64,000 bases of DNA, taken from assembly GCA_012813795.1 (NCBI GenBank), contig GCA_012813795.1_4087.1; one strand, 5' to 3'. The DNA is from a phage. Shown one piece after another: positions 1 to 64,000 of the stretch (position 1 is its first letter; each line of letters begins with the position of its first letter). The notes below the pieces were generated by a model. It had not been told where the DNA came from. It ran no database searches and saw only the letters and a program-made list of their open reading frames with translations. Both the position numbers and the translations under genes were made by a program.

Positions 1-176
1 ATATAACGTTGTGTCTTTGTTGTATTGAACTTTGTCAGGTCATTTAACAGTAAAGAGAGTACATGGGCTACATCGCGACCCCTAACATACATCGTGCGTT
101 CACTCATGACCTTTTCATAGCCACGAATGTTATCAAATTCAGATATACCCACGTATTCAATCACGTATCTGTTCAT
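1..176 (-). CDS. hypothetical protein (3' end cut by window edge)
   Basis: ATG at 176-174 overlaps stop of upstream ORF (ATGA coupling); frame stays open to position 1. Confidence 0.35.
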   Translation of the reverse strand, partial: MNRYVIEYVGISEFDNIRGYEKVMSERTMYVRGRDVAHVLSLLLNDLTKFNTTKTQRY

Positions 177-679
177 TTATCATCCACTTGTATGTCAAAG
201 GCTTTACAGAAATTATCTACTCTTTTACCAGGAACTGACATGTATATGTTATATGGCAATTCACATACCTTATTGGAAATTGCCAGTACTTTAGGAATAT
301 CAGGATCGTGTAGTTCAAAGTTGTATAGCAATGAACTTTGGAATACACCCTCTTCAGTACTGTAATCTACAATGAACAGTTCGTGTGATGATGGTATATC
401 ATATTCTACAATGTTTTTGTGATTCGGTCTATTATGAAAGTGAATTTCATATGTATCACGCACCGTTGGTTTAGATAGATAAACCGCAGATTCAAAAAGA
501 TCACCAATACCGAATGTAACATCACACAGCTTATCACCGTTTGTATCATACAAATAGAACATTGTACTATCAAATACTTTATCAGATACAATATTCATAG
601 TATTGTACGTACCATTGTAGCTCTCATTGAAGTTGATAAACTCTATGAACTTTACAAACTTATCAGTACTAAGATTCAC
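173..679 (-). CDS. EE-x-FFQ motif family protein (hypothetical)
   Basis: 168-aa ORF; C-terminal STEEGVFQSSLL matches the family motif. Confidence 0.5.
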   Translation of the reverse strand: MNLSTDKFVKFIEFINFNESYNGTYNTMNIVSDKVFDSTMFYLYDTNGDKLCDVTFGIGDLFESAVYLSKPTVRDTYEIHFHNRPNHKNIVEYDIPSSHELFIVDYSTEEGVFQSSLLYNFELHDPDIPKVLAISNKVCELPYNIYMSVPGKRVDNFCKAFDIQVDDK

Positions 680-879
680 TACTTCACCTCAATGACCTTA
701 AGGTTAACAAAGTCACCTTTGACCTTCATACATTTGTATTCGGTACGAGTTTCTTCACCAGCATCACGAGGCCAGTGTGTCGCAGAATAACACTGCTCAG
801 GTGTTTTATATACACCGTCACCGAATGTATGTGTGATTTCACCATTTGTTAGTACTACGGCTAGATATAAAGTAAACAT
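679..879 (-). CDS. hypothetical small protein
   Basis: 66-aa ORF in co-oriented array, coupled to neighbours. Confidence 0.35.
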   Translation of the reverse strand: MFTLYLAVVLTNGEITHTFGDGVYKTPEQCYSATHWPRDAGEETRTEYKCMKVKGDFVNLKVIEVK

Positions 880-1036
880 GTGTATTCCTCAAAAAAACTT
901 ATTAATGATAACTGCAAACAGTCCCAGTACTGCAATAATTACAGATACCCACATTACCGCATTCACTGTACCAGTTAGTTCTTTATCAAACTCCCTGCAC
1001 TTCTTGCGGTACTCTTCCCATTCTTTGTTGTTCACC

Positions 1037-1246
1037 TTATGCTCCCAATAAATCAGTTGCTTTCTTGAGAACAACGTCAATTGTTTCCAGTACTGCACCT
1101 TTGTGTTCAATTGATACAATATTATTATAAGTATCAAGGTCCAAGTATTCCATGTATTCAGTTTTGAATACACGAACATCAGTACTAGTGATTTTAAGAT
1201 CACAACCTTTATTCCAGATAACCTGCATCATTTCATTGGTAGTCAT
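1037..1246 (-). CDS. hypothetical protein
   Basis: 69-aa ORF; ATG overlaps upstream stop (TAATG). Confidence 0.4.
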   Translation of the reverse strand: MTTNEMMQVIWNKGCDLKITSTDVRVFKTEYMEYLDLDTYNNIVSIEHKGAVLETIDVVLKKATDLLGA

Positions 1247-1521
1247 TATTCAACCTTATCATAAACAAGTTTGTGAGTGCTTATTACTTTGTTGAGTTGC
1301 CCAGGACATTCATATACGTATAATCTCTCCTGACGTTTTTCCCAACCACCACAAATACGTCCTGCTTGTGTACATATTTCATATTCGTTAATAAAAGACT
1401 TACCTGTGAATGTACAATCATAACGAACTAAGTCTTTTGCACTAAACCTGCCGTAATCATTACATGCTGTAAGAAACATTGTACAGAATACAACAAACAC
1501 AGTCAATAGTTTTTTAATCAT
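1246..1521 (-). CDS. putative lipoprotein
   Basis: N-terminal signal peptide with lipobox FLTAC. Confidence 0.5.
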   Translation of the reverse strand: MIKKLLTVFVVFCTMFLTACNDYGRFSAKDLVRYDCTFTGKSFINEYEICTQAGRICGGWEKRQERLYVYECPGQLNKVISTHKLVYDKVE

Positions 1522-1886
1522 TTAAGATCTCCCCAACGGCAACCCTTCATATGATTCAAATTCACCTCAACTATTTCATGTGTGTCAGTGCACAATATCG
1601 ACAGTTTTTTTGTAAAATCACCTGGTGAACTTTCATATTTCACACAATAGCCCTCGATACGGAGAACCGAGTGGGTCCATGATTCCCACTCAATCCAAAT
1701 TTCATTTGGGTGATATACAATATCTTCGTTTAACTTGTGATATTCATCCAGTGGAAGCTGTGTAGTGATATCAATATATTTTACATTTCGACTGAGTTTT
1801 TCAAGCTGATATCGTGTATTAGCTAGATATTCTTCGTCATTCAAACGTTTTAAGATATTTGCCGAACGAGTAGTATCAAGACTCAT
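1518..1886 (-). CDS. hypothetical protein
   Basis: 122-aa ORF, 4-nt overlap with upstream gene. Confidence 0.5.
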   Translation of the reverse strand: MSLDTTRSANILKRLNDEEYLANTRYQLEKLSRNVKYIDITTQLPLDEYHKLNEDIVYHPNEIWIEWESWTHSVLRIEGYCVKYESSPGDFTKKLSILCTDTHEIVEVNLNHMKGCRWGDLK

Positions 1887-1888
1887 TG

Positions 1889-2134
1889 TTATTCTCCATG
1901 AACCACAGATGTATCCACGCGAACTTTACCACTCATATAAGACGTAGTAGTGTTTGCATTAGGACAGTACACAGTGTACAAAGATGCACCAGCACCGTCT
2001 TGTTGCATACGATAAATCTTACACCCTGCTTCTTTGAGTTCAGTTGGTAAAACAAACTCACTAGTTCGTTCTTTGGTTGAAGCATCACATGCAGTGAGTA
2101 GGAAAGCAATTAGTACTGCTACAATATATTTCAT
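1889..2134 (-). CDS. putative lipoprotein
   Basis: Signal peptide with lipobox LLTAC. Confidence 0.5.
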   Translation of the reverse strand: MKYIVAVLIAFLLTACDASTKERTSEFVLPTELKEAGCKIYRMQQDGAGASLYTVYCPNANTTTSYMSGKVRVDTSVVHGE

Positions 2135-2442
2135 TAACGAACCTCCACTTCTTGAGAAAGAGCATGAGTCAGTGCATTTGAATTCGAACCATTCATTTCA
2201 CGCTGACATACAAACATAATGGCATCTTGTACTGAACCTGCGATTTCATACTCACGACCTTCTGGATCAGTTACCAGATGTTCAACGATACAACCACCAC
2301 GCAGTACAGAAGCACCAGTACTTACACTAATCCTGTAACCTAAAAAATCAAACTGCATACATGCGTCAGTAGGTTTCATCCAATAACCGCTGTTTTGATT
2401 CAAATCGATGATTACAAAACCTTGAGTGTTAGTTTGAAACAT
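2134..2442 (-). CDS. hypothetical protein
   Basis: 102-aa ORF; N-terminus MFQTNT resembles ORF 3011..3211; early promoter upstream. Confidence 0.5.
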   Translation of the reverse strand: MFQTNTQGFVIIDLNQNSGYWMKPTDACMQFDFLGYRISVSTGASVLRGGCIVEHLVTDPEGREYEIAGSVQDAIMFVCQREMNGSNSNALTHALSQEVEVR

Positions 2443-2535
2443 AGTTAATTCCTCATTTAATTTAAAAGGGTGGAAACGCAGTGACGAGTACGATTATGCT
2501 GTCTTTCCTTTCACTGCATTCCCTTTGATATAAAC

Positions 2536-2564
2536 ATTATACTGCTATTATTCAGTACTGTCAA
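2536..2564 (-). promoter_or_regulatory. sigma70-type early promoter (TTGACA-N17-TATAAT)
   Basis: Minus strand reads TTGACAGTACTGAATAATAGCAGTATAAT followed by GTTTATATCAAAG. Confidence 0.6.
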
Positions 2565-2839
2565 TCGATATAAGTACCTTTTTTAACATCACAGACTTCT
2601 TCCATCCAATGTGGATTTTCGTTTTTATCAGTGAAGATTTGTTCTGCTTCTTCTTTTGTTTCAGCTAGGACGATACGGTCCCCATCATCCAAAACACGGA
2701 TACGATAAACTTTCAGTTCTTGTTTCTGCTCAAGGATATTACACAGTTCACGTGCTTTTTCTTCATCGCACTCCCCTTCATTAGCATAAAACCAGATTGC
2801 TTTTTTAATAAGGTCACGTTCTTCTTTGGTAAAAGACAT
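2561..2839 (-). CDS. hypothetical protein
   Basis: 92-aa acidic ORF downstream of promoter 2885..2912. Confidence 0.5.
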   Translation of the reverse strand: MSFTKEERDLIKKAIWFYANEGECDEEKARELCNILEQKQELKVYRIRVLDDGDRIVLAETKEEAEQIFTDKNENPHWMEEVCDVKKGTYID

Positions 2840-2884
2840 AATATTTCCTATTATTTGTTAAAGTGGGTGTCGTTTGATATAAAC

Positions 2885-2912
2885 ATTATACAGTACTGAT
2901 ATCTTCTGTCAA
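2885..2912 (-). promoter_or_regulatory. sigma70-type early promoter
   Basis: TTGACA-N16-TATAAT then GTTTATATCAAACG on minus strand. Confidence 0.55.
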
Positions 2913-3010
2913 GTATTAATCACCAAAAATCATCATATACCCAAACCAACAAACACAGATGACTAAAACTAACAATACCAACGATAATCTCTAAAGTCAC
3001 GTTTGCATCC

Positions 3011-3211
3011 TTAATCAATGATTTTATATTCACGATGACCATAGAAGCCAGCCTCAAGGATGTGATTACCATCAGCATCTTCCAAGTCCCAGCCACGGGA
3101 TGTTTCGGCAATAATAGTCATGATGTGACCTTTAGTGAAGGTTCCACTCATAGTAGATACGTCTTCAAGTAATTGAACCTGCTTACCAACATTTGTATTC
3201 GATTGAAACAT
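3011..3211 (-). CDS. hypothetical protein
   Basis: 66-aa ORF, N-terminus MFQSNT paralogous to 2134..2442. Confidence 0.4.
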   Translation of the reverse strand: MFQSNTNVGKQVQLLEDVSTMSGTFTKGHIMTIIAETSRGWDLEDADGNHILEAGFYGHREYKIID

Positions 3212-3299
3212 TTATTTTTCCTTTAAGGTTGGATATATGCCAGTGCACCAATACCGATAACAACTACAGTGAATACAACCAGAAATATATTAAGTTTCA

Positions 3300-3467
3300 T
3301 CATTGTTTAATCACCTCGATTACTTTATCGATCTTAGTTCCAATACTTTCAGTACTTTCAGTTTTAGATGTACAGTAATCTGGACGGGTGTCAGGAAACT
3401 TCTCAGTTACCCATGAATGTCCATAGATGCCTAAACCGATACCAACGATTAAGATAATGATTTGCAT
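3300..3467 (-). CDS. possible small membrane protein (55 aa)
   Basis: ATG with GAGGA RBS about 7 nt upstream; hydrophobic N-terminus MQIIILIVGIGLGIY; below ORF-track size cutoff. Confidence 0.3.
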   Translation of the reverse strand: MQIIILIVGIGLGIYGHSWVTEKFPDTRPDYCTSKTESTESIGTKIDKVIEVIKQ

Positions 3468-3481
3468 GATAGTTCCTCTAA

Positions 3482-4294
3482 TTAAATTACATAGGGTTTA
3501 TAGTAATGAATCTCATTTGCTATTGCAGTGAAAACTTTCTTATTAAATCTTTCACCATAATCACGAAGTGATTCACCTTCTACGCTTTCAATAAAGTAAT
3601 TATATACTGGTAGTCGTGCACTGTCAATACCTATAAACGATTTCATGTAAATTTGTACTAAACGATTCATACCTGAATTTAAACATTCAACATCAAAGTG
3701 CTTGATACCTTTGTCTAAGTGCTTGAATGCATTGATGATACCACGCTTGAAATCACGCTCCATAGTACTGAATAGATTCTCAGGAAACACTGTAATCGGA
3801 GACATGGATTTAAGAATGTATGTATCTTTTGCATTCTTGATGTACTCAATGAAGCAGTAGTTTACATTAGGCTCAATTGAACGGTCTGCATTATGATACC
3901 AGTACTTAAACTCGCTGTACTCTGCGAACTTATGCTGGCGTAAGGCATTACAATCCTCACACAGTGCAGTCATGTTCTCTTTATCATTACCACCCTGAAG
4001 ACAGTCAAGTACATTATGGTCTAACGTCATGCGTACAAGGCGTTTCCCTTTAAGTACATAAGGTCTGAATTTATAACGGTCTTTAGTACTGTGCTTATGT
4101 AAAGTGAATACTACATTGGATTCACCACAACAATCACATTTAAAGCCGTCACGAGACATTACATGAATGAGTTTGCGAGTATTAGGTCCAAACTCAGATT
4201 TAGTAATATTATCCACAATTTCTGATGGTTGGTAATATTTTGAATTCAGTCGAATCAATTCATCGATAGTACTCATTTTAGATTTCCTCTTCAC
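3482..4294 (-). CDS. HNH-family endonuclease (putative homing endonuclease)
   Basis: CxxC ... DHNVLDCLQGGNDKENMTALCEDCN resembles the HNH zinc-binding core. Confidence 0.6.
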   Translation of the reverse strand: MKRKSKMSTIDELIRLNSKYYQPSEIVDNITKSEFGPNTRKLIHVMSRDGFKCDCCGESNVVFTLHKHSTKDRYKFRPYVLKGKRLVRMTLDHNVLDCLQGGNDKENMTALCEDCNALRQHKFAEYSEFKYWYHNADRSIEPNVNYCFIEYIKNAKDTYILKSMSPITVFPENLFSTMERDFKRGIINAFKHLDKGIKHFDVECLNSGMNRLVQIYMKSFIGIDSARLPVYNYFIESVEGESLRDYGERFNKKVFTAIANEIHYYKPYVI

Positions 4295-4502
4295 TGCATT
4301 CGGTGATTACTTTTTTAACCTCTATAACTCTTACTAAATGATACCCGCACCTATGGTTGAAATTAAACATGTTTACTAATGCATCAGCTTCTGTTTTTGC
4401 CCTAAATTGGAGATTATATATGTGCATAGTTTCATCGAGTGAGGCTTCACCTTTGCTATTGAAAACAATTTTACAAACTTCAAACCTTACTCGATAAATC
4501 AT
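4278..4502 (-). CDS. hypothetical protein
   Basis: 74-aa ORF. Confidence 0.4.
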   Translation of the reverse strand: MIYRVRFEVCKIVFNSKGEASLDETMHIYNLQFRAKTEADALVNMFNFNHRCGYHLVRVIEVKKVITECSEEEI

Positions 4503-4708
4503 TGAGTTTGTCCTACAATAAATTTCGCTTTAATATCACTTTTGTAACACCACATTTGTTCTTCACTAACTGTCATCCAAGAATTTTTGTTTACTTGTTC
4601 GTATGTACTATCACGTACAGAAAAACATTGGTTTAATGAATTCATAGGGGTAATTTGTACACCGGATTGCATTGAAAGAGCAACAATTAAAAAGATTGTA
4701 GTATTCAT
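4499..4708 (-). CDS. hypothetical secreted or membrane protein
   Basis: 69-aa ORF with hydrophobic N-terminus. Confidence 0.4.
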   Translation of the reverse strand: MNTTIFLIVALSMQSGVQITPMNSLNQCFSVRDSTYEQVNKNSWMTVSEEQMWCYKSDIKAKFIVGQTQ

Positions 4709-5323
4709 TGAATGTTCCTTAATAGTTAGTCATCCATCTCTTCGAGATGTCTGTTCGCTTCTAATACTACGTATTCTACGCGAATGATTAATAACTGTCA
4801 AGGACTTTTAATATTGACGGGATTTGAGGAAGGGATTTTTCTTCCCCCCGCTGGGAGGGGAATTTGACGCTGATGGTATCAGAGCTATTGCATTGAAGAT
4901 TACTCTTAATGAGTACGAAAGCGGGTCATCCTGTTTCTCTCTACTTCAGTTTCATATGACGGTCTACACTTTTAAACATAGTGTATCTTCATTAAGTATC
5001 TATGCAATCAAATACTTAATGTGAGTACTCAAATTTTGGACGCAACTTTCCTGTACAAAATTTGATAACTCTCCCTTAGATAATTCGTAAGGTGTTATCC
5101 TTATATGTCTATCTAGGAACCACCAGCCATCCTAACGTGGTTCTTTATAGTGCCGCATTGCCGTGAGGGGTTCATAATATGCCCACATCTGACGGGTTTC
5201 TTCTGCACTTCGCACTGCTGGACTGCTCAACTGCCCTCTACATTTTCGAGTGGATCAGGTTCATGTCATCCATGCCAACAGAATTGTACAATATCATTGT
5301 ATCATGAACATCCATTTTGTCCC

Positions 5324-5352
5324 ATAAAAAAAGGGCTGACCTAAGTCAACCC
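5324..5352 (-). terminator. rho-independent terminator after sigma gene
   Basis: GGGUUGAC/GUCAGCCC hairpin (one G-U pair) followed by U7 on minus-strand RNA; A/T runs on both sides. Confidence 0.55.
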
Positions 5353-5359
5353 TTTTTCT

Positions 5360-6322
5360 TTAGAAATCTTCGTATTCGTACCCTTTTTCAAGTACTATTT
5401 TTTTAAGCTTTTGAATAGCTTCACTATATTTTCGGTGCACAGATGAACGGGACTTAACAATGTTTCCTTTATCATCAACATATCCATTATCAGAAATTTC
5501 ACGAAGGGTTTCTGCTTTGTAATCCCCAAGACCATGAACACGCATGATAATTTCTCGTTCTTTAGTACTCAATTCGTCAATGATTTCTGTGATTGCATAA
5601 CGTAATGGATTACAAATGCTATCAACATTAAGGTTATAATCACGAGCAGATGAACTCAGAATATCCCCAAGGGTTCCGTCTGAATCTGAACCCAGTTGTG
5701 CATCAAGAGTCGTATATGCATTCTGGTATAACAAACAGTTCTTAACGTGCTGAAGCTCGATACCAGTACTCTCAGAGATTAATTCTGGTGTTGGTCGCTT
5801 ACCGTGTTCACGTTGATATGATTCATTAAATCGACGTACTTGGATGTTATGAACGCTCATATAACGTGGTAAGTACACCATGTAATTTGCATCTGAACTT
5901 TCATTATACATAGTCATATAAACGGACGTTGTTGCATATGTAATGAATTTGACATTCTTACTAAGATCAAAGGTTTTAAGTGCTCGCATAAAACCTTCTA
6001 CGCCATATGCAATTTTATCTTCAAACGGAATATAACATGTACACTTTGAAGCAACGTCAACAATCATACCATAGTTGTAACGAAGTAATAGGTCAGTATT
6101 CTTTTTTACATTAATCCCAGCACGAATCTCTTCTATGATAGATTCATTAGTTACACCTGCTGGACGTTTAATACTGATATTACTTTTACTACGAACTTTA
6201 TGTGGAATATCATCTTCAATAACTTCTGATGGTTCAATTGCTTCCAATGGATTGACTTCTTCATTCGCAAAACATTCATCCAGTACTTCTTCGGAAATTG
6301 CGTTTAAGTCTAGTTTCTTCAC
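5360..6322 (-). CDS. sigma-70 family RNA polymerase sigma factor
   Basis: 320 aa; region-2-like segment and C-terminal region-4 HTH (LSTKEREIIMRVHGLGDYKAETLREISD...RSSVHRKYSEAIQKL). Confidence 0.7.
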   Translation of the reverse strand: MKKLDLNAISEEVLDECFANEEVNPLEAIEPSEVIEDDIPHKVRSKSNISIKRPAGVTNESIIEEIRAGINVKKNTDLLLRYNYGMIVDVASKCTCYIPFEDKIAYGVEGFMRALKTFDLSKNVKFITYATTSVYMTMYNESSDANYMVYLPRYMSVHNIQVRRFNESYQREHGKRPTPELISESTGIELQHVKNCLLYQNAYTTLDAQLGSDSDGTLGDILSSSARDYNLNVDSICNPLRYAITEIIDELSTKEREIIMRVHGLGDYKAETLREISDNGYVDDKGNIVKSRSSVHRKYSEAIQKLKKIVLEKGYEYEDF

Positions 6323-6343
6323 TTACTTCTCCTAATGAAAAAA

Positions 6344-6841
6344 TCAAAATTGGTATACATTAATATTGTCGTCAGTATATTCATCGTGGTTTTTTACCTC
6401 TTTGAAAGTACTGAATATTTTTTGAAGTAGTGTGTCTTGGTTCTCATGCACAGCAGCATCAACCATGTACTCTCCACCACTTCCCATGAAGAATACATAT
6501 TCCTCATGCATGAACTCAAGGTACTTAAAAAACTTCCCGTTCTTTGTTCCTAAGTGAATACAATAATCTTTGGACAACAAGACACAATGGCAGTTCTCTT
6601 TTCTACTGGGCAGTACTATATCACCATATATCAAATACATCAAGACTTTATTGATTTCATTCACTGAACCTGCTGCACTAAACAGACGATCATGAATGTA
6701 TAATGATTTTTGAGTAACTACACCATATTGTTTTTTTGGTTTTAACGGGAATAATCCGAGAAAGTACCTCTCTGTAGAGGTTGTTACTCTTGAATCAGTG
6801 AGCAATAATCCAACACGCTTGTCAACATATACTGTAGTCAT
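6344..6841 (-). CDS. possible HslV/proteasome-beta-like Ntn peptidase
   Basis: 165 aa; N-terminal MTTVYV (Thr after Met) and GSGGEY motif about 120 aa in, similar in spacing to HslV TTIVSV ... GSGGPYA. Confidence 0.4.
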   Translation of the reverse strand: MTTVYVDKRVGLLLTDSRVTTSTERYFLGLFPLKPKKQYGVVTQKSLYIHDRLFSAAGSVNEINKVLMYLIYGDIVLPSRKENCHCVLLSKDYCIHLGTKNGKFFKYLEFMHEEYVFFMGSGGEYMVDAAVHENQDTLLQKIFSTFKEVKNHDEYTDDNINVYQF

Positions 6842-6842
6842 T

Positions 6843-7268
6843 CTACACCTTATCTAAGAATGCGGAATATATATCAATTTCTCTTCCTTTCAATACCTTA
6901 TCAAATGGGAAGGGATCTTTACTTCCAGTTAATATACCAAGTTTTGTGAAAAAATACAAGGCAATGAATTCAGTTATTTTGATGTTTTTCTTACTCTTAA
7001 CCAATTCTGCATAAGCAGAATTATAATCAAATTTTGTAGATGAACCATCAAATCCAAAATAGTGAATGTTGTAATTTTTTGAAAAGTTACTAACTGTCAT
7101 TCTTTCACATATCAAATCAATGGCTACTTTGGACCTACAATGCTTATTGAGTAAATCATAATTACAATTATTCAATGCCTCGTATATATCAAAAGACTCT
7201 TGAGCCAGTGTATGTACTTTAGGCTTAATTAGTTTACTTAGTAAGTACCTTATCTTTTTCAGAATCAT
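6843..7268 (-). CDS. hypothetical protein
   Basis: 141-aa ORF. Confidence 0.5.
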   Translation of the reverse strand: MILKKIRYLLSKLIKPKVHTLAQESFDIYEALNNCNYDLLNKHCRSKVAIDLICERMTVSNFSKNYNIHYFGFDGSSTKFDYNSAYAELVKSKKNIKITEFIALYFFTKLGILTGSKDPFPFDKVLKGREIDIYSAFLDKV

Positions 7269-7701
7269 AATAGTACTGCATCTCCGAAAGTAACATTACC
7301 TTATCAATATCAGGGAATGAATCAATAAGTAATGCTTTGATTTCATCCTTTAGCTCTTTGGCTTTTACAGACCATCCTTTGTAATAAGCTTGGAGGATGG
7401 GATCTTTCTTATGCATAGTATCTAATGCATTAACAGCGTAATCCACATGAAATGCAAGTACACCACATAGTTCTTCAATGTACTTCATCTTCATGTTATG
7501 AATATCGCGTTTAGCAGCGTTTGCAAGCACTGTGAACGCAGAATGCATATCACTAAGAGTATGTACTTCAAGTTTATAAAGGTCTTCACAAATGGCTACA
7601 ACGCGTTTTTCTGCCTTGGCTTGCTTAGAGTCTGCTTGGAAAAACAATTCAGACGGTGGATAGACCTTAGTTTTTTCTACCCATTGAACTAATTTATTCA
7701 C
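7234..7701 (-). CDS. hypothetical protein
   Basis: 155-aa ORF. Confidence 0.5.
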   Translation of the reverse strand: MNKLVQWVEKTKVYPPSELFFQADSKQAKAEKRVVAICEDLYKLEVHTLSDMHSAFTVLANAAKRDIHNMKMKYIEELCGVLAFHVDYAVNALDTMHKKDPILQAYYKGWSVKAKELKDEIKALLIDSFPDIDKVMLLSEMQYYYDSEKDKVLTK

Positions 7702-7973
7702 AGTACACCCTCTTCAAAAGATTCAGAAATGATCAGAGCATCATCGTAGTCGTCAGCAACAGAACGTACTACATCTAAATTAGTTTTACCTTGAACACTC
7801 TTAACATCGTTCATGAGATAATTAAGATCTACTTTAGTAACTTTTTCAGAATCGAATACACAAAAAGTAAGTTCAGTATCAGGGCAAATGTTTTTAAGAT
7901 TATTAGAAATAACTTTTTTAAAATCAAAAGACGGAGAAGCAACCAGGTTTACTGCTACTAGAATAGAGTTCAT
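7698..7973 (-). CDS. hypothetical protein
   Basis: 91-aa ORF downstream of promoter 8014..8042. Confidence 0.45.
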   Translation of the reverse strand: MNSILVAVNLVASPSFDFKKVISNNLKNICPDTELTFCVFDSEKVTKVDLNYLMNDVKSVQGKTNLDVVRSVADDYDDALIISESFEEGVL

Positions 7974-8013
7974 TGTGTTTTTCCTTTTTGGTTTTCAATT
8001 AAAGTAGGAGTAC

Positions 8014-8042
8014 ATTGTACTCCTATATTTCAGTACTGTCAA
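8014..8042 (-). promoter_or_regulatory. sigma70-type early promoter
   Basis: TTGACAGTACTGAAATATAGGAGTACAAT on minus strand (17-bp spacer). Confidence 0.5.
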
Positions 8043-8046
8043 GTAC

Positions 8047-8298
8047 TTAGATACCTAAAACTGCATTTAGTTCTTTGCGTTTGTTAAAAGAATCTGATTC
8101 AATCTTACTTTTCTTATTGAACATTGATTCGATATCTTTGTAGATACCTTCGATGCTTTTAGTAACTACCCATTCTGATTCTTGTAACATACCTTGAAGT
8201 CTAGCGTATTCAACCTTAATAGTGTCACGTAGTTCTTGACATTGGACTTCATTTTTCTGTAAAGCTTCAGTTAATGATTTCACCACATCGAGATTCAT
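8047..8298 (-). CDS. hypothetical protein
   Basis: 83-aa ORF, helical/coiled-coil-like. Confidence 0.45.
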   Translation of the reverse strand: MNLDVVKSLTEALQKNEVQCQELRDTIKVEYARLQGMLQESEWVVTKSIEGIYKDIESMFNKKSKIESDSFNKRKELNAVLGI

Positions 8299-8352
8299 AT
8301 GTGTCCCTCCTTTGTTTTGATAAAATAATTATATCCCTTAACACATTTTATG

Positions 8353-8778
8353 TCAAGATGTTTTTGTTCCTTCCCTTGCCTCTCGTTCAAGAAACTCTTG
8401 GATTATTGAATTTTGTCGTGAACGAACAACTATTGTCATTAACAAAAGTATTGATGATGCAACACCAGGAATGATCTCACCCATTTGAATGAAATAAACT
8501 GTCAGTAATGCAAATGGTACAATAGTTACTGAACTGATCGTTTTCCACCCAAAGTCATTCGCAAAGTTGTTTTTATCTTTCTCGTCATTATCCATTGCAA
8601 TTGTTAGTAACGTAATAAGAGCAGCCAAACCCGCACACAGGCAGTATCCAACAATAGCAATAGTAAACCACGCTGGATTAAGTACTGTACCAATCGAATA
8701 CTTTGTGCATAATACGTCAATTAGACATAAAATACCAAATGAAAAGGGAGCGAGTAATAGTTTATAGTATGTTCTCAT
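8353..8778 (-). CDS. hypothetical membrane protein
   Basis: 141 aa with several hydrophobic segments. Confidence 0.5.
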   Translation of the reverse strand: MRTYYKLLLAPFSFGILCLIDVLCTKYSIGTVLNPAWFTIAIVGYCLCAGLAALITLLTIAMDNDEKDKNNFANDFGWKTISSVTIVPFALLTVYFIQMGEIIPGVASSILLLMTIVVRSRQNSIIQEFLEREAREGTKTS

Positions 8779-9233
8779 TATAAATCTACCTTTGTTGTTG
8801 GAATTGACTTCCTACGTATCTCTTCCGCAGTTTGCATGTCTTCGTACTCCTGTGCAAACTTGTTTTGAACCGTTCGCATACGTTCAAGGACAATAAACAA
8901 AATCATTGCCATGCCCATATATGAATAGTATTCATAGTTCAAAGCATAAATGATACATGGAATGAACGGGAGTGTTAGATACCACCCATAGTGTTTAAAT
9001 TCAAAAACTACTGCATAGAAACGTCTTGCATCGTCTTCATCACTAAAGATCATAAAAGCACTAGAAAAAAAGACACCAAGAAAAAATAAAAGTGAAAACA
9101 CTGAAACTACTGTTTGGTACTTGTTATCATCTGTGACTTGAAAGAAGTCCAGTACTGGTAATGAAAACCAAGACAAAATACCAAGAAGATAAATGTATTT
9201 TACGGATTTGATAGAAATCATTTTAAACCCCAT
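8778..9233 (-). CDS. hypothetical membrane protein
   Basis: 151 aa with several hydrophobic segments; abuts downstream gene. Confidence 0.5.
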   Translation of the reverse strand: MGFKMISIKSVKYIYLLGILSWFSLPVLDFFQVTDDNKYQTVVSVFSLLFFLGVFFSSAFMIFSDEDDARRFYAVVFEFKHYGWYLTLPFIPCIIYALNYEYYSYMGMAMILFIVLERMRTVQNKFAQEYEDMQTAEEIRRKSIPTTKVDL

Positions 9234-9676
9234 GCTTGTTTGATTAAGTTAATTTGACTTTGATTTACAACTTCTTTTTTAGCTGCCGCTTTTTCTACCT
9301 TATCCATCACATAAACTTGTGCATCTTTATCCAACATAAACTTACCATCAATCAAGTTACCAAATACTTTAGAATTTCGTGCTGGGTAAGGACCAATCTC
9401 ATCAATGGTTCGTACTTGTTTATCTACAATGGTCGCTTTAATGAATCCAGTTTCCAGTACTGTTGTCATTACTGTCATTTCAATTGCAACAGGTGAATCT
9501 TCCCAGTAAGCCACCCACTTGGTAAAGCCACGATCTTTATCAGATTTTGTCGCTTTTAATTTAATAGAAGCATTGAAAATGTACTGTTTGAAGTTTCCTT
9601 CAACCACTTCACTGATACTCAAGTACCCTTCACGTTGCTCGGTATTGCGTTTAAATTGGGTAGCTAATACTGTCAT
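9218..9676 (-). CDS. hypothetical protein
   Basis: 152-aa ORF. Confidence 0.5.
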   Translation of the reverse strand: MTVLATQFKRNTEQREGYLSISEVVEGNFKQYIFNASIKLKATKSDKDRGFTKWVAYWEDSPVAIEMTVMTTVLETGFIKATIVDKQVRTIDEIGPYPARNSKVFGNLIDGKFMLDKDAQVYVMDKVEKAAAKKEVVNQSQINLIKQAWGLK

Positions 9677-9740
9677 GGTTGGTTCCTCATTAGATTATAA
9701 ATTAGTGTTGTGTTTCATTGGTAGTATCTTATCACTTCAC

Positions 9741-10205
9741 CTATAGCCTGTCAAGAACATCTGTAGTTTTATTTTGTAGTGCTTTTAGGATCAAACGAAT
9801 ATAGTACGGTGGTAAAACGAATCTTTCCATTGAGTTATATGAAAGATACATATCACTAAGTTTTAGTTCAGAACTGCTGTTACCTGGTTCTATAAAATGG
9901 ATCACCCCAGGATTTTTCATCACAACTTTGTATCCATTAACATTGTTGATAGCATTTCGACAAACCAGTTCAATGTTTGCTAAATCACTAATACTATAGT
10001 TTAGATTATATGATGAATGATATGAAGACACAACTAAAAATTCTTTGGGTAACAAATATGTCCAAAATAATGATTTAAAAAAAGCAAGATTTCCCTCAAA
10101 CTTAGATATAGATTTACTATATGCAATATGTTCAACATCATCAATGATAGAAAAAATCAATTGATATACAATAACAAATAGACTAATACATATCAGTGCT
10201 GTCAT
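9741..10205 (-). CDS. hypothetical protein with N-terminal TM segment
   Basis: 154-aa ORF. Confidence 0.5.
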   Translation of the reverse strand: MTALICISLFVIVYQLIFSIIDDVEHIAYSKSISKFEGNLAFFKSLFWTYLLPKEFLVVSSYHSSYNLNYSISDLANIELVCRNAINNVNGYKVVMKNPGVIHFIEPGNSSSELKLSDMYLSYNSMERFVLPPYYIRLILKALQNKTTDVLDRL

Positions 10206-10528
10206 TCATCAAACCCTCGTATGTAATTAAAAACTTCTACGCATTCTAATGTTTTTTCATCATCATTCATGTCATAGCCTTGAAGGAAATCTTCACGATC
10301 AACTCTCTTTGCCATCAAGTCAGTTTCTGAAATCATGGAATTGTAAAATGAAAACATATCCTTATAGTACTGCTTATTGTGTTGTTCATCCTTTACCTTA
10401 GCATAACCAGCACAATATGATGGGGATTTAACATCCTTCCATCGCACTTTATCAGCATAAACTGGATTGATGAAGCACGTAGTTAAGAATAGTACTGCTA
10501 CTATAGCCATGAAGCTCTTTAGCATCAT
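10202..10528 (-). CDS. hypothetical secreted protein
   Basis: 108 aa with signal-peptide-like N-terminus. Confidence 0.5.
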   Translation of the reverse strand: MMLKSFMAIVAVLFLTTCFINPVYADKVRWKDVKSPSYCAGYAKVKDEQHNKQYYKDMFSFYNSMISETDLMAKRVDREDFLQGYDMNDDEKTLECVEVFNYIRGFDE

Positions 10529-10767
10529 TATACCTCTTCGACAATAATATAGATTTCAACATCTTCACTGGAACTAAGATTTACTCTGTACTCAATATCA
10601 AGGATCTCGTACTGGGTATCATATGTATTTGTGATTGTCAGTACTGAACCAATAGATGGAAGTACTGGGAAATTCAATACATGTTGTACTGAACTAAATG
10701 AAAACTCTTTCTCACCGTTATATTGATTAGTAGTGTATTCATTTACTTCAATGTTACATTTAATCAT
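10528..10767 (-). CDS. hypothetical protein
   Basis: 79-aa ORF. Confidence 0.45.
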   Translation of the reverse strand: MIKCNIEVNEYTTNQYNGEKEFSFSSVQHVLNFPVLPSIGSVLTITNTYDTQYEILDIEYRVNLSSSEDVEIYIIVEEV

Positions 10768-11429
10768 AGTGGTAGCTCCTGTAGTGGTTTAAGAATACTC
10801 ATAACTGGATGGTTCTCAATTAATGGACGACCTGGTACACCTGTTAATACTACTGGAATAGAACTAATGTCTTTTACGTAATTGAATCCCTCAAACGTAA
10901 ATTCTTGTTTTTTCTCATTATACAAGACCCACAGAATAACATCAGCTTTTTTCTGAATGTTTTTCAATTGTCTAGTACTGACACATGGACCAAAGTCTTT
11001 CCATGATTTATACTTAATACCTTTTACTTCTATACGCAACCCATTTACTTTAATGTCACATTCACCATCACGTCCATCACATTGGAATGCTGGATCAATG
11101 TTTAACTTAATACCAGTACTGGCTTCAATTTCAGAGAACAATACAAACGATGCGTGTTCACAAACCATTCCAACAAAATGACTATGAGCGTGATTAAACC
11201 CATAAGGTGATTTGTTTTCAGGTGCAAGAACTTGATATCGCTCAGACTTTTCGATTGCCTTCGCCATGAAAGAATCTGCTTCATCAGAGTATAGTTTCAC
11301 AGTCATCTTGCCATTTTTAACAATTAAACGATTTTCTAATACATTCATAAAATACTCCTTTTCACTATTAATGTACATTATACTCAAAAATACAGGTCTG
11401 TCAAGGCCGATTTTCACCCTCATTATCAT
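10764..11429 (-). CDS. hypothetical protein
   Basis: 221-aa ORF; true start may be an internal Met. Confidence 0.5.
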   Translation of the reverse strand: MIMRVKIGLDRPVFLSIMYINSEKEYFMNVLENRLIVKNGKMTVKLYSDEADSFMAKAIEKSERYQVLAPENKSPYGFNHAHSHFVGMVCEHASFVLFSEIEASTGIKLNIDPAFQCDGRDGECDIKVNGLRIEVKGIKYKSWKDFGPCVSTRQLKNIQKKADVILWVLYNEKKQEFTFEGFNYVKDISSIPVVLTGVPGRPLIENHPVMSILKPLQELPL

Positions 11430-11469
11430 AAATATTTTATAAGCATTTCAACAATGAGGGGTTTGTTTT

Positions 11470-12627
11470 ATGTCTAGAACCATAGCTGATACCGGTGAAT
11501 ACAAGTTCGGTGAATGTGGTTATATCGTGGATGGTGCTTTACTAATCGATGGAACCAAATTAAAAAATATAAGAATTTACAGGCAGCGTAGTTATAAACT
11601 ATTTGATATTATAGATCCTGTAACAAACAAAATATATAGACGCGTACAAATTACTTCTTATGATAAGGTAGGAAATTTACTTAACTATAAAAAATCCGAT
11701 GATGAATTATTGGATGTTATTGCAAAGAATACTTTCTTTGTTCGTGGATACACTAATCATTTGAAACCTACAGATCCAACAGGGTTTGTAACTAAATTCC
11801 AATTACACAAAACGATATTTGGAAACTCCGATGTTACTTTTGATATGTACACACCAACTTGTTCAATTATTGATCGTGATATAGATAATATTTTAGTTAA
11901 TCCAGTTCATGTTGGGGATACTGAAATATCGGGTAAACTGTTCAATGCTGGACAAACCATCAACACAACAGGAATGACAATTACTGTAAAATTTTCAGAT
12001 GGGTCCGAGTATTCAACGAGTACAATAGTCAATGATGAATTCATTATAACAGTACCGGAAATTATGTCAACCGGAACTGCAACTATAACTCTTACGTCTG
12101 ATTTTTATAATACAAAAAGCGTTGATTTTAATATATTAGATGTTGGTGAGGATGACGGCTTAACCACTACTGTATCAGTAACTACATTCAGTACTGGGCC
12201 TGGTGATGTGTATAGTGCAAGAATCCCTGCTGATGTACATGGGCGTGGTAATAACTTAGCTATTCAGGTATATGATAATCATAATAATTTGGTATCTGCT
12301 GGCATTAATGTTAGCTCTACTGGTGATATTACAGTAACAATATATGATAATACACCTATAAAACTAAGTATATTGGGTAGTACATTACAAACATCTCCAT
12401 ATGTACAAAATGTCTCTTCTTCTGAATGGACACGCAATGGTGAAATGTATGAAATTAATATATCCAGTACTGGACACTTAAAAGAATTTGTTTTTGTTCA
12501 AGTATATGATAATAACAATGATGCAGTTCAATGTGAAATTCAGCTTGATGATGATGAGAATGTTACAATTACTTCTGTCGAAGCATTTGATGCAAAGATT
12601 GTAGTGTTTGGTTATAACAAACAATAA
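11470..12627 (+). CDS. hypothetical beta-rich repeat protein (possible virion or surface protein)
   Basis: 385 aa, the only substantial plus-strand gene; GAGGGG RBS; Thr/Ser-rich repeated beta-like segments; hairpin terminator right after stop. Confidence 0.55.
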   Translation: MSRTIADTGEYKFGECGYIVDGALLIDGTKLKNIRIYRQRSYKLFDIIDPVTNKIYRRVQITSYDKVGNLLNYKKSDDELLDVIAKNTFFVRGYTNHLKPTDPTGFVTKFQLHKTIFGNSDVTFDMYTPTCSIIDRDIDNILVNPVHVGDTEISGKLFNAGQTINTTGMTITVKFSDGSEYSTSTIVNDEFIITVPEIMSTGTATITLTSDFYNTKSVDFNILDVGEDDGLTTTVSVTTFSTGPGDVYSARIPADVHGRGNNLAIQVYDNHNNLVSAGINVSSTGDITVTIYDNTPIKLSILGSTLQTSPYVQNVSSSEWTRNGEMYEINISSTGHLKEFVFVQVYDNNNDAVQCEIQLDDDENVTITSVEAFDAKIVVFGYNKQ

Positions 12628-12656
12628 AAAAAAGCCTCCATATGGAGGCTTTTTCG
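12627..12656. terminator. bidirectional rho-independent terminator
   Basis: A8-GCCTCC-ATAT-GGAGGC-T5 between convergent genes. Confidence 0.7.
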
Positions 12657-12662
12657 TTCTCA

Positions 12663-13505
12663 TTACATAAAGTAATTGCGAATCACATATTCTAATGTTT
12701 TATCTTGGTGCTGCACTGCAACGGAATAAATTAGATTTTTAAATCCATCAATAGCAGCTTTCGATTCTTCTTCACCAAAATTCTTACTGATACTTTCGAA
12801 CATATCTTGTGCACGTTCAGAACTAACAACACTGTCAACGAATGCTGAAATTTCAGCACGCAACTGACGATCAAGCATATCACCAATCAGAATATCATCT
12901 GACTGTGAATCATCGTCGGTTTGTGCTGTGGTATCAGAATATCCAAAGATATCTTCAGATAGACCAAATTTCTTTTTAGCACCAGTAAATGCGGATTTCA
13001 CTTTAGATTTTACATCTTCTTTTTTGGAAGGTTGTTCTTGGGATTCAGGTTCTTCAGTTTCATATTCTTTTGTGAACATATGAGACAGCACTTGGTCAAG
13101 ATTATTAATCATACCATTTAACTTAGATTCTGCTGCGGCCCCCACGACTTTAAATGCTTCTTCATAAAGCTTATCTTCAGCCTTAGATTTTGCAGTACTA
13201 ACAGTTTCAGTGATTTTATCAGTACAATTTTTAAGAAGTTCAACAATTTCAGAAGATTTGCCATTTAGGATCTTATTGACCAACATATCCAACCCATCAG
13301 TTGGTTTGGATTTGTTTACTGGTTCACCATTTAATACCATTGCTAGTTCTTTTAGTGCAGCGTTAGATTCAAGACTAGAATCGAATTCTACCGATAACGT
13401 TGCCCCATTTGTCAACTCAATGACGAGATTATTGATAGACACATAAGAATGAGAATAAAGATCTTTATTGAATGATACAGTTTTGAATACGATAATGTTT
13501 GACAT
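12663..13505 (-). CDS. hypothetical acidic protein
   Basis: Start set at ATG 13505 (MSNIIVF) with GGAG RBS, not the upstream track start. Confidence 0.5.
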   Translation of the reverse strand: MSNIIVFKTVSFNKDLYSHSYVSINNLVIELTNGATLSVEFDSSLESNAALKELAMVLNGEPVNKSKPTDGLDMLVNKILNGKSSEIVELLKNCTDKITETVSTAKSKAEDKLYEEAFKVVGAAAESKLNGMINNLDQVLSHMFTKEYETEEPESQEQPSKKEDVKSKVKSAFTGAKKKFGLSEDIFGYSDTTAQTDDDSQSDDILIGDMLDRQLRAEISAFVDSVVSSERAQDMFESISKNFGEEESKAAIDGFKNLIYSVAVQHQDKTLEYVIRNYFM

Positions 13506-13515
13506 TTGAACTCCA

Positions 13516-13905
13516 TTAATTCCCAGACGCGGGAAAGTTTTTAAACATATAGTGACATTGTACCAGATTTTCGAAAGTAAGTCCAAAATCTAGAGTAACC
13601 ATCAGAGTTTGATATAAGTAATGACCAATCTCATTAGTTTCCGCATCTTTAAGATAGATTCCGAATTCAGTACAGCAAAATTGAACAACTTCATTATAAT
13701 CGATAAATTGTGATATTACAAGTACTTGGTCATATGAATTTGCATCAAAGCGAACCATGAACATTTCATTTGTTACAGGGTGGATAATAATACCACCCCT
13801 TGATATGACCTTTTCGTAATTATCACTCAAAAAATTAATTGTTGAGCTTAAATCCATATTATGCCTCGTTATAGAGTTTTCGTCCCGTGAGATGCTCATC
13901 TGCAC
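13516..13905 (-). CDS. hypothetical protein
   Basis: 129-aa ORF; C-terminal region weakly resembles the EE-x-FFQ family tail. Confidence 0.45.
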   Translation of the reverse strand: MQMSISRDENSITRHNMDLSSTINFLSDNYEKVISRGGIIIHPVTNEMFMVRFDANSYDQVLVISQFIDYNEVVQFCCTEFGIYLKDAETNEIGHYLYQTLMVTLDFGLTFENLVQCHYMFKNFPASGN

Positions 13906-14071
13906 AGAACTTCATTAAAAATGCTTTTTGTGAAAATCTCTGAAGCATTGAAACAGTTTCTTTTTTCATGTAAGCAATCTTATTGTCTACATCTAGCATT
14001 ATATCATGCTTTACGTTTAATTCCTGAATTGTTTTGTAAATTTCAAAATTTCGTTCTTTCATAGCCACCAA
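13859..14071 (-). CDS. hypothetical protein
   Basis: 70-aa ORF. Confidence 0.4.
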   Translation of the reverse strand: MVAMKERNFEIYKTIQELNVKHDIMLDVDNKIAYMKKETVSMLQRFSQKAFLMKFCADEHLTGRKLYNEA

Positions 14072-14372
14072 GATCCTCTAGTTCCCAAACAAGTTCTTTT
14101 GCTTCATCAATGTTATGGATGATTTGATAATGTCCAGAACTTGATGTTAGACGACTACCGTTTTGAGTAATGCAATAACCCCATGTTTTTGACTCATTAT
14201 GCATATCTCTCTGAAGTTTATATGGAGATTGTGGTTTCTTTTCTGCTATGTTTTCAGTATATAGGTCTTTTTCAATTTCCATACCACGAATGTGTGCATT
14301 CTTTTCAATACAACGGCAGATGATTATAGTAGCACAACATATTACAGTGATAATTATAGCATACATTTTCAA
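14043..14372 (-). CDS. hypothetical membrane protein
   Basis: 109 aa with hydrophobic N-terminal segment. Confidence 0.45.
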   Translation of the reverse strand: MKMYAIIITVICCATIIICRCIEKNAHIRGMEIEKDLYTENIAEKKPQSPYKLQRDMHNESKTWGYCITQNGSRLTSSSGHYQIIHNIDEAKELVWELEDLGGYERTKF

Positions 14373-14797
14373 TAACCTCTACTCTTACTAGTATGTTCAT
14401 TTATTGCATCTACCAGGTCATAACCCTGATAGTTAATACCATCAATTATAACTTTGTACTTATTACGTACCTTTGTGCCATCAGTTTTGGTCCAAATTGT
14501 GTTGTCTGGTGTAATAGATACAGTGTGATTTAAAATGAAATCAAACATCTGTTCCTTTGATAGTACTGTGACATTTTCAGTAATCATATCTACATTGATA
14601 CATTCACGAGTATGCTCAACACCTTCAAAAATGGCAACACCTTCGGTTTCTTTCAGTTTCTGTGCTTGAGCTTTAGCCGTTCCCATATCATCGGCATGAA
14701 CTGTTTCTGTACTGTATTCTACATTTAGTACGTTACCAGTATCTACGTCTTTCCATGTGTCACGAAAATGAACTTTAATCTTTGCTGTATTAGACAC
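14369..14797 (-). CDS. hypothetical protein
   Basis: 142-aa ORF. Confidence 0.5.
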   Translation of the reverse strand: MSNTAKIKVHFRDTWKDVDTGNVLNVEYSTETVHADDMGTAKAQAQKLKETEGVAIFEGVEHTRECINVDMITENVTVLSKEQMFDFILNHTVSITPDNTIWTKTDGTKVRNKYKVIIDGINYQGYDLVDAINEHTSKSRGY

Positions 14798-15254
14798 GAC
14801 CGCTTACCTCATTTTCTTTCAATTTAGAACATACATAGAGAATAGCACCCAATTCGTCACGTGTCAAGTCCTGTAGGTCATATGCCACCTGCATCTGAAA
14901 GTAACTTTCATCACTAAGGTCAGTGAATTGGTCAACATTTTCTACATGCACAAAGAAGTTTTTGGGATCATCATTGTAATGTGAATTATAAGGTCTTATT
15001 GAAAACCCATGACTGTATATATCCAATACGAATTTAGCATTTAAATAGCCCTCTAAATCAAGAGATGCAAGAATCGAATTGGATCTTTCAAAAATGTCCA
15101 TGAAATTATTACGATAAGATCTTGCACAAATCAGTACATCACCGAGTTGGATATCAACTTTCTGTCCAGTCTTGGATTCAGCTAACCCAATGATGTACTC
15201 CATAAACCCAGGAAAATATTTCCTGGATTTAATATCTTTCAGTACTGGACGCAT
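14790..15254 (-). CDS. EE-x-FFQ motif family protein
   Basis: C-terminal DESYFQMQVAYDLQDLTRDEL. Confidence 0.55.
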   Translation of the reverse strand: MRPVLKDIKSRKYFPGFMEYIIGLAESKTGQKVDIQLGDVLICARSYRNNFMDIFERSNSILASLDLEGYLNAKFVLDIYSHGFSIRPYNSHYNDDPKNFFVHVENVDQFTDLSDESYFQMQVAYDLQDLTRDELGAILYVCSKLKENEVSGRV

Positions 15255-15769
15255 TACATGTACCTCGCAAAAGAATCAATCTCTTCTGCATCAATCTTAA
15301 TCATATCTTCTGTACTGCTTGTGAAGATGATATGTCCATCAGGTGTAAATTGCAACCTCTGATTGATTGAGTACTGCATATTACATGAATCATATTCACC
15401 CCAGTCAATGACATATGATGCCATTTTGTCATTTGCACCGAAGAACACAACATGAGTAACATCACGCTCTGACAGGCGATCTACCAATGAAGTTCCGTTG
15501 TAAAAATCAGCCTCCGTGTCTTTCTTAAAGACAATAGCAAACTTCTTCAGTACTGATTCAATTGACAAACCATTAGCATAACGATATGCACGTTGCGATT
15601 CATCACCAACATACATGTACAGAATGTCAGTGAACTTGAAGTTTTGAACTTCACAGTTTTCAAATACTAGTTGTACTTCTTCAATGTTACCAAATGCCAT
15701 TTTATATCTCCGTGTACTCATATGTAATTCGATTACATATAGAAACAATTTAAATGTCAACCCATTCAA
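15254..15769 (-). CDS. hypothetical protein
   Basis: 171-aa ORF inside the paralog array, motif not evident. Confidence 0.5.
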   Translation of the reverse strand: MNGLTFKLFLYVIELHMSTRRYKMAFGNIEEVQLVFENCEVQNFKFTDILYMYVGDESQRAYRYANGLSIESVLKKFAIVFKKDTEADFYNGTSLVDRLSERDVTHVVFFGANDKMASYVIDWGEYDSCNMQYSINQRLQFTPDGHIIFTSSTEDMIKIDAEEIDSFARYM

Positions 15770-15790
15770 ATCAGACAGTTATGTGGTCGT

Positions 15791-16258
15791 TCACACTGTA
15801 CCCTTATTTGGAATCATTGCACTTAATCTTATTAAATCACGAATTTCTTCATATGTCAAGTCATGGATATCATGTAGAGTTTGAATCTGGAAGTACTGTT
15901 CTTCGGTTAATGGATGATAATTAGCACCAACTTCAATGTGACAGATTTCTGTGCTCTCAATAACTGAACTTAAATCCAAATTAACAGCATTAAATGGTGT
16001 TAAATGTAATGTAACACCACCGGAATTCACAATTACAGTGTATGTACGTTCGGTTCCCCTGTACATGTGTAGCCTCAGTGAGTGAATTTTCTCAAATGAA
16101 GTTGCAGCCCCATGAAGTTTATATGCATATATCTCAATGCTATATGAAGCATTCCATTGTGATGGATGATAACGGCACATCTTTTTTACCATCATGTCAA
16201 TTGCAGCACCCACCATACGACCCAAGTACTCACGATTAACTACTTGATCAAATCGCAT
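15791..16258 (-). CDS. EE-x-FFQ motif family protein
   Basis: C-terminal TEEQYFQIQTLHDIHDLTYEEI. Confidence 0.55.
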   Translation of the reverse strand: MRFDQVVNREYLGRMVGAAIDMMVKKMCRYHPSQWNASYSIEIYAYKLHGAATSFEKIHSLRLHMYRGTERTYTVIVNSGGVTLHLTPFNAVNLDLSSVIESTEICHIEVGANYHPLTEEQYFQIQTLHDIHDLTYEEIRDLIRLSAMIPNKGTV

Positions 16259-16659
16259 CTGAAATCCTCAATAAATTTCTGTACTGAAACCATCAACTCA
16301 TAAGGAATTCGCATATCTTTCACAGTGCTATCCTGAAAGTACTCTTCTTCAGTAGTATACAACTTACTAGCTGCCATTTTAACATCTTCAAAATCATCAT
16401 GAAAGAATTCGTTCTCATTGACAATAACATTAATACGTGCGTCATTAACCAATGTACCAGGAACTAGGTGAATTCCAAATGATAGACCACTTTTAATATC
16501 CTGAATATGGATAGTCAGAACACCATTATTCAGATAGCACCAGTTTTCATCTCCGAAGTAAACGTTCAATCCTTCACCTGGATAACGAAACTCACCATGA
16601 TTATCAAGTGCATTGATGATCATTTCATTGTATTCTGTACTTAACTTATAATTTTTCAT
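16240..16659 (-). CDS. EE-x-FFQ motif family protein
   Basis: C-terminal TEEEYFQDSTVKD. Confidence 0.55.
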   Translation of the reverse strand: MKNYKLSTEYNEMIINALDNHGEFRYPGEGLNVYFGDENWCYLNNGVLTIHIQDIKSGLSFGIHLVPGTLVNDARINVIVNENEFFHDDFEDVKMAASKLYTTEEEYFQDSTVKDMRIPYELMVSVQKFIEDFRCDLIK

Positions 16660-17129
16660 TCGTCCTCTTCCTCATATAGTTTGATACATTCAACGAAGTT
16701 TTTTGATAGTGCTTTATAAAAGTTATAATCAAAAACTAAATCATTGATTAAACTTTCCTGAAAGTATTCTTCTTCTGATTTATAATCTAACTTTAAATTA
16801 TCATCAGATGACAAAACTCGAACAAAGTGTGAGGCTCCATCTTCAGTACTAATATCGTAATAGATATTAATACTAATCACTATCTTGTTCTTGGTTCTTG
16901 GTTTCGTTAACTCAATTGTACAGTGCCATCCTTTGAGTTTGATTTCTTCAATGATAACATATTCATCCATGTATTCAAAGTAAATTAATGAACAGGAACG
17001 ATTAATATAAACACCCGGATAATGGTGTCTATCAAACATAAATTCTATCTTAGAGTTTTTAATAATTTCATCTGAAAGCATTTCAGTACTGATACCGTAC
17101 TGCATTAATACATCACGTATATTTGTCAT
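16656..17129 (-). CDS. EE-x-FFQ motif family protein
   Basis: C-terminal SEEEYFQESLINDL; 4-nt overlap with neighbours. Confidence 0.55.
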   Translation of the reverse strand: MTNIRDVLMQYGISTEMLSDEIIKNSKIEFMFDRHHYPGVYINRSCSLIYFEYMDEYVIIEEIKLKGWHCTIELTKPRTKNKIVISINIYYDISTEDGASHFVRVLSSDDNLKLDYKSEEEYFQESLINDLVFDYNFYKALSKNFVECIKLYEEEDE

Positions 17130-17521
17130 AACTTACCTACGACGTAACAGATTCTGCGTAAGTCAAAGAATGAAATTTTACTCAAATCATACACAAAGCA
17201 TAATTGCTCATACATTTCTTCTTGTAACTCATACATTACAGGATCAATATCGATGGCAATCATCTTGTCTATATCAATTTCAATATGATCTTTGAATAAA
17301 TCAATGGATATGTCATTAGTCGTAGTGATGTTATCAATGGTTATAAAAATGTTATCACAATTGTAAAACTCGGTTAAGTATCCATTATTGTATGCACCAA
17401 CAGTAATAATCCCATCCTTATGTGTCAATGTATGACGTTGTACAAATTCATTAAGTCTAACAAGATTGTACATATACTCAATAGCATCGGAAAAGATATC
17501 GTCTTCTACAACCAAATTCAT
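17126..17521 (-). CDS. EE-x-FFQ motif family protein (divergent)
   Basis: Start moved to ATG 17521 (MNLVVEDD) with AAGGAG RBS; track start overlaps the terminator; C-terminal ELQEEMYEQL. Confidence 0.5.
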   Translation of the reverse strand: MNLVVEDDIFSDAIEYMYNLVRLNEFVQRHTLTHKDGIITVGAYNNGYLTEFYNCDNIFITIDNITTTNDISIDLFKDHIEIDIDKMIAIDIDPVMYELQEEMYEQLCFVYDLSKISFFDLRRICYVVGKL

Positions 17522-17533
17522 GGTGTTCTCCTT

Positions 17534-17570
17534 AAAAAGAAAAAAGGCCGATTCAATTTGAATCAGCCTT
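17534..17570 (-). terminator. rho-independent terminator
   Basis: 13-bp stem AAGGCUGAUUCAA/UUGAAUCGGCCUU then U6CU5 on minus-strand RNA. Confidence 0.6.
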
Positions 17571-17571
17571 A

Positions 17572-17600
17572 AGTATAACATTTGTGGCATTGAAAGTCAA
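17572..17600 (-). promoter_or_regulatory. sigma70-type promoter overlapping terminator
   Basis: TTGACT-N17-TATACT on minus strand; predicted start site falls inside the terminator stem. Confidence 0.45.
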
Positions 17601-17850
17601 TACCAAAATCAAAAGTAATAACCTAGAGGGAGGGTAGTTATTACTCGTTTAGTGACATATATAATGATAAACAGGAGGTAAAAAACATTATACATGTTAT
17701 ATCTCTCCAGAACTACAATGATAGGTACTGGACCTGGAGAGAATGGAAAGACAAACCACTCACAGTACCATTTTACGACAAAATATGTGATAGCTTCTGA
17801 AAGAAAAAGGAGGATTCAGTACTGCTCCAGAAGCTATCGGTATAACATTT

Positions 17851-18129
17851 TCAGTACTGAATGTTTAGTTTAGGATGAGTATGTCCATCTTCGATTTGTT
17901 TTAGAATCGAGTCACGAATTTCTACTGCCCCTTGATAACTATATTTATCTCGTGGGATCACCCATGTATATTCACCATCAGTGGTTTTAAAATCAATACA
18001 CGGGTTATCTTTATATTCAGATGCAACCATTGCAATTACATGAATAGAATTCAAAGAATGATTAGAATACGGATAATTATCTTTGAACTTAAAGGTCTTG
18101 AGTTCTTCAGGAGCTACAATGAATTCCAT
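17851..18129 (-). CDS. hypothetical protein
   Basis: 92-aa ORF. Confidence 0.45.
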   Translation of the reverse strand: MEFIVAPEELKTFKFKDNYPYSNHSLNSIHVIAMVASEYKDNPCIDFKTTDGEYTWVIPRDKYSYQGAVEIRDSILKQIEDGHTHPKLNIQY

Positions 18130-18344
18130 TATTCATCCTCGTACTTCTTAAATGGTGGTACTGTTACATTGAAGTCTTTGCACATTTTAGTGGAACGAAC
18201 TTCAGTGTTGTTGTGGTAATTCTTCTTAAATTCATAAGAAACAAAATTACGAATACCTGGTGTATGAATAATTGCAAGAACAAAGGTACGACCAAAAAGA
18301 CATAACAAATTCCAGAACATATTAATCTCCAAATTAGTAGGCAT
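18129..18344 (-). CDS. hypothetical small membrane protein
   Basis: 71 aa with hydrophobic segment. Confidence 0.4.
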   Translation of the reverse strand: MPTNLEINMFWNLLCLFGRTFVLAIIHTPGIRNFVSYEFKKNYHNNTEVRSTKMCKDFNVTVPPFKKYEDE

Positions 18345-18688
18345 TAATCAAACGTGATACATCTAGTATAGCGTTAATCTCTTCTAATGTCAAGTCACCA
18401 ATGTCATTTATCATTGAGTACTGAAACAGTGATTCTTCAGTGTAATTGCATTCTGGTACAGCGATAAGGATAGGCTGCTTGGATACGTCCAAAGTTATTT
18501 TAGCCATTGTGCTATATATATCAAATTGATATAATTGATTTTTGGAAGTATATGATATGTATATATTATTTGATTCAGATGGATGTACCAAGGTAAAACC
18601 ATCGTAACATAATAGTTTAATGTTCGGATCGTCAAAATTGCCTGTATAAAGGTTCTTTCGAACATCTTGTATTATACGTACTATTAGA

Positions 18689-18696
<8 letters not shown>
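18334..18696 (-). CDS. EE-x-FFQ motif family protein
   Basis: C-terminal TEESLFQYSMINDIGDLTLEEI. Confidence 0.55.
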
Positions 18697-19465
<769 letters not shown>

Positions 19466-19468
19466 ACA

Positions 19469-19601
<133 letters not shown>

Positions 19602-19602
19602 A

Positions 19603-19702
<100 letters not shown>

Positions 19703-19746
19703 ATAGGCACATACGGGTCTGCTTTTAAGCTACTGATTCGGGAATC

Positions 19747-19792
<46 letters not shown>

Positions 19793-19799
19793 CGTTCTT

Positions 19800-20018
<219 letters not shown>

Positions 20019-20027
20019 TAATACCCT

Positions 20028-20429
20028 TTAGTAGTTTAAGTCAGCGGCGTTGAACACACCGAGTGAAGTCTTACCACGTAGTTTAGGGGAAATGACATAT
20101 TTTGTCAATGTCTTTTTACCGTACCAGTACTCGAAATCTTTTTCTTCTACATACGGATTAGGGAAATCCCATTTGCGTTCTTTATGAATTTGCTTGGCCT
20201 GGACTTGAAGCTTTTCAACTTCATCTGGTGGTACAGTATCTACATTATTAAACTGCATGTACATACCTTTTAACCCATCAAGAATTAATTTTTCAGTTTC
20301 TTTAACTAATGTAATCTTTTCGATTCCAGTACTGATATTCATGTAGTCATCTACATAACCATTCCAGATAACAATCTCTGGATTACCTTCGATTCCCTGA
20401 AGCATCTTGATCAAGTCATTCTTTTTCAT
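20028..20429 (-). CDS. hypothetical protein
   Basis: 133-aa ORF. Confidence 0.5.
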   Translation of the reverse strand: MKKNDLIKMLQGIEGNPEIVIWNGYVDDYMNISTGIEKITLVKETEKLILDGLKGMYMQFNNVDTVPPDEVEKLQVQAKQIHKERKWDFPNPYVEEKDFEYWYGKKTLTKYVISPKLRGKTSLGVFNAADLNY

Positions 20430-20437
20430 TTGAATTC

Positions 20438-22078
<1,641 letters not shown>

Positions 22079-22263
22079 ATCACCAACTTTAATTAAAAAA
22101 ATGGATGGTGACGCTTTTAAACGCCGCTGTTAATTCAGCTTTATAACCACCCGTTTTAACTTGCCTTTCGGCTACCTTGACGTGGGGCGTACAGGCTACT
22201 AAAAGCAACTTCTGTAAACATATTTCCACGCCTTACCATTTTCATTATATCAGTACTTTTATC

Positions 22264-23385
<1,122 letters not shown>

Positions 23386-23386
23386 C

Positions 23387-23570
<184 letters not shown>

Positions 23571-23574
<4 letters not shown>

Positions 23575-24074
23575 TTACGTTGCATCCAATGTGAGCCAGT
23601 CCATACTTTTTTCTTTTCACGTTCTATCTGTCGTTTTTTTAATTCTTCATCCCACAGGATATTGTCATTCAAGAAATAGTCATATAGTTCTTTTAATTTC
23701 AAATTATCAGAAAATGCGGGAAAGTACTTATTATCGCATACCAAGCTCTCTTGGAAATGTGCATCTTCATCTGTGATGTATCGATATGTAAAAATTCTAT
23801 TCGGGTTTGGATAGATACCATTTGTTTCAGAGAAACATTTTCTAAGTAGACTTTTACCAAAATCACAGATAATAGTGTCTTTACGAACAAAATTCCAGCG
23901 AGTAACCATTGTAATTGTTAGAGTTTGATAATTCTGATCTAAGCTTATTCGATGTTCACCATCTTTGTGCTTATAGTGATAAGTGCCCTGTTTTCGAACT
24001 GTTCGTTCAAACTCATTAATATTAATTTTACTTAAAATTTCAGTAATACTTTCCGGTACATGCGTAATGAGCAT
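23571..24074 (-). CDS. hypothetical protein, possible EE-x-FFQ family relative
   Basis: 167 aa; internal DEDAHFQESLVCDNKYF resembles the family motif. Confidence 0.5.
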
Positions 24075-24119
24075 TATTGATCTCCTGTTTAAAACAAAAG
24101 AATAGCATATATATCAGTA

Positions 24120-24302
24120 CTAGTCAATTTTTTTACCTCTAACCGCAAGCTCATAGATGAACCAGCGATTACTATCCTCATCCAAGACAAATGATTTGAA
24201 CTTGTTCTTATCTTTTAAAATATCATAATGACCCTGGCGTACACCAAAGCCAAAATGATCATGTTTGAATTTTAATTCATCTAACCATTCTTGATGTGTC
24301 AT
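24120..24302 (-). CDS. MTHEEW-family small protein
   Basis: Start set at MTHQEWLDELKFKHDHFGFG, ATGA-coupled to upstream paralog. Confidence 0.4.
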   Translation of the reverse strand: MTHQEWLDELKFKHDHFGFGVRQGHYDILKDKNKFKSFVLDEDSNRWFIYELAVRGKKID

Positions 24303-24484
24303 GTGTAACATCCAGTTGTTCGTGCTATAGCGTACATAGTCCCATAGCAATCATAATAGCTAATGATCGAATTGAAATAATCATCACTATCACGTAAAAT
24401 ACTTCCAAGACCACCGAATGCGAAGAAGAAAATATCATTTTCATACAGTTTATCGTTTCTTTTATGCCATTCATCTAGTGTCAT
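24299..24484 (-). CDS. MTHEEW-family small protein (variant MTLDEW)
   Basis: 61-aa ORF MTLDEWHKRNDKLYEND. Confidence 0.35.
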   Translation of the reverse strand: MTLDEWHKRNDKLYENDIFFFAFGGLGSILRDSDDYFNSIISYYDCYGTMYAIARTTGCYT

Positions 24485-24485
24485 T

Positions 24486-24776
24486 TTATTTGTCCAGTAC
24501 TATCAAGTGTTTCATCTCTTCTTCGGTAAAGAATGCACTGTCGTGTACAATAGAACCATTTTCATCTATTACATAGTACAGGTTGCCATATCGTTGGACT
24601 TCAATTCCGTCGATTTCAATTCGTGGAAAATTATGCACAATACTGTCTGCACCGAAAACCTCACCAAAAAAGTTTGATGCTGGATTAATAATAACTTTCA
24701 TATGTACCTCGGAGTAAAAAAAATGAGTACTGCAAGCAGTACTCATAAATAGTTTTATTTTTTGTAAAACAACCAA
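24486..24776 (-). CDS. hypothetical protein
   Basis: 96-aa ORF. Confidence 0.4.
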   Translation of the reverse strand: MVVLQKIKLFMSTACSTHFFYSEVHMKVIINPASNFFGEVFGADSIVHNFPRIEIDGIEVQRYGNLYYVIDENGSIVHDSAFFTEEEMKHLIVLDK

Positions 24777-25105
24777 CCGAATGCACGAACACCAGCATAC
24801 ATAATCATACTACGTGGCTTACCAACTTCAGTAGTACGTAGAGCCTGTAGTAGCACCTTATCACTATCTTTACGGGATAGCATACCAGTACTATACAAGT
24901 AGTCATGTATTGTTGCTGCGGCGTGACCCATATTACCGACTAGTTCAAATATACCACGAATACGTGGGACGCTTGCAAAATCAGTTTTGAAACCTGCGGG
25001 AACAACAATTTTAATACCGTTATACTCGTATTCTAGATCTTCTAGAACTTTCCAACGTTGACCTTCGTTATTAATTAATTCTACTTTAAGATTACTTTTA
25101 AACAT
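24755..25105 (-). CDS. hypothetical protein (DUF1353-like motif)
   Basis: GFKTDFASVPR ... HDYLY resembles a phage-associated domain of unknown function. Confidence 0.4.
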   Translation of the reverse strand: MFKSNLKVELINNEGQRWKVLEDLEYEYNGIKIVVPAGFKTDFASVPRIRGIFELVGNMGHAAATIHDYLYSTGMLSRKDSDKVLLQALRTTEVGKPRSMIMYAGVRAFGWLFYKK

Positions 25106-25156
25106 AGTTACTCCTTAGATTAATCTATAGGTAACTATTTATTTTTTTTGAGAGTA

Positions 25157-25726
25157 TTAATATTCCTCAATTACTTCTAAGAAGGTATCCCATCCAGTAT
25201 AAGTAAAGTGGTCAAAATATTGTTTCTCACCACCGACCATATAAACTTCAATTGTACCATGATCAAATGCATCTTTTGGTTTACGTACAGCAGTTACAAT
25301 TGCTTTATGAGTGAAGTTATTGTAATCAGTGTACAGTACAATATCATTTACTTTAATCGTATCAGGTGTATAGATGGAAGCATTACGATTTAGGTTGTGC
25401 AGATAATGCTCAGCATACTCTTTGTTCTCAATAACACCATATACGTTACCAGGGAAAACCCTGCTACCATTACGTGTTAAGGCCCAGCCAGCCCCAACTT
25501 CTTGCAGTTCGTACACAAAATGTGTACACACTTTATCAACTTCGTGCAGTTCCCAAAAGTCACCATCGAGGTTTGAGAATTTGTAGATAGTATTAAGTTT
25601 TTCTCCTTCAAACGCAAGAAGAGCCACACCAATTTGAACTGTACCATCGTTTAACATAATGTTAAAGAGGTTGTTTGTGTTGAACATACGTTCAGCATTT
25701 TTTGGATTAAACTTCACTAAATTCAT
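25157..25726 (-). CDS. hypothetical protein
   Basis: 189-aa ORF downstream of promoter 25754..25782. Confidence 0.5.
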   Translation of the reverse strand: MNLVKFNPKNAERMFNTNNLFNIMLNDGTVQIGVALLAFEGEKLNTIYKFSNLDGDFWELHEVDKVCTHFVYELQEVGAGWALTRNGSRVFPGNVYGVIENKEYAEHYLHNLNRNASIYTPDTIKVNDIVLYTDYNNFTHKAIVTAVRKPKDAFDHGTIEVYMVGGEKQYFDHFTYTGWDTFLEVIEEY

Positions 25727-25753
25727 TTTATATTCTCCAGTGTTATTGGAACT

Positions 25754-25782
25754 ATTATATCAGTACTGGATAGTACTGTCAA
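25754..25782 (-). promoter_or_regulatory. sigma70-type early promoter
   Basis: TTGACAGTACTATCCAGTACTGATATAAT on minus strand (17-bp spacer). Confidence 0.55.
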
Positions 25783-26171
25783 ATGTTTTTCATAACTTCT
25801 ACAATGAAATCAATTTTATCTTTGAGTTTATAAGGGATACATCCCGCATCACGCTCTAAAGAAGTAATTTTTTGGAACTCGTCTTCGTCTGATTCGGATA
25901 CATAGAATGGACTAGGTATAAATGATTCATCATCTGGAAGCTTCTTTGTTCGGTCAAACAATACTGCTGGGTTCACAAAATAAAATGCATTGATATCTGG
26001 GCGATAATACACACAATCAACCTTATAGTACTGATGTAACCACAAAGACAAAGAATATGTCCTTACATTTCCAATTGGTTTTGAGCCGGAAGCTATGTAA
26101 TTTATATTGTTTTTATCTTGAACCATTTCATAGATGTAATCAATGAGTTTTTGTAAGTCAGTATCAGACAT
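25779..26171 (-). CDS. hypothetical protein
   Basis: 130-aa ORF. Confidence 0.5.
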   Translation of the reverse strand: MSDTDLQKLIDYIYEMVQDKNNINYIASGSKPIGNVRTYSLSLWLHQYYKVDCVYYRPDINAFYFVNPAVLFDRTKKLPDDESFIPSPFYVSESDEDEFQKITSLERDAGCIPYKLKDKIDFIVEVMKNI

Positions 26172-26223
26172 GAATTTTCCTTAAAAAAATACCCAGTATC
26201 TAATTACTGGGTAATATATTTTA

Positions 26224-26367
26224 TTTCTTTTCTGCTTCAGCAAACACTACTAAAATAGATGCACTGAGGTCGTCTACCATTTTAGTACTTTTTTCATCGA
26301 GATTTTTTGCAAGTGCTTGAATCTCTTGAAGTTTTAAAACCAAATCAACTTTCTGTGAACTCATTTT
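26224..26367 (-). CDS. possible small protein (47 aa)
   Basis: Manually translated MSSQKVDLVLKLQEIQALAKNL..., ATGA-coupled to upstream gene. Confidence 0.3.
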
Positions 26368-26663
26368 TAATCTCCTAAGTCTAGATTGATATCACTAATA
26401 TCAAGGATTGTTTTTTGTTTAACAACTTGTGTTACCTGAACTTCTTCAGGGATTTCTCGTTCTTCTGTTACATCTTTCTTCAGAACTTCAGGGATAATTC
26501 CGTGTTGAACATCACAATACATCGAGACTACGGTTTCAGCACAAGAAAGCATTTCGCGAACCTTGTACTGATATCCTTGTGGTAAATCTTTTACTGCGTC
26601 CATTACGTGTAGAAGTCGATTTTGAACTTCAACGAGGACTTTACTTGCTTCATCTGGTAACAT
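26367..26663 (-). CDS. hypothetical protein
   Basis: 98-aa ORF. Confidence 0.45.
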   Translation of the reverse strand: MLPDEASKVLVEVQNRLLHVMDAVKDLPQGYQYKVREMLSCAETVVSMYCDVQHGIIPEVLKKDVTEEREIPEEVQVTQVVKQKTILDISDINLDLGD

Positions 26664-27241
26664 TATAACTCCACGATATCACTATCACGCTTATGCACAT
26701 GATTTGGTGCTGCGTTTTCTGAACTTGGTTTCTTTAACTCGTGTTCAAGTTTTAGAATACGTTTAAATGTATTTAAACTTGGACGTTTCTTATAAAATTC
26801 TTCCTTTCGTTGACCGTAGTAACGATGGATATATCCATAAGCATAGTATTTAGAACCAATCCAGATTTCACCTTCTGAATTAAGAACTTTAACATAACGT
26901 GGATCTGCATGACTAGTGCGATATTGATTTGCTACAAGTGTTGTTTCTTCATCGTTAGGATTGACAAACATAATCGTGTCATCAGATGGTGATAATTTCG
27001 CAATAAGTATTCCAGCTTCAGTCTTATCTAGTAATAGATTAATGGCTGTATCAGCTTCTTTATTATATGACATAGCTGACATAAGAAACTGGAAAGAACG
27101 AAAATATTTAGAACCACTTATGCATGTATTAATAATTAATCCTACCGTTATCAACACCAGAACACTAAGGCATCCAAATAAAAAATAATATTCTACACCC
27201 ATTTTCTTTTTTCCTCTATACTTTTGATTAAAAAGCCCCAT
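26663..27241 (-). CDS. hypothetical membrane protein
   Basis: 192 aa with N-terminal TM segment. Confidence 0.5.
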   Translation of the reverse strand: MGLFNQKYRGKKKMGVEYYFLFGCLSVLVLITVGLIINTCISGSKYFRSFQFLMSAMSYNKEADTAINLLLDKTEAGILIAKLSPSDDTIMFVNPNDEETTLVANQYRTSHADPRYVKVLNSEGEIWIGSKYYAYGYIHRYYGQRKEEFYKKRPSLNTFKRILKLEHELKKPSSENAAPNHVHKRDSDIVEL

Positions 27242-27267
27242 CCATATGGACAGGGCATAAACCCTAA

Positions 27268-27477
27268 TTACTTACGATTTGCTTTACGCAGTTCGTGTAG
27301 TTCTTCTTGGAGATTTTTCTTCCAAGTGATGAGATGAGCGAACATGATTGGCTTAGCACCAGTACCGTGGAATTGAGCAAGTGCTTCTTCCGCTTGGTGA
27401 ATTTGGAACTGAATGTAGTTTACAGTGCGGTCAAAATCAGTTACGTCTAGTACTTGTGCTTTAATTTCTTGTGCCAT
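27268..27477 (-). CDS. hypothetical protein
   Basis: 69-aa helical ORF. Confidence 0.4.
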   Translation of the reverse strand: MAQEIKAQVLDVTDFDRTVNYIQFQIHQAEEALAQFHGTGAKPIMFAHLITWKKNLQEELHELRKANRK

Positions 27478-27596
27478 TGTTAATACCCTTTTATTTCTTT
27501 TTTATAGAACCCTCAATCATTGAGGAAGTGATTTGCATTTTAACATCTGCCGATGAAAACATTATATCATTGGATTCGAAATTGTTCCACAACTTC

Positions 27597-27893
27597 TTAA
27601 GAATTTTTTAGAACAATCTCAACTACAGGTAAATCAGTGTTATTTGATTCTTGTTCATTGTAACCGTTACTGATAAGAACGTCAATAACTTTTTTAGAAT
27701 CAATTGTGAAACTTTCCAACTCAGTATAACGGTAATACCCGATAGTCTGGCTGAACTCGTACTCACCTGGACGTTGACGGCAACACGTTTGGGTTGCTGA
27801 CATGATATTATTAATTAGATAATATGATTCAGTACTTTCACATGTTGGTACATAGAACTTATTATCAAAAACTAGAACTTCATGTTTATTCAT
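27597..27893 (-). CDS. hypothetical protein
   Basis: 98-aa ORF. Confidence 0.45.
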   Translation of the reverse strand: MNKHEVLVFDNKFYVPTCESTESYYLINNIMSATQTCCRQRPGEYEFSQTIGYYRYTELESFTIDSKKVIDVLISNGYNEQESNNTDLPVVEIVLKNS

Positions 27894-28161
27894 ACATTGA
27901 TCTCAGTTCAGATAGTAAACGCTCAGTGATTTCTTTTTGAATTCCAGTAATCTCACTATTCAGACATGATAGACGCTTGGACAGTGCTGAAAATTGTTTA
28001 GCATCTTCTTTAGAACGTTCGTTACGAACTTTATCTGAACTCCAGTTGGCATAGGATTGTTCATCCTTGCGGTTAAGAATATCCCAATCCAGACGAACAA
28101 TGCGGCGTTCTTCACGGAGTTTAGATAGGCGTTCTTTCAGTACTTCTGTTGATTCGGTCAT
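27886..28161 (-). CDS. hypothetical coiled-coil protein
   Basis: Start set at internal Met MTESTEVLKERL to avoid overlap with 28172..28435. Confidence 0.4.
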   Translation of the reverse strand: MTESTEVLKERLSKLREERRIVRLDWDILNRKDEQSYANWSSDKVRNERSKEDAKQFSALSKRLSCLNSEITGIQKEITERLLSELRSMYE

Positions 28162-28171
28162 TCGCTTTCCC

Positions 28172-28435
28172 TTATTGAAGATTGACGATGTGAGGATTAT
28201 ACTCAACATAACCATTCTTTGCAAGAAGTTTTTTAATATCAGCATCTGTGGTAATATATTCTTCTGGATTGCGTGATTGAACGTCAACACGCTTAACAAA
28301 CGGTTCCTTAGTACTGATATCTCTCTTCAACCCTTGAATGCGTTGTAACATATCCAGAGGGTCTGGACTGAATTCATTACCAACATAAAGAGTGCTTTGA
28401 TGTTCACTGCCATATACGTATTCTAAAATTTTCAT
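28172..28435 (-). CDS. hypothetical protein
   Basis: 87-aa ORF. Confidence 0.45.
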   Translation of the reverse strand: MKILEYVYGSEHQSTLYVGNEFSPDPLDMLQRIQGLKRDISTKEPFVKRVDVQSRNPEEYITTDADIKKLLAKNGYVEYNPHIVNLQ

Positions 28436-29250
28436 CGCTTATCCTCGTCAGTTACACCTTGTACTGGGAAGTACAAATCACAGTCATCTTTAGGGTTGAT
28501 TACTCTATATTGTTTAACGAGTATATCATTTACACCGCTGTTGTCAATGATTAAATCCATCACCTGATTCCATTTCTGTAGATCAACCACTGATATGTTT
28601 TTACGGTACAAATCATGCCCTTTACAATGAACAAACCCAATAACTTCACTGTTGTATTTGATACATACTGTGATTTCACCTTCAACTATGTTATTAAAAT
28701 TATAATACGATTTATCATATATAAGGTAACTTTCAAGGGCCGTACATTCAGATACAGCATCAGCAAGCATGTCTGCTATTTCAATTGAAATCTCACGATC
28801 CAAATGTTCTTCTACACAGTACTGTATTGTACCAAATACATCCTCCCCGACAGATGGTGCATTGATAGCGACTTTAAGTGGTGCTGGCTTTATATAAAGT
28901 TTTGGAAACTCATCAGTACTAATGAATACAGCATCACATATGTTATGTACAATCTCTGCATATGGAGTATACAGATAGAAAACATTAGTCTCATGTACAT
29001 CTGTTTCAATCCATACGTCCGAATCAGACAATTCACTTTTATTCAGTACACGATTTGTGAATCCAATGTGAAGACAATCGTGTTCTTCCTCGTTATTAAT
29101 TTTAATAGGACAAAACATGATGTAAGGATAACGTTTTAAGTACCCGTTAAATTTACGGCGTACATCACGGTCGCAATTCATCAAGTACTTTGTTAAGTTA
29201 TCTTTTAATATCTTTTCAATACTCATTATCCGATTTCTCATCTTGCTCAT
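28432..29250 (-). CDS. hypothetical protein
   Basis: 272-aa ORF. Confidence 0.5.
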   Translation of the reverse strand: MSKMRNRIMSIEKILKDNLTKYLMNCDRDVRRKFNGYLKRYPYIMFCPIKINNEEEHDCLHIGFTNRVLNKSELSDSDVWIETDVHETNVFYLYTPYAEIVHNICDAVFISTDEFPKLYIKPAPLKVAINAPSVGEDVFGTIQYCVEEHLDREISIEIADMLADAVSECTALESYLIYDKSYYNFNNIVEGEITVCIKYNSEVIGFVHCKGHDLYRKNISVVDLQKWNQVMDLIIDNSGVNDILVKQYRVINPKDDCDLYFPVQGVTDEDKR

Positions 29251-29470
29251 ATGGACTTTTGCGGTTCATCACCCAAACAACAAATAGTAACCAAATCACA
29301 AAACCTAATATACGCAATGCAAAGTCAATATCAGTGTTAGTTCCACCATTATATTGGTAAATGATGGATGGAATCAAAGCAACTACAATTGTGATTAAGG
29401 TCATAAGAGCGAATACAACACCTTCAACGATGATTTTCACTTGTTCCCATATAGTTTTAAGATGTTCCAT
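29216..29470 (-). CDS. hypothetical membrane protein
   Basis: 84 aa with two hydrophobic helices. Confidence 0.45.
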   Translation of the reverse strand: MEHLKTIWEQVKIIVEGVVFALMTLITIVVALIPSIIYQYNGGTNTDIDFALRILGFVIWLLFVVWVMNRKSPYEQDEKSDNEY

Positions 29471-30036
29471 TACATGTCCTCTGAACCGATTCTAACCAAT
29501 TTCTGTTCATTATAGAAATCGCAGAAATCACCTTTCATGTATTTGATTTTAAGATTGCGTGTGCCTACCAGACGACGCAAACGACGCTTAACTGCACTCA
29601 GATCAGTTGAGAAGTTAAGATACATACCACCGACTTTACCTGGTACATCTGGTACGTACAGGTAATATGCATATTCCATTACCAGTCGTTGCTGGAACTG
29701 TTTCAGTGCAGCTTTGTATTCATCGAGGTTTTCAAAAAACACAGCATAGCATTCGGATTTACCCCACGGTGTACGTTTAAACATGCGGAAGTATTCATAA
29801 TTATCCCAATTCTCTTCTGTTGGATTGGGATTCACACATTCCAATGATGCGTCGGATTGACCACCTGATTTCCAAACTTCTTTCAAACCATTTTCAAAAA
29901 CAAAAAGAGTTGCCTCTTTACCACGGAAATGTTTTCTGTGCTTAGATAGTACTTGAATATGATTGCGTTTATGGTGATACATTTCATGTCCAATGTATTC
30001 ATCACTGTATTCACAAATCTTTTCACATCCAGCCAT
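29470..30036 (-). CDS. hypothetical protein
   Basis: 188-aa ORF. Confidence 0.5.
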   Translation of the reverse strand: MAGCEKICEYSDEYIGHEMYHHKRNHIQVLSKHRKHFRGKEATLFVFENGLKEVWKSGGQSDASLECVNPNPTEENWDNYEYFRMFKRTPWGKSECYAVFFENLDEYKAALKQFQQRLVMEYAYYLYVPDVPGKVGGMYLNFSTDLSAVKRRLRRLVGTRNLKIKYMKGDFCDFYNEQKLVRIGSEDM

Positions 30037-30059
30037 TTTTATTTTACCTTTTTGTTTAA

Positions 30060-30260
30060 TTAAAAGACGAGAGTATTATCACACACTCTCGATATATTGT
30101 CAATCTTCTTTTTTGACTTCTTCATGTAACCCGTATCGTGGGTCATATCGGTCATAAGTAGTACCGTTAGTACTGGCCTTAATGCTTTCAGTACGATTGA
30201 TTGGTTCAATCGATACACCACGATAACCAATCTCTTCTTTGAACTGTTTCCAGGATTCAC
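30060..30260 (-). CDS. hypothetical protein
   Basis: 66-aa ORF. Confidence 0.35.
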   Translation of the reverse strand: MNPGNSSKKRLVIVVYRLNQSIVLKALRPVLTVLLMTDMTHDTGYMKKSKKKIDNISRVCDNTLVF

Positions 30261-30428
30261 TCAGACTCATTTTGTCCCCTTATTATTTCATACACTCGCG
30301 TAGATCAATCTTTTCAACTGAACCACCAAGTACTAGATAGTAAAAATTAGAATCTTTATTAGCCATATTCAGAAGATCTGCTTTCTGTTGAAGTGTAAAG
30401 CGTGATGTACTGTTACGCACTGGCATAG

Positions 30429-30868
30429 TTACTCCTTAAAGTAGATATCACGAATTTGTTTAATCATCTCTAACTCTTGAAGTCCTATCATACCAAAGTC
30501 TTCTTGTATTGTCAACTGCTGAAAGTACATTTCTTCTAAATTATTGTACGGAATCCCAACAAGATTCAAAGGCTCACTTTCCACACGATATATTGTATCT
30601 TCTACGTCATGCTTTTCAATGTGAATACTAAATGTATCTTTTTGAATTCTAAATTTATAAAATGTTTGATTTGATGTAAACAATCCAACTTTAGGATGGA
30701 ATCCCATTTGAATACACAAACAATCTTCATCGTTATATTTCAGGTATATAGTTTTTGACGTTGCCAGTACTTTAGACTTTGGGTAGTAAAAGTCCCCCAT
30801 CTCCTTCTGGCGTAGCCAATCATTATAAACTACCGGATGTTTAACTTTCTTTAATTGGTGCAGTACTG

Positions 30869-30884
<16 letters not shown>
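30429..30884 (-). CDS. EE-x-FFQ motif family protein
   Basis: C-terminal NLEEMYFQQLTIQEDFGMIGLQEL. Confidence 0.5.
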
Positions 30885-32257
<1,373 letters not shown>

Positions 32258-32272
32258 TTGTGCCTCTGATGG

Positions 32273-34171
32273 TTAAAAGAATATATCACGTAGTAAATGT
32301 TCTATAACAGGTGCTGTCCAGCCATTACCAAGCATTTTGTACGCTTGTGTTGAACTACTAACTTTGAAGTAGTTTACATCAATTCCTTGCAACATGCAAC
32401 ACTCTTGTACTGTTAAATGACGATAGTCCACATTTCGTTTACCCTTCTCAATCAGGAAGTTCCTGTTGATATCAGGGTCTTTGAAAACGATTTGTCTTCT
32501 TGACTTATTGAAGTACTGATTCGGATCTCCACCCTTGAAGTAGTTTGCGTCAATGCAATATGATTTATCACGATCAGTATACCAATTACCAGTTAGTATA
32601 TCTTGTAATTTTGGTGCTAAAATAAGAGGTTTTGGAATAAACAACTTATCCGAGCTATACCAGTAGTAACGTTGGCGATAATGTGCTGTATAATTTTGTG
32701 AATTTATCAAAATTGGTGTCATTTCCAACACGCCATTGATATAATCCTTGAAATCTTCCTTCATCTTAACATTCTCAAAAAGAACTTTCAAGTTAGGATT
32801 GAGACTTTTTATGTGCTGGTAAATATCAACCATTGTATGGAATAACATACCACGAGGATCATTCACACCGCCTTGTTTCCCAGCAACTGACCACGCTTGG
32901 CAGTTATGAACTACAATATTGTTCGCCGTATATGTGTTATCTACTGCAACTTCAATATTGTAAACGGTTTTCCATTCTCCGGTTGTGGTGTTCGATTTAA
33001 CACCTTTTACCCATGAATATGACCCATCATCATAGAATGCTTCATCTTTTCGGTGCTTTTCTTTTTTGTATGTTAATACGTAATACGGCTTCTGATTAAC
33101 AACACGTTCTTCTATAACTTTTGTTTCAGACGGTTTAAAGTATGTTATGTTAGAATGACGACCATACACATTCATAATTAGTTGTTGTATACCAAGAATA
33201 ACATTCTTTGATGTTGATGTAAATTTTAAACAATCATCTTTCTTGTCATGGTGACCATCTGCGTCAAAATAACCATCAATGAATGCTTTCTGATTAGCGA
33301 TACTTTCAGTGAAAAGTGTGGGGTGTACTTGTTTATTTGAAGCACCCTTACCCATTTGTTCACAAAATTCAACTAGTTCTTTTGAACAAATATAGAATTT
33401 ATAAGATGTTCTTTCTTTAACAAAATTATATTTCATATTCATACCATCAAAACATGAAACCAATTCATCAAATTCATCATGAGCACAGCAAATAAAAACA
33501 CGATATTGATAACTATTTTTTCTATTTTGTCGTTTTACTTTGTAAGTCCATCCATCACCCATAAATCTACCCATGAAATACCAAAAGCTTTCACTCTTGT
33601 TATGTTGAAAATTCACATTACAACGAACATTACATATAGCATGTTCTTCTGTGAGTTCATGTGCATCGATCCATGTAGGTTCTGTATATTCACGAACATA
33701 TTGTCGTTTTTCATTATCCCACTTCTTGCTCATTTTTCTCGCATAAAATGGATGATTATCAGTGCATTCAATTGGTATATGTCCCTGACCTGTGATGATT
33801 CTTGTTGGTGCAATCTTGCTACCAATACTCAATACTTTTTGGTATTGTCCAGTGTGTGTAAGAACCATATCACCAATTTTTATATCTTTTATATCTTTAT
33901 GACCTTCATTTGTCATGATCATGGTTCCTGCTGGGAAGCAAGGAAAACCACCCATCAGAAGATCTATCTTGTCCCATTCGATATCCCATTCTTTCCATCT
34001 AGTTACATCACCCAATTGGATGATATCAGGAAAGTTAGCCTGGGATTCAGCTATAGCAAATTTATCAATTTCAGATGAGTAGTACTTTTCAACTGGTATT
34101 CCTGCACTTTGCAAGGCCATATACCCAACACTCATCCCATTGAATAGTGATAGTACACGTATCGGTTCCAT
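32273..34171 (-). CDS. DNA (cytosine-5)-methyltransferase interrupted by an in-frame intein
   Basis: Motif I LFNGMSVG, then GGFP | intein | CQAWSVAG restores the catalytic PCQ motif; ENV motif follows. Confidence 0.85.
   Translation of the reverse strand: MEPIRVLSLFNGMSVGYMALQSAGIPVEKYYSSEIDKFAIAESQANFPDIIQLGDVTRWKEWDIEWDKIDLLMGGFPCFPAGTMIMTNEGHKDIKDIKIGDMVLTHTGQYQKVLSIGSKIAPTRIITGQGHIPIECTDNHPFYARKMSKKWDNEKRQYVREYTEPTWIDAHELTEEHAICNVRCNVNFQHNKSESFWYFMGRFMGDGWTYKVKRQNRKNSYQYRVFICCAHDEFDELVSCFDGMNMKYNFVKERTSYKFYICSKELVEFCEQMGKGASNKQVHPTLFTESIANQKAFIDGYFDADGHHDKKDDCLKFTSTSKNVILGIQQLIMNVYGRHSNITYFKPSETKVIEERVVNQKPYYVLTYKKEKHRKDEAFYDDGSYSWVKGVKSNTTTGEWKTVYNIEVAVDNTYTANNIVVHNCQAWSVAGKQGGVNDPRGMLFHTMVDIYQHIKSLNPNLKVLFENVKMKEDFKDYINGVLEMTPILINSQNYTAHYRQRYYWYSSDKLFIPKPLILAPKLQDILTGNWYTDRDKSYCIDANYFKGGDPNQYFNKSRRQIVFKDPDINRNFLIEKGKRNVDYRHLTVQECCMLQGIDVNYFKVSSSTQAYKMLGNGWTAPVIEHLLRDIFF
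32903..33940 (-). mobile_element. intein with LAGLIDADG homing-endonuclease domain (residues 78-423 of the methyltransferase ORF)
   Basis: Starts with Cys (CFPAGTMIM), TDNHPF block, two LAGLIDADG-like motifs (FMGRFMGDGW, AFIDGYFDADGH), ends VVHN then extein Cys. Confidence 0.8.
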
Positions 34172-34370
34172 CTATAATCCTTTATAAAATAAAATACTGG
34201 ACGAATATTCGCCCAGTATTGTCCTTTTTAATACTATTTAAAACTTATGTGGATTTCTCTTTTTAAGACCATCCAGTACATCAGTAGGTAGAATTTCACG
34301 GAATGACCCCACTGGGATAAGGATCATTACATATTTCAATTGGAGTTTCCTCGTTGTATAAGATTGATTA

Positions 34371-34399
34371 ATTGTATAATATTATTGCTCCATTGTCAA
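34371..34399 (-). promoter_or_regulatory. sigma70-type promoter upstream of methyltransferase gene
   Basis: TTGACA-N17-TACAAT on minus strand; a second TTGACG-N17-TATAAT lies at 34443..34471. Confidence 0.45.
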
Positions 34400-34457
34400 G
34401 CAAAATATAATTCCTTATACATTCTTTCTCTCTGATACAAACATTATATCTCCTAAT

Positions 34458-34748
34458 TTAGAAATCGTCAATACTTTTTTCTTGACACCATCGGGCAGTA
34501 CAGATGATTGCCGATGCAAGGATTGAAGCACTAGCACGACCACCGCCTAATATGTACTGACTGACCACACCAATCATATTGAACACTTTATCACTCTCGG
34601 ACAGTTGTTCAAAATCCTTTTTCCAAAATTCATATTCTTCGTCTGAAACTTCAAATTCACTACCCATATCATTTAAAATCTTTTTTAGTACTGCACTATG
34701 TTCACTCATCTTTATCACCATAACGTTCGTCGTAGTAATCATCATCAC
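34458..34748 (-). CDS. hypothetical protein
   Basis: 96-aa ORF. Confidence 0.45.
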   Translation of the reverse strand: MMMITTTNVMVIKMSEHSAVLKKILNDMGSEFEVSDEEYEFWKKDFEQLSESDKVFNMIGVVSQYILGGGRASASILASAIICTARWCQEKSIDDF

Positions 34749-34785
34749 GGTCTAATGGTTCTTTTGGTTTTTCGCTCATATTTCC

Positions 34786-35046
34786 TCACATGGTAAACGT
34801 GTTATCACCATCCATGTCTTCATCAGTTGCTTCTGCTAAGGTCTTGATAGTTAATAATCCACGCTTCACATACAACATGAAAACCTTTTCATAATTACCA
34901 AACATGATTTCCGGTGACATGTAATTTTCTGTTACAATGACAATTGGTCGCCCCTGTGTCAGCATACGAAACATAGTGCGATATTTGTCAAATGTACGGA
35001 ATTCATCCATGTTCATCATGTGGCGTTTACGAACTACTGTAGTCAC
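34786..35046 (-). CDS. hypothetical protein
   Basis: 86-aa ORF. Confidence 0.45.
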   Translation of the reverse strand: MTTVVRKRHMMNMDEFRTFDKYRTMFRMLTQGRPIVIVTENYMSPEIMFGNYEKVFMLYVKRGLLTIKTLAEATDEDMDGDNTFTM

Positions 35047-35050
35047 TGTG

Positions 35051-35473
35051 TTACCCTTTCAATTGTTTCTCGATATGGAATGTATTGTATATCTTGTTGT
35101 ACACAGTGTCAATAATTTTCTTAACGTCTGCTAACTCTTCGACAGTTGTGCACACATCACTGATAGTACTTAACTGAAACAACTCTTCTTCAGTACTGTA
35201 CAGTGTTATATCAAATTTGTTGCGAAGTTCATCTTCGATAACGTATTGATTTGTGACAGTATATGATGCAATTTCAACATCCAACAACTTATCACCTTCA
35301 AAAACATTATAAATGAACACAAATGTTAGTTCTTCACTCTCATCATCACTGTAGCTTATATATACATTGTAATTTTCACCATGAAAATCAAGATTGTGCT
35401 CAAACCTATTATCAGGTACTAGTGAATCTATAGGCATTCCCTTTAACAAATCAAAACAATCTCTTGGGTTCAT
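35051..35473 (-). CDS. EE-x-FFQ motif family protein
   Basis: C-terminal STEEELFQLSTISD. Confidence 0.55.
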   Translation of the reverse strand: MNPRDCFDLLKGMPIDSLVPDNRFEHNLDFHGENYNVYISYSDDESEELTFVFIYNVFEGDKLLDVEIASYTVTNQYVIEDELRNKFDITLYSTEEELFQLSTISDVCTTVEELADVKKIIDTVYNKIYNTFHIEKQLKG

Positions 35474-35910
35474 TTTACATCCATTTGTCGCTGTTCATCA
35501 ATAAAAAAGATGTTAAAGATAGCTGAACGCATTTTTGTTAGCGTACTCATGAGATATTTTAAATCCTTGAAATCAATATTAAATGTTTGAACCAGTGATT
35601 CCTGGAAATACCCCTCTTCAGTAGTGCATTCACTTACATTTTGTACCTGATATATTTTGATAATATTATCATCACGAAGCATAATTTCTAAGTTATTGTT
35701 ATTAACATTGTGCACGATATACATCTGATCACCATATACCAGATTATTAACTGATAATGATAATACATTATTTTCAATAATAATCTTAAAGCAATTCTGA
35801 CCTACGTATGTGGTATTTTTAATTTGTTCTTCAGGATCAGTCAAACCATCGTTGATAAATTTAATTTTATTAAAAGTACTGATATATTTTTTAACTAATT
35901 TAATGTTCAT
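35470..35910 (-). CDS. EE-x-FFQ motif family protein
   Basis: C-terminal TTEEGYFQESLVQTF. Confidence 0.55.
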   Translation of the reverse strand: MNIKLVKKYISTFNKIKFINDGLTDPEEQIKNTTYVGQNCFKIIIENNVLSLSVNNLVYGDQMYIVHNVNNNNLEIMLRDDNIIKIYQVQNVSECTTEEGYFQESLVQTFNIDFKDLKYLMSTLTKMRSAIFNIFFIDEQRQMDVK

Positions 35911-36287
35911 TGCTTTACCTTAGATAGAGCATAATTCATTATTGACTTGATTTTTTGTAAATTGTCATATGACATTACATGTTTTTCAATTAATGATAGT
36001 TGAAATAATTCTTCTTCAGTTGAATTCAAGTAAACTTCTGAACCATCATAATTTTCAAAATCATAAAGGTATGAAAGACGGTCATCTATATACCAACCAA
36101 TCCATTCAATGGTGTTTCTTTCTTTGAAAACACAAGTATATGGATTATCTCTTGAATCTAAGGTTATGGTTAAACGTAAACATGAATTTGATTGTTGTAC
36201 ACTCTGTCTCCCATAATATACAGTAACCTCATCGGTTTCAATTGATTTATACAAAGCATCAATTTTTCTATCCAATTCATCTACCAT
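35907..36287 (-). CDS. EE-x-FFQ motif family protein
   Basis: C-terminal STEEELFQLSLIEKH. Confidence 0.55.
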   Translation of the reverse strand: MVDELDRKIDALYKSIETDEVTVYYGRQSVQQSNSCLRLTITLDSRDNPYTCVFKERNTIEWIGWYIDDRLSYLYDFENYDGSEVYLNSTEEELFQLSLIEKHVMSYDNLQKIKSIMNYALSKVKQ

Positions 36288-36691
36288 AATCTTACCCTTT
36301 TCAATGCTTTAACTTCGTCAGTGCACGGGAACACAACGAATCCAGTTAATGTTAGACCATCAAAATGGTTGAATCCATAATCATGAATCTTAGTTGCAGT
36401 GAATCCTTCAGCTTTCACTTTATCGAATAGATTAAGCATCTGTTCTTCAGATTTAGCCTTTAAGATAATCTTGCGGCGACCGTCCTGTACCCAAGTACTG
36501 AAATCGTTCAGGATCTTTTCATCTTCATCTCTTGGGTTCTCACCAACAGCATTACAACCACGAATTGATGTACCAGCAACTGTAACCGTGGACCAGATAG
36601 AATCAACCGCATGACCCGCCTGAGCAGCAAGCTTCCCAACTGGCATATCTAAGTCTTCACGAATGATTATGTAACATTTACTTACTGTCAT
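36281..36691 (-). CDS. pth2: peptidyl-tRNA hydrolase, PTH2 family
   Basis: IIREDLDMPVGKLAAQAGHAV and KIILKAKSEEQMLNLFDKVKAEGF match remembered PTH2 core motifs. Confidence 0.75.
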   Translation of the reverse strand: MTVSKCYIIIREDLDMPVGKLAAQAGHAVDSIWSTVTVAGTSIRGCNAVGENPRDEDEKILNDFSTWVQDGRRKIILKAKSEEQMLNLFDKVKAEGFTATKIHDYGFNHFDGLTLTGFVVFPCTDEVKALKRVRLW

Positions 36692-37103
36692 CTACAATCT
36701 CCTTTTCATATTGCTCAAGTATCGAATAGATCTTATTGGAAATGTCCAATGTTTTAACATAATCACAGTACCTGATACACCCAAAATCATACAAAGTACT
36801 AACCATAAAGAATTCTTCTTCAGAGTACTTCTTTTCATTGAATGTAATGGTATTTGTAATTTTTCCAGATTCTGAATATTTTACATAGATAATACTACCA
36901 TTACTTATGTAATCTAATGTCTCTGAATACTTTTCAATACTAGAACTATGTCTAAATTGAATTCCTACAGATTTATCATACCAAAGAGATTTATTTCCGT
37001 CAGTAAGTATAGCATAATCAATCTTACGTTTATCATTGACACACATACCACAATCGGTAATTTTTAGTTTAGTGATATCAATATTCAACAGATCACTTAT
37101 CAT
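36678..37103 (-). CDS. EE-x-FFQ motif family protein
   Basis: C-terminal SEEEFFMVSTLYDFG. Confidence 0.5.
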   Translation of the reverse strand: MISDLLNIDITKLKITDCGMCVNDKRKIDYAILTDGNKSLWYDKSVGIQFRHSSSIEKYSETLDYISNGSIIYVKYSESGKITNTITFNEKKYSEEEFFMVSTLYDFGCIRYCDYVKTLDISNKIYSILEQYEKEIVDDSK

Positions 37104-37527
37104 CCAATTCTCCGAATTTGGTTAGAGCAAACACTTTTGCCTCATCATGCAGTTTGTGAATTAGTATGATATTATCATATGTTAAATCTAGTACATTGTC
37201 AACAAGTGAACGTTGAAATAGTATCTCTTCAGATGTGATTTCATGGATGTTTTCTATCTTAATTTCATTGAATGTATCAGTTTCATTTTCTCGCGTACTC
37301 ATGATCAACGTACCACTCGTTGAAATGTATGATATCTTGGTATCCACACCATCAATGGTTGCGTACAGGCGAATTATTTCATATGAATCAGTTAATCTTA
37401 CATTAACCTTAATTTCATCCTCTGTACAAAACCACACACTTTTAGCAAAGAAATTGACACGTACTTTCATATCTTTAAGTTTATTATTTTGGAAATATTT
37501 TAGTACTTTTTTGAATGATATAATCAT
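37093..37527 (-). CDS. EE-x-FFQ motif family protein
   Basis: C-terminal TSEEILFQRSLVDNVLDLTYDNI. Confidence 0.55.
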   Translation of the reverse strand: MIISFKKVLKYFQNNKLKDMKVRVNFFAKSVWFCTEDEIKVNVRLTDSYEIIRLYATIDGVDTKISYISTSGTLIMSTRENETDTFNEIKIENIHEITSEEILFQRSLVDNVLDLTYDNIILIHKLHDEAKVFALTKFGELDDK

Positions 37528-37544
37528 ATGTATCTCCTTTAGTA

Positions 37545-37940
37545 CTATATCGCATAGTACTTAAATAATGTTTTTAGATCATCAATAGTGAATGGTAAAT
37601 CCTCCAAAAGCAACTGTTGAAAGTAATGCTCTTCGTCAAGATACTTATGTATATTGATGAATGATTTTCTATGATAATCCGCTTTCCATGTAGGTCTTGT
37701 ACCCTTAGTATATTCAGTGAATACAATTTTGTCCATACCATAATCATACACGAATTCATTCTTTTCTGCAACCCCCTGATACTTTAGTTTTACCGGTTCT
37801 TTGCTGATAGAAAATTTATGCTCAGATGATTCATAATAGAATGATGATTGCTGATATTTTGATAAATCAATCTTTGAAAAATCATTTAGATAATAAGAAA
37901 GTTTAATTGTGACGATGCTGCCTATTCGACGACCCAACAT
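37545..37940 (-). CDS. EE-x-FFQ motif family protein
   Basis: C-terminal DEEHYFQQLLLEDLPFTIDDL. Confidence 0.55.
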   Translation of the reverse strand: MLGRRIGSIVTIKLSYYLNDFSKIDLSKYQQSSFYYESSEHKFSISKEPVKLKYQGVAEKNEFVYDYGMDKIVFTEYTKGTRPTWKADYHRKSFINIHKYLDEEHYFQQLLLEDLPFTIDDLKTLFKYYAI

Positions 37941-38089
37941 ACTTTTATCCTAATATAAAAAATGCCCCTGGGAGGGGCAGTACGAAAAGATATAAAATGT
38001 ACAATAAGAAATGGAAAATATAATAAATTAATTTTATTATAGAAGGGAGGAAAAATAACATAATAATATGTTAGCCATTACTGGCATAA

Positions 38090-38641
38090 TTATTTATCAT
38101 TAAGCTCTTTTAATTTAGTCTGAACATCTAGTGTTAATTTTCTTAGTTTCTTAAAGACAAAAGCACTGTCATCTAGTTCAAGTTTCATACCATGTGTAAT
38201 GGCATAAAGAACTTCAGCTTTAGCCAAATCATGACGCATCCAATTACCATTCTTATAGAGAGTCATTACACAAAAAGGGCAAACACTTTCAGATGTTTGA
38301 TGACCAATAAAAACGGATTGTATCGTATCATGTTGGAAATTAATAAATGACTCGTTAATTTTTTGAATTTCTGCAATTACATCAAGTTTAGCATCCGTAT
38401 TAATAGCAAAAATATTGTTCCCGTTGTCATCAGTATTGATGTTTAGCTCTATATCAGAACCTATTTTGCGTACTGCCATTGTATAAAGCAATAACTCATA
38501 CATGTCATATGACGTTACATCACCGCTTGGTGCAGTAACGTTAAGGTTAACACCGTGATGTGTAACTTCAGTACTGAATCCTTCTTTATCTGCTAGGAAA
38601 TTTACAATTTGGTTCGTGAATTTTTGAATTTGTTCGATCAT
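38090..38641 (-). CDS. hypothetical protein
   Basis: 183-aa ORF. Confidence 0.5.
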   Translation of the reverse strand: MIEQIQKFTNQIVNFLADKEGFSTEVTHHGVNLNVTAPSGDVTSYDMYELLLYTMAVRKIGSDIELNINTDDNGNNIFAINTDAKLDVIAEIQKINESFINFQHDTIQSVFIGHQTSESVCPFCVMTLYKNGNWMRHDLAKAEVLYAITHGMKLELDDSAFVFKKLRKLTLDVQTKLKELNDK

Positions 38642-38718
38642 ATTAAGTACTCCTTTACTTTGTCTTATTTAACAAATGAATATAAGGCTCCCGATTGAGA
38701 GCCTTATTTCTTTTTATA

Positions 38719-39156
38719 TTATGCGGTTTCTTCTTCGAACTTAGCGACGATATCAACCATTTCATTGATTAGTTTGATATGGTCATAAGTTACTGAACGG
38801 AAATCTACAACAAGTGACTGTTGGAAGAATTCTTCTTCTGGCAACCCACCATCAAAGTTGAGATCAACATTCTCATCATCATTAGTTGGTGCAACCTTGA
38901 TGTTGAAACTATTTTCATCAACAACCAGTTTAACTACACAACCCAAGCAGATAGATAGTACATATGCTGGTTTCTTAGCTGCTTCTTTACGGAAAGGTGC
39001 ACGAAGAGCACATACTACGCTACTAATTTCATCACCTTCTTCTTTATATTTGACGGTAATCATTAGCTCTTCAACTTTAATCGCTTCAATTACACGAGAA
39101 GGGTTTTCTGCGAAGAATGGGTTGTTACGGATTACTTGTTCAAGATTCATATTCAT
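38719..39156 (-). CDS. EE-x-FFQ motif family protein
   Basis: C-terminal PEEEFFQQSLVVDFRSVTYDHI. Confidence 0.55.
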   Translation of the reverse strand: MNMNLEQVIRNNPFFAENPSRVIEAIKVEELMITVKYKEEGDEISSVVCALRAPFRKEAAKKPAYVLSICLGCVVKLVVDENSFNIKVAPTNDDENVDLNFDGGLPEEEFFQQSLVVDFRSVTYDHIKLINEMVDIVAKFEEETA

Positions 39157-39347
39157 TCCTTATTCATATCACTAAAGTTACGGAGATTGCGATTAGCTTT
39201 GAATTGTTTCAAATCACTGAATCGGTCATCAACCAAAAATGTTGCTGTTTCTGTTGCCTGACATGTTGTACAAACTAACATACCTTGTATTGTATACGCT
39301 GTATTGCAATTTGTACAGTACTTTTTTTCAATCAACTCGACGTTCAT
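39153..39347 (-). CDS. small zinc-ribbon protein
   Basis: CTNCN ... CTTCQ (two CxxC pairs). Confidence 0.45.
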   Translation of the reverse strand: MNVELIEKKYCTNCNTAYTIQGMLVCTTCQATETATFLVDDRFSDLKQFKANRNLRNFSDMNKE

Positions 39348-39679
39348 AAAACCTTCACATCACTACGTTTATTTCGTGCGTCTTTCTTTTCCTCATCAGT
39401 TCGTGTATCATCTAATTGTAACACAACTTCTTTAAGAATGTCAACATCAATTTCAGCTTCTACGTAATGAAAGTCATTGCGACCAAAAACATACTTCACT
39501 GCAACCCATACACGCTTGTACCATTTAAGAAAAGGATTCAAACGCATACTGACTGTACATTGACCAAGTTTATCATCACCGTGTTCTTCTGTCAAGTCAA
39601 ATTGTGCAATGTGAACACAATGTTCATTTTTATCACCACAAGTACAACGCAACATAAACTCTTTGCTATCTTTACTCAT
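39344..39679 (-). CDS. hypothetical Cys-rich protein
   Basis: 111-aa ORF. Confidence 0.45.
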   Translation of the reverse strand: MSKDSKEFMLRCTCGDKNEHCVHIAQFDLTEEHGDDKLGQCTVSMRLNPFLKWYKRVWVAVKYVFGRNDFHYVEAEIDVDILKEVVLQLDDTRTDEEKKDARNKRSDVKVL

Positions 39680-40137
39680 ACTGGATATGCCTTTTCAAAC
39701 GATTTCAGAACACCAAACTTAGCAGCATCGTAATCAAATTGATAACTCAATTCACGATTTTCATTCATACGATATACCATATGAAAGTTTGGATAACCAA
39801 TTCTAACAGGTTTATTAGAATTAGCAAGGAGAATTGCCCATTCTTTTACAGGGAACACATTTTCCTGTAACATTTTAAGATTACGTTCAAAGTACTTCAT
39901 AGCTTGTGTGCCAATCTTGTATTCTTGTTCAGTAATCTCATCAATCTCTACACTTTTGGATTCTAAATCAAAAACCCAATTGTTATCTTCGTAGTATAAA
40001 TCTTTTACATCATCGATGGTATATGAATCTGGAAGATCATAAAAAATCCACGCTGATGCCCCTGAACTGGTAATGATACGAATTTTATAATACTTCATCA
40101 CGATCCTCATTACTGTTAATGTAATAGTAACAGACAA
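39676..40137 (-). CDS. hypothetical protein
   Basis: 153-aa ORF; likely start at MKYYKIRI; promoter 40221..40249 upstream. Confidence 0.5.
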   Translation of the reverse strand: MSVTITLTVMRIVMKYYKIRIITSSGASAWIFYDLPDSYTIDDVKDLYYEDNNWVFDLESKSVEIDEITEQEYKIGTQAMKYFERNLKMLQENVFPVKEWAILLANSNKPVRIGYPNFHMVYRMNENRELSYQFDYDAAKFGVLKSFEKAYPV

Positions 40138-40220
40138 TACAGTGTATTACCAATAAAATTAGTTCTATGATGTTAAGCATAACCACATGTGATTGTGGGA
40201 ACACCAGAGCCAATATCAAC

Positions 40221-40249
40221 ATTATAGTTGGAATGACGAATATTGTCAA
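40221..40249 (-). promoter_or_regulatory. sigma70-type early promoter
   Basis: TTGACAATATTCGTCATTCCAACTATAAT on minus strand (17-bp spacer). Confidence 0.5.
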
Positions 40250-40263
40250 CTCTTTTTTCATGT

Positions 40264-40545
40264 TTATTCCTTAATATATGCATACGGCATAAAAACAACT
40301 TCAGCACCATCTACAGTATCAGCTATCACCTTAACAATACTTTCATTTTTGTTACATTGCCATACTTTTGTTATTTTATGCCTGAATACATTTCCATCTT
40401 TGACAATCCAGTACATGTTCATTTTAACAGTGCTTTCTTCACTTGGCACTAAAAGTTCATTTATTGGGGTTGCATCAAATGTTAGTTTGTTCATTTTTAT
40501 ATAAATCCAAAACATATTGTCCAAAATAAAGCTCAATAGCATCAT
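40264..40545 (-). CDS. hypothetical protein
   Basis: 93-aa ORF. Confidence 0.45.
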   Translation of the reverse strand: MMLLSFILDNMFWIYIKMNKLTFDATPINELLVPSEESTVKMNMYWIVKDGNVFRHKITKVWQCNKNESIVKVIADTVDGAEVVFMPYAYIKE

Positions 40546-40822
40546 TTACCATTTGAACCTCATTGCGATATATACCATTTCCACCACACACAGAACACAA
40601 ACACTGATACTGTGGTGTTTTTATTATAACACGACCAGCAGAAAATGACCTTATATCTTTTGCATAGTTCATCTCCATATATTCAAGTTCAAGAGTATGA
40701 TCTACATCCTTATTGTAACATATCCAACAAGTTCTTGAATGATTCATATCAGTTGAACCCCCATAAATGTGCAAATGAACTGTCATTTCTAACCAATTCT
40801 TTTGCATACGAACTAATTGCAT
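40475..40822 (-). CDS. small Cys-rich (zinc-ribbon-like) protein
   Basis: CWIC ... CSVCGG pairs; overlaps neighbouring ORFs so start is uncertain. Confidence 0.4.
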   Translation of the reverse strand: MQLVRMQKNWLEMTVHLHIYGGSTDMNHSRTCWICYNKDVDHTLELEYMEMNYAKDIRSFSAGRVIIKTPQYQCLCSVCGGNGIYRNEVQMVNDAIELYFGQYVLDLYKNEQTNI

Positions 40823-41024
40823 TCACAACCATAATATTAACACAATTCAACTCATGAAGAACAAGTTCATTACCACATAATGAACAAGATGTACTATAAA
40901 ATGGTGTTGGTAATTTTATATAGCCACCTCTTAATGGAAAGACTTGTTCCTCTATTGTCAACATTGTATCAGACGGAGTGACAAACATCTCACATTCAAG
41001 ACAACAAATTTTCACTTTATCCAT
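40749..41024 (-). CDS. small Cys-rich (zinc-ribbon-like) protein
   Basis: CCLEC ... CSLCGN pairs. Confidence 0.4.
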   Translation of the reverse strand: MDKVKICCLECEMFVTPSDTMLTIEEQVFPLRGGYIKLPTPFYSTSCSLCGNELVLHELNCVNIMVVNAISSYAKELVRNDSSFAHLWGFN

Positions 41025-41511
41025 TATTCATCTCCTTCAGTACAGTTCTGATATCCTCAAAGGTCTGAACAAACCAGCGGTGTTCATCACTAACATCAAT
41101 GATCTTACCACTATACAAATAATAATGCTCAAACTTCAGAGTACTTTTACGCAATCGTTCAGCAAGTTCAGGATTCTGCATTATTTTAGCACATATCGCA
41201 TCCTGGATTACATTTAATCGCTCAGGTGTCATCTCTATACGGTCATGCATATATGTGTTTGCAGCGGCTTTCGCTGCGGCTCCTGACACCTTTCTAAGTT
41301 CTTCATGCTGTTGTCCAGTGAGGAACCAGAAATAAAAAGACTCAACCGAAGGAAACCATCCATATGGTTCTAGTGTAAAGCTATGGGGAGAAAAATTAGA
41401 TAAATCTCTCCCTAGCTTAGTTTTCCCTTTACTGTAGATATTGATATGCGTGTATCCATCTTCAGTACAGTCAATGTAGTTTTTTGGTTGTTCATCAGGA
41501 AATTCAAACAT
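41017..41511 (-). CDS. NADAR/YbiA-like protein (possible ADP-ribose-processing enzyme)
   Basis: INIYSKGKTKLGRDLSNFSP ... PSVESFYFW resembles the remembered N-terminal core of E. coli YbiA. Confidence 0.55.
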   Translation of the reverse strand: MFEFPDEQPKNYIDCTEDGYTHINIYSKGKTKLGRDLSNFSPHSFTLEPYGWFPSVESFYFWFLTGQQHEELRKVSGAAAKAAANTYMHDRIEMTPERLNVIQDAICAKIMQNPELAERLRKSTLKFEHYYLYSGKIIDVSDEHRWFVQTFEDIRTVLKEMNNG

Positions 41512-41864
41512 TATTCTTCATCACCTGATGGTGTTCCGCGTAGTTTATCAAAATCTACCCAAATACCATGCTCATTTTTAAAACGACACTTACCATAGTA
41601 CCAGCTATAGTCAGTTTCGACACCTTGTGAATATGAGCGAACGCTACAATCATACATACCATAGAGATGGCCTTTTACACAGTATGTTCCAAATAACATA
41701 ACAACAAAAACAACGGCTGCACTGATTTTAGGAAAATCCATAACTAAATCGATAACAGAATTTTCTTGATGATTATCAATTTTAGAACGAATAGTTGAAA
41801 TAGTTTTCAGTACTAATACTGCTACAACCAATGAAACCAAAAGCACACATAAGTAAATCAACAT
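41511..41864 (-). CDS. hypothetical membrane protein
   Basis: 117 aa with two TM segments. Confidence 0.5.
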   Translation of the reverse strand: MLIYLCVLLVSLVVAVLVLKTISTIRSKIDNHQENSVIDLVMDFPKISAAVVFVVMLFGTYCVKGHLYGMYDCSVRSYSQGVETDYSWYYGKCRFKNEHGIWVDFDKLRGTPSGDEE

Positions 41865-41865
41865 A

Positions 41866-42414
41866 TTATTCTCCTAACATTCTTAATACATTAGAAATAA
41901 AGAACACATCAAATGGTTCTTTTGGATTTGCTACAGAATGCTGAAATGCATATTCATGAAAATTTTCACGGTCTAACCAATCTTCATTATTAACTAACAT
42001 TTTTTTCTCACCAAGAATCACACTATGTATAGATGTGAAAGATTCTGTTGATATGGTATATCCAACCAATGTACCTTTTTTAGTGAAATCGAAAGTACCA
42101 AAATAATTTCGGGTATATTGTCTTGTTCTATTTTCAAACATTCTTGCAATATTTTCTTTGTATGGATCAGAATATGGCTGACGATATATGGGGTCTAAAG
42201 ATCCAAACATTTCTATTTTAGATTGCAGGGTTATTAAATTATCCGTGATAAAAAAATGAACGCCTTTATATTCGAAATCCTTCTTACGATTATATGAAAA
42301 TACTGATACATCCCACTCTGATATTACCTGAACGAACTCATTAACACCTCTTTCCAGATCGGGGAGATATGGTAGATCTTTATTATCGTATTGCATGTTT
42401 ATAATCCTTTTCAA
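41866..42414 (-). CDS. hypothetical protein
   Basis: 182-aa ORF. Confidence 0.5.
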   Translation of the reverse strand: MKRIINMQYDNKDLPYLPDLERGVNEFVQVISEWDVSVFSYNRKKDFEYKGVHFFITDNLITLQSKIEMFGSLDPIYRQPYSDPYKENIARMFENRTRQYTRNYFGTFDFTKKGTLVGYTISTESFTSIHSVILGEKKMLVNNEDWLDRENFHEYAFQHSVANPKEPFDVFFISNVLRMLGE

Positions 42415-42964
42415 GATTTAATACTTCTAAAATACTAAATTTATTGGAACCCTCAATGTCTTTAATAAATGCATCTGGATTGTCTTCTAATGAATATATT
42501 TCACCATTGATAAGCGTTTTTTCATGTAGAATCATAGCTGACATAATCTTATTACCCATAGATTCTTTCTCAGGCGTTGTACCATTACTATTGGTGAAGT
42601 AAATGAAGTTACTTGGTAGTTCACTCCACTCAACTGATATGATATTTTTCATAGCTGTTGTTGTACAAACTTTAATATAACGCTCAATAATCGTATTGGA
42701 TGAAGTTGCCGCAATTGTCATTGGATGACCGTGGGCAATATTTACACCGCTTGGAACTGCGATAGATGATGATATATTTGGAACATTGGATTCAATTTTA
42801 GGTTCTTTTATCCCTAAAATAAATTCATAATGACGAGCATGATGCTTCATTTTAAAAATTATAGTATCTGATTCAAAACTATAAGGAAGAATTATATTAT
42901 CATATGCACGCTTTTTGATTTCTGCTATACGCTCGAACAACTTAAGAGTTTCATTATAAAACAT
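42383..42964 (-). CDS. hypothetical protein
   Basis: 193-aa ORF. Confidence 0.5.
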   Translation of the reverse strand: MFYNETLKLFERIAEIKKRAYDNIILPYSFESDTIIFKMKHHARHYEFILGIKEPKIESNVPNISSSIAVPSGVNIAHGHPMTIAATSSNTIIERYIKVCTTTAMKNIISVEWSELPSNFIYFTNSNGTTPEKESMGNKIMSAMILHEKTLINGEIYSLEDNPDAFIKDIEGSNKFSILEVLNLEKDYKHAIR

Positions 42965-43013
42965 AGTTTATATCCTATTAAAAAGGGAGTACATTATTGT
43001 ACTCCCCAAATAC

Positions 43014-43568
43014 TTACAATTTAATTACTTCCTGAATACCAGTTTCCATTGCTTTCTTAGTGCGAGTATCAGAAACGACAGTACACAAATGTTCAATATC
43101 TTTACTTGGGAATGTATTAGAATCGATGATTTTTGAGTTCCAGAATCCTTTACGGAATTTCTCATAATCAGTACATTGTTCAATTTTCATTTTCTGCAAG
43201 TTATTGAACTTCTCACGCCCTGCATCAATTGTAACCATCAACTCTTGATAAATCTTAGGATCAAGATTTGGAACTTGTTGTTGAATCTGTGACATTACAA
43301 ATTTCTGATCAACTCCTTCACGTCCCTTAAAGTACGCTTCGATTGTCTCTTTCAATGCATCCTTATATTTGTCCGATACTTGAACCTTTTCTTGAATAGT
43401 TAGTGTATAACTACTCAGTTGACTTTCAGATGCATCGTAGTACTTTTTAATATTACCTTCAAAATTCACTGCACTATCATGTACTGAACTATACATACTT
43501 ACAGTTGCAAACACACCAATAACAAAAATCACCAACATACCAACCAACAAAATCATAGGCTTATTCAT
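43014..43568 (-). CDS. membrane-anchored helical protein (possibly LemA-like)
   Basis: 184 aa; N-terminal TM helix then helical domain; LemA resemblance is weak. Confidence 0.35.
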   Translation of the reverse strand: MNKPMILLVGMLVIFVIGVFATVSMYSSVHDSAVNFEGNIKKYYDASESQLSSYTLTIQEKVQVSDKYKDALKETIEAYFKGREGVDQKFVMSQIQQQVPNLDPKIYQELMVTIDAGREKFNNLQKMKIEQCTDYEKFRKGFWNSKIIDSNTFPSKDIEHLCTVVSDTRTKKAMETGIQEVIKL

Positions 43569-44701
43569 ACATTATTTTCCTTCATATAAAGACCAACAAC
43601 AATCGACAGTACAATGAGAATCAAAGATGCAGCAATCATAACATCTTTTCGTGGTTCCATTTTAACTGCCATGTATTCAAACTCTTTATTAGACAGACGT
43701 TCAAACTTAGTCTGTATATTATGAACCTGAACTTTAAGTAAGTCAAGTGTTAATACTTCATTTAACGCATCCATTCGCATTTTAGAATGCAATTCTTCAT
43801 TATTCATACCTTTAGCGAATGACGTACTATTGAATGATTTAACGACACCATCATTACTGATACCAAAGAACATAATCACATCGTTCTTCTTGCCACCACG
43901 CCAGATTGAGGTTACTGCATCAACAAAATTCACGTCATGATAATCATATACTAGTACTTGAATGTTTACTTGCTTTTGTGCACCTAATGTTTTTAACACT
44001 TCACGTAAATATTCATCATACCCACTCACATCGTAATCAGTTTTATTAATAACGTGGTGTGTTTTATAATAATCACTAATACTTGGATATTCAGGTAAAG
44101 ATTCCAGATATTCTTTATCATACATAGAAATCAAATCTTCAGTACTGAATAATGAGTGTTTATCTGCAAATAGATAATTTATGTATGTGTTTTCTGCTGC
44201 TGCATAATCACCATTTTTCACTTCTTGCCAGCGTGGTGGAGTTTGTGTTCCTTGTCTATTGACCCTTTCAATCTCAAACTTACCAACAGTGCTTTTAACG
44301 TACCAATCAATCTCATACGGATAGTCGAATACCTTATAAGATTCACATTCACGTTGTGAGCGACCTTTAGAATCATAGGTAGTCCAGCAACGCTCATGCC
44401 AAGTATAGTGTTTACAAGAACTTGATTGTGATGTGCAGTTCTCACGTTGGCTGTATTTCTCTGTAACCTGACCATTTAGAATTTCAACATCACGAAGTTG
44501 GCTGTAGTTTATCAAGTATGATGTTCCCAATACCAACACCGCTGCAAGAAAGCAAATTCCAGTATGAATTAGCAATTCCTTTGTTGTTATGGCAGTATGG
44601 TATTTGAACTTCATGATTAGAACAACTATCAAACTTGGTATTAGAAGAATTGCTAAGTTCATTGTGTTACCTTTAATAGTTCCCGCGTTCGTTGATTGCA
44701 T
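43565..44701 (-). CDS. hypothetical membrane protein
   Basis: 378 aa with N-terminal and C-terminal TM segments and a Cys-rich middle. Confidence 0.5.
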   Translation of the reverse strand: MQSTNAGTIKGNTMNLAILLIPSLIVVLIMKFKYHTAITTKELLIHTGICFLAAVLVLGTSYLINYSQLRDVEILNGQVTEKYSQRENCTSQSSSCKHYTWHERCWTTYDSKGRSQRECESYKVFDYPYEIDWYVKSTVGKFEIERVNRQGTQTPPRWQEVKNGDYAAAENTYINYLFADKHSLFSTEDLISMYDKEYLESLPEYPSISDYYKTHHVINKTDYDVSGYDEYLREVLKTLGAQKQVNIQVLVYDYHDVNFVDAVTSIWRGGKKNDVIMFFGISNDGVVKSFNSTSFAKGMNNEELHSKMRMDALNEVLTLDLLKVQVHNIQTKFERLSNKEFEYMAVKMEPRKDVMIAASLILIVLSIVVGLYMKENNV

Positions 44702-45374
44702 TTAAGCAATATGAAACCTGGATAGCTTCACGTGCTGCATCGAATAATGGGTGGTGAAGTTCTAGACCATAAAGACCATGATCAGCAACCATCTCCACAA
44801 ACTTTTTCAATTGTACATCAACAATGGAATCCATGTCAAATTTTTCATCTTCAGTTAGGCGATTCTTAACACTTCGGGCATTCTGTGGTGCATTATATTT
44901 CCACAATTCGCCCACACCAAACATTTTACGATGGTTTGCTTGAAGAATACTACAATCGAAGTGGCAGCCATTACCCCAAATTTCAATATTGTTCTCATTT
45001 CCATTAAGATCATAACGAAGTGAATTCCACAAATCAAGTACATTTTTTGTTTTATACAAATTGTTCTGACTACCGGAAATAATCTCAGGATCTGTCAACG
45101 TGAGTGTGCTAACTACTTCTTCATATGCACCTTTATGATCATTTTGACACATATTCATCCAAAAGTTCATTGAACCTGCATCAACTTTAAGACCAGCATC
45201 AATTTGTTTTTGGAATGGTAGTTTAACATATGCATAACGTGAGATATCTTTCATTGGGTTAGTTGGAACTAAAACAATTGCGTAATTTGGAATGATAATA
45301 TCATAACCACTACGTTCTGGAGTTCCGAAAGATTCAATATCAACTGCATAGTGTGTAACTTTATCTGCCATCAT
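44673..45374 (-). CDS. DEDDh 3'-5' exonuclease (T4 DexA-like)
   Basis: Exo motifs AVDIESFG, WGNGCHFDCSIL, HHPLFDAAREA; size about that of T4 exonuclease A. Confidence 0.65.
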   Translation of the reverse strand: MMADKVTHYAVDIESFGTPERSGYDIIIPNYAIVLVPTNPMKDISRYAYVKLPFQKQIDAGLKVDAGSMNFWMNMCQNDHKGAYEEVVSTLTLTDPEIISGSQNNLYKTKNVLDLWNSLRYDLNGNENNIEIWGNGCHFDCSILQANHRKMFGVGELWKYNAPQNARSVKNRLTEDEKFDMDSIVDVQLKKFVEMVADHGLYGLELHHPLFDAAREAIQVSYCLNAINERGNY

Positions 45375-45439
45375 ATTATCCTTAGATAATTAATAAAATA
45401 TGTGCCCATTATACAATGGGCACATTTATATGTCAACTA

Positions 45440-46567
45440 TTACTTGTTAGCTTTGTCAGCAATTTCGCGAAGAGTTTCTTCAAGTTCGTAGGACAACTGT
45501 GCAATTTCATGTTTAGCACGTTCACGTTCTTCCTTACCTTTCTTCTCTTCAATCAGTACTGCTTCGATGCTATCAATCATTGTTTTGTGTACGTTACGCA
45601 ATGTTTTAATATCCACAATACCACGGTTATTAGCTTTAGCAGCATCTAACATATTAGTTGCTACCATTTTGGAGTTCACTTCAAGTAAACGGTTAGTTTC
45701 ATTATCAATCAAATTACCCAACTCGTTATCTTTGCGTTGGCGTTCAGAAATCAATTGTTCTGCTAGTTGTGATTTCCATGCAGGGATGACAACAGATTTC
45801 AGATCTTCAAATTTAGATACAGTGTTTAGATTCACTTTCTTCATACTCATCAGACGAGGGCCACTAAGCTCACACATCATGATAAGACGGCGAATCTTAT
45901 CTTCCTGTTTAGACAATGCTTCACAAATCATCTTCTGCTCTTGGATTGCGAAAGAATCCACATCAGGGTTCGCTTGCATTTCTTCCAGTTTAGCATCTTG
46001 AGTTTTTGTGACTTGTTCCAATTCAACCAGCGTATCGCGTAATTCAAATAGATAGGCTTTATTCTCATTGTAAGCAGTATCCAACCACTCACATTCACTA
46101 TGTTGGCGATTGATACCAACCTGGAGTGTGTTCATGATTTCATCAATCTGCTCTTTACTATTCTTGTACTGATCACCAACTTTCTGTTTTGCATTGACAA
46201 AGAGTTTTTTGACCCAACCTACAATTGATTTATCATCTTGTAGACTGTCAATATCAACAGCACGGGTTAGGGATAAAATTGTGGTAATTGATTTACCAAA
46301 TTCAGTATTGTCATCAGTGACGTTCACTTTTGACATGATTTCATCAGCCAAACGTCCTACACCTGCACCAGCAGTTGTTCCAATGGTGTTAATGTTCTGA
46401 ACAGTTAAAGACATAGTGTTACCTTTTGTATCTTTCAGTACAGGTAACGTTTTAGCCTGTTGGTCGAAAATATCACTCGCATCAAAAGTATTACCTTTGG
46501 TTTTGGTTGTAGTACGCTTAGTAGTTTTGGTAGTTGCTTTTTTTGGGTTGATTTCTTTCTCGGACAT
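45440..46567 (-). CDS. hypothetical coiled-coil protein
   Basis: 375-aa ORF; Thr/Lys-rich N-terminus. Confidence 0.5.
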   Translation of the reverse strand: MSEKEINPKKATTKTTKRTTTKTKGNTFDASDIFDQQAKTLPVLKDTKGNTMSLTVQNINTIGTTAGAGVGRLADEIMSKVNVTDDNTEFGKSITTILSLTRAVDIDSLQDDKSIVGWVKKLFVNAKQKVGDQYKNSKEQIDEIMNTLQVGINRQHSECEWLDTAYNENKAYLFELRDTLVELEQVTKTQDAKLEEMQANPDVDSFAIQEQKMICEALSKQEDKIRRLIMMCELSGPRLMSMKKVNLNTVSKFEDLKSVVIPAWKSQLAEQLISERQRKDNELGNLIDNETNRLLEVNSKMVATNMLDAAKANNRGIVDIKTLRNVHKTMIDSIEAVLIEEKKGKEERERAKHEIAQLSYELEETLREIADKANK

Positions 46568-46615
46568 TAGGTTAATTCCTCATTTAATTTAAGATAGTGT
46601 TGCTCTGTGATAAAC

Positions 46616-46644
46616 ATTATACGAGCAACACACATTCATGTCAA
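46616..46644 (-). promoter_or_regulatory. sigma70-type early promoter
   Basis: TTGACATGAATGTGTGTTGCTCGTATAAT then GTTTATCA on minus strand. Confidence 0.55.
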
Positions 46645-46653
46645 CAACTATTT

Positions 46654-47775
46654 TTACTCTTTATCACCGTAAGCTAAGTTGCGAATGATAGCTGCGGTAT
46701 CAGCGTCTACTGCTTTTCCAACTTGTGTCTGTAATCGATTGATAATCAACGGAATAGTAATAGTTTGGATATCTACCATTCTATTCATGTCAATCTGATA
46801 CTGTTTACTCACATTAACTATACTAGCTTCAGTCATTGCGGCGGTAATGCTCATTTTCATGATACGTTCAAGAGTCAGTTCATATTCAAATGCATCATCC
46901 AAACGACGAATAGCATACTCACACCCAATTTTTCCGTATTCTAATTCATCTTTAATATCACGAACTTCAGTTCGAATTTCATTAAACAATGAAGTTAAAC
47001 CACTAAACTTATTCGTATCATATTTCACTGCATCATTCAATGCTTTCATTACTTTCGGTAAATCGGCCTGTTGAACCTTTATATCCGCTTTACCAAACAG
47101 TTTTTGTGTAAATGTTGGTTTCAATGGGAATAACGATTCAAGTGCAGTGGTTAAGTTATTCATTAATGTTCTAACATAATCACTATGCTTATGTAATGCA
47201 TCATTAAGATCCAATTGACGCTCTGAAATTTTTTGAATCTTCACACCAACTTCCTGTGCACATACTGGTAAGTTTACGAACCAATCCAGTACTTTTACAG
47301 AATCCTTTTTAATAGTTTCAGGAAATTCCATCCATTGTTCGATATCCGCAATGCGTTCATCTTCTGGATCAATTGGTGTTTTAGTCAGAACAATTGGTGC
47401 TGGCACTTCAACCACTGCAAGTTCTGGACGTGGTTTAAGACGACCTTCTTTCCATGCTTCGTATTCACGCTCAAGTGGAGGTACTGGCAAATCACGAATC
47501 TGAATATTTTTAAAATGAATTTCATCTTTCATGAGATCTAACATATTCAAACGTGTGTTTGAATAGTAAATTTTTGATAGTTCTAAATTACGAACATCAA
47601 ATTCGGGATTTCCCATTGAATCATAAGTACGTTTTACGATTACATTATAAAAGTACTTTTTATTGTCGCGACGATCATACTTTTTCAGTAATGAATTCAA
47701 CACAAACTGGTAATCAAACTCTTGGATTTCAATTTCTTGTTTGTTCTCAATGAAAAAATATTTTCCTTTCATCAT
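46654..47775 (-). CDS. hypothetical protein
   Basis: 373-aa ORF. Confidence 0.5.
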   Translation of the reverse strand: MMKGKYFFIENKQEIEIQEFDYQFVLNSLLKKYDRRDNKKYFYNVIVKRTYDSMGNPEFDVRNLELSKIYYSNTRLNMLDLMKDEIHFKNIQIRDLPVPPLEREYEAWKEGRLKPRPELAVVEVPAPIVLTKTPIDPEDERIADIEQWMEFPETIKKDSVKVLDWFVNLPVCAQEVGVKIQKISERQLDLNDALHKHSDYVRTLMNNLTTALESLFPLKPTFTQKLFGKADIKVQQADLPKVMKALNDAVKYDTNKFSGLTSLFNEIRTEVRDIKDELEYGKIGCEYAIRRLDDAFEYELTLERIMKMSITAAMTEASIVNVSKQYQIDMNRMVDIQTITIPLIINRLQTQVGKAVDADTAAIIRNLAYGDKE

Positions 47776-47866
47776 CAGCCTCTTTTTAATTAATAGTAAA
47801 TCAATAATGCTATTCTATCTAACTTGATTAGTATTGTCAACACCTAAATGAAAAAAAGGACGCACC

Positions 47867-48685
47867 TTAGCACGTCCCTTTGTTGTTCTTCTCTCTGTAC
47901 CAGTTGAAACCCTTAACTGGTGGGTACTTCTCATCTTTAGGTGGCTCCGGCATATCATACACCGTTGCATTCCTAAATTTTAAAATGTAAACTTCCATAA
48001 GACGTATGATAGCATAGTTTAAACATTTCTGTGCTCTTTCTTTCCAAAAATGTTTATATGGTTCTGGACAGTTTAGATAGTCCAGTTTATACATACCCAT
48101 TGCTGCTTGTACAAATCTCTGTGCTGAAAATTTACGTTTGTCAACCTTACTGGCTCTGTACTGATCAGATGTCCAGCTTTGTACCCCAGGTAAATGACAA
48201 AACAAATCAAACTCTACCATAGAACTAAAATATTCATTATGACCGTGTAGTTCACCATAGAACAATGCCTCATTGACAGTCTCATATAATGAAAAATTCA
48301 TATGTATATGTTCATTATCAAAGATGTTCTTTAGTTCTTTGTACGTCTCTGGTACTGGTGGTTCAGGTAACAACTCACCAAATGTCTCAATGCACCAGAT
48401 TTTCCACAATCCTTTTGTGAATTGTACTTCACGTTCTCTATCACTGTCAATATAAAATGTTTTTTCATTAATGAAAACCTTTCGTGCCATATATGCTTTA
48501 AAGATTGCATCGGGATCGATATCATCACGTTTAATGTCATCCCATCCCTTACCAATCCTTGAAATCTCAAATCTACGCATATACATTCTACAAGCTAAAT
48601 CTTTTGTAGTACTGCGACGATACTTTTCATCCTGAACCAATTTAGTACTTTCATGTAGAGATTTCAACATATTTAAAATTCTCAT
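47867..48685 (-). CDS. hypothetical protein
   Basis: 272-aa ORF. Confidence 0.5.
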   Translation of the reverse strand: MRILNMLKSLHESTKLVQDEKYRRSTTKDLACRMYMRRFEISRIGKGWDDIKRDDIDPDAIFKAYMARKVFINEKTFYIDSDREREVQFTKGLWKIWCIETFGELLPEPPVPETYKELKNIFDNEHIHMNFSLYETVNEALFYGELHGHNEYFSSMVEFDLFCHLPGVQSWTSDQYRASKVDKRKFSAQRFVQAAMGMYKLDYLNCPEPYKHFWKERAQKCLNYAIIRLMEVYILKFRNATVYDMPEPPKDEKYPPVKGFNWYREKNNKGTC

Positions 48686-49362
48686 CTTAGCACCAGATAC
48701 TTCCCATCTCTACCAACTATATACTGATTACCACTACGTAGTACTGTATAGTTTTCACCTAATATAGAACTAAGTCTTGATGTATCTAATTTGGTTTCAG
48801 TTTTCAGCATAGATTTGATGTATTCCTCAGATGCAAAACCACTACCAGTGCTATAACATAAATCACCATACACGGTTTGTAGTTTTAGGTTATTACCCTC
48901 TTTGAGTACAGTTATACCAGCATAATCCAAAAACTCGCTTAGTGCATCTGGAGTTCCTAATTCTACACGTTGTTGAACTTCATCAAAGTCTACATCAATT
49001 GGATCATTAACACCATAAAGCTGAATTTTCCATCCAGGATTTGGACAAATGTTTTCAATAGTCTTAATTAGAGTTAGTAATTTTTCTGGAAACTCTGCAT
49101 TACGTTCCATTTCAACAAATACTTGATATCTACCATCTAGGTTAGGTGTTTCAGCAGCTTCAGTATCTACCGCAGTGATTGGTGATTTCTCAATGAAAGA
49201 GGACAAATCATATGCAGCATCAAAATTATTCAATACCTGAAACATAACAACGATATTACCATCTTCAATCTTGGGTGTATATTCATCAACACTGATAATA
49301 GGGTAAATCAGATCTTTAAGTACTTCAGGACGTAATCCCTGTTCATTTAATTGTTTAGACAT
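48682..49362 (-). CDS. hypothetical acidic protein
   Basis: 226-aa ORF; sliding-clamp-like size but no sequence support. Confidence 0.5.
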   Translation of the reverse strand: MSKQLNEQGLRPEVLKDLIYPIISVDEYTPKIEDGNIVVMFQVLNNFDAAYDLSSFIEKSPITAVDTEAAETPNLDGRYQVFVEMERNAEFPEKLLTLIKTIENICPNPGWKIQLYGVNDPIDVDFDEVQQRVELGTPDALSEFLDYAGITVLKEGNNLKLQTVYGDLCYSTGSGFASEEYIKSMLKTETKLDTSRLSSILGENYTVLRSGNQYIVGRDGKYLVLR

Positions 49363-50066
49363 TACATTCCTCCTTTTTGTTCATCAGGTGCACCAAATTC
49401 TGCATCTAATTCTTGAACATCCTGCTCATCTTCCATACTCATATCAGGTGTATTTTGATCTAAGTTCATTGGATTACTATTAAATTCAGATGCCATTAGT
49501 TTGTATTCATCAAAGCTTTCTGGATTAATTAGATTTCGAGGTATTTGAAAACGAACTAGTAGTACTGGTACTCTTTCGGTTCTTGGTACATTCACTGATC
49601 CATGTTGAGTTGCTTGTGTTTTCATATCATTACGACTACGAGGCTTCGCAATTGGTCGTATTTCGTAATCAGCTTTAACTTGAACTTTAGTGCCGTGTTT
49701 TTCTAAAACTGTGAATGCTGTTGGATCTGGAAAGTTTTCTCTATAATATTTGAATGTAACAGTACACCAGTACTTAGTAACATTTGGTCCCTCAACTAGT
49801 TCACCTTCAATTACACCAGTATAGGCATATAAATCATTGTCATCAAAATATTTTTCAACCGCCAGAAGAATGTCTAATATTCCAGAATTATCATATAATT
49901 GCTGGATAGCATTGTCTGTTGTATTCATATCTTCCATGTTTTTTATTCCCTTAAAAACTTGAACATTTATATTATTTACTACTTTGAAAACAATGAAAGG
50001 GGAATCAAGTTCCCCTATTGTTATTTTTTCATTAGTTCGTAAATTTTTAGACGAAGTTCGCTCCAA
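49362..50066 (-). CDS. hypothetical protein with acidic C-terminal tail
   Basis: 234 aa ending DEQDVQELDAEFGAPDEQ. Confidence 0.5.
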   Translation of the reverse strand: MERTSSKNLRTNEKITIGELDSPFIVFKVVNNINVQVFKGIKNMEDMNTTDNAIQQLYDNSGILDILLAVEKYFDDNDLYAYTGVIEGELVEGPNVTKYWCTVTFKYYRENFPDPTAFTVLEKHGTKVQVKADYEIRPIAKPRSRNDMKTQATQHGSVNVPRTERVPVLLVRFQIPRNLINPESFDEYKLMASEFNSNPMNLDQNTPDMSMEDEQDVQELDAEFGAPDEQKGGM

Positions 50067-50659
50067 TTATTAACATAATCAAAGCCGTTGTTATGCTTGT
50101 ATTCATGGTTATGACACGCACACATCATAACAGCAGGTATATCCAACTCTATAGCCGTTTCTATATTTTTAATATAATCGTCAATCAAAAATTTAACGTC
50201 ATATTGAGCTTTTAATTTCATTAGTGCTGATTTTTTGGATTCATACATTTCAATGATAATGATATCATCAAAAATACCCTCACCAAAGACATTAATGAGA
50301 TTCACATTACGGAGAACTTCTCCGTGTCCGAATGTACCCGATTTAGTCAGTACTACAAATTTATCATATGGGAACTTATCACGTAATTCTTGCATAATTC
50401 CAACCGTGTTATGTTCTACTGGGTCAAGTAGACCAAACTCATAAGAACGATGGTTGAAGTGTTTTAGAATCTCTTGCACTTCAGGTTGAGTAATTCCACC
50501 CAACCACTGACACAAATCATATTTTTCTGGATATGGTGTTTCTGGATGAATATCATAATGTTCTTTAACAAAATTATATAGACCACCAATGTGGTCCAAT
50601 AGCACTTCATCACAATCCCATACTACACAACGTTGTTTCATTACATATTTCCTGAACAA
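50021..50659 (-). CDS. HAD-superfamily hydrolase, likely 5'(3')-deoxyribonucleotidase-like
   Basis: VVWDCDEVLLD has the DxDx(V/T) phospho-acceptor motif. Confidence 0.55.
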   Translation of the reverse strand: MFRKYVMKQRCVVWDCDEVLLDHIGGLYNFVKEHYDIHPETPYPEKYDLCQWLGGITQPEVQEILKHFNHRSYEFGLLDPVEHNTVGIMQELRDKFPYDKFVVLTKSGTFGHGEVLRNVNLINVFGEGIFDDIIIIEMYESKKSALMKLKAQYDVKFLIDDYIKNIETAIELDIPAVMMCACHNHEYKHNNGFDYVNNWSELRLKIYELMKK

Positions 50660-51594
50660 ATCAAGTCAATTTCACATAGTAATGCACTCAGGTTCATCTC
50701 ACGATCAGAAACTGTTGATTGTTTGACAACTGCATCACGGATTTTAACCTTGATTTTCATTAGTGTGATTTCATCAGTACTGAACATTTCTGCATTACGA
50801 TACAGATACGAGAAAAACGCATCCATTTCGTCATCAGGGATATTTTGAACAATCTGCTCACGCATCTGACGAATGTTTCCCGCCTTTAATGCATCAACGA
50901 TTGCCGTGCGATACCCAGCAGAATTCTCAATACTGTCTTCTAGTTTTACTAGTTTACCATCAACTACTGAACTCTGCAATACGTTTAATGTTTTGCGGAA
51001 GTCAGGGTACGATGCATTGATGTATTGCTGCACTTGATCAATACTTTCTTCTGATGATAAATCTACACCCTCAGCTAACAGTACGTTGATGATACGGGTC
51101 ATAAACTGTTCCATATCATGCTTCTCGATTGTAATTACTTGCACACGAGAAATAATAGGTTTCAAAATTTTATGTGGCTCATTACTGGTTAGAATAAAAC
51201 GAGCATTCTCGTGATAATCTTCCATGACACGCTTCAGGCTACCTTGTGCTTTGTGGTTCATCTGTTCCATTTCTTCCAGAACAAATACACGATAACGTCC
51301 AAAACATGATAGTTTTGCGGCAGCGTCAATCTTATCACGCACAGCATCAATACCCTCATCTGACATGTTTAGAGTTGTTACATCACTTGGGTCCAGGTGA
51401 CCATTAGCTTCAAGTCCATTTAGTAGTACTTTAATCGCTGAAGTTTTTCCTGTACCAGCGGGACCAAAGAATCCAATATGTGGAATATTGCCAGTACAAA
51501 TCCATTCTTCCATCTTTTTACGAAGAGCATCATTTTTGAAAACGTAATCTTCTAGGGTTTGTGGGCGATATTTTTCAGTCCATAGTGTAGTCAT
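50641..51594 (-). CDS. gp44: clamp loader ATPase subunit (T4 gp44-like, RFC family)
   Basis: N-terminal EKYRP, Walker A GPAGTGKTS, SYPDFRKT motif; 317 aa vs T4 gp44 about 319. Confidence 0.8.
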   Translation of the reverse strand: MTTLWTEKYRPQTLEDYVFKNDALRKKMEEWICTGNIPHIGFFGPAGTGKTSAIKVLLNGLEANGHLDPSDVTTLNMSDEGIDAVRDKIDAAAKLSCFGRYRVFVLEEMEQMNHKAQGSLKRVMEDYHENARFILTSNEPHKILKPIISRVQVITIEKHDMEQFMTRIINVLLAEGVDLSSEESIDQVQQYINASYPDFRKTLNVLQSSVVDGKLVKLEDSIENSAGYRTAIVDALKAGNIRQMREQIVQNIPDDEMDAFFSYLYRNAEMFSTDEITLMKIKVKIRDAVVKQSTVSDREMNLSALLCEIDLICSGNM

Positions 51595-51613
51595 TTATTA
51601 TTCCTCATGTAAA

Positions 51614-51883
51614 TTAGTGAGTCCAATCTGATAGATGGTATAGTAGTGCGGTGAATAGGTCTTCTGTCATCTCCAACTGATTAAAGAGATAGTCAAAAGA
51701 ATTTACTTTATTGTCAATGCCCCTGGCTTTTGCATTCGCAGCAACCACAAGTAAGTGCTTAAATACATCGTGAGATACTTCATAAACATATTTGGTATTC
51801 TTCCTATCTTCAAACAAAAATCTATTATTCTTTGAAACAAGTTGAACATCCGAAAAGCTAAACTTATCATTATCTGTAATCAT
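51614..51883 (-). CDS. hypothetical protein
   Basis: 89-aa ORF. Confidence 0.45.
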   Translation of the reverse strand: MITDNDKFSFSDVQLVSKNNRFLFEDRKNTKYVYEVSHDVFKHLLVVAANAKARGIDNKVNSFDYLFNQLEMTEDLFTALLYHLSDWTH

Positions 51884-51937
51884 ATTATATAACCAAATAA
51901 AAAGCCCAGAATATATATTCCGAGCTTACTTTTATAA

Positions 51938-52261
51938 TTAACGTCCAAATGTTTGTACTGAAGTACGTGGGTCTTCATCGGAAACCAAAGATACTGCGGC
52001 TGGGTAATCAACTAAGTTTAATTGAACACCATCAACCTCAATAGTTCTGGACCAGCGACCGTGGTCAATAAGAATCCATTGACCTTCTTTGATATCAGTT
52101 ATATCTTCACCAACTGAATAAACTTTAGCCCAACGACAACGAATACCACGAATTTTACCGTCATCATTTGTTAAAACAATTCCACCAGCAGTTTTTCGTT
52201 CGCCATGTTCTAAATCAGTAACCAGTACTTTTCCCTTACATGCTGTCATAACTTTAGACAT
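51938..52261 (-). CDS. GroES/Cpn10-like co-chaperonin
   Basis: KTAGGIVLT mobile-loop motif and VGEDITDIKEGQWILI resemble GroES; 107 aa. Confidence 0.6.
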   Translation of the reverse strand: MSKVMTACKGKVLVTDLEHGERKTAGGIVLTNDDGKIRGIRCRWAKVYSVGEDITDIKEGQWILIDHGRWSRTIEVDGVQLNLVDYPAAVSLVSDEDPRTSVQTFGR

Positions 52262-52266
52262 TTGTA

Positions 52267-52629
52267 TTACTCCTGATCTTTAGTTTTTGCTCTGCGTGGT
52301 GCTTTCTTCTCTTCAGGTGAAACTGAAGGATCAACTGTTTCTTCGTTTTGTACAACGACATGCTCAACTTCAAAGCTTGCATCATCCCAACCATCATCAG
52401 AATAATCAGTGCTTTGTGCCTGATGTTCTGGAATATAGTCAGGAATTTGCATTTCACGTTCTTTCTCTTGAAGTAGTTCTTCACGAGTTTTAATTACAGT
52501 TCCACCAGAACCAATTTTATCACCACGAGCATTTAGTTTAGCATTACCCAATGCAACCTGATGTTGGTTCTGATATTTTAGCATATCCATATCAATGATA
52601 GTGCCACGATAAGTAGTATGTTTTGACAT
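52267..52629 (-). CDS. hypothetical protein
   Basis: 120-aa ORF with acidic C-terminal half. Confidence 0.5.
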   Translation of the reverse strand: MSKHTTYRGTIIDMDMLKYQNQHQVALGNAKLNARGDKIGSGGTVIKTREELLQEKEREMQIPDYIPEHQAQSTDYSDDGWDDASFEVEHVVVQNEETVDPSVSPEEKKAPRRAKTKDQE

Positions 52630-52688
52630 ATAAAAATCCCTTTTCTAAGTGCTATAACGTCACAACAACCATTATATCACATGTTTCG

Positions 52689-53231
52689 TTACCATTTCAG
52701 AAATTCGTTCACATCGAGATCATACTTCAATGAGTCAACCATATGCAAACCAATCAGAAACAGACAATATGAGGCTACAGAACTACCACGCCCTAAGCCC
52801 CAGAAGATGTTGTGCTCTTCCATATAATCTACCAACCATATCATACAACGCAATAGCTTTGTCATATTATATTGTTCGTATAAATCAATTTCGTATTCCA
52901 CACGCTGTTTTGCTTCAGGTGTGGAACACTTTTGTAAAAAGAATTCTCTTAGATTGATATTGTCATACATTGGATCATAACGCCATAACTCATGATTACT
53001 ATCATGGTCAATTGTATAATCCAACATACGTTGCTCTAGTCCAAATTTTTTACAGTTATCGTTAAACTTCAAACGCTCTTGTTCATCTATATCTTGTAAT
53101 TGTAAGTACTGAATATCTGAACCACAATTCATAGCATAAACTACAGCATTTAAATTACATTTAACATCACCATTGGGACTTATATATCTGTTTCCTTGAA
53201 CTTTCATTTGTCTTTTTACTATCCTCTTCAT
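52689..53231 (-). CDS. hypothetical protein
   Basis: 180-aa ORF; 65-nt overlap with upstream ORF, so the start may be an internal Met. Confidence 0.45.
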   Translation of the reverse strand: MKRIVKRQMKVQGNRYISPNGDVKCNLNAVVYAMNCGSDIQYLQLQDIDEQERLKFNDNCKKFGLEQRMLDYTIDHDSNHELWRYDPMYDNINLREFFLQKCSTPEAKQRVEYEIDLYEQYNMTKLLRCMIWLVDYMEEHNIFWGLGRGSSVASYCLFLIGLHMVDSLKYDLDVNEFLKW

Positions 53232-53475
53232 CTGATAGATAAGAATTCATATCAAAAATACATGGATCAGCTTCCTCGTATGTATCTTTCTCTTTTCTAC
53301 CTTGTCGTAAAGTCATTTCTTCATAGCACTGATTCAGTACTATCTGCATGTTACCAATGATAGAATCACTCATACCAGCGGCACGAGCGGAACTAATACG
53401 TAAACTTTGATCATTAATCTTTTGTTGGAGTTCTTTATCACTCATACCAGAAGGGTCATAAAATGGATTAAACAT
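53167..53475 (-). CDS. hypothetical protein
   Basis: 102-aa ORF. Confidence 0.45.
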   Translation of the reverse strand: MFNPFYDPSGMSDKELQQKINDQSLRISSARAAGMSDSIIGNMQIVLNQCYEEMTLRQGRKEKDTYEEADPCIFDMNSYLSDEEDSKKTNESSRKQIYKSQW

Positions 53476-53487
53476 ATTTTTCTCCTA

Positions 53488-55875
53488 TTATATTATGTCA
53501 TTCTGTAAAGCAATTCTAAATGTATCATGTACATAACGTTCATGGTCCTGTGCAAAGTATCCAAATTCAACAGCAGTTACTTCGAATTCAGTACTAACCA
53601 TAGAACTATGCTCATTGTTTTGTAACAACATTTGGAAAAATGCTTCACCCTTACCAGGCAAACAGTATGCTACTGGAATGATAGGCATGAATTTCTTCTC
53701 AATACCATCTTCGATATATGGATGGTTCATGAAGCGTGGAACTGTGTCAATCATCTCATCACTTATGCCTGGTATAGCATCCACATATAGACCACGATTG
53801 ACTAAATCAGTTGGGTCTTTAACCAAGTTTGTTGTATCTTCACCAACAGCCTTATAGATGTTTTGGCGTAAACCAAACAACTCAGCAAGTAAACCATTAT
53901 CTACATTAGTGTAAATTCGAGGGTTGGTGGATACTACAACTTGTGTTCCTTCTGGATGAAGTTCTCTAAACACCAAATCATACAGAAGATTCCCTTTGTT
54001 GTCAAGTGCTGACATGATTTTATAATTACCAATAACCATCTTGAATTTACCATTGGGAATAGTAGCCCCTGATGGATCTATAATATTCTCACGGAGAACT
54101 TTTTTCAAATCACTTAAGTTGGTGTAATTATAGTTCTGATTTACAAAGTTTTCTTTCAATAGAATTCTAGGAACTTTCTGTAACCCATATCTATCATCAG
54201 ATTGACGATGGAATCCAAAATTAGCAAATGTTTGAGTACTGATGCATTTAAACCAATCACGCTCAAACTGTACCGATGGTACAATATGTGAACTCAAATG
54301 ATTTTGTCCCAACCCACGAACGATTTTTAATTTGAAATCACCAATAACACTACTACCCTCGGTGTCATACACTTCAACCTTGAAATTCAATTTTATATCA
54401 TCATTGGCACTAAAATCAGTACTTAATGCATATGCAGTTCCTACAAGATAACCGTCAGGGGTAAGGTCCAATCCATATTTAGTTATATCATCACCACCTG
54501 CCAATACACAAGATACTTGATTCTTACTATTAGTGAGTATTCGTGGGTATACCGTATGTCCGAAATATTCACCAACATGGATGGTTCCCAAGTCTGGATC
54601 GGTGATTATCTGTATAGATGAACCTTCTGCGGCGTTTTCCAAAAATCGGAACATACGTTTCTCACCAATAATACCACTACCTAAAGATACGTCATAATAA
54701 CCTAAATCATTCCAATCTGAACTTTTGAATAATGGTTTTATCATACCTTCATCATATTCACCACTAATAACATATGGATAAACAACGTTATCCCTTAACT
54801 GGTATAAATGGTTAGGTTTGGGTTTTTCATCAGTTGCAGCAATAGTAGATACATCATTTGGACATACCCACATTTGATATGCTTTGAAACGTTGGTCGAT
54901 TGCAAAACGTTCAGCGAGTGTAATGTATGTTTTAAGAATATCTACAATTTCAATCTTAAAGTAAACATCCGTTGGTTCGGATTCATGTAAGAATGTTTGT
55001 AAGAATTGCCCATTAGGGTTAAAGGAAAGACCACTTTTTGTTATCTTCCCAGTGTCATCAACTATGTTAACTTTAACTTCTTTATTAATTCCATCAACTG
55101 GAAATGCTAAATCATCAGGGCGTAGGTAAGCTGCTTTACCTGTAACGTGTCTTGTTGGTAAATCCTGTTCAGTTATATCCAGTAGGCGATACGCTGGAAA
55201 GAACACACGAGGACTAGTATCGGTCGCACTATCTACATTTGGCTGGTATGGACGTTTACGACCGAAGCCTTGAATGAACAAAGTACTGTCAGAACCATAT
55301 TCAATATCACCAATGCAATATAATCGATCGTCATCTGTGATAGTTAATCCAGGGGTTACCCATATTTCTTTACTATCAAAAGTTACTGTTGCTTTGTTTG
55401 CACGCAACAAACCAGATGGTGAAATGTTCCCAAAATGCATAACATTAACTGCCTGTAAATTGAAAACAACACTCTCAACGTTGTTAAATGTACCATCACG
55501 CTTACAATGCAACTTTAGATAATAAACATCTTCACTGATTATAGTACTTGGAAGATAAAAATTATTCTTTTGTATTCTACACTTATGTCTTCCATTTAAA
55601 AACTGGTTTCCAGTGGTTCCGTCCGATAGTGGGACTAAATTTCGTGGGTCATTACCAACAAATAATGAATAATGGTTTTCAGCGTTAAAAACATTACCAA
55701 CATTATCTAAACATTGTATAGTGAAAATCATCTCTAAGTATTCGTTTTCACTTAGTGTATAGCTATCACCTGTAGTTCCTTCTTTATTGATACTTAATCT
55801 AATAAGAATGTCAGATCCTTCTTGAATATATTGAGTATCAGCCTTTAAATCCCAATACGGGGTAAAAGATGCCAT
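53488..55875 (-). CDS. large hypothetical protein
   Basis: 795 aa; no Walker or GHKL motif seen. Confidence 0.6.
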   Translation of the reverse strand: MASFTPYWDLKADTQYIQEGSDILIRLSINKEGTTGDSYTLSENEYLEMIFTIQCLDNVGNVFNAENHYSLFVGNDPRNLVPLSDGTTGNQFLNGRHKCRIQKNNFYLPSTIISEDVYYLKLHCKRDGTFNNVESVVFNLQAVNVMHFGNISPSGLLRANKATVTFDSKEIWVTPGLTITDDDRLYCIGDIEYGSDSTLFIQGFGRKRPYQPNVDSATDTSPRVFFPAYRLLDITEQDLPTRHVTGKAAYLRPDDLAFPVDGINKEVKVNIVDDTGKITKSGLSFNPNGQFLQTFLHESEPTDVYFKIEIVDILKTYITLAERFAIDQRFKAYQMWVCPNDVSTIAATDEKPKPNHLYQLRDNVVYPYVISGEYDEGMIKPLFKSSDWNDLGYYDVSLGSGIIGEKRMFRFLENAAEGSSIQIITDPDLGTIHVGEYFGHTVYPRILTNSKNQVSCVLAGGDDITKYGLDLTPDGYLVGTAYALSTDFSANDDIKLNFKVEVYDTEGSSVIGDFKLKIVRGLGQNHLSSHIVPSVQFERDWFKCISTQTFANFGFHRQSDDRYGLQKVPRILLKENFVNQNYNYTNLSDLKKVLRENIIDPSGATIPNGKFKMVIGNYKIMSALDNKGNLLYDLVFRELHPEGTQVVVSTNPRIYTNVDNGLLAELFGLRQNIYKAVGEDTTNLVKDPTDLVNRGLYVDAIPGISDEMIDTVPRFMNHPYIEDGIEKKFMPIIPVAYCLPGKGEAFFQMLLQNNEHSSMVSTEFEVTAVEFGYFAQDHERYVHDTFRIALQNDII

Positions 55876-55956
55876 TTTATTTCTCCATAGCTACTAATAT
55901 CTATAGATTATTTATATAAAGGAGGAAGGAAGACCCATAGGGTCTTCCATTATATA

Positions 55957-57369
55957 TTAATCTTCAGACTTAGGTGTAAAGTCCATTTTTAGTAATTCTT
56001 GTAGTTCTTCTTTATAGATATTCCAGATTTTATCTTGGTTATTAAGTAAATCATTATAACTATCCATTAGATCTAGATTATCTTGAATGTCTTTCAGTAC
56101 TACATCGTAATTATCTTTCGTCCAGCGATAAGATGGGAAGTTTACAATACTCTGGATATTCTCAGATGTAGCTTCGATTTCAGTATTAAGCGAAGTTACA
56201 AATTCAACCATTTCAGCACGGTTTGCAAAGCCTTTTACTTTACCAATCATGTCATTATCAAAACACTCTTTGATGAGAATCTTATAACGAACTTCGGCTG
56301 CACAGTCTTCCAGTTTCTTCTCATATCGCTTCACATAGTATTTGAAACGGAAATTTACGAAATCTTTAATCAGGTCAAGTGTACTGTCATATACACGAAC
56401 TTTACCATTTTCACCAAGAACAGTTAACAATTGAGTCATTTTCTTATTCAATCCAAAATACTCAATTACATCAGCTTCGGTCCATTTTTGAGAAATTCCG
56501 CGTGGTAGTTTGATCGTGATATCAATAACATCAGTACTATCATTATCGTAATCACGAATATCACCATCATCACTCATCTTGATTAGTTTTTCGATAAACT
56601 TTTCAATACTATAATTGGGTGGAAGACCTGTCACTTTAACAGTACTTGCGTCAATTACCTGTGCTTTACCATAAAATTCATATTTGTTTTCGTCTAGTTT
56701 AGTTACTATATCACTAGCACCAACCGATGCATAATATGGTGTCATTTCTTTAAGGGGTTTCCCTTCAATTGCACGAATACAGTTCTTTATTACATCCTCA
56801 ATCTTATGTGGAAGAATTGTACTCTTATACCCTACTGACATACTATCATTACCAAACAATGCTAATGGGATGATAGGTAGGAAGTGTACTGGTTCCATTG
56901 TAGTACCATCATAGTTCTCTTTCATTGGAATTATATCCATATCACGTAGAACTAATGCTTCAGTCGTTTTTGTCTTTTTGACGTAGGTATAACGAGCAGA
57001 TGCCGGAGTACTGTTAACTTGTGTCCCGAAACCACCACGCTTACCAATCAGTGGGTAGTTGTTAGCAACTGGACTAGCTAGGTTTTGTAATGTTCCTGAT
57101 GCAGATGTGTCACCATGAACGTAAATCCCATCACTGATCATACGACCTGCACATGAAACAGTTTTAATCTCCCCACTGATTTTGGATAATGTGAAGATTG
57201 CTTTACGTTGAGAACTCTTGAGTCCGTCAATCCCTGGGATAGCACGGTCAAGTGTGTACATTGAGTATTCTAATGATGTAGTATTGACATAATCTGAACT
57301 TTTATAATCAAGTAAAGTTAGAGTTAATTCATCAACATTTGTATTAGTGTTTTTCTTACTTTTAGCCAT
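55957..57369 (-). CDS. gp52: DNA topoisomerase II medium subunit (T4 gp52-like, GyrA-type)
   Basis: RAIPGIDGLKSSQRKAIF and active-site region SARYTYV. Confidence 0.85.
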   Translation of the reverse strand: MAKSKKNTNTNVDELTLTLLDYKSSDYVNTTSLEYSMYTLDRAIPGIDGLKSSQRKAIFTLSKISGEIKTVSCAGRMISDGIYVHGDTSASGTLQNLASPVANNYPLIGKRGGFGTQVNSTPASARYTYVKKTKTTEALVLRDMDIIPMKENYDGTTMEPVHFLPIIPLALFGNDSMSVGYKSTILPHKIEDVIKNCIRAIEGKPLKEMTPYYASVGASDIVTKLDENKYEFYGKAQVIDASTVKVTGLPPNYSIEKFIEKLIKMSDDGDIRDYDNDSTDVIDITIKLPRGISQKWTEADVIEYFGLNKKMTQLLTVLGENGKVRVYDSTLDLIKDFVNFRFKYYVKRYEKKLEDCAAEVRYKILIKECFDNDMIGKVKGFANRAEMVEFVTSLNTEIEATSENIQSIVNFPSYRWTKDNYDVVLKDIQDNLDLMDSYNDLLNNQDKIWNIYKEELQELLKMDFTPKSED

Positions 57370-57417
57370 TCCATTGTCTCTTTGTTAAGCGGGGAACACC
57401 ATGTCCCCCTTATTACA

Positions 57418-59382
57418 TTATTCCATCCAGTTTTTACGATCATCAGCACGTTTCTTGTTGAAAATCAAATCTAATGTTTCACCAAGACGACCGTCATCAG
57501 TAATTGCTACTGCAACACTATTCGTAAATGCATCGCGGAAGTTACTTTTTTCGAGTGTTCCTAAACCTTTCGCACGAGTTGCTTTCCACCCTTTCCAATC
57601 TTCAGGAATATATTCATGGACGTTATGACCATAAAAATACTTAGATTCCTTACCTTTCTCCAAGATAATAAATGGAGTTTTGAATACGTATACAAACGGA
57701 TTATCAGGATCTTGGAATAATTCGGGCCAGAATTTGTACAAGAAGTTACAAACTAGTGCACCAATGTTCTTACCATCCTCATCTTCGTCCGCACAGATAT
57801 ATAGCTTACCGTAATTCAAATCAGCACGGTCAGCTTTAACTCCAGGGACCAAGTTGATGCTTGCCATTATATCATGCAATGCCATAGAATCCATTAATTC
57901 TTTGGTTTTCTCATTCCCACTAACGTTCATAATCTTACCACGCAATGGGAGGATACCATGAATACTAGGAATACGAGCACTTGCCATGTTGGAAATAGCA
58001 GAGTCACCTTCCGCAACCAATAGAATACATTGTGAACGGTCAGTTCCAGTACTATCAAGTAGTTTTGCAACTTTACCTTTCAAAAGTTTCTTGGCAAGGC
58101 GACGGTCTTCTTCTGCGTCTTTCTTATTAGTACGGGCAGCACAACGTTCAAAAATCTCATCAACCCATTCTTTATTTTTCTTGACCAATTCATCAAACCA
58201 GTCAGTACTCATAGCTTGCTGAATAGGACGAATTACATTTTCATTAGTCAACTTAGATTTAATCTGTGAGTTGAATGATGGTGCTTTCATTGTAGTTACA
58301 TTGTAAATCAACAAACCTTCTTCAATATCAGAACGGTTTGGTTTCATCTTACGCTTCTTCGCTTCTTTCTCTAATGCAGTTCCTACCCCTAAAGAGAAGA
58401 ATTTCTTGAAGGTATCTAGATGTGTACCACCATCAAATGCTGGAGCATTATTCACAAGACCATGCATATGGAAGTTTGTGTTCATACCAGATACAGCATT
58501 AGGTACAATATAAAACGTACTATTGAAATTGAATGATTCATCTTTAACATTCAATGACATTAGTTTTGAAGCATTAAAGAGTGCCTTTTCTGTGCTTCCT
58601 TTAATTGCAATACGTTTACCATTCAAGAAGATTTTGTATGTTGGGTTCGCTGCTGCCATTTCTTTTAGAATACTATAAAGTAATTCAGTTGGTAGCTTGC
58701 GATTAGGAAATACTTCTTTACTTAGGGTAAAGCGAATAGTTGTACCAGTTTTATCGGATTGTACTTTTCGAATAGTTGGTTCATGTACATGAAGTTCAGG
58801 GAACATAATTGTACCTTCTTCAAACTTCTGTGTATATTTGTACATACCATCATAACCGTCATTACTGGATTGCGTTTTATATGGACGTCCGGTTCGGTGA
58901 ATTTCAAGTTCTGCTTTAGAGCTAACAATCATAGCCACAGAACCACCTAGACCGTTTTGACCGATTGTTTCATCACGCTTAGAATCATCAAAGTTACGAC
59001 CAGTTTTAGTTTCAGTCATTACCATCGTACAGAGGTTTTTCTCATACTCTGGGACATAATCAATCGGAATACCACGACCATTATCACTGATTTCGAAGGA
59101 AAGGTCTTCTTCATTGAAATCAACTTTCAGTACTGGTTCTTTCGTACCAGCTTTTTTGAATTCATCAAGACTGTTATCAATAATTTCACGAGTTGCAGTA
59201 AGAATTGCAGGAACCCATTCCATATTTTTTACAGCATAATCATTTTCACCAAAAATCAGTACTTGACTTTCGTGAATAGAACGAGAACCAAGATACATCT
59301 CAGTACGTAGACGAGCATGTTGATAATCGTTTAGACGTTGAACGTCATGTTCTTGTAGAACAGCACTTTCTTTCTTAGCCAT
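57418..59382 (-). CDS. gp39: DNA topoisomerase II large subunit (T4 gp39 + gp60 equivalent, GyrB-type)
   Basis: GHKL motif ISDNGRGIP; Toprim motifs LLVAEGDSA and ICADEDEDG; 654 aa is consistent with an unsplit 39/60 gene. Confidence 0.85.
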   Translation of the reverse strand: MAKKESAVLQEHDVQRLNDYQHARLRTEMYLGSRSIHESQVLIFGENDYAVKNMEWVPAILTATREIIDNSLDEFKKAGTKEPVLKVDFNEEDLSFEISDNGRGIPIDYVPEYEKNLCTMVMTETKTGRNFDDSKRDETIGQNGLGGSVAMIVSSKAELEIHRTGRPYKTQSSNDGYDGMYKYTQKFEEGTIMFPELHVHEPTIRKVQSDKTGTTIRFTLSKEVFPNRKLPTELLYSILKEMAAANPTYKIFLNGKRIAIKGSTEKALFNASKLMSLNVKDESFNFNSTFYIVPNAVSGMNTNFHMHGLVNNAPAFDGGTHLDTFKKFFSLGVGTALEKEAKKRKMKPNRSDIEEGLLIYNVTTMKAPSFNSQIKSKLTNENVIRPIQQAMSTDWFDELVKKNKEWVDEIFERCAARTNKKDAEEDRRLAKKLLKGKVAKLLDSTGTDRSQCILLVAEGDSAISNMASARIPSIHGILPLRGKIMNVSGNEKTKELMDSMALHDIMASINLVPGVKADRADLNYGKLYICADEDEDGKNIGALVCNFLYKFWPELFQDPDNPFVYVFKTPFIILEKGKESKYFYGHNVHEYIPEDWKGWKATRAKGLGTLEKSNFRDAFTNSVAVAITDDGRLGETLDLIFNKKRADDRKNWME

Positions 59383-59482
59383 TTTAATTCCTTTTAGTGT
59401 CTCTGTGTCTTGTGATATTGTATCACGAAAAGTTTATTTGTCTCAAAAAGAATTCGGAGAGCATAAAGCCCCCCGAATATAA

Positions 59483-59869
59483 TTACAAAAGAAGTAATCC
59501 AAAAATGATAACATAATGGGTAAAATGATGAATCATTTGATCATACCCTAACCACCACCAAAATTCAGCATCTTGTGGTGTGTGTTGTTTAGAGCCAACA
59601 ACTTTAACTCGGTCCATTACAAAATGAACAACTGCATCAATTGCAAGAAGCATGAAAAACACCTTCCACGTTGTTCCAATATAACAAGCAAAAATTGCAA
59701 TAATTATTGCAGTTCCTAATACATGAACAGCAACGTGTGCTGCCAATGGTAGAAACCACCCATGCTCTTTAAATTTACCAAGCATGTATTTGCCTTGGAA
59801 TATATAATCACACAGAAAATGTTTTATTTGAAATAATGCCAATAGCCCAAAAACTAAAAGTATACTCAT
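59483..59869 (-). CDS. hypothetical membrane protein
   Basis: 128 aa with several TM helices. Confidence 0.5.
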   Translation of the reverse strand: MSILLVFGLLALFQIKHFLCDYIFQGKYMLGKFKEHGWFLPLAAHVAVHVLGTAIIIAIFACYIGTTWKVFFMLLAIDAVVHFVMDRVKVVGSKQHTPQDAEFWWWLGYDQMIHHFTHYVIIFGLLLL

Positions 59870-59878
59870 ATAGTATCC

Positions 59879-60733
59879 TTATTTAACAAGGAGTAATTGT
59901 AACTCAGCACTTGGGCTTGTCTCATCATCACTCCAATATTTGTGAACTTTTTCTGGTGTTGCCTTTGCTAAAACTTCACCACCACCAACAATGTACACTT
60001 GATGTGATCCAATTAGTCTAGTCCAAAATTTAATTGCATCATCAGTGTGTAAACTATCACTAAGTATAGCGTAGCCGTGCTTTAGCATATCCATAAAGAT
60101 AGTGTAAATGATACCTTTTGTGCCTGTTTTAGATGCAGTTGCTGCGATTTCGAAAACATTCTGAACACCTAGTACTGCATCATTAGAAGTATAACCACTA
60201 ACAATAGCTAGTTGTTTACCGCTCTTATCATATGCGATAAAACCAGTACCATTCTTATTCTGATAAACGTCATAATCATTGTGCTTAGCAAAGATTACCA
60301 TGTTATGCTTACCTGTCATTTCTGCTGTCTTATCTACAAACTCATCACGGTCTTGGCCCTGAAAACTATCAAAGCGTTGTGGCATTTCTTCCAACTTCTC
60401 AGTATTTTCATAGAAGTGATGTTCTTTATTTTGACAACACTGTTCACACTCACAATCATCTGCGTGTACATCCATTGTATCATCAATTTCAGGATTGTCC
60501 TGTGCAATTTCTGCATCTTGAATGATATCCACCCAACCTTTCATTGAAGATTCAGTAGTTTTCTTTTTAACGTGTTGGGGCAACTTCGCCCCCTTTTTAA
60601 GATTTCCAGCTTTTTCATCAGCATGATTCCATTCCTTAGCAGTATCTGTTGATACACCATGTGATTTTGCAATCTCTGGGTCATGTGCCATAGCAGCAAA
60701 TAGTCTTGCTTGACTCTTAGATTTAGATGGCAT
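59879..60733 (-). CDS. hypothetical protein
   Basis: 284-aa ORF. Confidence 0.5.
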   Translation of the reverse strand: MPSKSKSQARLFAAMAHDPEIAKSHGVSTDTAKEWNHADEKAGNLKKGAKLPQHVKKKTTESSMKGWVDIIQDAEIAQDNPEIDDTMDVHADDCECEQCCQNKEHHFYENTEKLEEMPQRFDSFQGQDRDEFVDKTAEMTGKHNMVIFAKHNDYDVYQNKNGTGFIAYDKSGKQLAIVSGYTSNDAVLGVQNVFEIAATASKTGTKGIIYTIFMDMLKHGYAILSDSLHTDDAIKFWTRLIGSHQVYIVGGGEVLAKATPEKVHKYWSDDETSPSAELQLLLVK

Positions 60734-61658
60734 TTTTAATATCTCCTATTAAGTTCTCTAATATAGTTCGGTGATTTTGTTTATAATTTATTCGTATCAA
60801 ATTGATATTGTTAATATTACAAAAATTAGTTTTTATCAAATCACGTTTTTTAATATTAATCAATTCGTCAACACCACCCCAATGTTCCTTTTCGACGTAA
60901 TGCTGTTCACCATCATATTCTATACATATATTATAATCTGGTAAATAAAAATCAAAAGGTAATGGGTTTATATTCTTACAATCATCAAACTTATATTCTG
61001 TTATGTATTTAATTTTATTAATAGTGAGTATGTGACTAATATCTTGAACAGCTTTGGATATTTTATTATTACATAAGGAACAACCTTTTCCAGCTTGATG
61101 GTCAGAAAGTCTTTGGAAATAATAACCATGATTTGGGCAACCAATTTCAACAATATCATTCATATATTCATAATCTAATTTAGAATAATCATACTTATTA
61201 TTATGTATAAAATTACATTTATTAATAACTTTTTCTTTAGATTTTTTTCTTTTATTACCAATTACCACATTAGCACATTTTTTACATCCCTTCCCATCCA
61301 AATGAGAATTAACGGTTTGATAAAACATACCATGATTTTCACATGGACAAAATATTTTGATGGTTGTGGAATGTGATATTTTTTCGCAATATTCATATAT
61401 ATACTTATTGTTATGTATAACATTTGAACGTTCTATAAATTTATCATATGTTAATTTCGCATTACCTGAACACTCTGGACAACCGCCACCATTTCTATGA
61501 TAATAAGCATCTTGTACAAATTCACCATGAAAAGGACATATTATAATTATATTTGATTTTATTTTTATCAAATCAGTTTGAGTGTAATCATAAAAGAAAT
61601 TATGTTTTAAATGACATGAAATTATATATTCTTTCAATGTTATTTTAGGTCGCCCCAT
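60723..61658 (-). CDS. putative homing endonuclease (zinc-finger repeats plus Vsr-like nuclease domain)
   Basis: Three repeats of HNNKY...C..HG.F...H..G.GC..C; C-terminal FDFYLPDYNICIEYDGEQH resembles PD-(D/E)xK; gene is much more AT-rich than flanks. Confidence 0.5.
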   Translation of the reverse strand: MGRPKITLKEYIISCHLKHNFFYDYTQTDLIKIKSNIIIICPFHGEFVQDAYYHRNGGGCPECSGNAKLTYDKFIERSNVIHNNKYIYEYCEKISHSTTIKIFCPCENHGMFYQTVNSHLDGKGCKKCANVVIGNKRKKSKEKVINKCNFIHNNKYDYSKLDYEYMNDIVEIGCPNHGYYFQRLSDHQAGKGCSLCNNKISKAVQDISHILTINKIKYITEYKFDDCKNINPLPFDFYLPDYNICIEYDGEQHYVEKEHWGGVDELINIKKRDLIKTNFCNINNINLIRINYKQNHRTILENLIGDIKNAI

Positions 61659-61661
61659 GAA

Positions 61662-64000
<2,339 letters not shown>

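Follow-up and report, generated by a model that had tools for sequence, protein, structure and literature searches.

The Vsr protein of E. coli is a stand-alone protein of ~156 aa that is linked to dcm, and it possesses a zinc site numbered C66/H71/C73/C117 as well as an intercalating aromatic residue, F67. Its zinc-binding motif and the intercalating residues W68 and W86 are described in PMC3239194, where I-Bth0305I (PDB 3R3P) serves as the prototype of the EDxHD homing endonuclease family and where the free-standing Hef endonucleases are placed in the Vsr-like family. A related architecture was reported in 2025 ('Presence of group II introns in phage genomes', PMC12350094), in which a ~100-aa C-terminal domain, remotely akin to EDxHD/Vsr, is preceded by an array of three to five domains, each ~60 aa long and a distant relative of CapR/DUF4379/DUF723. 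This architecture formed an outgroup of the EDxHD/Vsr homing endonuclease genes, with thousands of mostly unannotated members. CapR/DUF723/DUF4379 arrays are also carried by T5orf172 (GIY-YIG-like) endonuclease genes of ICP1 and other phages, and these genes vary between isolates, adjoin essential or structural genes, and show in-frame deletions through recombination between repeats (PMC10448857). No biochemically characterised member of the zinc-finger/Vsr-like subfamily was found in the literature.

The locus considered here lies in a 64-kb window, i.e., the whole stretch of 64,000 nucleotides that was analysed, from a giant coliphage of Asteriusvirus type. One of its ORFs very probably encodes a free-standing homing endonuclease from the family in which a CapR/DUF723/DUF4379-like zinc-finger array is fused to a C-terminal Vsr-like (EDxHD-type) nuclease. 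The architecture, three modules and a Vsr-fold domain, is the same as that described in 2025 (PMC12350094), and the gene is an ordinary but unusually clean further example of it. The examples in that report reside inside group I/II introns of a virion RNA polymerase gene, whereas the gene here is free-standing and intergenic in a virion operon. Its parts are as follows:

60723..61658, minus strand: proposed homing endonuclease gene, 311 aa, a complete ORF including the stop, with an ATG start (ORF list)
61461..61649, minus strand: zinc-finger module 1, residues ~4-66, candidate ligands C41, H44, H54, C60 and C63 (motif scan)
61266..61454, minus strand: zinc-finger module 2, residues ~69-131, candidate ligands C104/C106, H109, H119, C125 and C128 (motif scan, AF2, invariant Cys/His columns)
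61062..61244, minus strand: zinc-finger module 3, residues ~139-199, candidate ligands C174, H177, H187, C193 and C196 (motif scan, AF2)
60726..61061, minus strand: C-terminal Vsr-like (EDxHD-type PD-(D/E)xK) nuclease domain, residues ~200-311
60900..60953, minus strand: putative core catalytic stretch PFD236FYLPDYNICIE247YD249G250EQH253 (invariant residues; Vsr register)

An original prediction, made from the letters of the DNA, had pointed to an AT-rich ORF of homing-endonuclease type at this place, and the ORF was recovered with exactly the boundaries given above, on the minus strand. Its AT-richness was likewise borne out: GC is 25.4% and GC3 16.0%, versus 34.5% GC for the window, and both values are the lowest among the 79 ORFs of at least 100 aa (GC z = -2.9, GC3 z = -2.4). 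Among sliding windows of 936 bp (mean GC 34.5%, sd 2.1%), none is lower than the gene itself.

The 311-aa protein matches two families, PHROG 559 at E 3.7e-59 and phrog_9084, 'homing endonuclease', at E 1.7e-30. A protein search retrieved more than 4,900 homologues. Members of the family were located at 2,163 places across 988 phage records, frequently with more than one copy to a genome, and relatives carry them at different positions, so that the family appears to be very large. Its database labels are inconsistent and include HNH endonuclease, Vsr repair endonuclease and hypothetical protein. The HNH label, attached to PHROG 559 and some RefSeq homologues, was considered and rejected, as the protein does not have a beta-beta-alpha-metal fold with an H-N-H motif. 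No paralogue of the gene occurs elsewhere within the 64-kb window, and a peptide-pattern scan of IMG/VR returned distant relatives only (27-51% identity), with no further same-site copies. Since Rfam had no match in the vicinity of the gene, be it to an intron or to another RNA, the gene is regarded as free-standing rather than intron-borne; five tRNAs at 19-23 kb were the sole Rfam matches.

The N-terminal 200 residues consist of three zinc-finger modules, in agreement with the three zinc-finger-like repeats that had been predicted. A motif scan located the pattern C-x2(4)-H-x9-H-x5-C-x2-C at residues 41-63, 104/106-128 and 174-196, and each pattern sits in a module of ~65 aa with predicted pLDDT >90. 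Module 1 was modelled at this confidence as a helix, a beta-hairpin and a short helix, and module 3, modelled by itself, reached a pLDDT of 91.7. At the DNA level, similarity between modules is still 71-73% at a spacing of 204-210 nt. Pfam matches of the protein fall below the cut-off (DUF723, E 0.0035; DUF4379, E 0.058), with a weak DUF723 match at residues 29-64 of module 1 and a weak DUF4379 treble-clef match at residues 97-130 of module 2. Among 60 aligned homologues, DUF723 was matched in 57, DUF4379 in 56 and CapR in 4, and the zinc ligands are all invariant. The three C-H-H-C-C modules therefore correspond to the array of three to five ~60-aa CapR/DUF4379/DUF723-related domains, and the ~65-aa modules have no counterpart among solved structures. 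Neither NUMOD nor T5orf172 or GIY-YIG was matched in the protein or in the 60 homologues. In having zinc-finger modules the protein differs from I-Bth0305I, which has NUMOD/helix-turn-helix DNA-binding repeats and is intron-encoded (in recA), while it shares repeated modules of the same kind with the T5orf172 genes, whose nuclease is of the T5orf172/GIY-YIG type (PMC10448857) rather than of a Vsr-like PD-(D/E)xK fold.

The predicted Vsr/PD-(D/E)xK-like C-terminal motif was substantiated by the fold. The AF2 model of the whole protein (pLDDT 93.4) gives the C-terminal domain, of ~100 aa and related to EDxHD/Vsr, the catalytic fold of Vsr that is also common to I-Bth0305I, with E. coli Vsr as the best structural match. 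D236, E247, G250, H253 and K276 are invariant in the 60 homologues and D273 is nearly so. The register of the core stretch fits Vsr D51...F62-T-H64-G65...H69, the spacing of D236 to G250 being identical to that of Vsr D51 to G65 and the spacing of D273 to the last strand identical to that of Vsr D97. A composite EDxHD active site is thus probably present, comprising D236 (Vsr D51), E247 (F62), H253 (H69) and D273 (D97), where the mapping to Vsr relies on spacing and fold and the residue roles are taken from PMC3239194. These equivalences are spacing-based, because hhalign, run with the C-terminal alignment against E. coli Vsr, reached a probability of 0.2, short of significance, though G250 fell on G65. 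Sequences of solved structures, including I-Bth0305I (3R3P) and Vsr, gave no relevant match by phmmer or profile search with the protein, the 60-sequence profile or the ORF194 homologue of phage 0305phi8-36; the 60-sequence profile returned only chance haemagglutinin matches. The C-terminal profile did match ORF194 itself, a 'homing nuclease' of phage 0305phi8-36 (E 8.8e-15), and residues 201-290 are 30% identical to the Hef-like F-LimIII (pairwise BLASTP E 1e-5) in an alignment that takes in the D...E-x-(N/D)-G...H motif.

Several details set the domain apart from the characterised enzymes. Where Vsr has C66-F67-W68-H69, the protein has E251-Q252-H253, one residue shorter, so that C66 of the zinc site is replaced by Glu251, the intercalating W68 is without an aromatic counterpart (E251-Q252), and F62 is replaced by an acidic residue. 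The Cys and His residues of the nuclease domain are H209, C227, C245, H253, H259, C280 and H296, and none occupies a Vsr zinc-site position. I-Bth0305I has Asn at the position of Vsr H64, where Asp249 is found here. F-LimIII (PMC3296691) has its nuclease domain in the middle of the protein (residues 263-342 of 547) instead of at the C-terminus, and pairwise comparison of F-LimIII with the zinc-finger region yielded no significant alignment. In genomic setting, there is a parallel with Hef and Hef-like genes of T4-related and Ackermannviridae phages, which are similarly free-standing, intergenic, beside conserved phage genes and equipped with a Vsr-like nuclease, Hef being compared by description (Sandegren et al. 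2005, cited in PMC3239194 and PMC2988022).

The surroundings of the gene comprise the following features:

61662..63251, minus strand: upstream neighbour of 529 aa, a virion structural protein according to the annotation of A4, PBECO4 and 121Q
61659..61664, minus strand: upstream junction, with the TAA stop of the 529-aa gene and a 3-nt spacer, TTC, before the endonuclease ATG
60723..60747, minus strand: downstream junction, with AGGAG (60743-60747) in the endonuclease 3' end and an 11-nt overlap with the 284-aa gene, including its ATG
59879..60733, minus strand: downstream neighbour, a 284-aa virion structural protein (ORF list, relatives' annotation)
59483-59869, minus strand: DUF3307 gene
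59452..59478, minus strand: terminator-like hairpin with an 11-bp stem, 6 GC pairs and a T-run, separating the virion/endonuclease unit from the topoisomerase II genes
57418-59382, minus strand: topoisomerase II large-subunit gene

The 529-aa neighbour has no Pfam match; homologues of the 284-aa protein occur in 73 phage records. The gene had been predicted to lie just downstream of the topoisomerase II large-subunit gene. The two are indeed in the same region, but they are not adjacent, as two genes and the hairpin intervene; and since all are on the minus strand, transcription reaches the endonuclease ORF before the topoisomerase genes, which places it upstream of them. Its tie to them is loose, since it resides inside the virion-structural operon, and phage Munch has an annotated terminator at the place equivalent to the hairpin. 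A promoter scan found 26 sites versus 25.1 in shuffled sequence, i.e., no excess; a TATAAT 2 nt before the endonuclease ATG was discarded, as it cannot serve the endonuclease gene. When the RNA of the start region was folded, the ribosome-binding site was left free of occluding structure (z = 0.0).

Comparison with related phages revealed all three allelic states of the junction. The gene is intact in the window and in an independently assembled contig, L005; it is decayed in phage A4 and absent from PBECO4 and 121Q. In the latter two the site is empty to the nucleotide by alignment, the flanking stop and start codons overlap as TAATG, and the sequence aligned to the upstream junction reads GGGAGTTTATAATGCC; the junction falls within about 246.7-249.1 kb of PBECO4 (NC_027364) and at genes 50/51 of 121Q. 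Some 20 further Asteriusvirus records, in which the region was matched in a span ~1.4 kb shorter than in the window, probably also have an empty site, judging by that span, since ~1.4 kb is the combined size of the endonuclease gene and the DUF3307 segment. The result is a presence/absence polymorphism at a fixed site with precise boundaries among close relatives. A second lineage is also occupied: contig L006 (332 kb), from a Munch-like jumbo phage, carries a 50% identical homologue, P0051, at the same junction, with the same downstream arrangement, AAGGAGATGACATGCC, and a GC content of 26.6% versus 37.7% for its locus, and the site is empty in the related phage Munch. The gene is neither conserved at this position in all relatives nor ordinary in its codon usage. 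Presence/absence, composition and the Vsr fold together support the original reading of a horizontally acquired, free-standing homing endonuclease that is presumably active and mobile.

The decayed allele belongs to the closest relative, A4, which is ~98-99% identical. Its origin can be traced to a 14-nt direct repeat (repeat family D5; 100% identity, spacing 732 nt):

60830..60843: 3' copy, plus strand TTTTTATCAAATCA, encoding D273-L-I-K276 of the proposed active site (repeat search)
61562..61575: 5' copy, codons D29-L-I-K32 (repeat search)

Exactly the 732 bp that separate these copies are missing from A4, the 3' copy coinciding with the deletion end-point, and this in-frame deletion leaves a dead remnant of 67 aa without zinc fingers. 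The allele parallels the repeat-mediated in-frame deletions of the T5orf172 genes (PMC10448857), and the loss of the functional core marks the gene as dispensable. The same loss would accord with the intact gene being an immobile relic, that is, a past invader that merely looks intact, has no susceptible targets left or has lost its specificity, and is heading for decay as in A4. That a single lineage within Asteriusvirus carries the gene would also accord with this, as might the lack of a detectable co-conversion tract; with A4 divergence at 0-5 differences per 500 bp near the gene and no different over most of the window, however, the missing tract argues neither for nor against. However, a relic is unlikely: the invariant catalytic and zinc-ligand residues are all kept, there is no frameshift or stop, L005, which matches the window at 98.4% identity over the 8.1 kb around the gene, has the gene itself without a single difference, and many empty-site phages in the same host range would be targets.

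It is quite improbable, too, that the protein is a domesticated nuclease for competition or defence, which would exclude co-infecting phages or attack satellites or host DNA instead of acting as a selfish element. Endonuclease-derived proteins with the same kind of arrays have been documented as co-opted in phage-satellite conflicts (PMC10448857), and the occupation of the same junction by a homologue in two divergent lineages would agree with this reading. Such a role is difficult to reconcile with the gene's sporadic distribution and precise absence from most relatives, its deletion in A4 without replacement, its extreme composition, and a neighbourhood of virion proteins in which genes for defence or counter-defence are lacking.

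CapR is a transcriptional repressor with the same type of zinc-finger domain (PMC10448857), and the gene's position inside the virion operon would suit a CapR-like, sequence-specific DNA-binding regulator of that operon with an inactive nuclease domain; this is nevertheless very improbable, given that the nuclease core is conserved at every family-invariant position, that gene-less relatives express the same operon, and that the A4 remnant is without any zinc fingers. Finally, a Vsr-type very-short-patch mismatch repair nickase, as suggested by the best structural match and by the JGI label 'very-short-patch-repair endonuclease' on several homologues, can be practically dismissed in view of the missing counterparts of the Vsr zinc site and W68, the non-significant sequence similarity to Vsr, the attached three-module array in a protein of 311 aa, virion-gene neighbours with no adjacent dcm-like methyltransferase, and the presence/absence polymorphism.

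For the favoured homing endonuclease, a mechanism can be envisaged in which, during mixed infection, the zinc-finger array would bind an extended, asymmetric stretch of DNA in gene-less phages, located at the stop/start junction of the 52x-aa and 'MPSKSK...' virion genes or close to it, and the Vsr-like domain would cut there. The 5' coding sequence of the 284-aa gene (MPSKSKSQA...), conserved in the window, L006, PBECO4 and 121Q, is the candidate target region. In the proposed catalysis, D236 and D273 would coordinate the metal, with E247 and D249 as additional acidic residues and H253 acting as general base. Recombinational repair off the endonuclease-carrying genome would then copy the gene into the break, and carriers would be immune because the insertion splits or alters the site. 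The endonuclease gene occupies the 1-nt stop/start overlap of the virion operon, borrows the upstream Shine-Dalgarno and supplies a new AGGAG to the downstream gene.

A smaller novel reading is that the element may have taken over the translational coupling of the virion operon, with the old Shine-Dalgarno used and a new one supplied. If true, only in-frame decay, as in A4, would be tolerated, and loss would be slower. Of use for genome annotation is the identification of A4_78, a 67-aa 'hypothetical protein', as the remnant of the endonuclease gene. The locus also comes ready for experiment: the E. coli phages concerned can be cultured and include an intact allele, a naturally dead one (A4) and many empty sites (PBECO4, 121Q), and another genus has a second, diverged endonuclease at the same site. 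Mapping of the target, homing crosses and dissection of the modules are directly feasible on that footing. There is a small chance that the two endonucleases, which are 50% identical and share one stop/start junction across two genera of jumbo phages, would on comparison disclose a DNA-recognition code that is modular, perhaps even re-programmable, and tied to a compact cleavage domain of the Vsr type; such a code presupposes that each module reads a short block of DNA, for which the conserved 5' end of the 'MPSKSK' gene would serve as the reference.

The 311-aa ORF at 60723..61658 on the minus strand was found exactly as originally predicted, in a window whose source is an Asteriusvirus-type jumbo coliphage. 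Among database records the closest is Escherichia phage A4 (ON286972), to which most of the window is about 98-99% identical. The 64 kb are essentially one co-oriented gene block: of 79 ORFs with 100 aa or more, 78 lie on the minus strand. In A4 and in two other Asteriusvirus relatives, PBECO4 and 121Q, both neighbours of the ORF carry the annotation virion structural protein, which places the ORF within a transcription unit of virion genes. Its placement beside the topoisomerase II genes holds only loosely, as it is two genes away and transcriptionally upstream of them rather than downstream. In order of transcription, the local features are:

63251-61662, minus, 529-aa virion protein
61658-60723, minus, endonuclease ORF
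60733-59879, minus, 284-aa virion protein
59869-59483, minus, DUF3307 protein
59478-59452, terminator-like hairpin between the DUF3307 and topoisomerase II genes
59382-57418, minus, topoisomerase II large subunit
57369-55957, minus, topoisomerase II medium subunit

The DUF3307 gene, which encodes a 128-aa membrane-like protein and stands between the virion operon and the topoisomerase genes, is itself present in the window and A4 and missing from PBECO4 and 121Q. The region thus has a second insertion/deletion polymorphism, some 850 bp away from that of the endonuclease gene.

The ORF is probably a homing endonuclease gene of a zinc-finger/Vsr-like family, and its horizontal acquisition as a free-standing element, as first proposed, is supported by empty and decayed alleles, a same-site homologue, composition and family matches. 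Comparison with relatives for presence or absence found the site empty in PBECO4 and 121Q, where the stop codon of one virion gene overlaps the start codon of the next (GGGAGTTTATAATGCC); relative to these phages, the window carries about 929 extra bases exactly at the junction, corresponding to the ORF. About 20 further Asteriusvirus records match the region over a span shorter by ~1.4 kb, the combined size of the endonuclease gene and the DUF3307 segment, and thus appear from their alignments to lack both. In A4 the gene is decayed: a 204-bp ORF joins residues 1-32 in frame to residues 277-311, with retained ends identical to the window and with no zinc finger and none of D236, E247, D249 and H253. 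In the window, two perfect copies of a 14-nt direct repeat (60830-60843 and 61562-61575; spacing 732 nt) delimit the 732 bp that A4 lacks. The remnant is recorded as follows, and its annotation could be corrected accordingly:

A4 4824-5027, A4_78, "hypothetical protein" (USL83745.1, 67 aa), deletion remnant of the homing endonuclease gene

The endonuclease ORF is also present, with zero differences, in a contig from an independent assembly, Logan ERR7425836. Elsewhere in the same contig, 20 differences from the window are clustered in a 280-bp patch (60008-60284) within the 284-aa virion gene, while the flanks, out to ~57.0 and ~63.7 kb, show only 0-4 differences per 300 bp. The contig has the PBECO4/121Q allele at about half of the 20 positions; this is a small recombination patch, 440-730 bp from the endonuclease gene. 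Close to the endonuclease gene the window differs from A4 as little as it does over most of its length, and so no co-conversion tract can be seen.

The AT-richness noted at the outset proved real and extreme for this genome. The ORF has a GC content of 25.4% and a GC3 of 16.0% (window GC, 34.5%). No 936-bp sliding window falls lower in GC (mean 34.5%, sd 2.1%), and among the 79 ORFs with 100 aa or more it ranks last on both measures (GC z = -2.9; GC3 z = -2.4). The second most AT-rich spot of the window, at 27-29% GC, consists of two adjacent small ORFs of 146 and 126 aa (35470-36287, minus), neither with a Pfam match.

The predicted protein architecture was likewise borne out. Three ~65-aa modules with the pattern C-x2(4)-H-x9-H-x5-C-x2-C occupy residues 41-63, 104/106-128 and 174-196, and still share 71-73% DNA identity at a spacing of 204-210 nt. 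In a confident AlphaFold2 model built from 60 homologues (mean pLDDT 93.4), each is a helix, beta-hairpin and short helix with a zinc knuckle, and residues ~200-311 form an alpha/beta domain for which Foldseek retrieved Vsr at a probability of 1.0, as well as the Vsr-like domain of AbaSI. Invariant across the 60 aligned homologues are D236, E247, G250, H253, K276 and the zinc ligands. A common register links PFD236FYLPDYNICIE247YD249G250EQH253 to PD51FVVDEYRCVIF62TH64G65CFWH69 of Vsr, and D273 precedes the last beta-strand by 13 residues, as does D97 of Vsr. In I-Bth0305I, the "EDxHD" active site is built from the equivalents of Vsr D51, H69 and D97 together with an acidic residue where Vsr has F62 (PMC3239194). 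Spacing and fold suggest that the active-site residues correspond to those of Vsr and EDxHD; phmmer, profile search and hhalign gave no significant sequence match to Vsr or 3R3P.

The protein matches PHROG 559, labelled "HNH endonuclease" (E 3.7e-59), with phrog_9084, "homing endonuclease", as a match for the C-terminal domain (E 1.7e-30). Its own Pfam matches, to DUF723, DUF4379 ("treble clef zinc finger") and PvuRts1I-like_N, are sub-threshold, yet most of the 60 homologues match DUF723 (57/60) and DUF4379 (56/60), with CapR in 4/60. PvuRts1I-like_N covers the N-terminal region described as a Vsr-like cleavage domain in AbaSI (PMC4081097). More than 4,900 homologues were found at E ≤ 1e-5 in a large protein collection, several with the JGI label "very-short-patch-repair endonuclease"; module number varies, and lengths run from 305 to 538 aa among 120 listed. 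A tblastn search of a phage collection gave matches at 2,163 places spread over 988 records, frequently several to a genome and none above 60% identity. Searched alone, the nuclease domain retrieves staphylococcal phage genes annotated "group I intron-associated VSR homing endonuclease" and "group I intron protein". It also matches F-LimIII of phage LIMEstone1, a "Hef-like" protein (30% identity over 91 aa, E 1e-5), and, at E 8.8e-15, the "homing nuclease" ORF194 of Bacillus phage 0305phi8-36. Free-standing Hef endonucleases belong to the Vsr-like family (PMC3239194). The kind of gene is not new: a 2025 paper explicitly describes endonucleases with three to five CapR/DUF4379/DUF723-like domains of ~60 aa followed by an EDxHD/Vsr-like domain of ~100 aa (PMC12350094); the window protein similarly has its zinc-finger modules, three in number, ahead of a Vsr-like nuclease domain. 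The same zinc-finger arrays are modular DNA-binding regions in T5orf172 homing endonuclease genes, where in-frame deletions arise through recombination between repeats (PMC10448857).

The Vsr-like nuclease domain of ORF194 (170 aa; 14861-15373 of 0305phi8-36) is of the same ExxG-QH type as that of the window protein, and the genome of this phage also encodes I-Bth0305I (PMC3239194). When PDB sequences were searched with ORF194 by phmmer, the I-Bth0305I entry was not among the matches, which would make the two proteins separate Vsr-like subtypes within a single genome.

A second lineage carries a homologue at the same junction. On L006, a metagenomic contig of 332,621 bp, the 305-aa protein P0051 is 50% identical to the window protein, and its gene (GC 26.6%, GC3 15.7%; locus GC 37.7%) fits between the stop codon of a homologous 527-aa gene and the ATG of the MPSKSR gene, directly adjoining both. 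The proteins encoded alongside it share 30%, 58-63% and 80% identity with their window counterparts, and the junction is empty in the related Salmonella phage Munch (TGTAAATGCC). In both filled lineages the element takes the junction's old Shine-Dalgarno sequence for its own use, and a new AGGAG at its 3' end serves the downstream virion gene, which overlaps the endonuclease gene by 11 nt in the window. In each distant jumbo phage checked (GAP32, fHe-Yen9-04, Hallingskeid, RCIP0023, JNE01 and others), the best-scoring family copy is far from this junction.

Mechanistically, the zinc-finger array probably recognizes a long asymmetric site, near which the Vsr-like domain would cut; during co-infection, a gene-less genome cut in this way would use the carrier genome to mend the break, and the gene would be copied in the process. 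The best-conserved DNA around the junction in all four lineages (window, L006, PBECO4 and 121Q) is the 5' end of the downstream gene, and this conservation, together with two diverged endonucleases at one junction, leads us to propose the junction, or the first tens of base pairs of the downstream gene, as the candidate target. Insertion itself would then confer immunity on carriers. Present-day activity is held with less confidence than the family assignment. Around the gene, promoter-like sites are not enriched over shuffled sequence, no RNA structure was found at the start codon, Rfam gave no intron or other family, and the 64-kb window holds no paralogue.

A second free-standing homing endonuclease gene, unrelated to the first, occurs at 21124-21681 (minus), adjoining a cluster of five tRNA genes (19132-23260); its 185-aa product has a NUMOD4 (E 7e-11) and an HNH_3 domain. 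The segment around it, from roughly 20001 to 22500, is missing from the syntenic part of A4. Divergence from A4 reaches about 10% at 53000-57000 and about 20% at 25001-26000, and is otherwise 1.5% or less, a pattern that looks like recombination mosaicism. The former tract covers the C-terminal part of the topoisomerase II medium subunit and the adjacent large structural gene, and ends about 3.7 kb from the endonuclease gene, with no link established between them.

Taken together, the natural series of intact, decayed and empty alleles in culturable coliphages and the diverged same-site homologue make a very large, uncharacterized endonuclease family directly testable.
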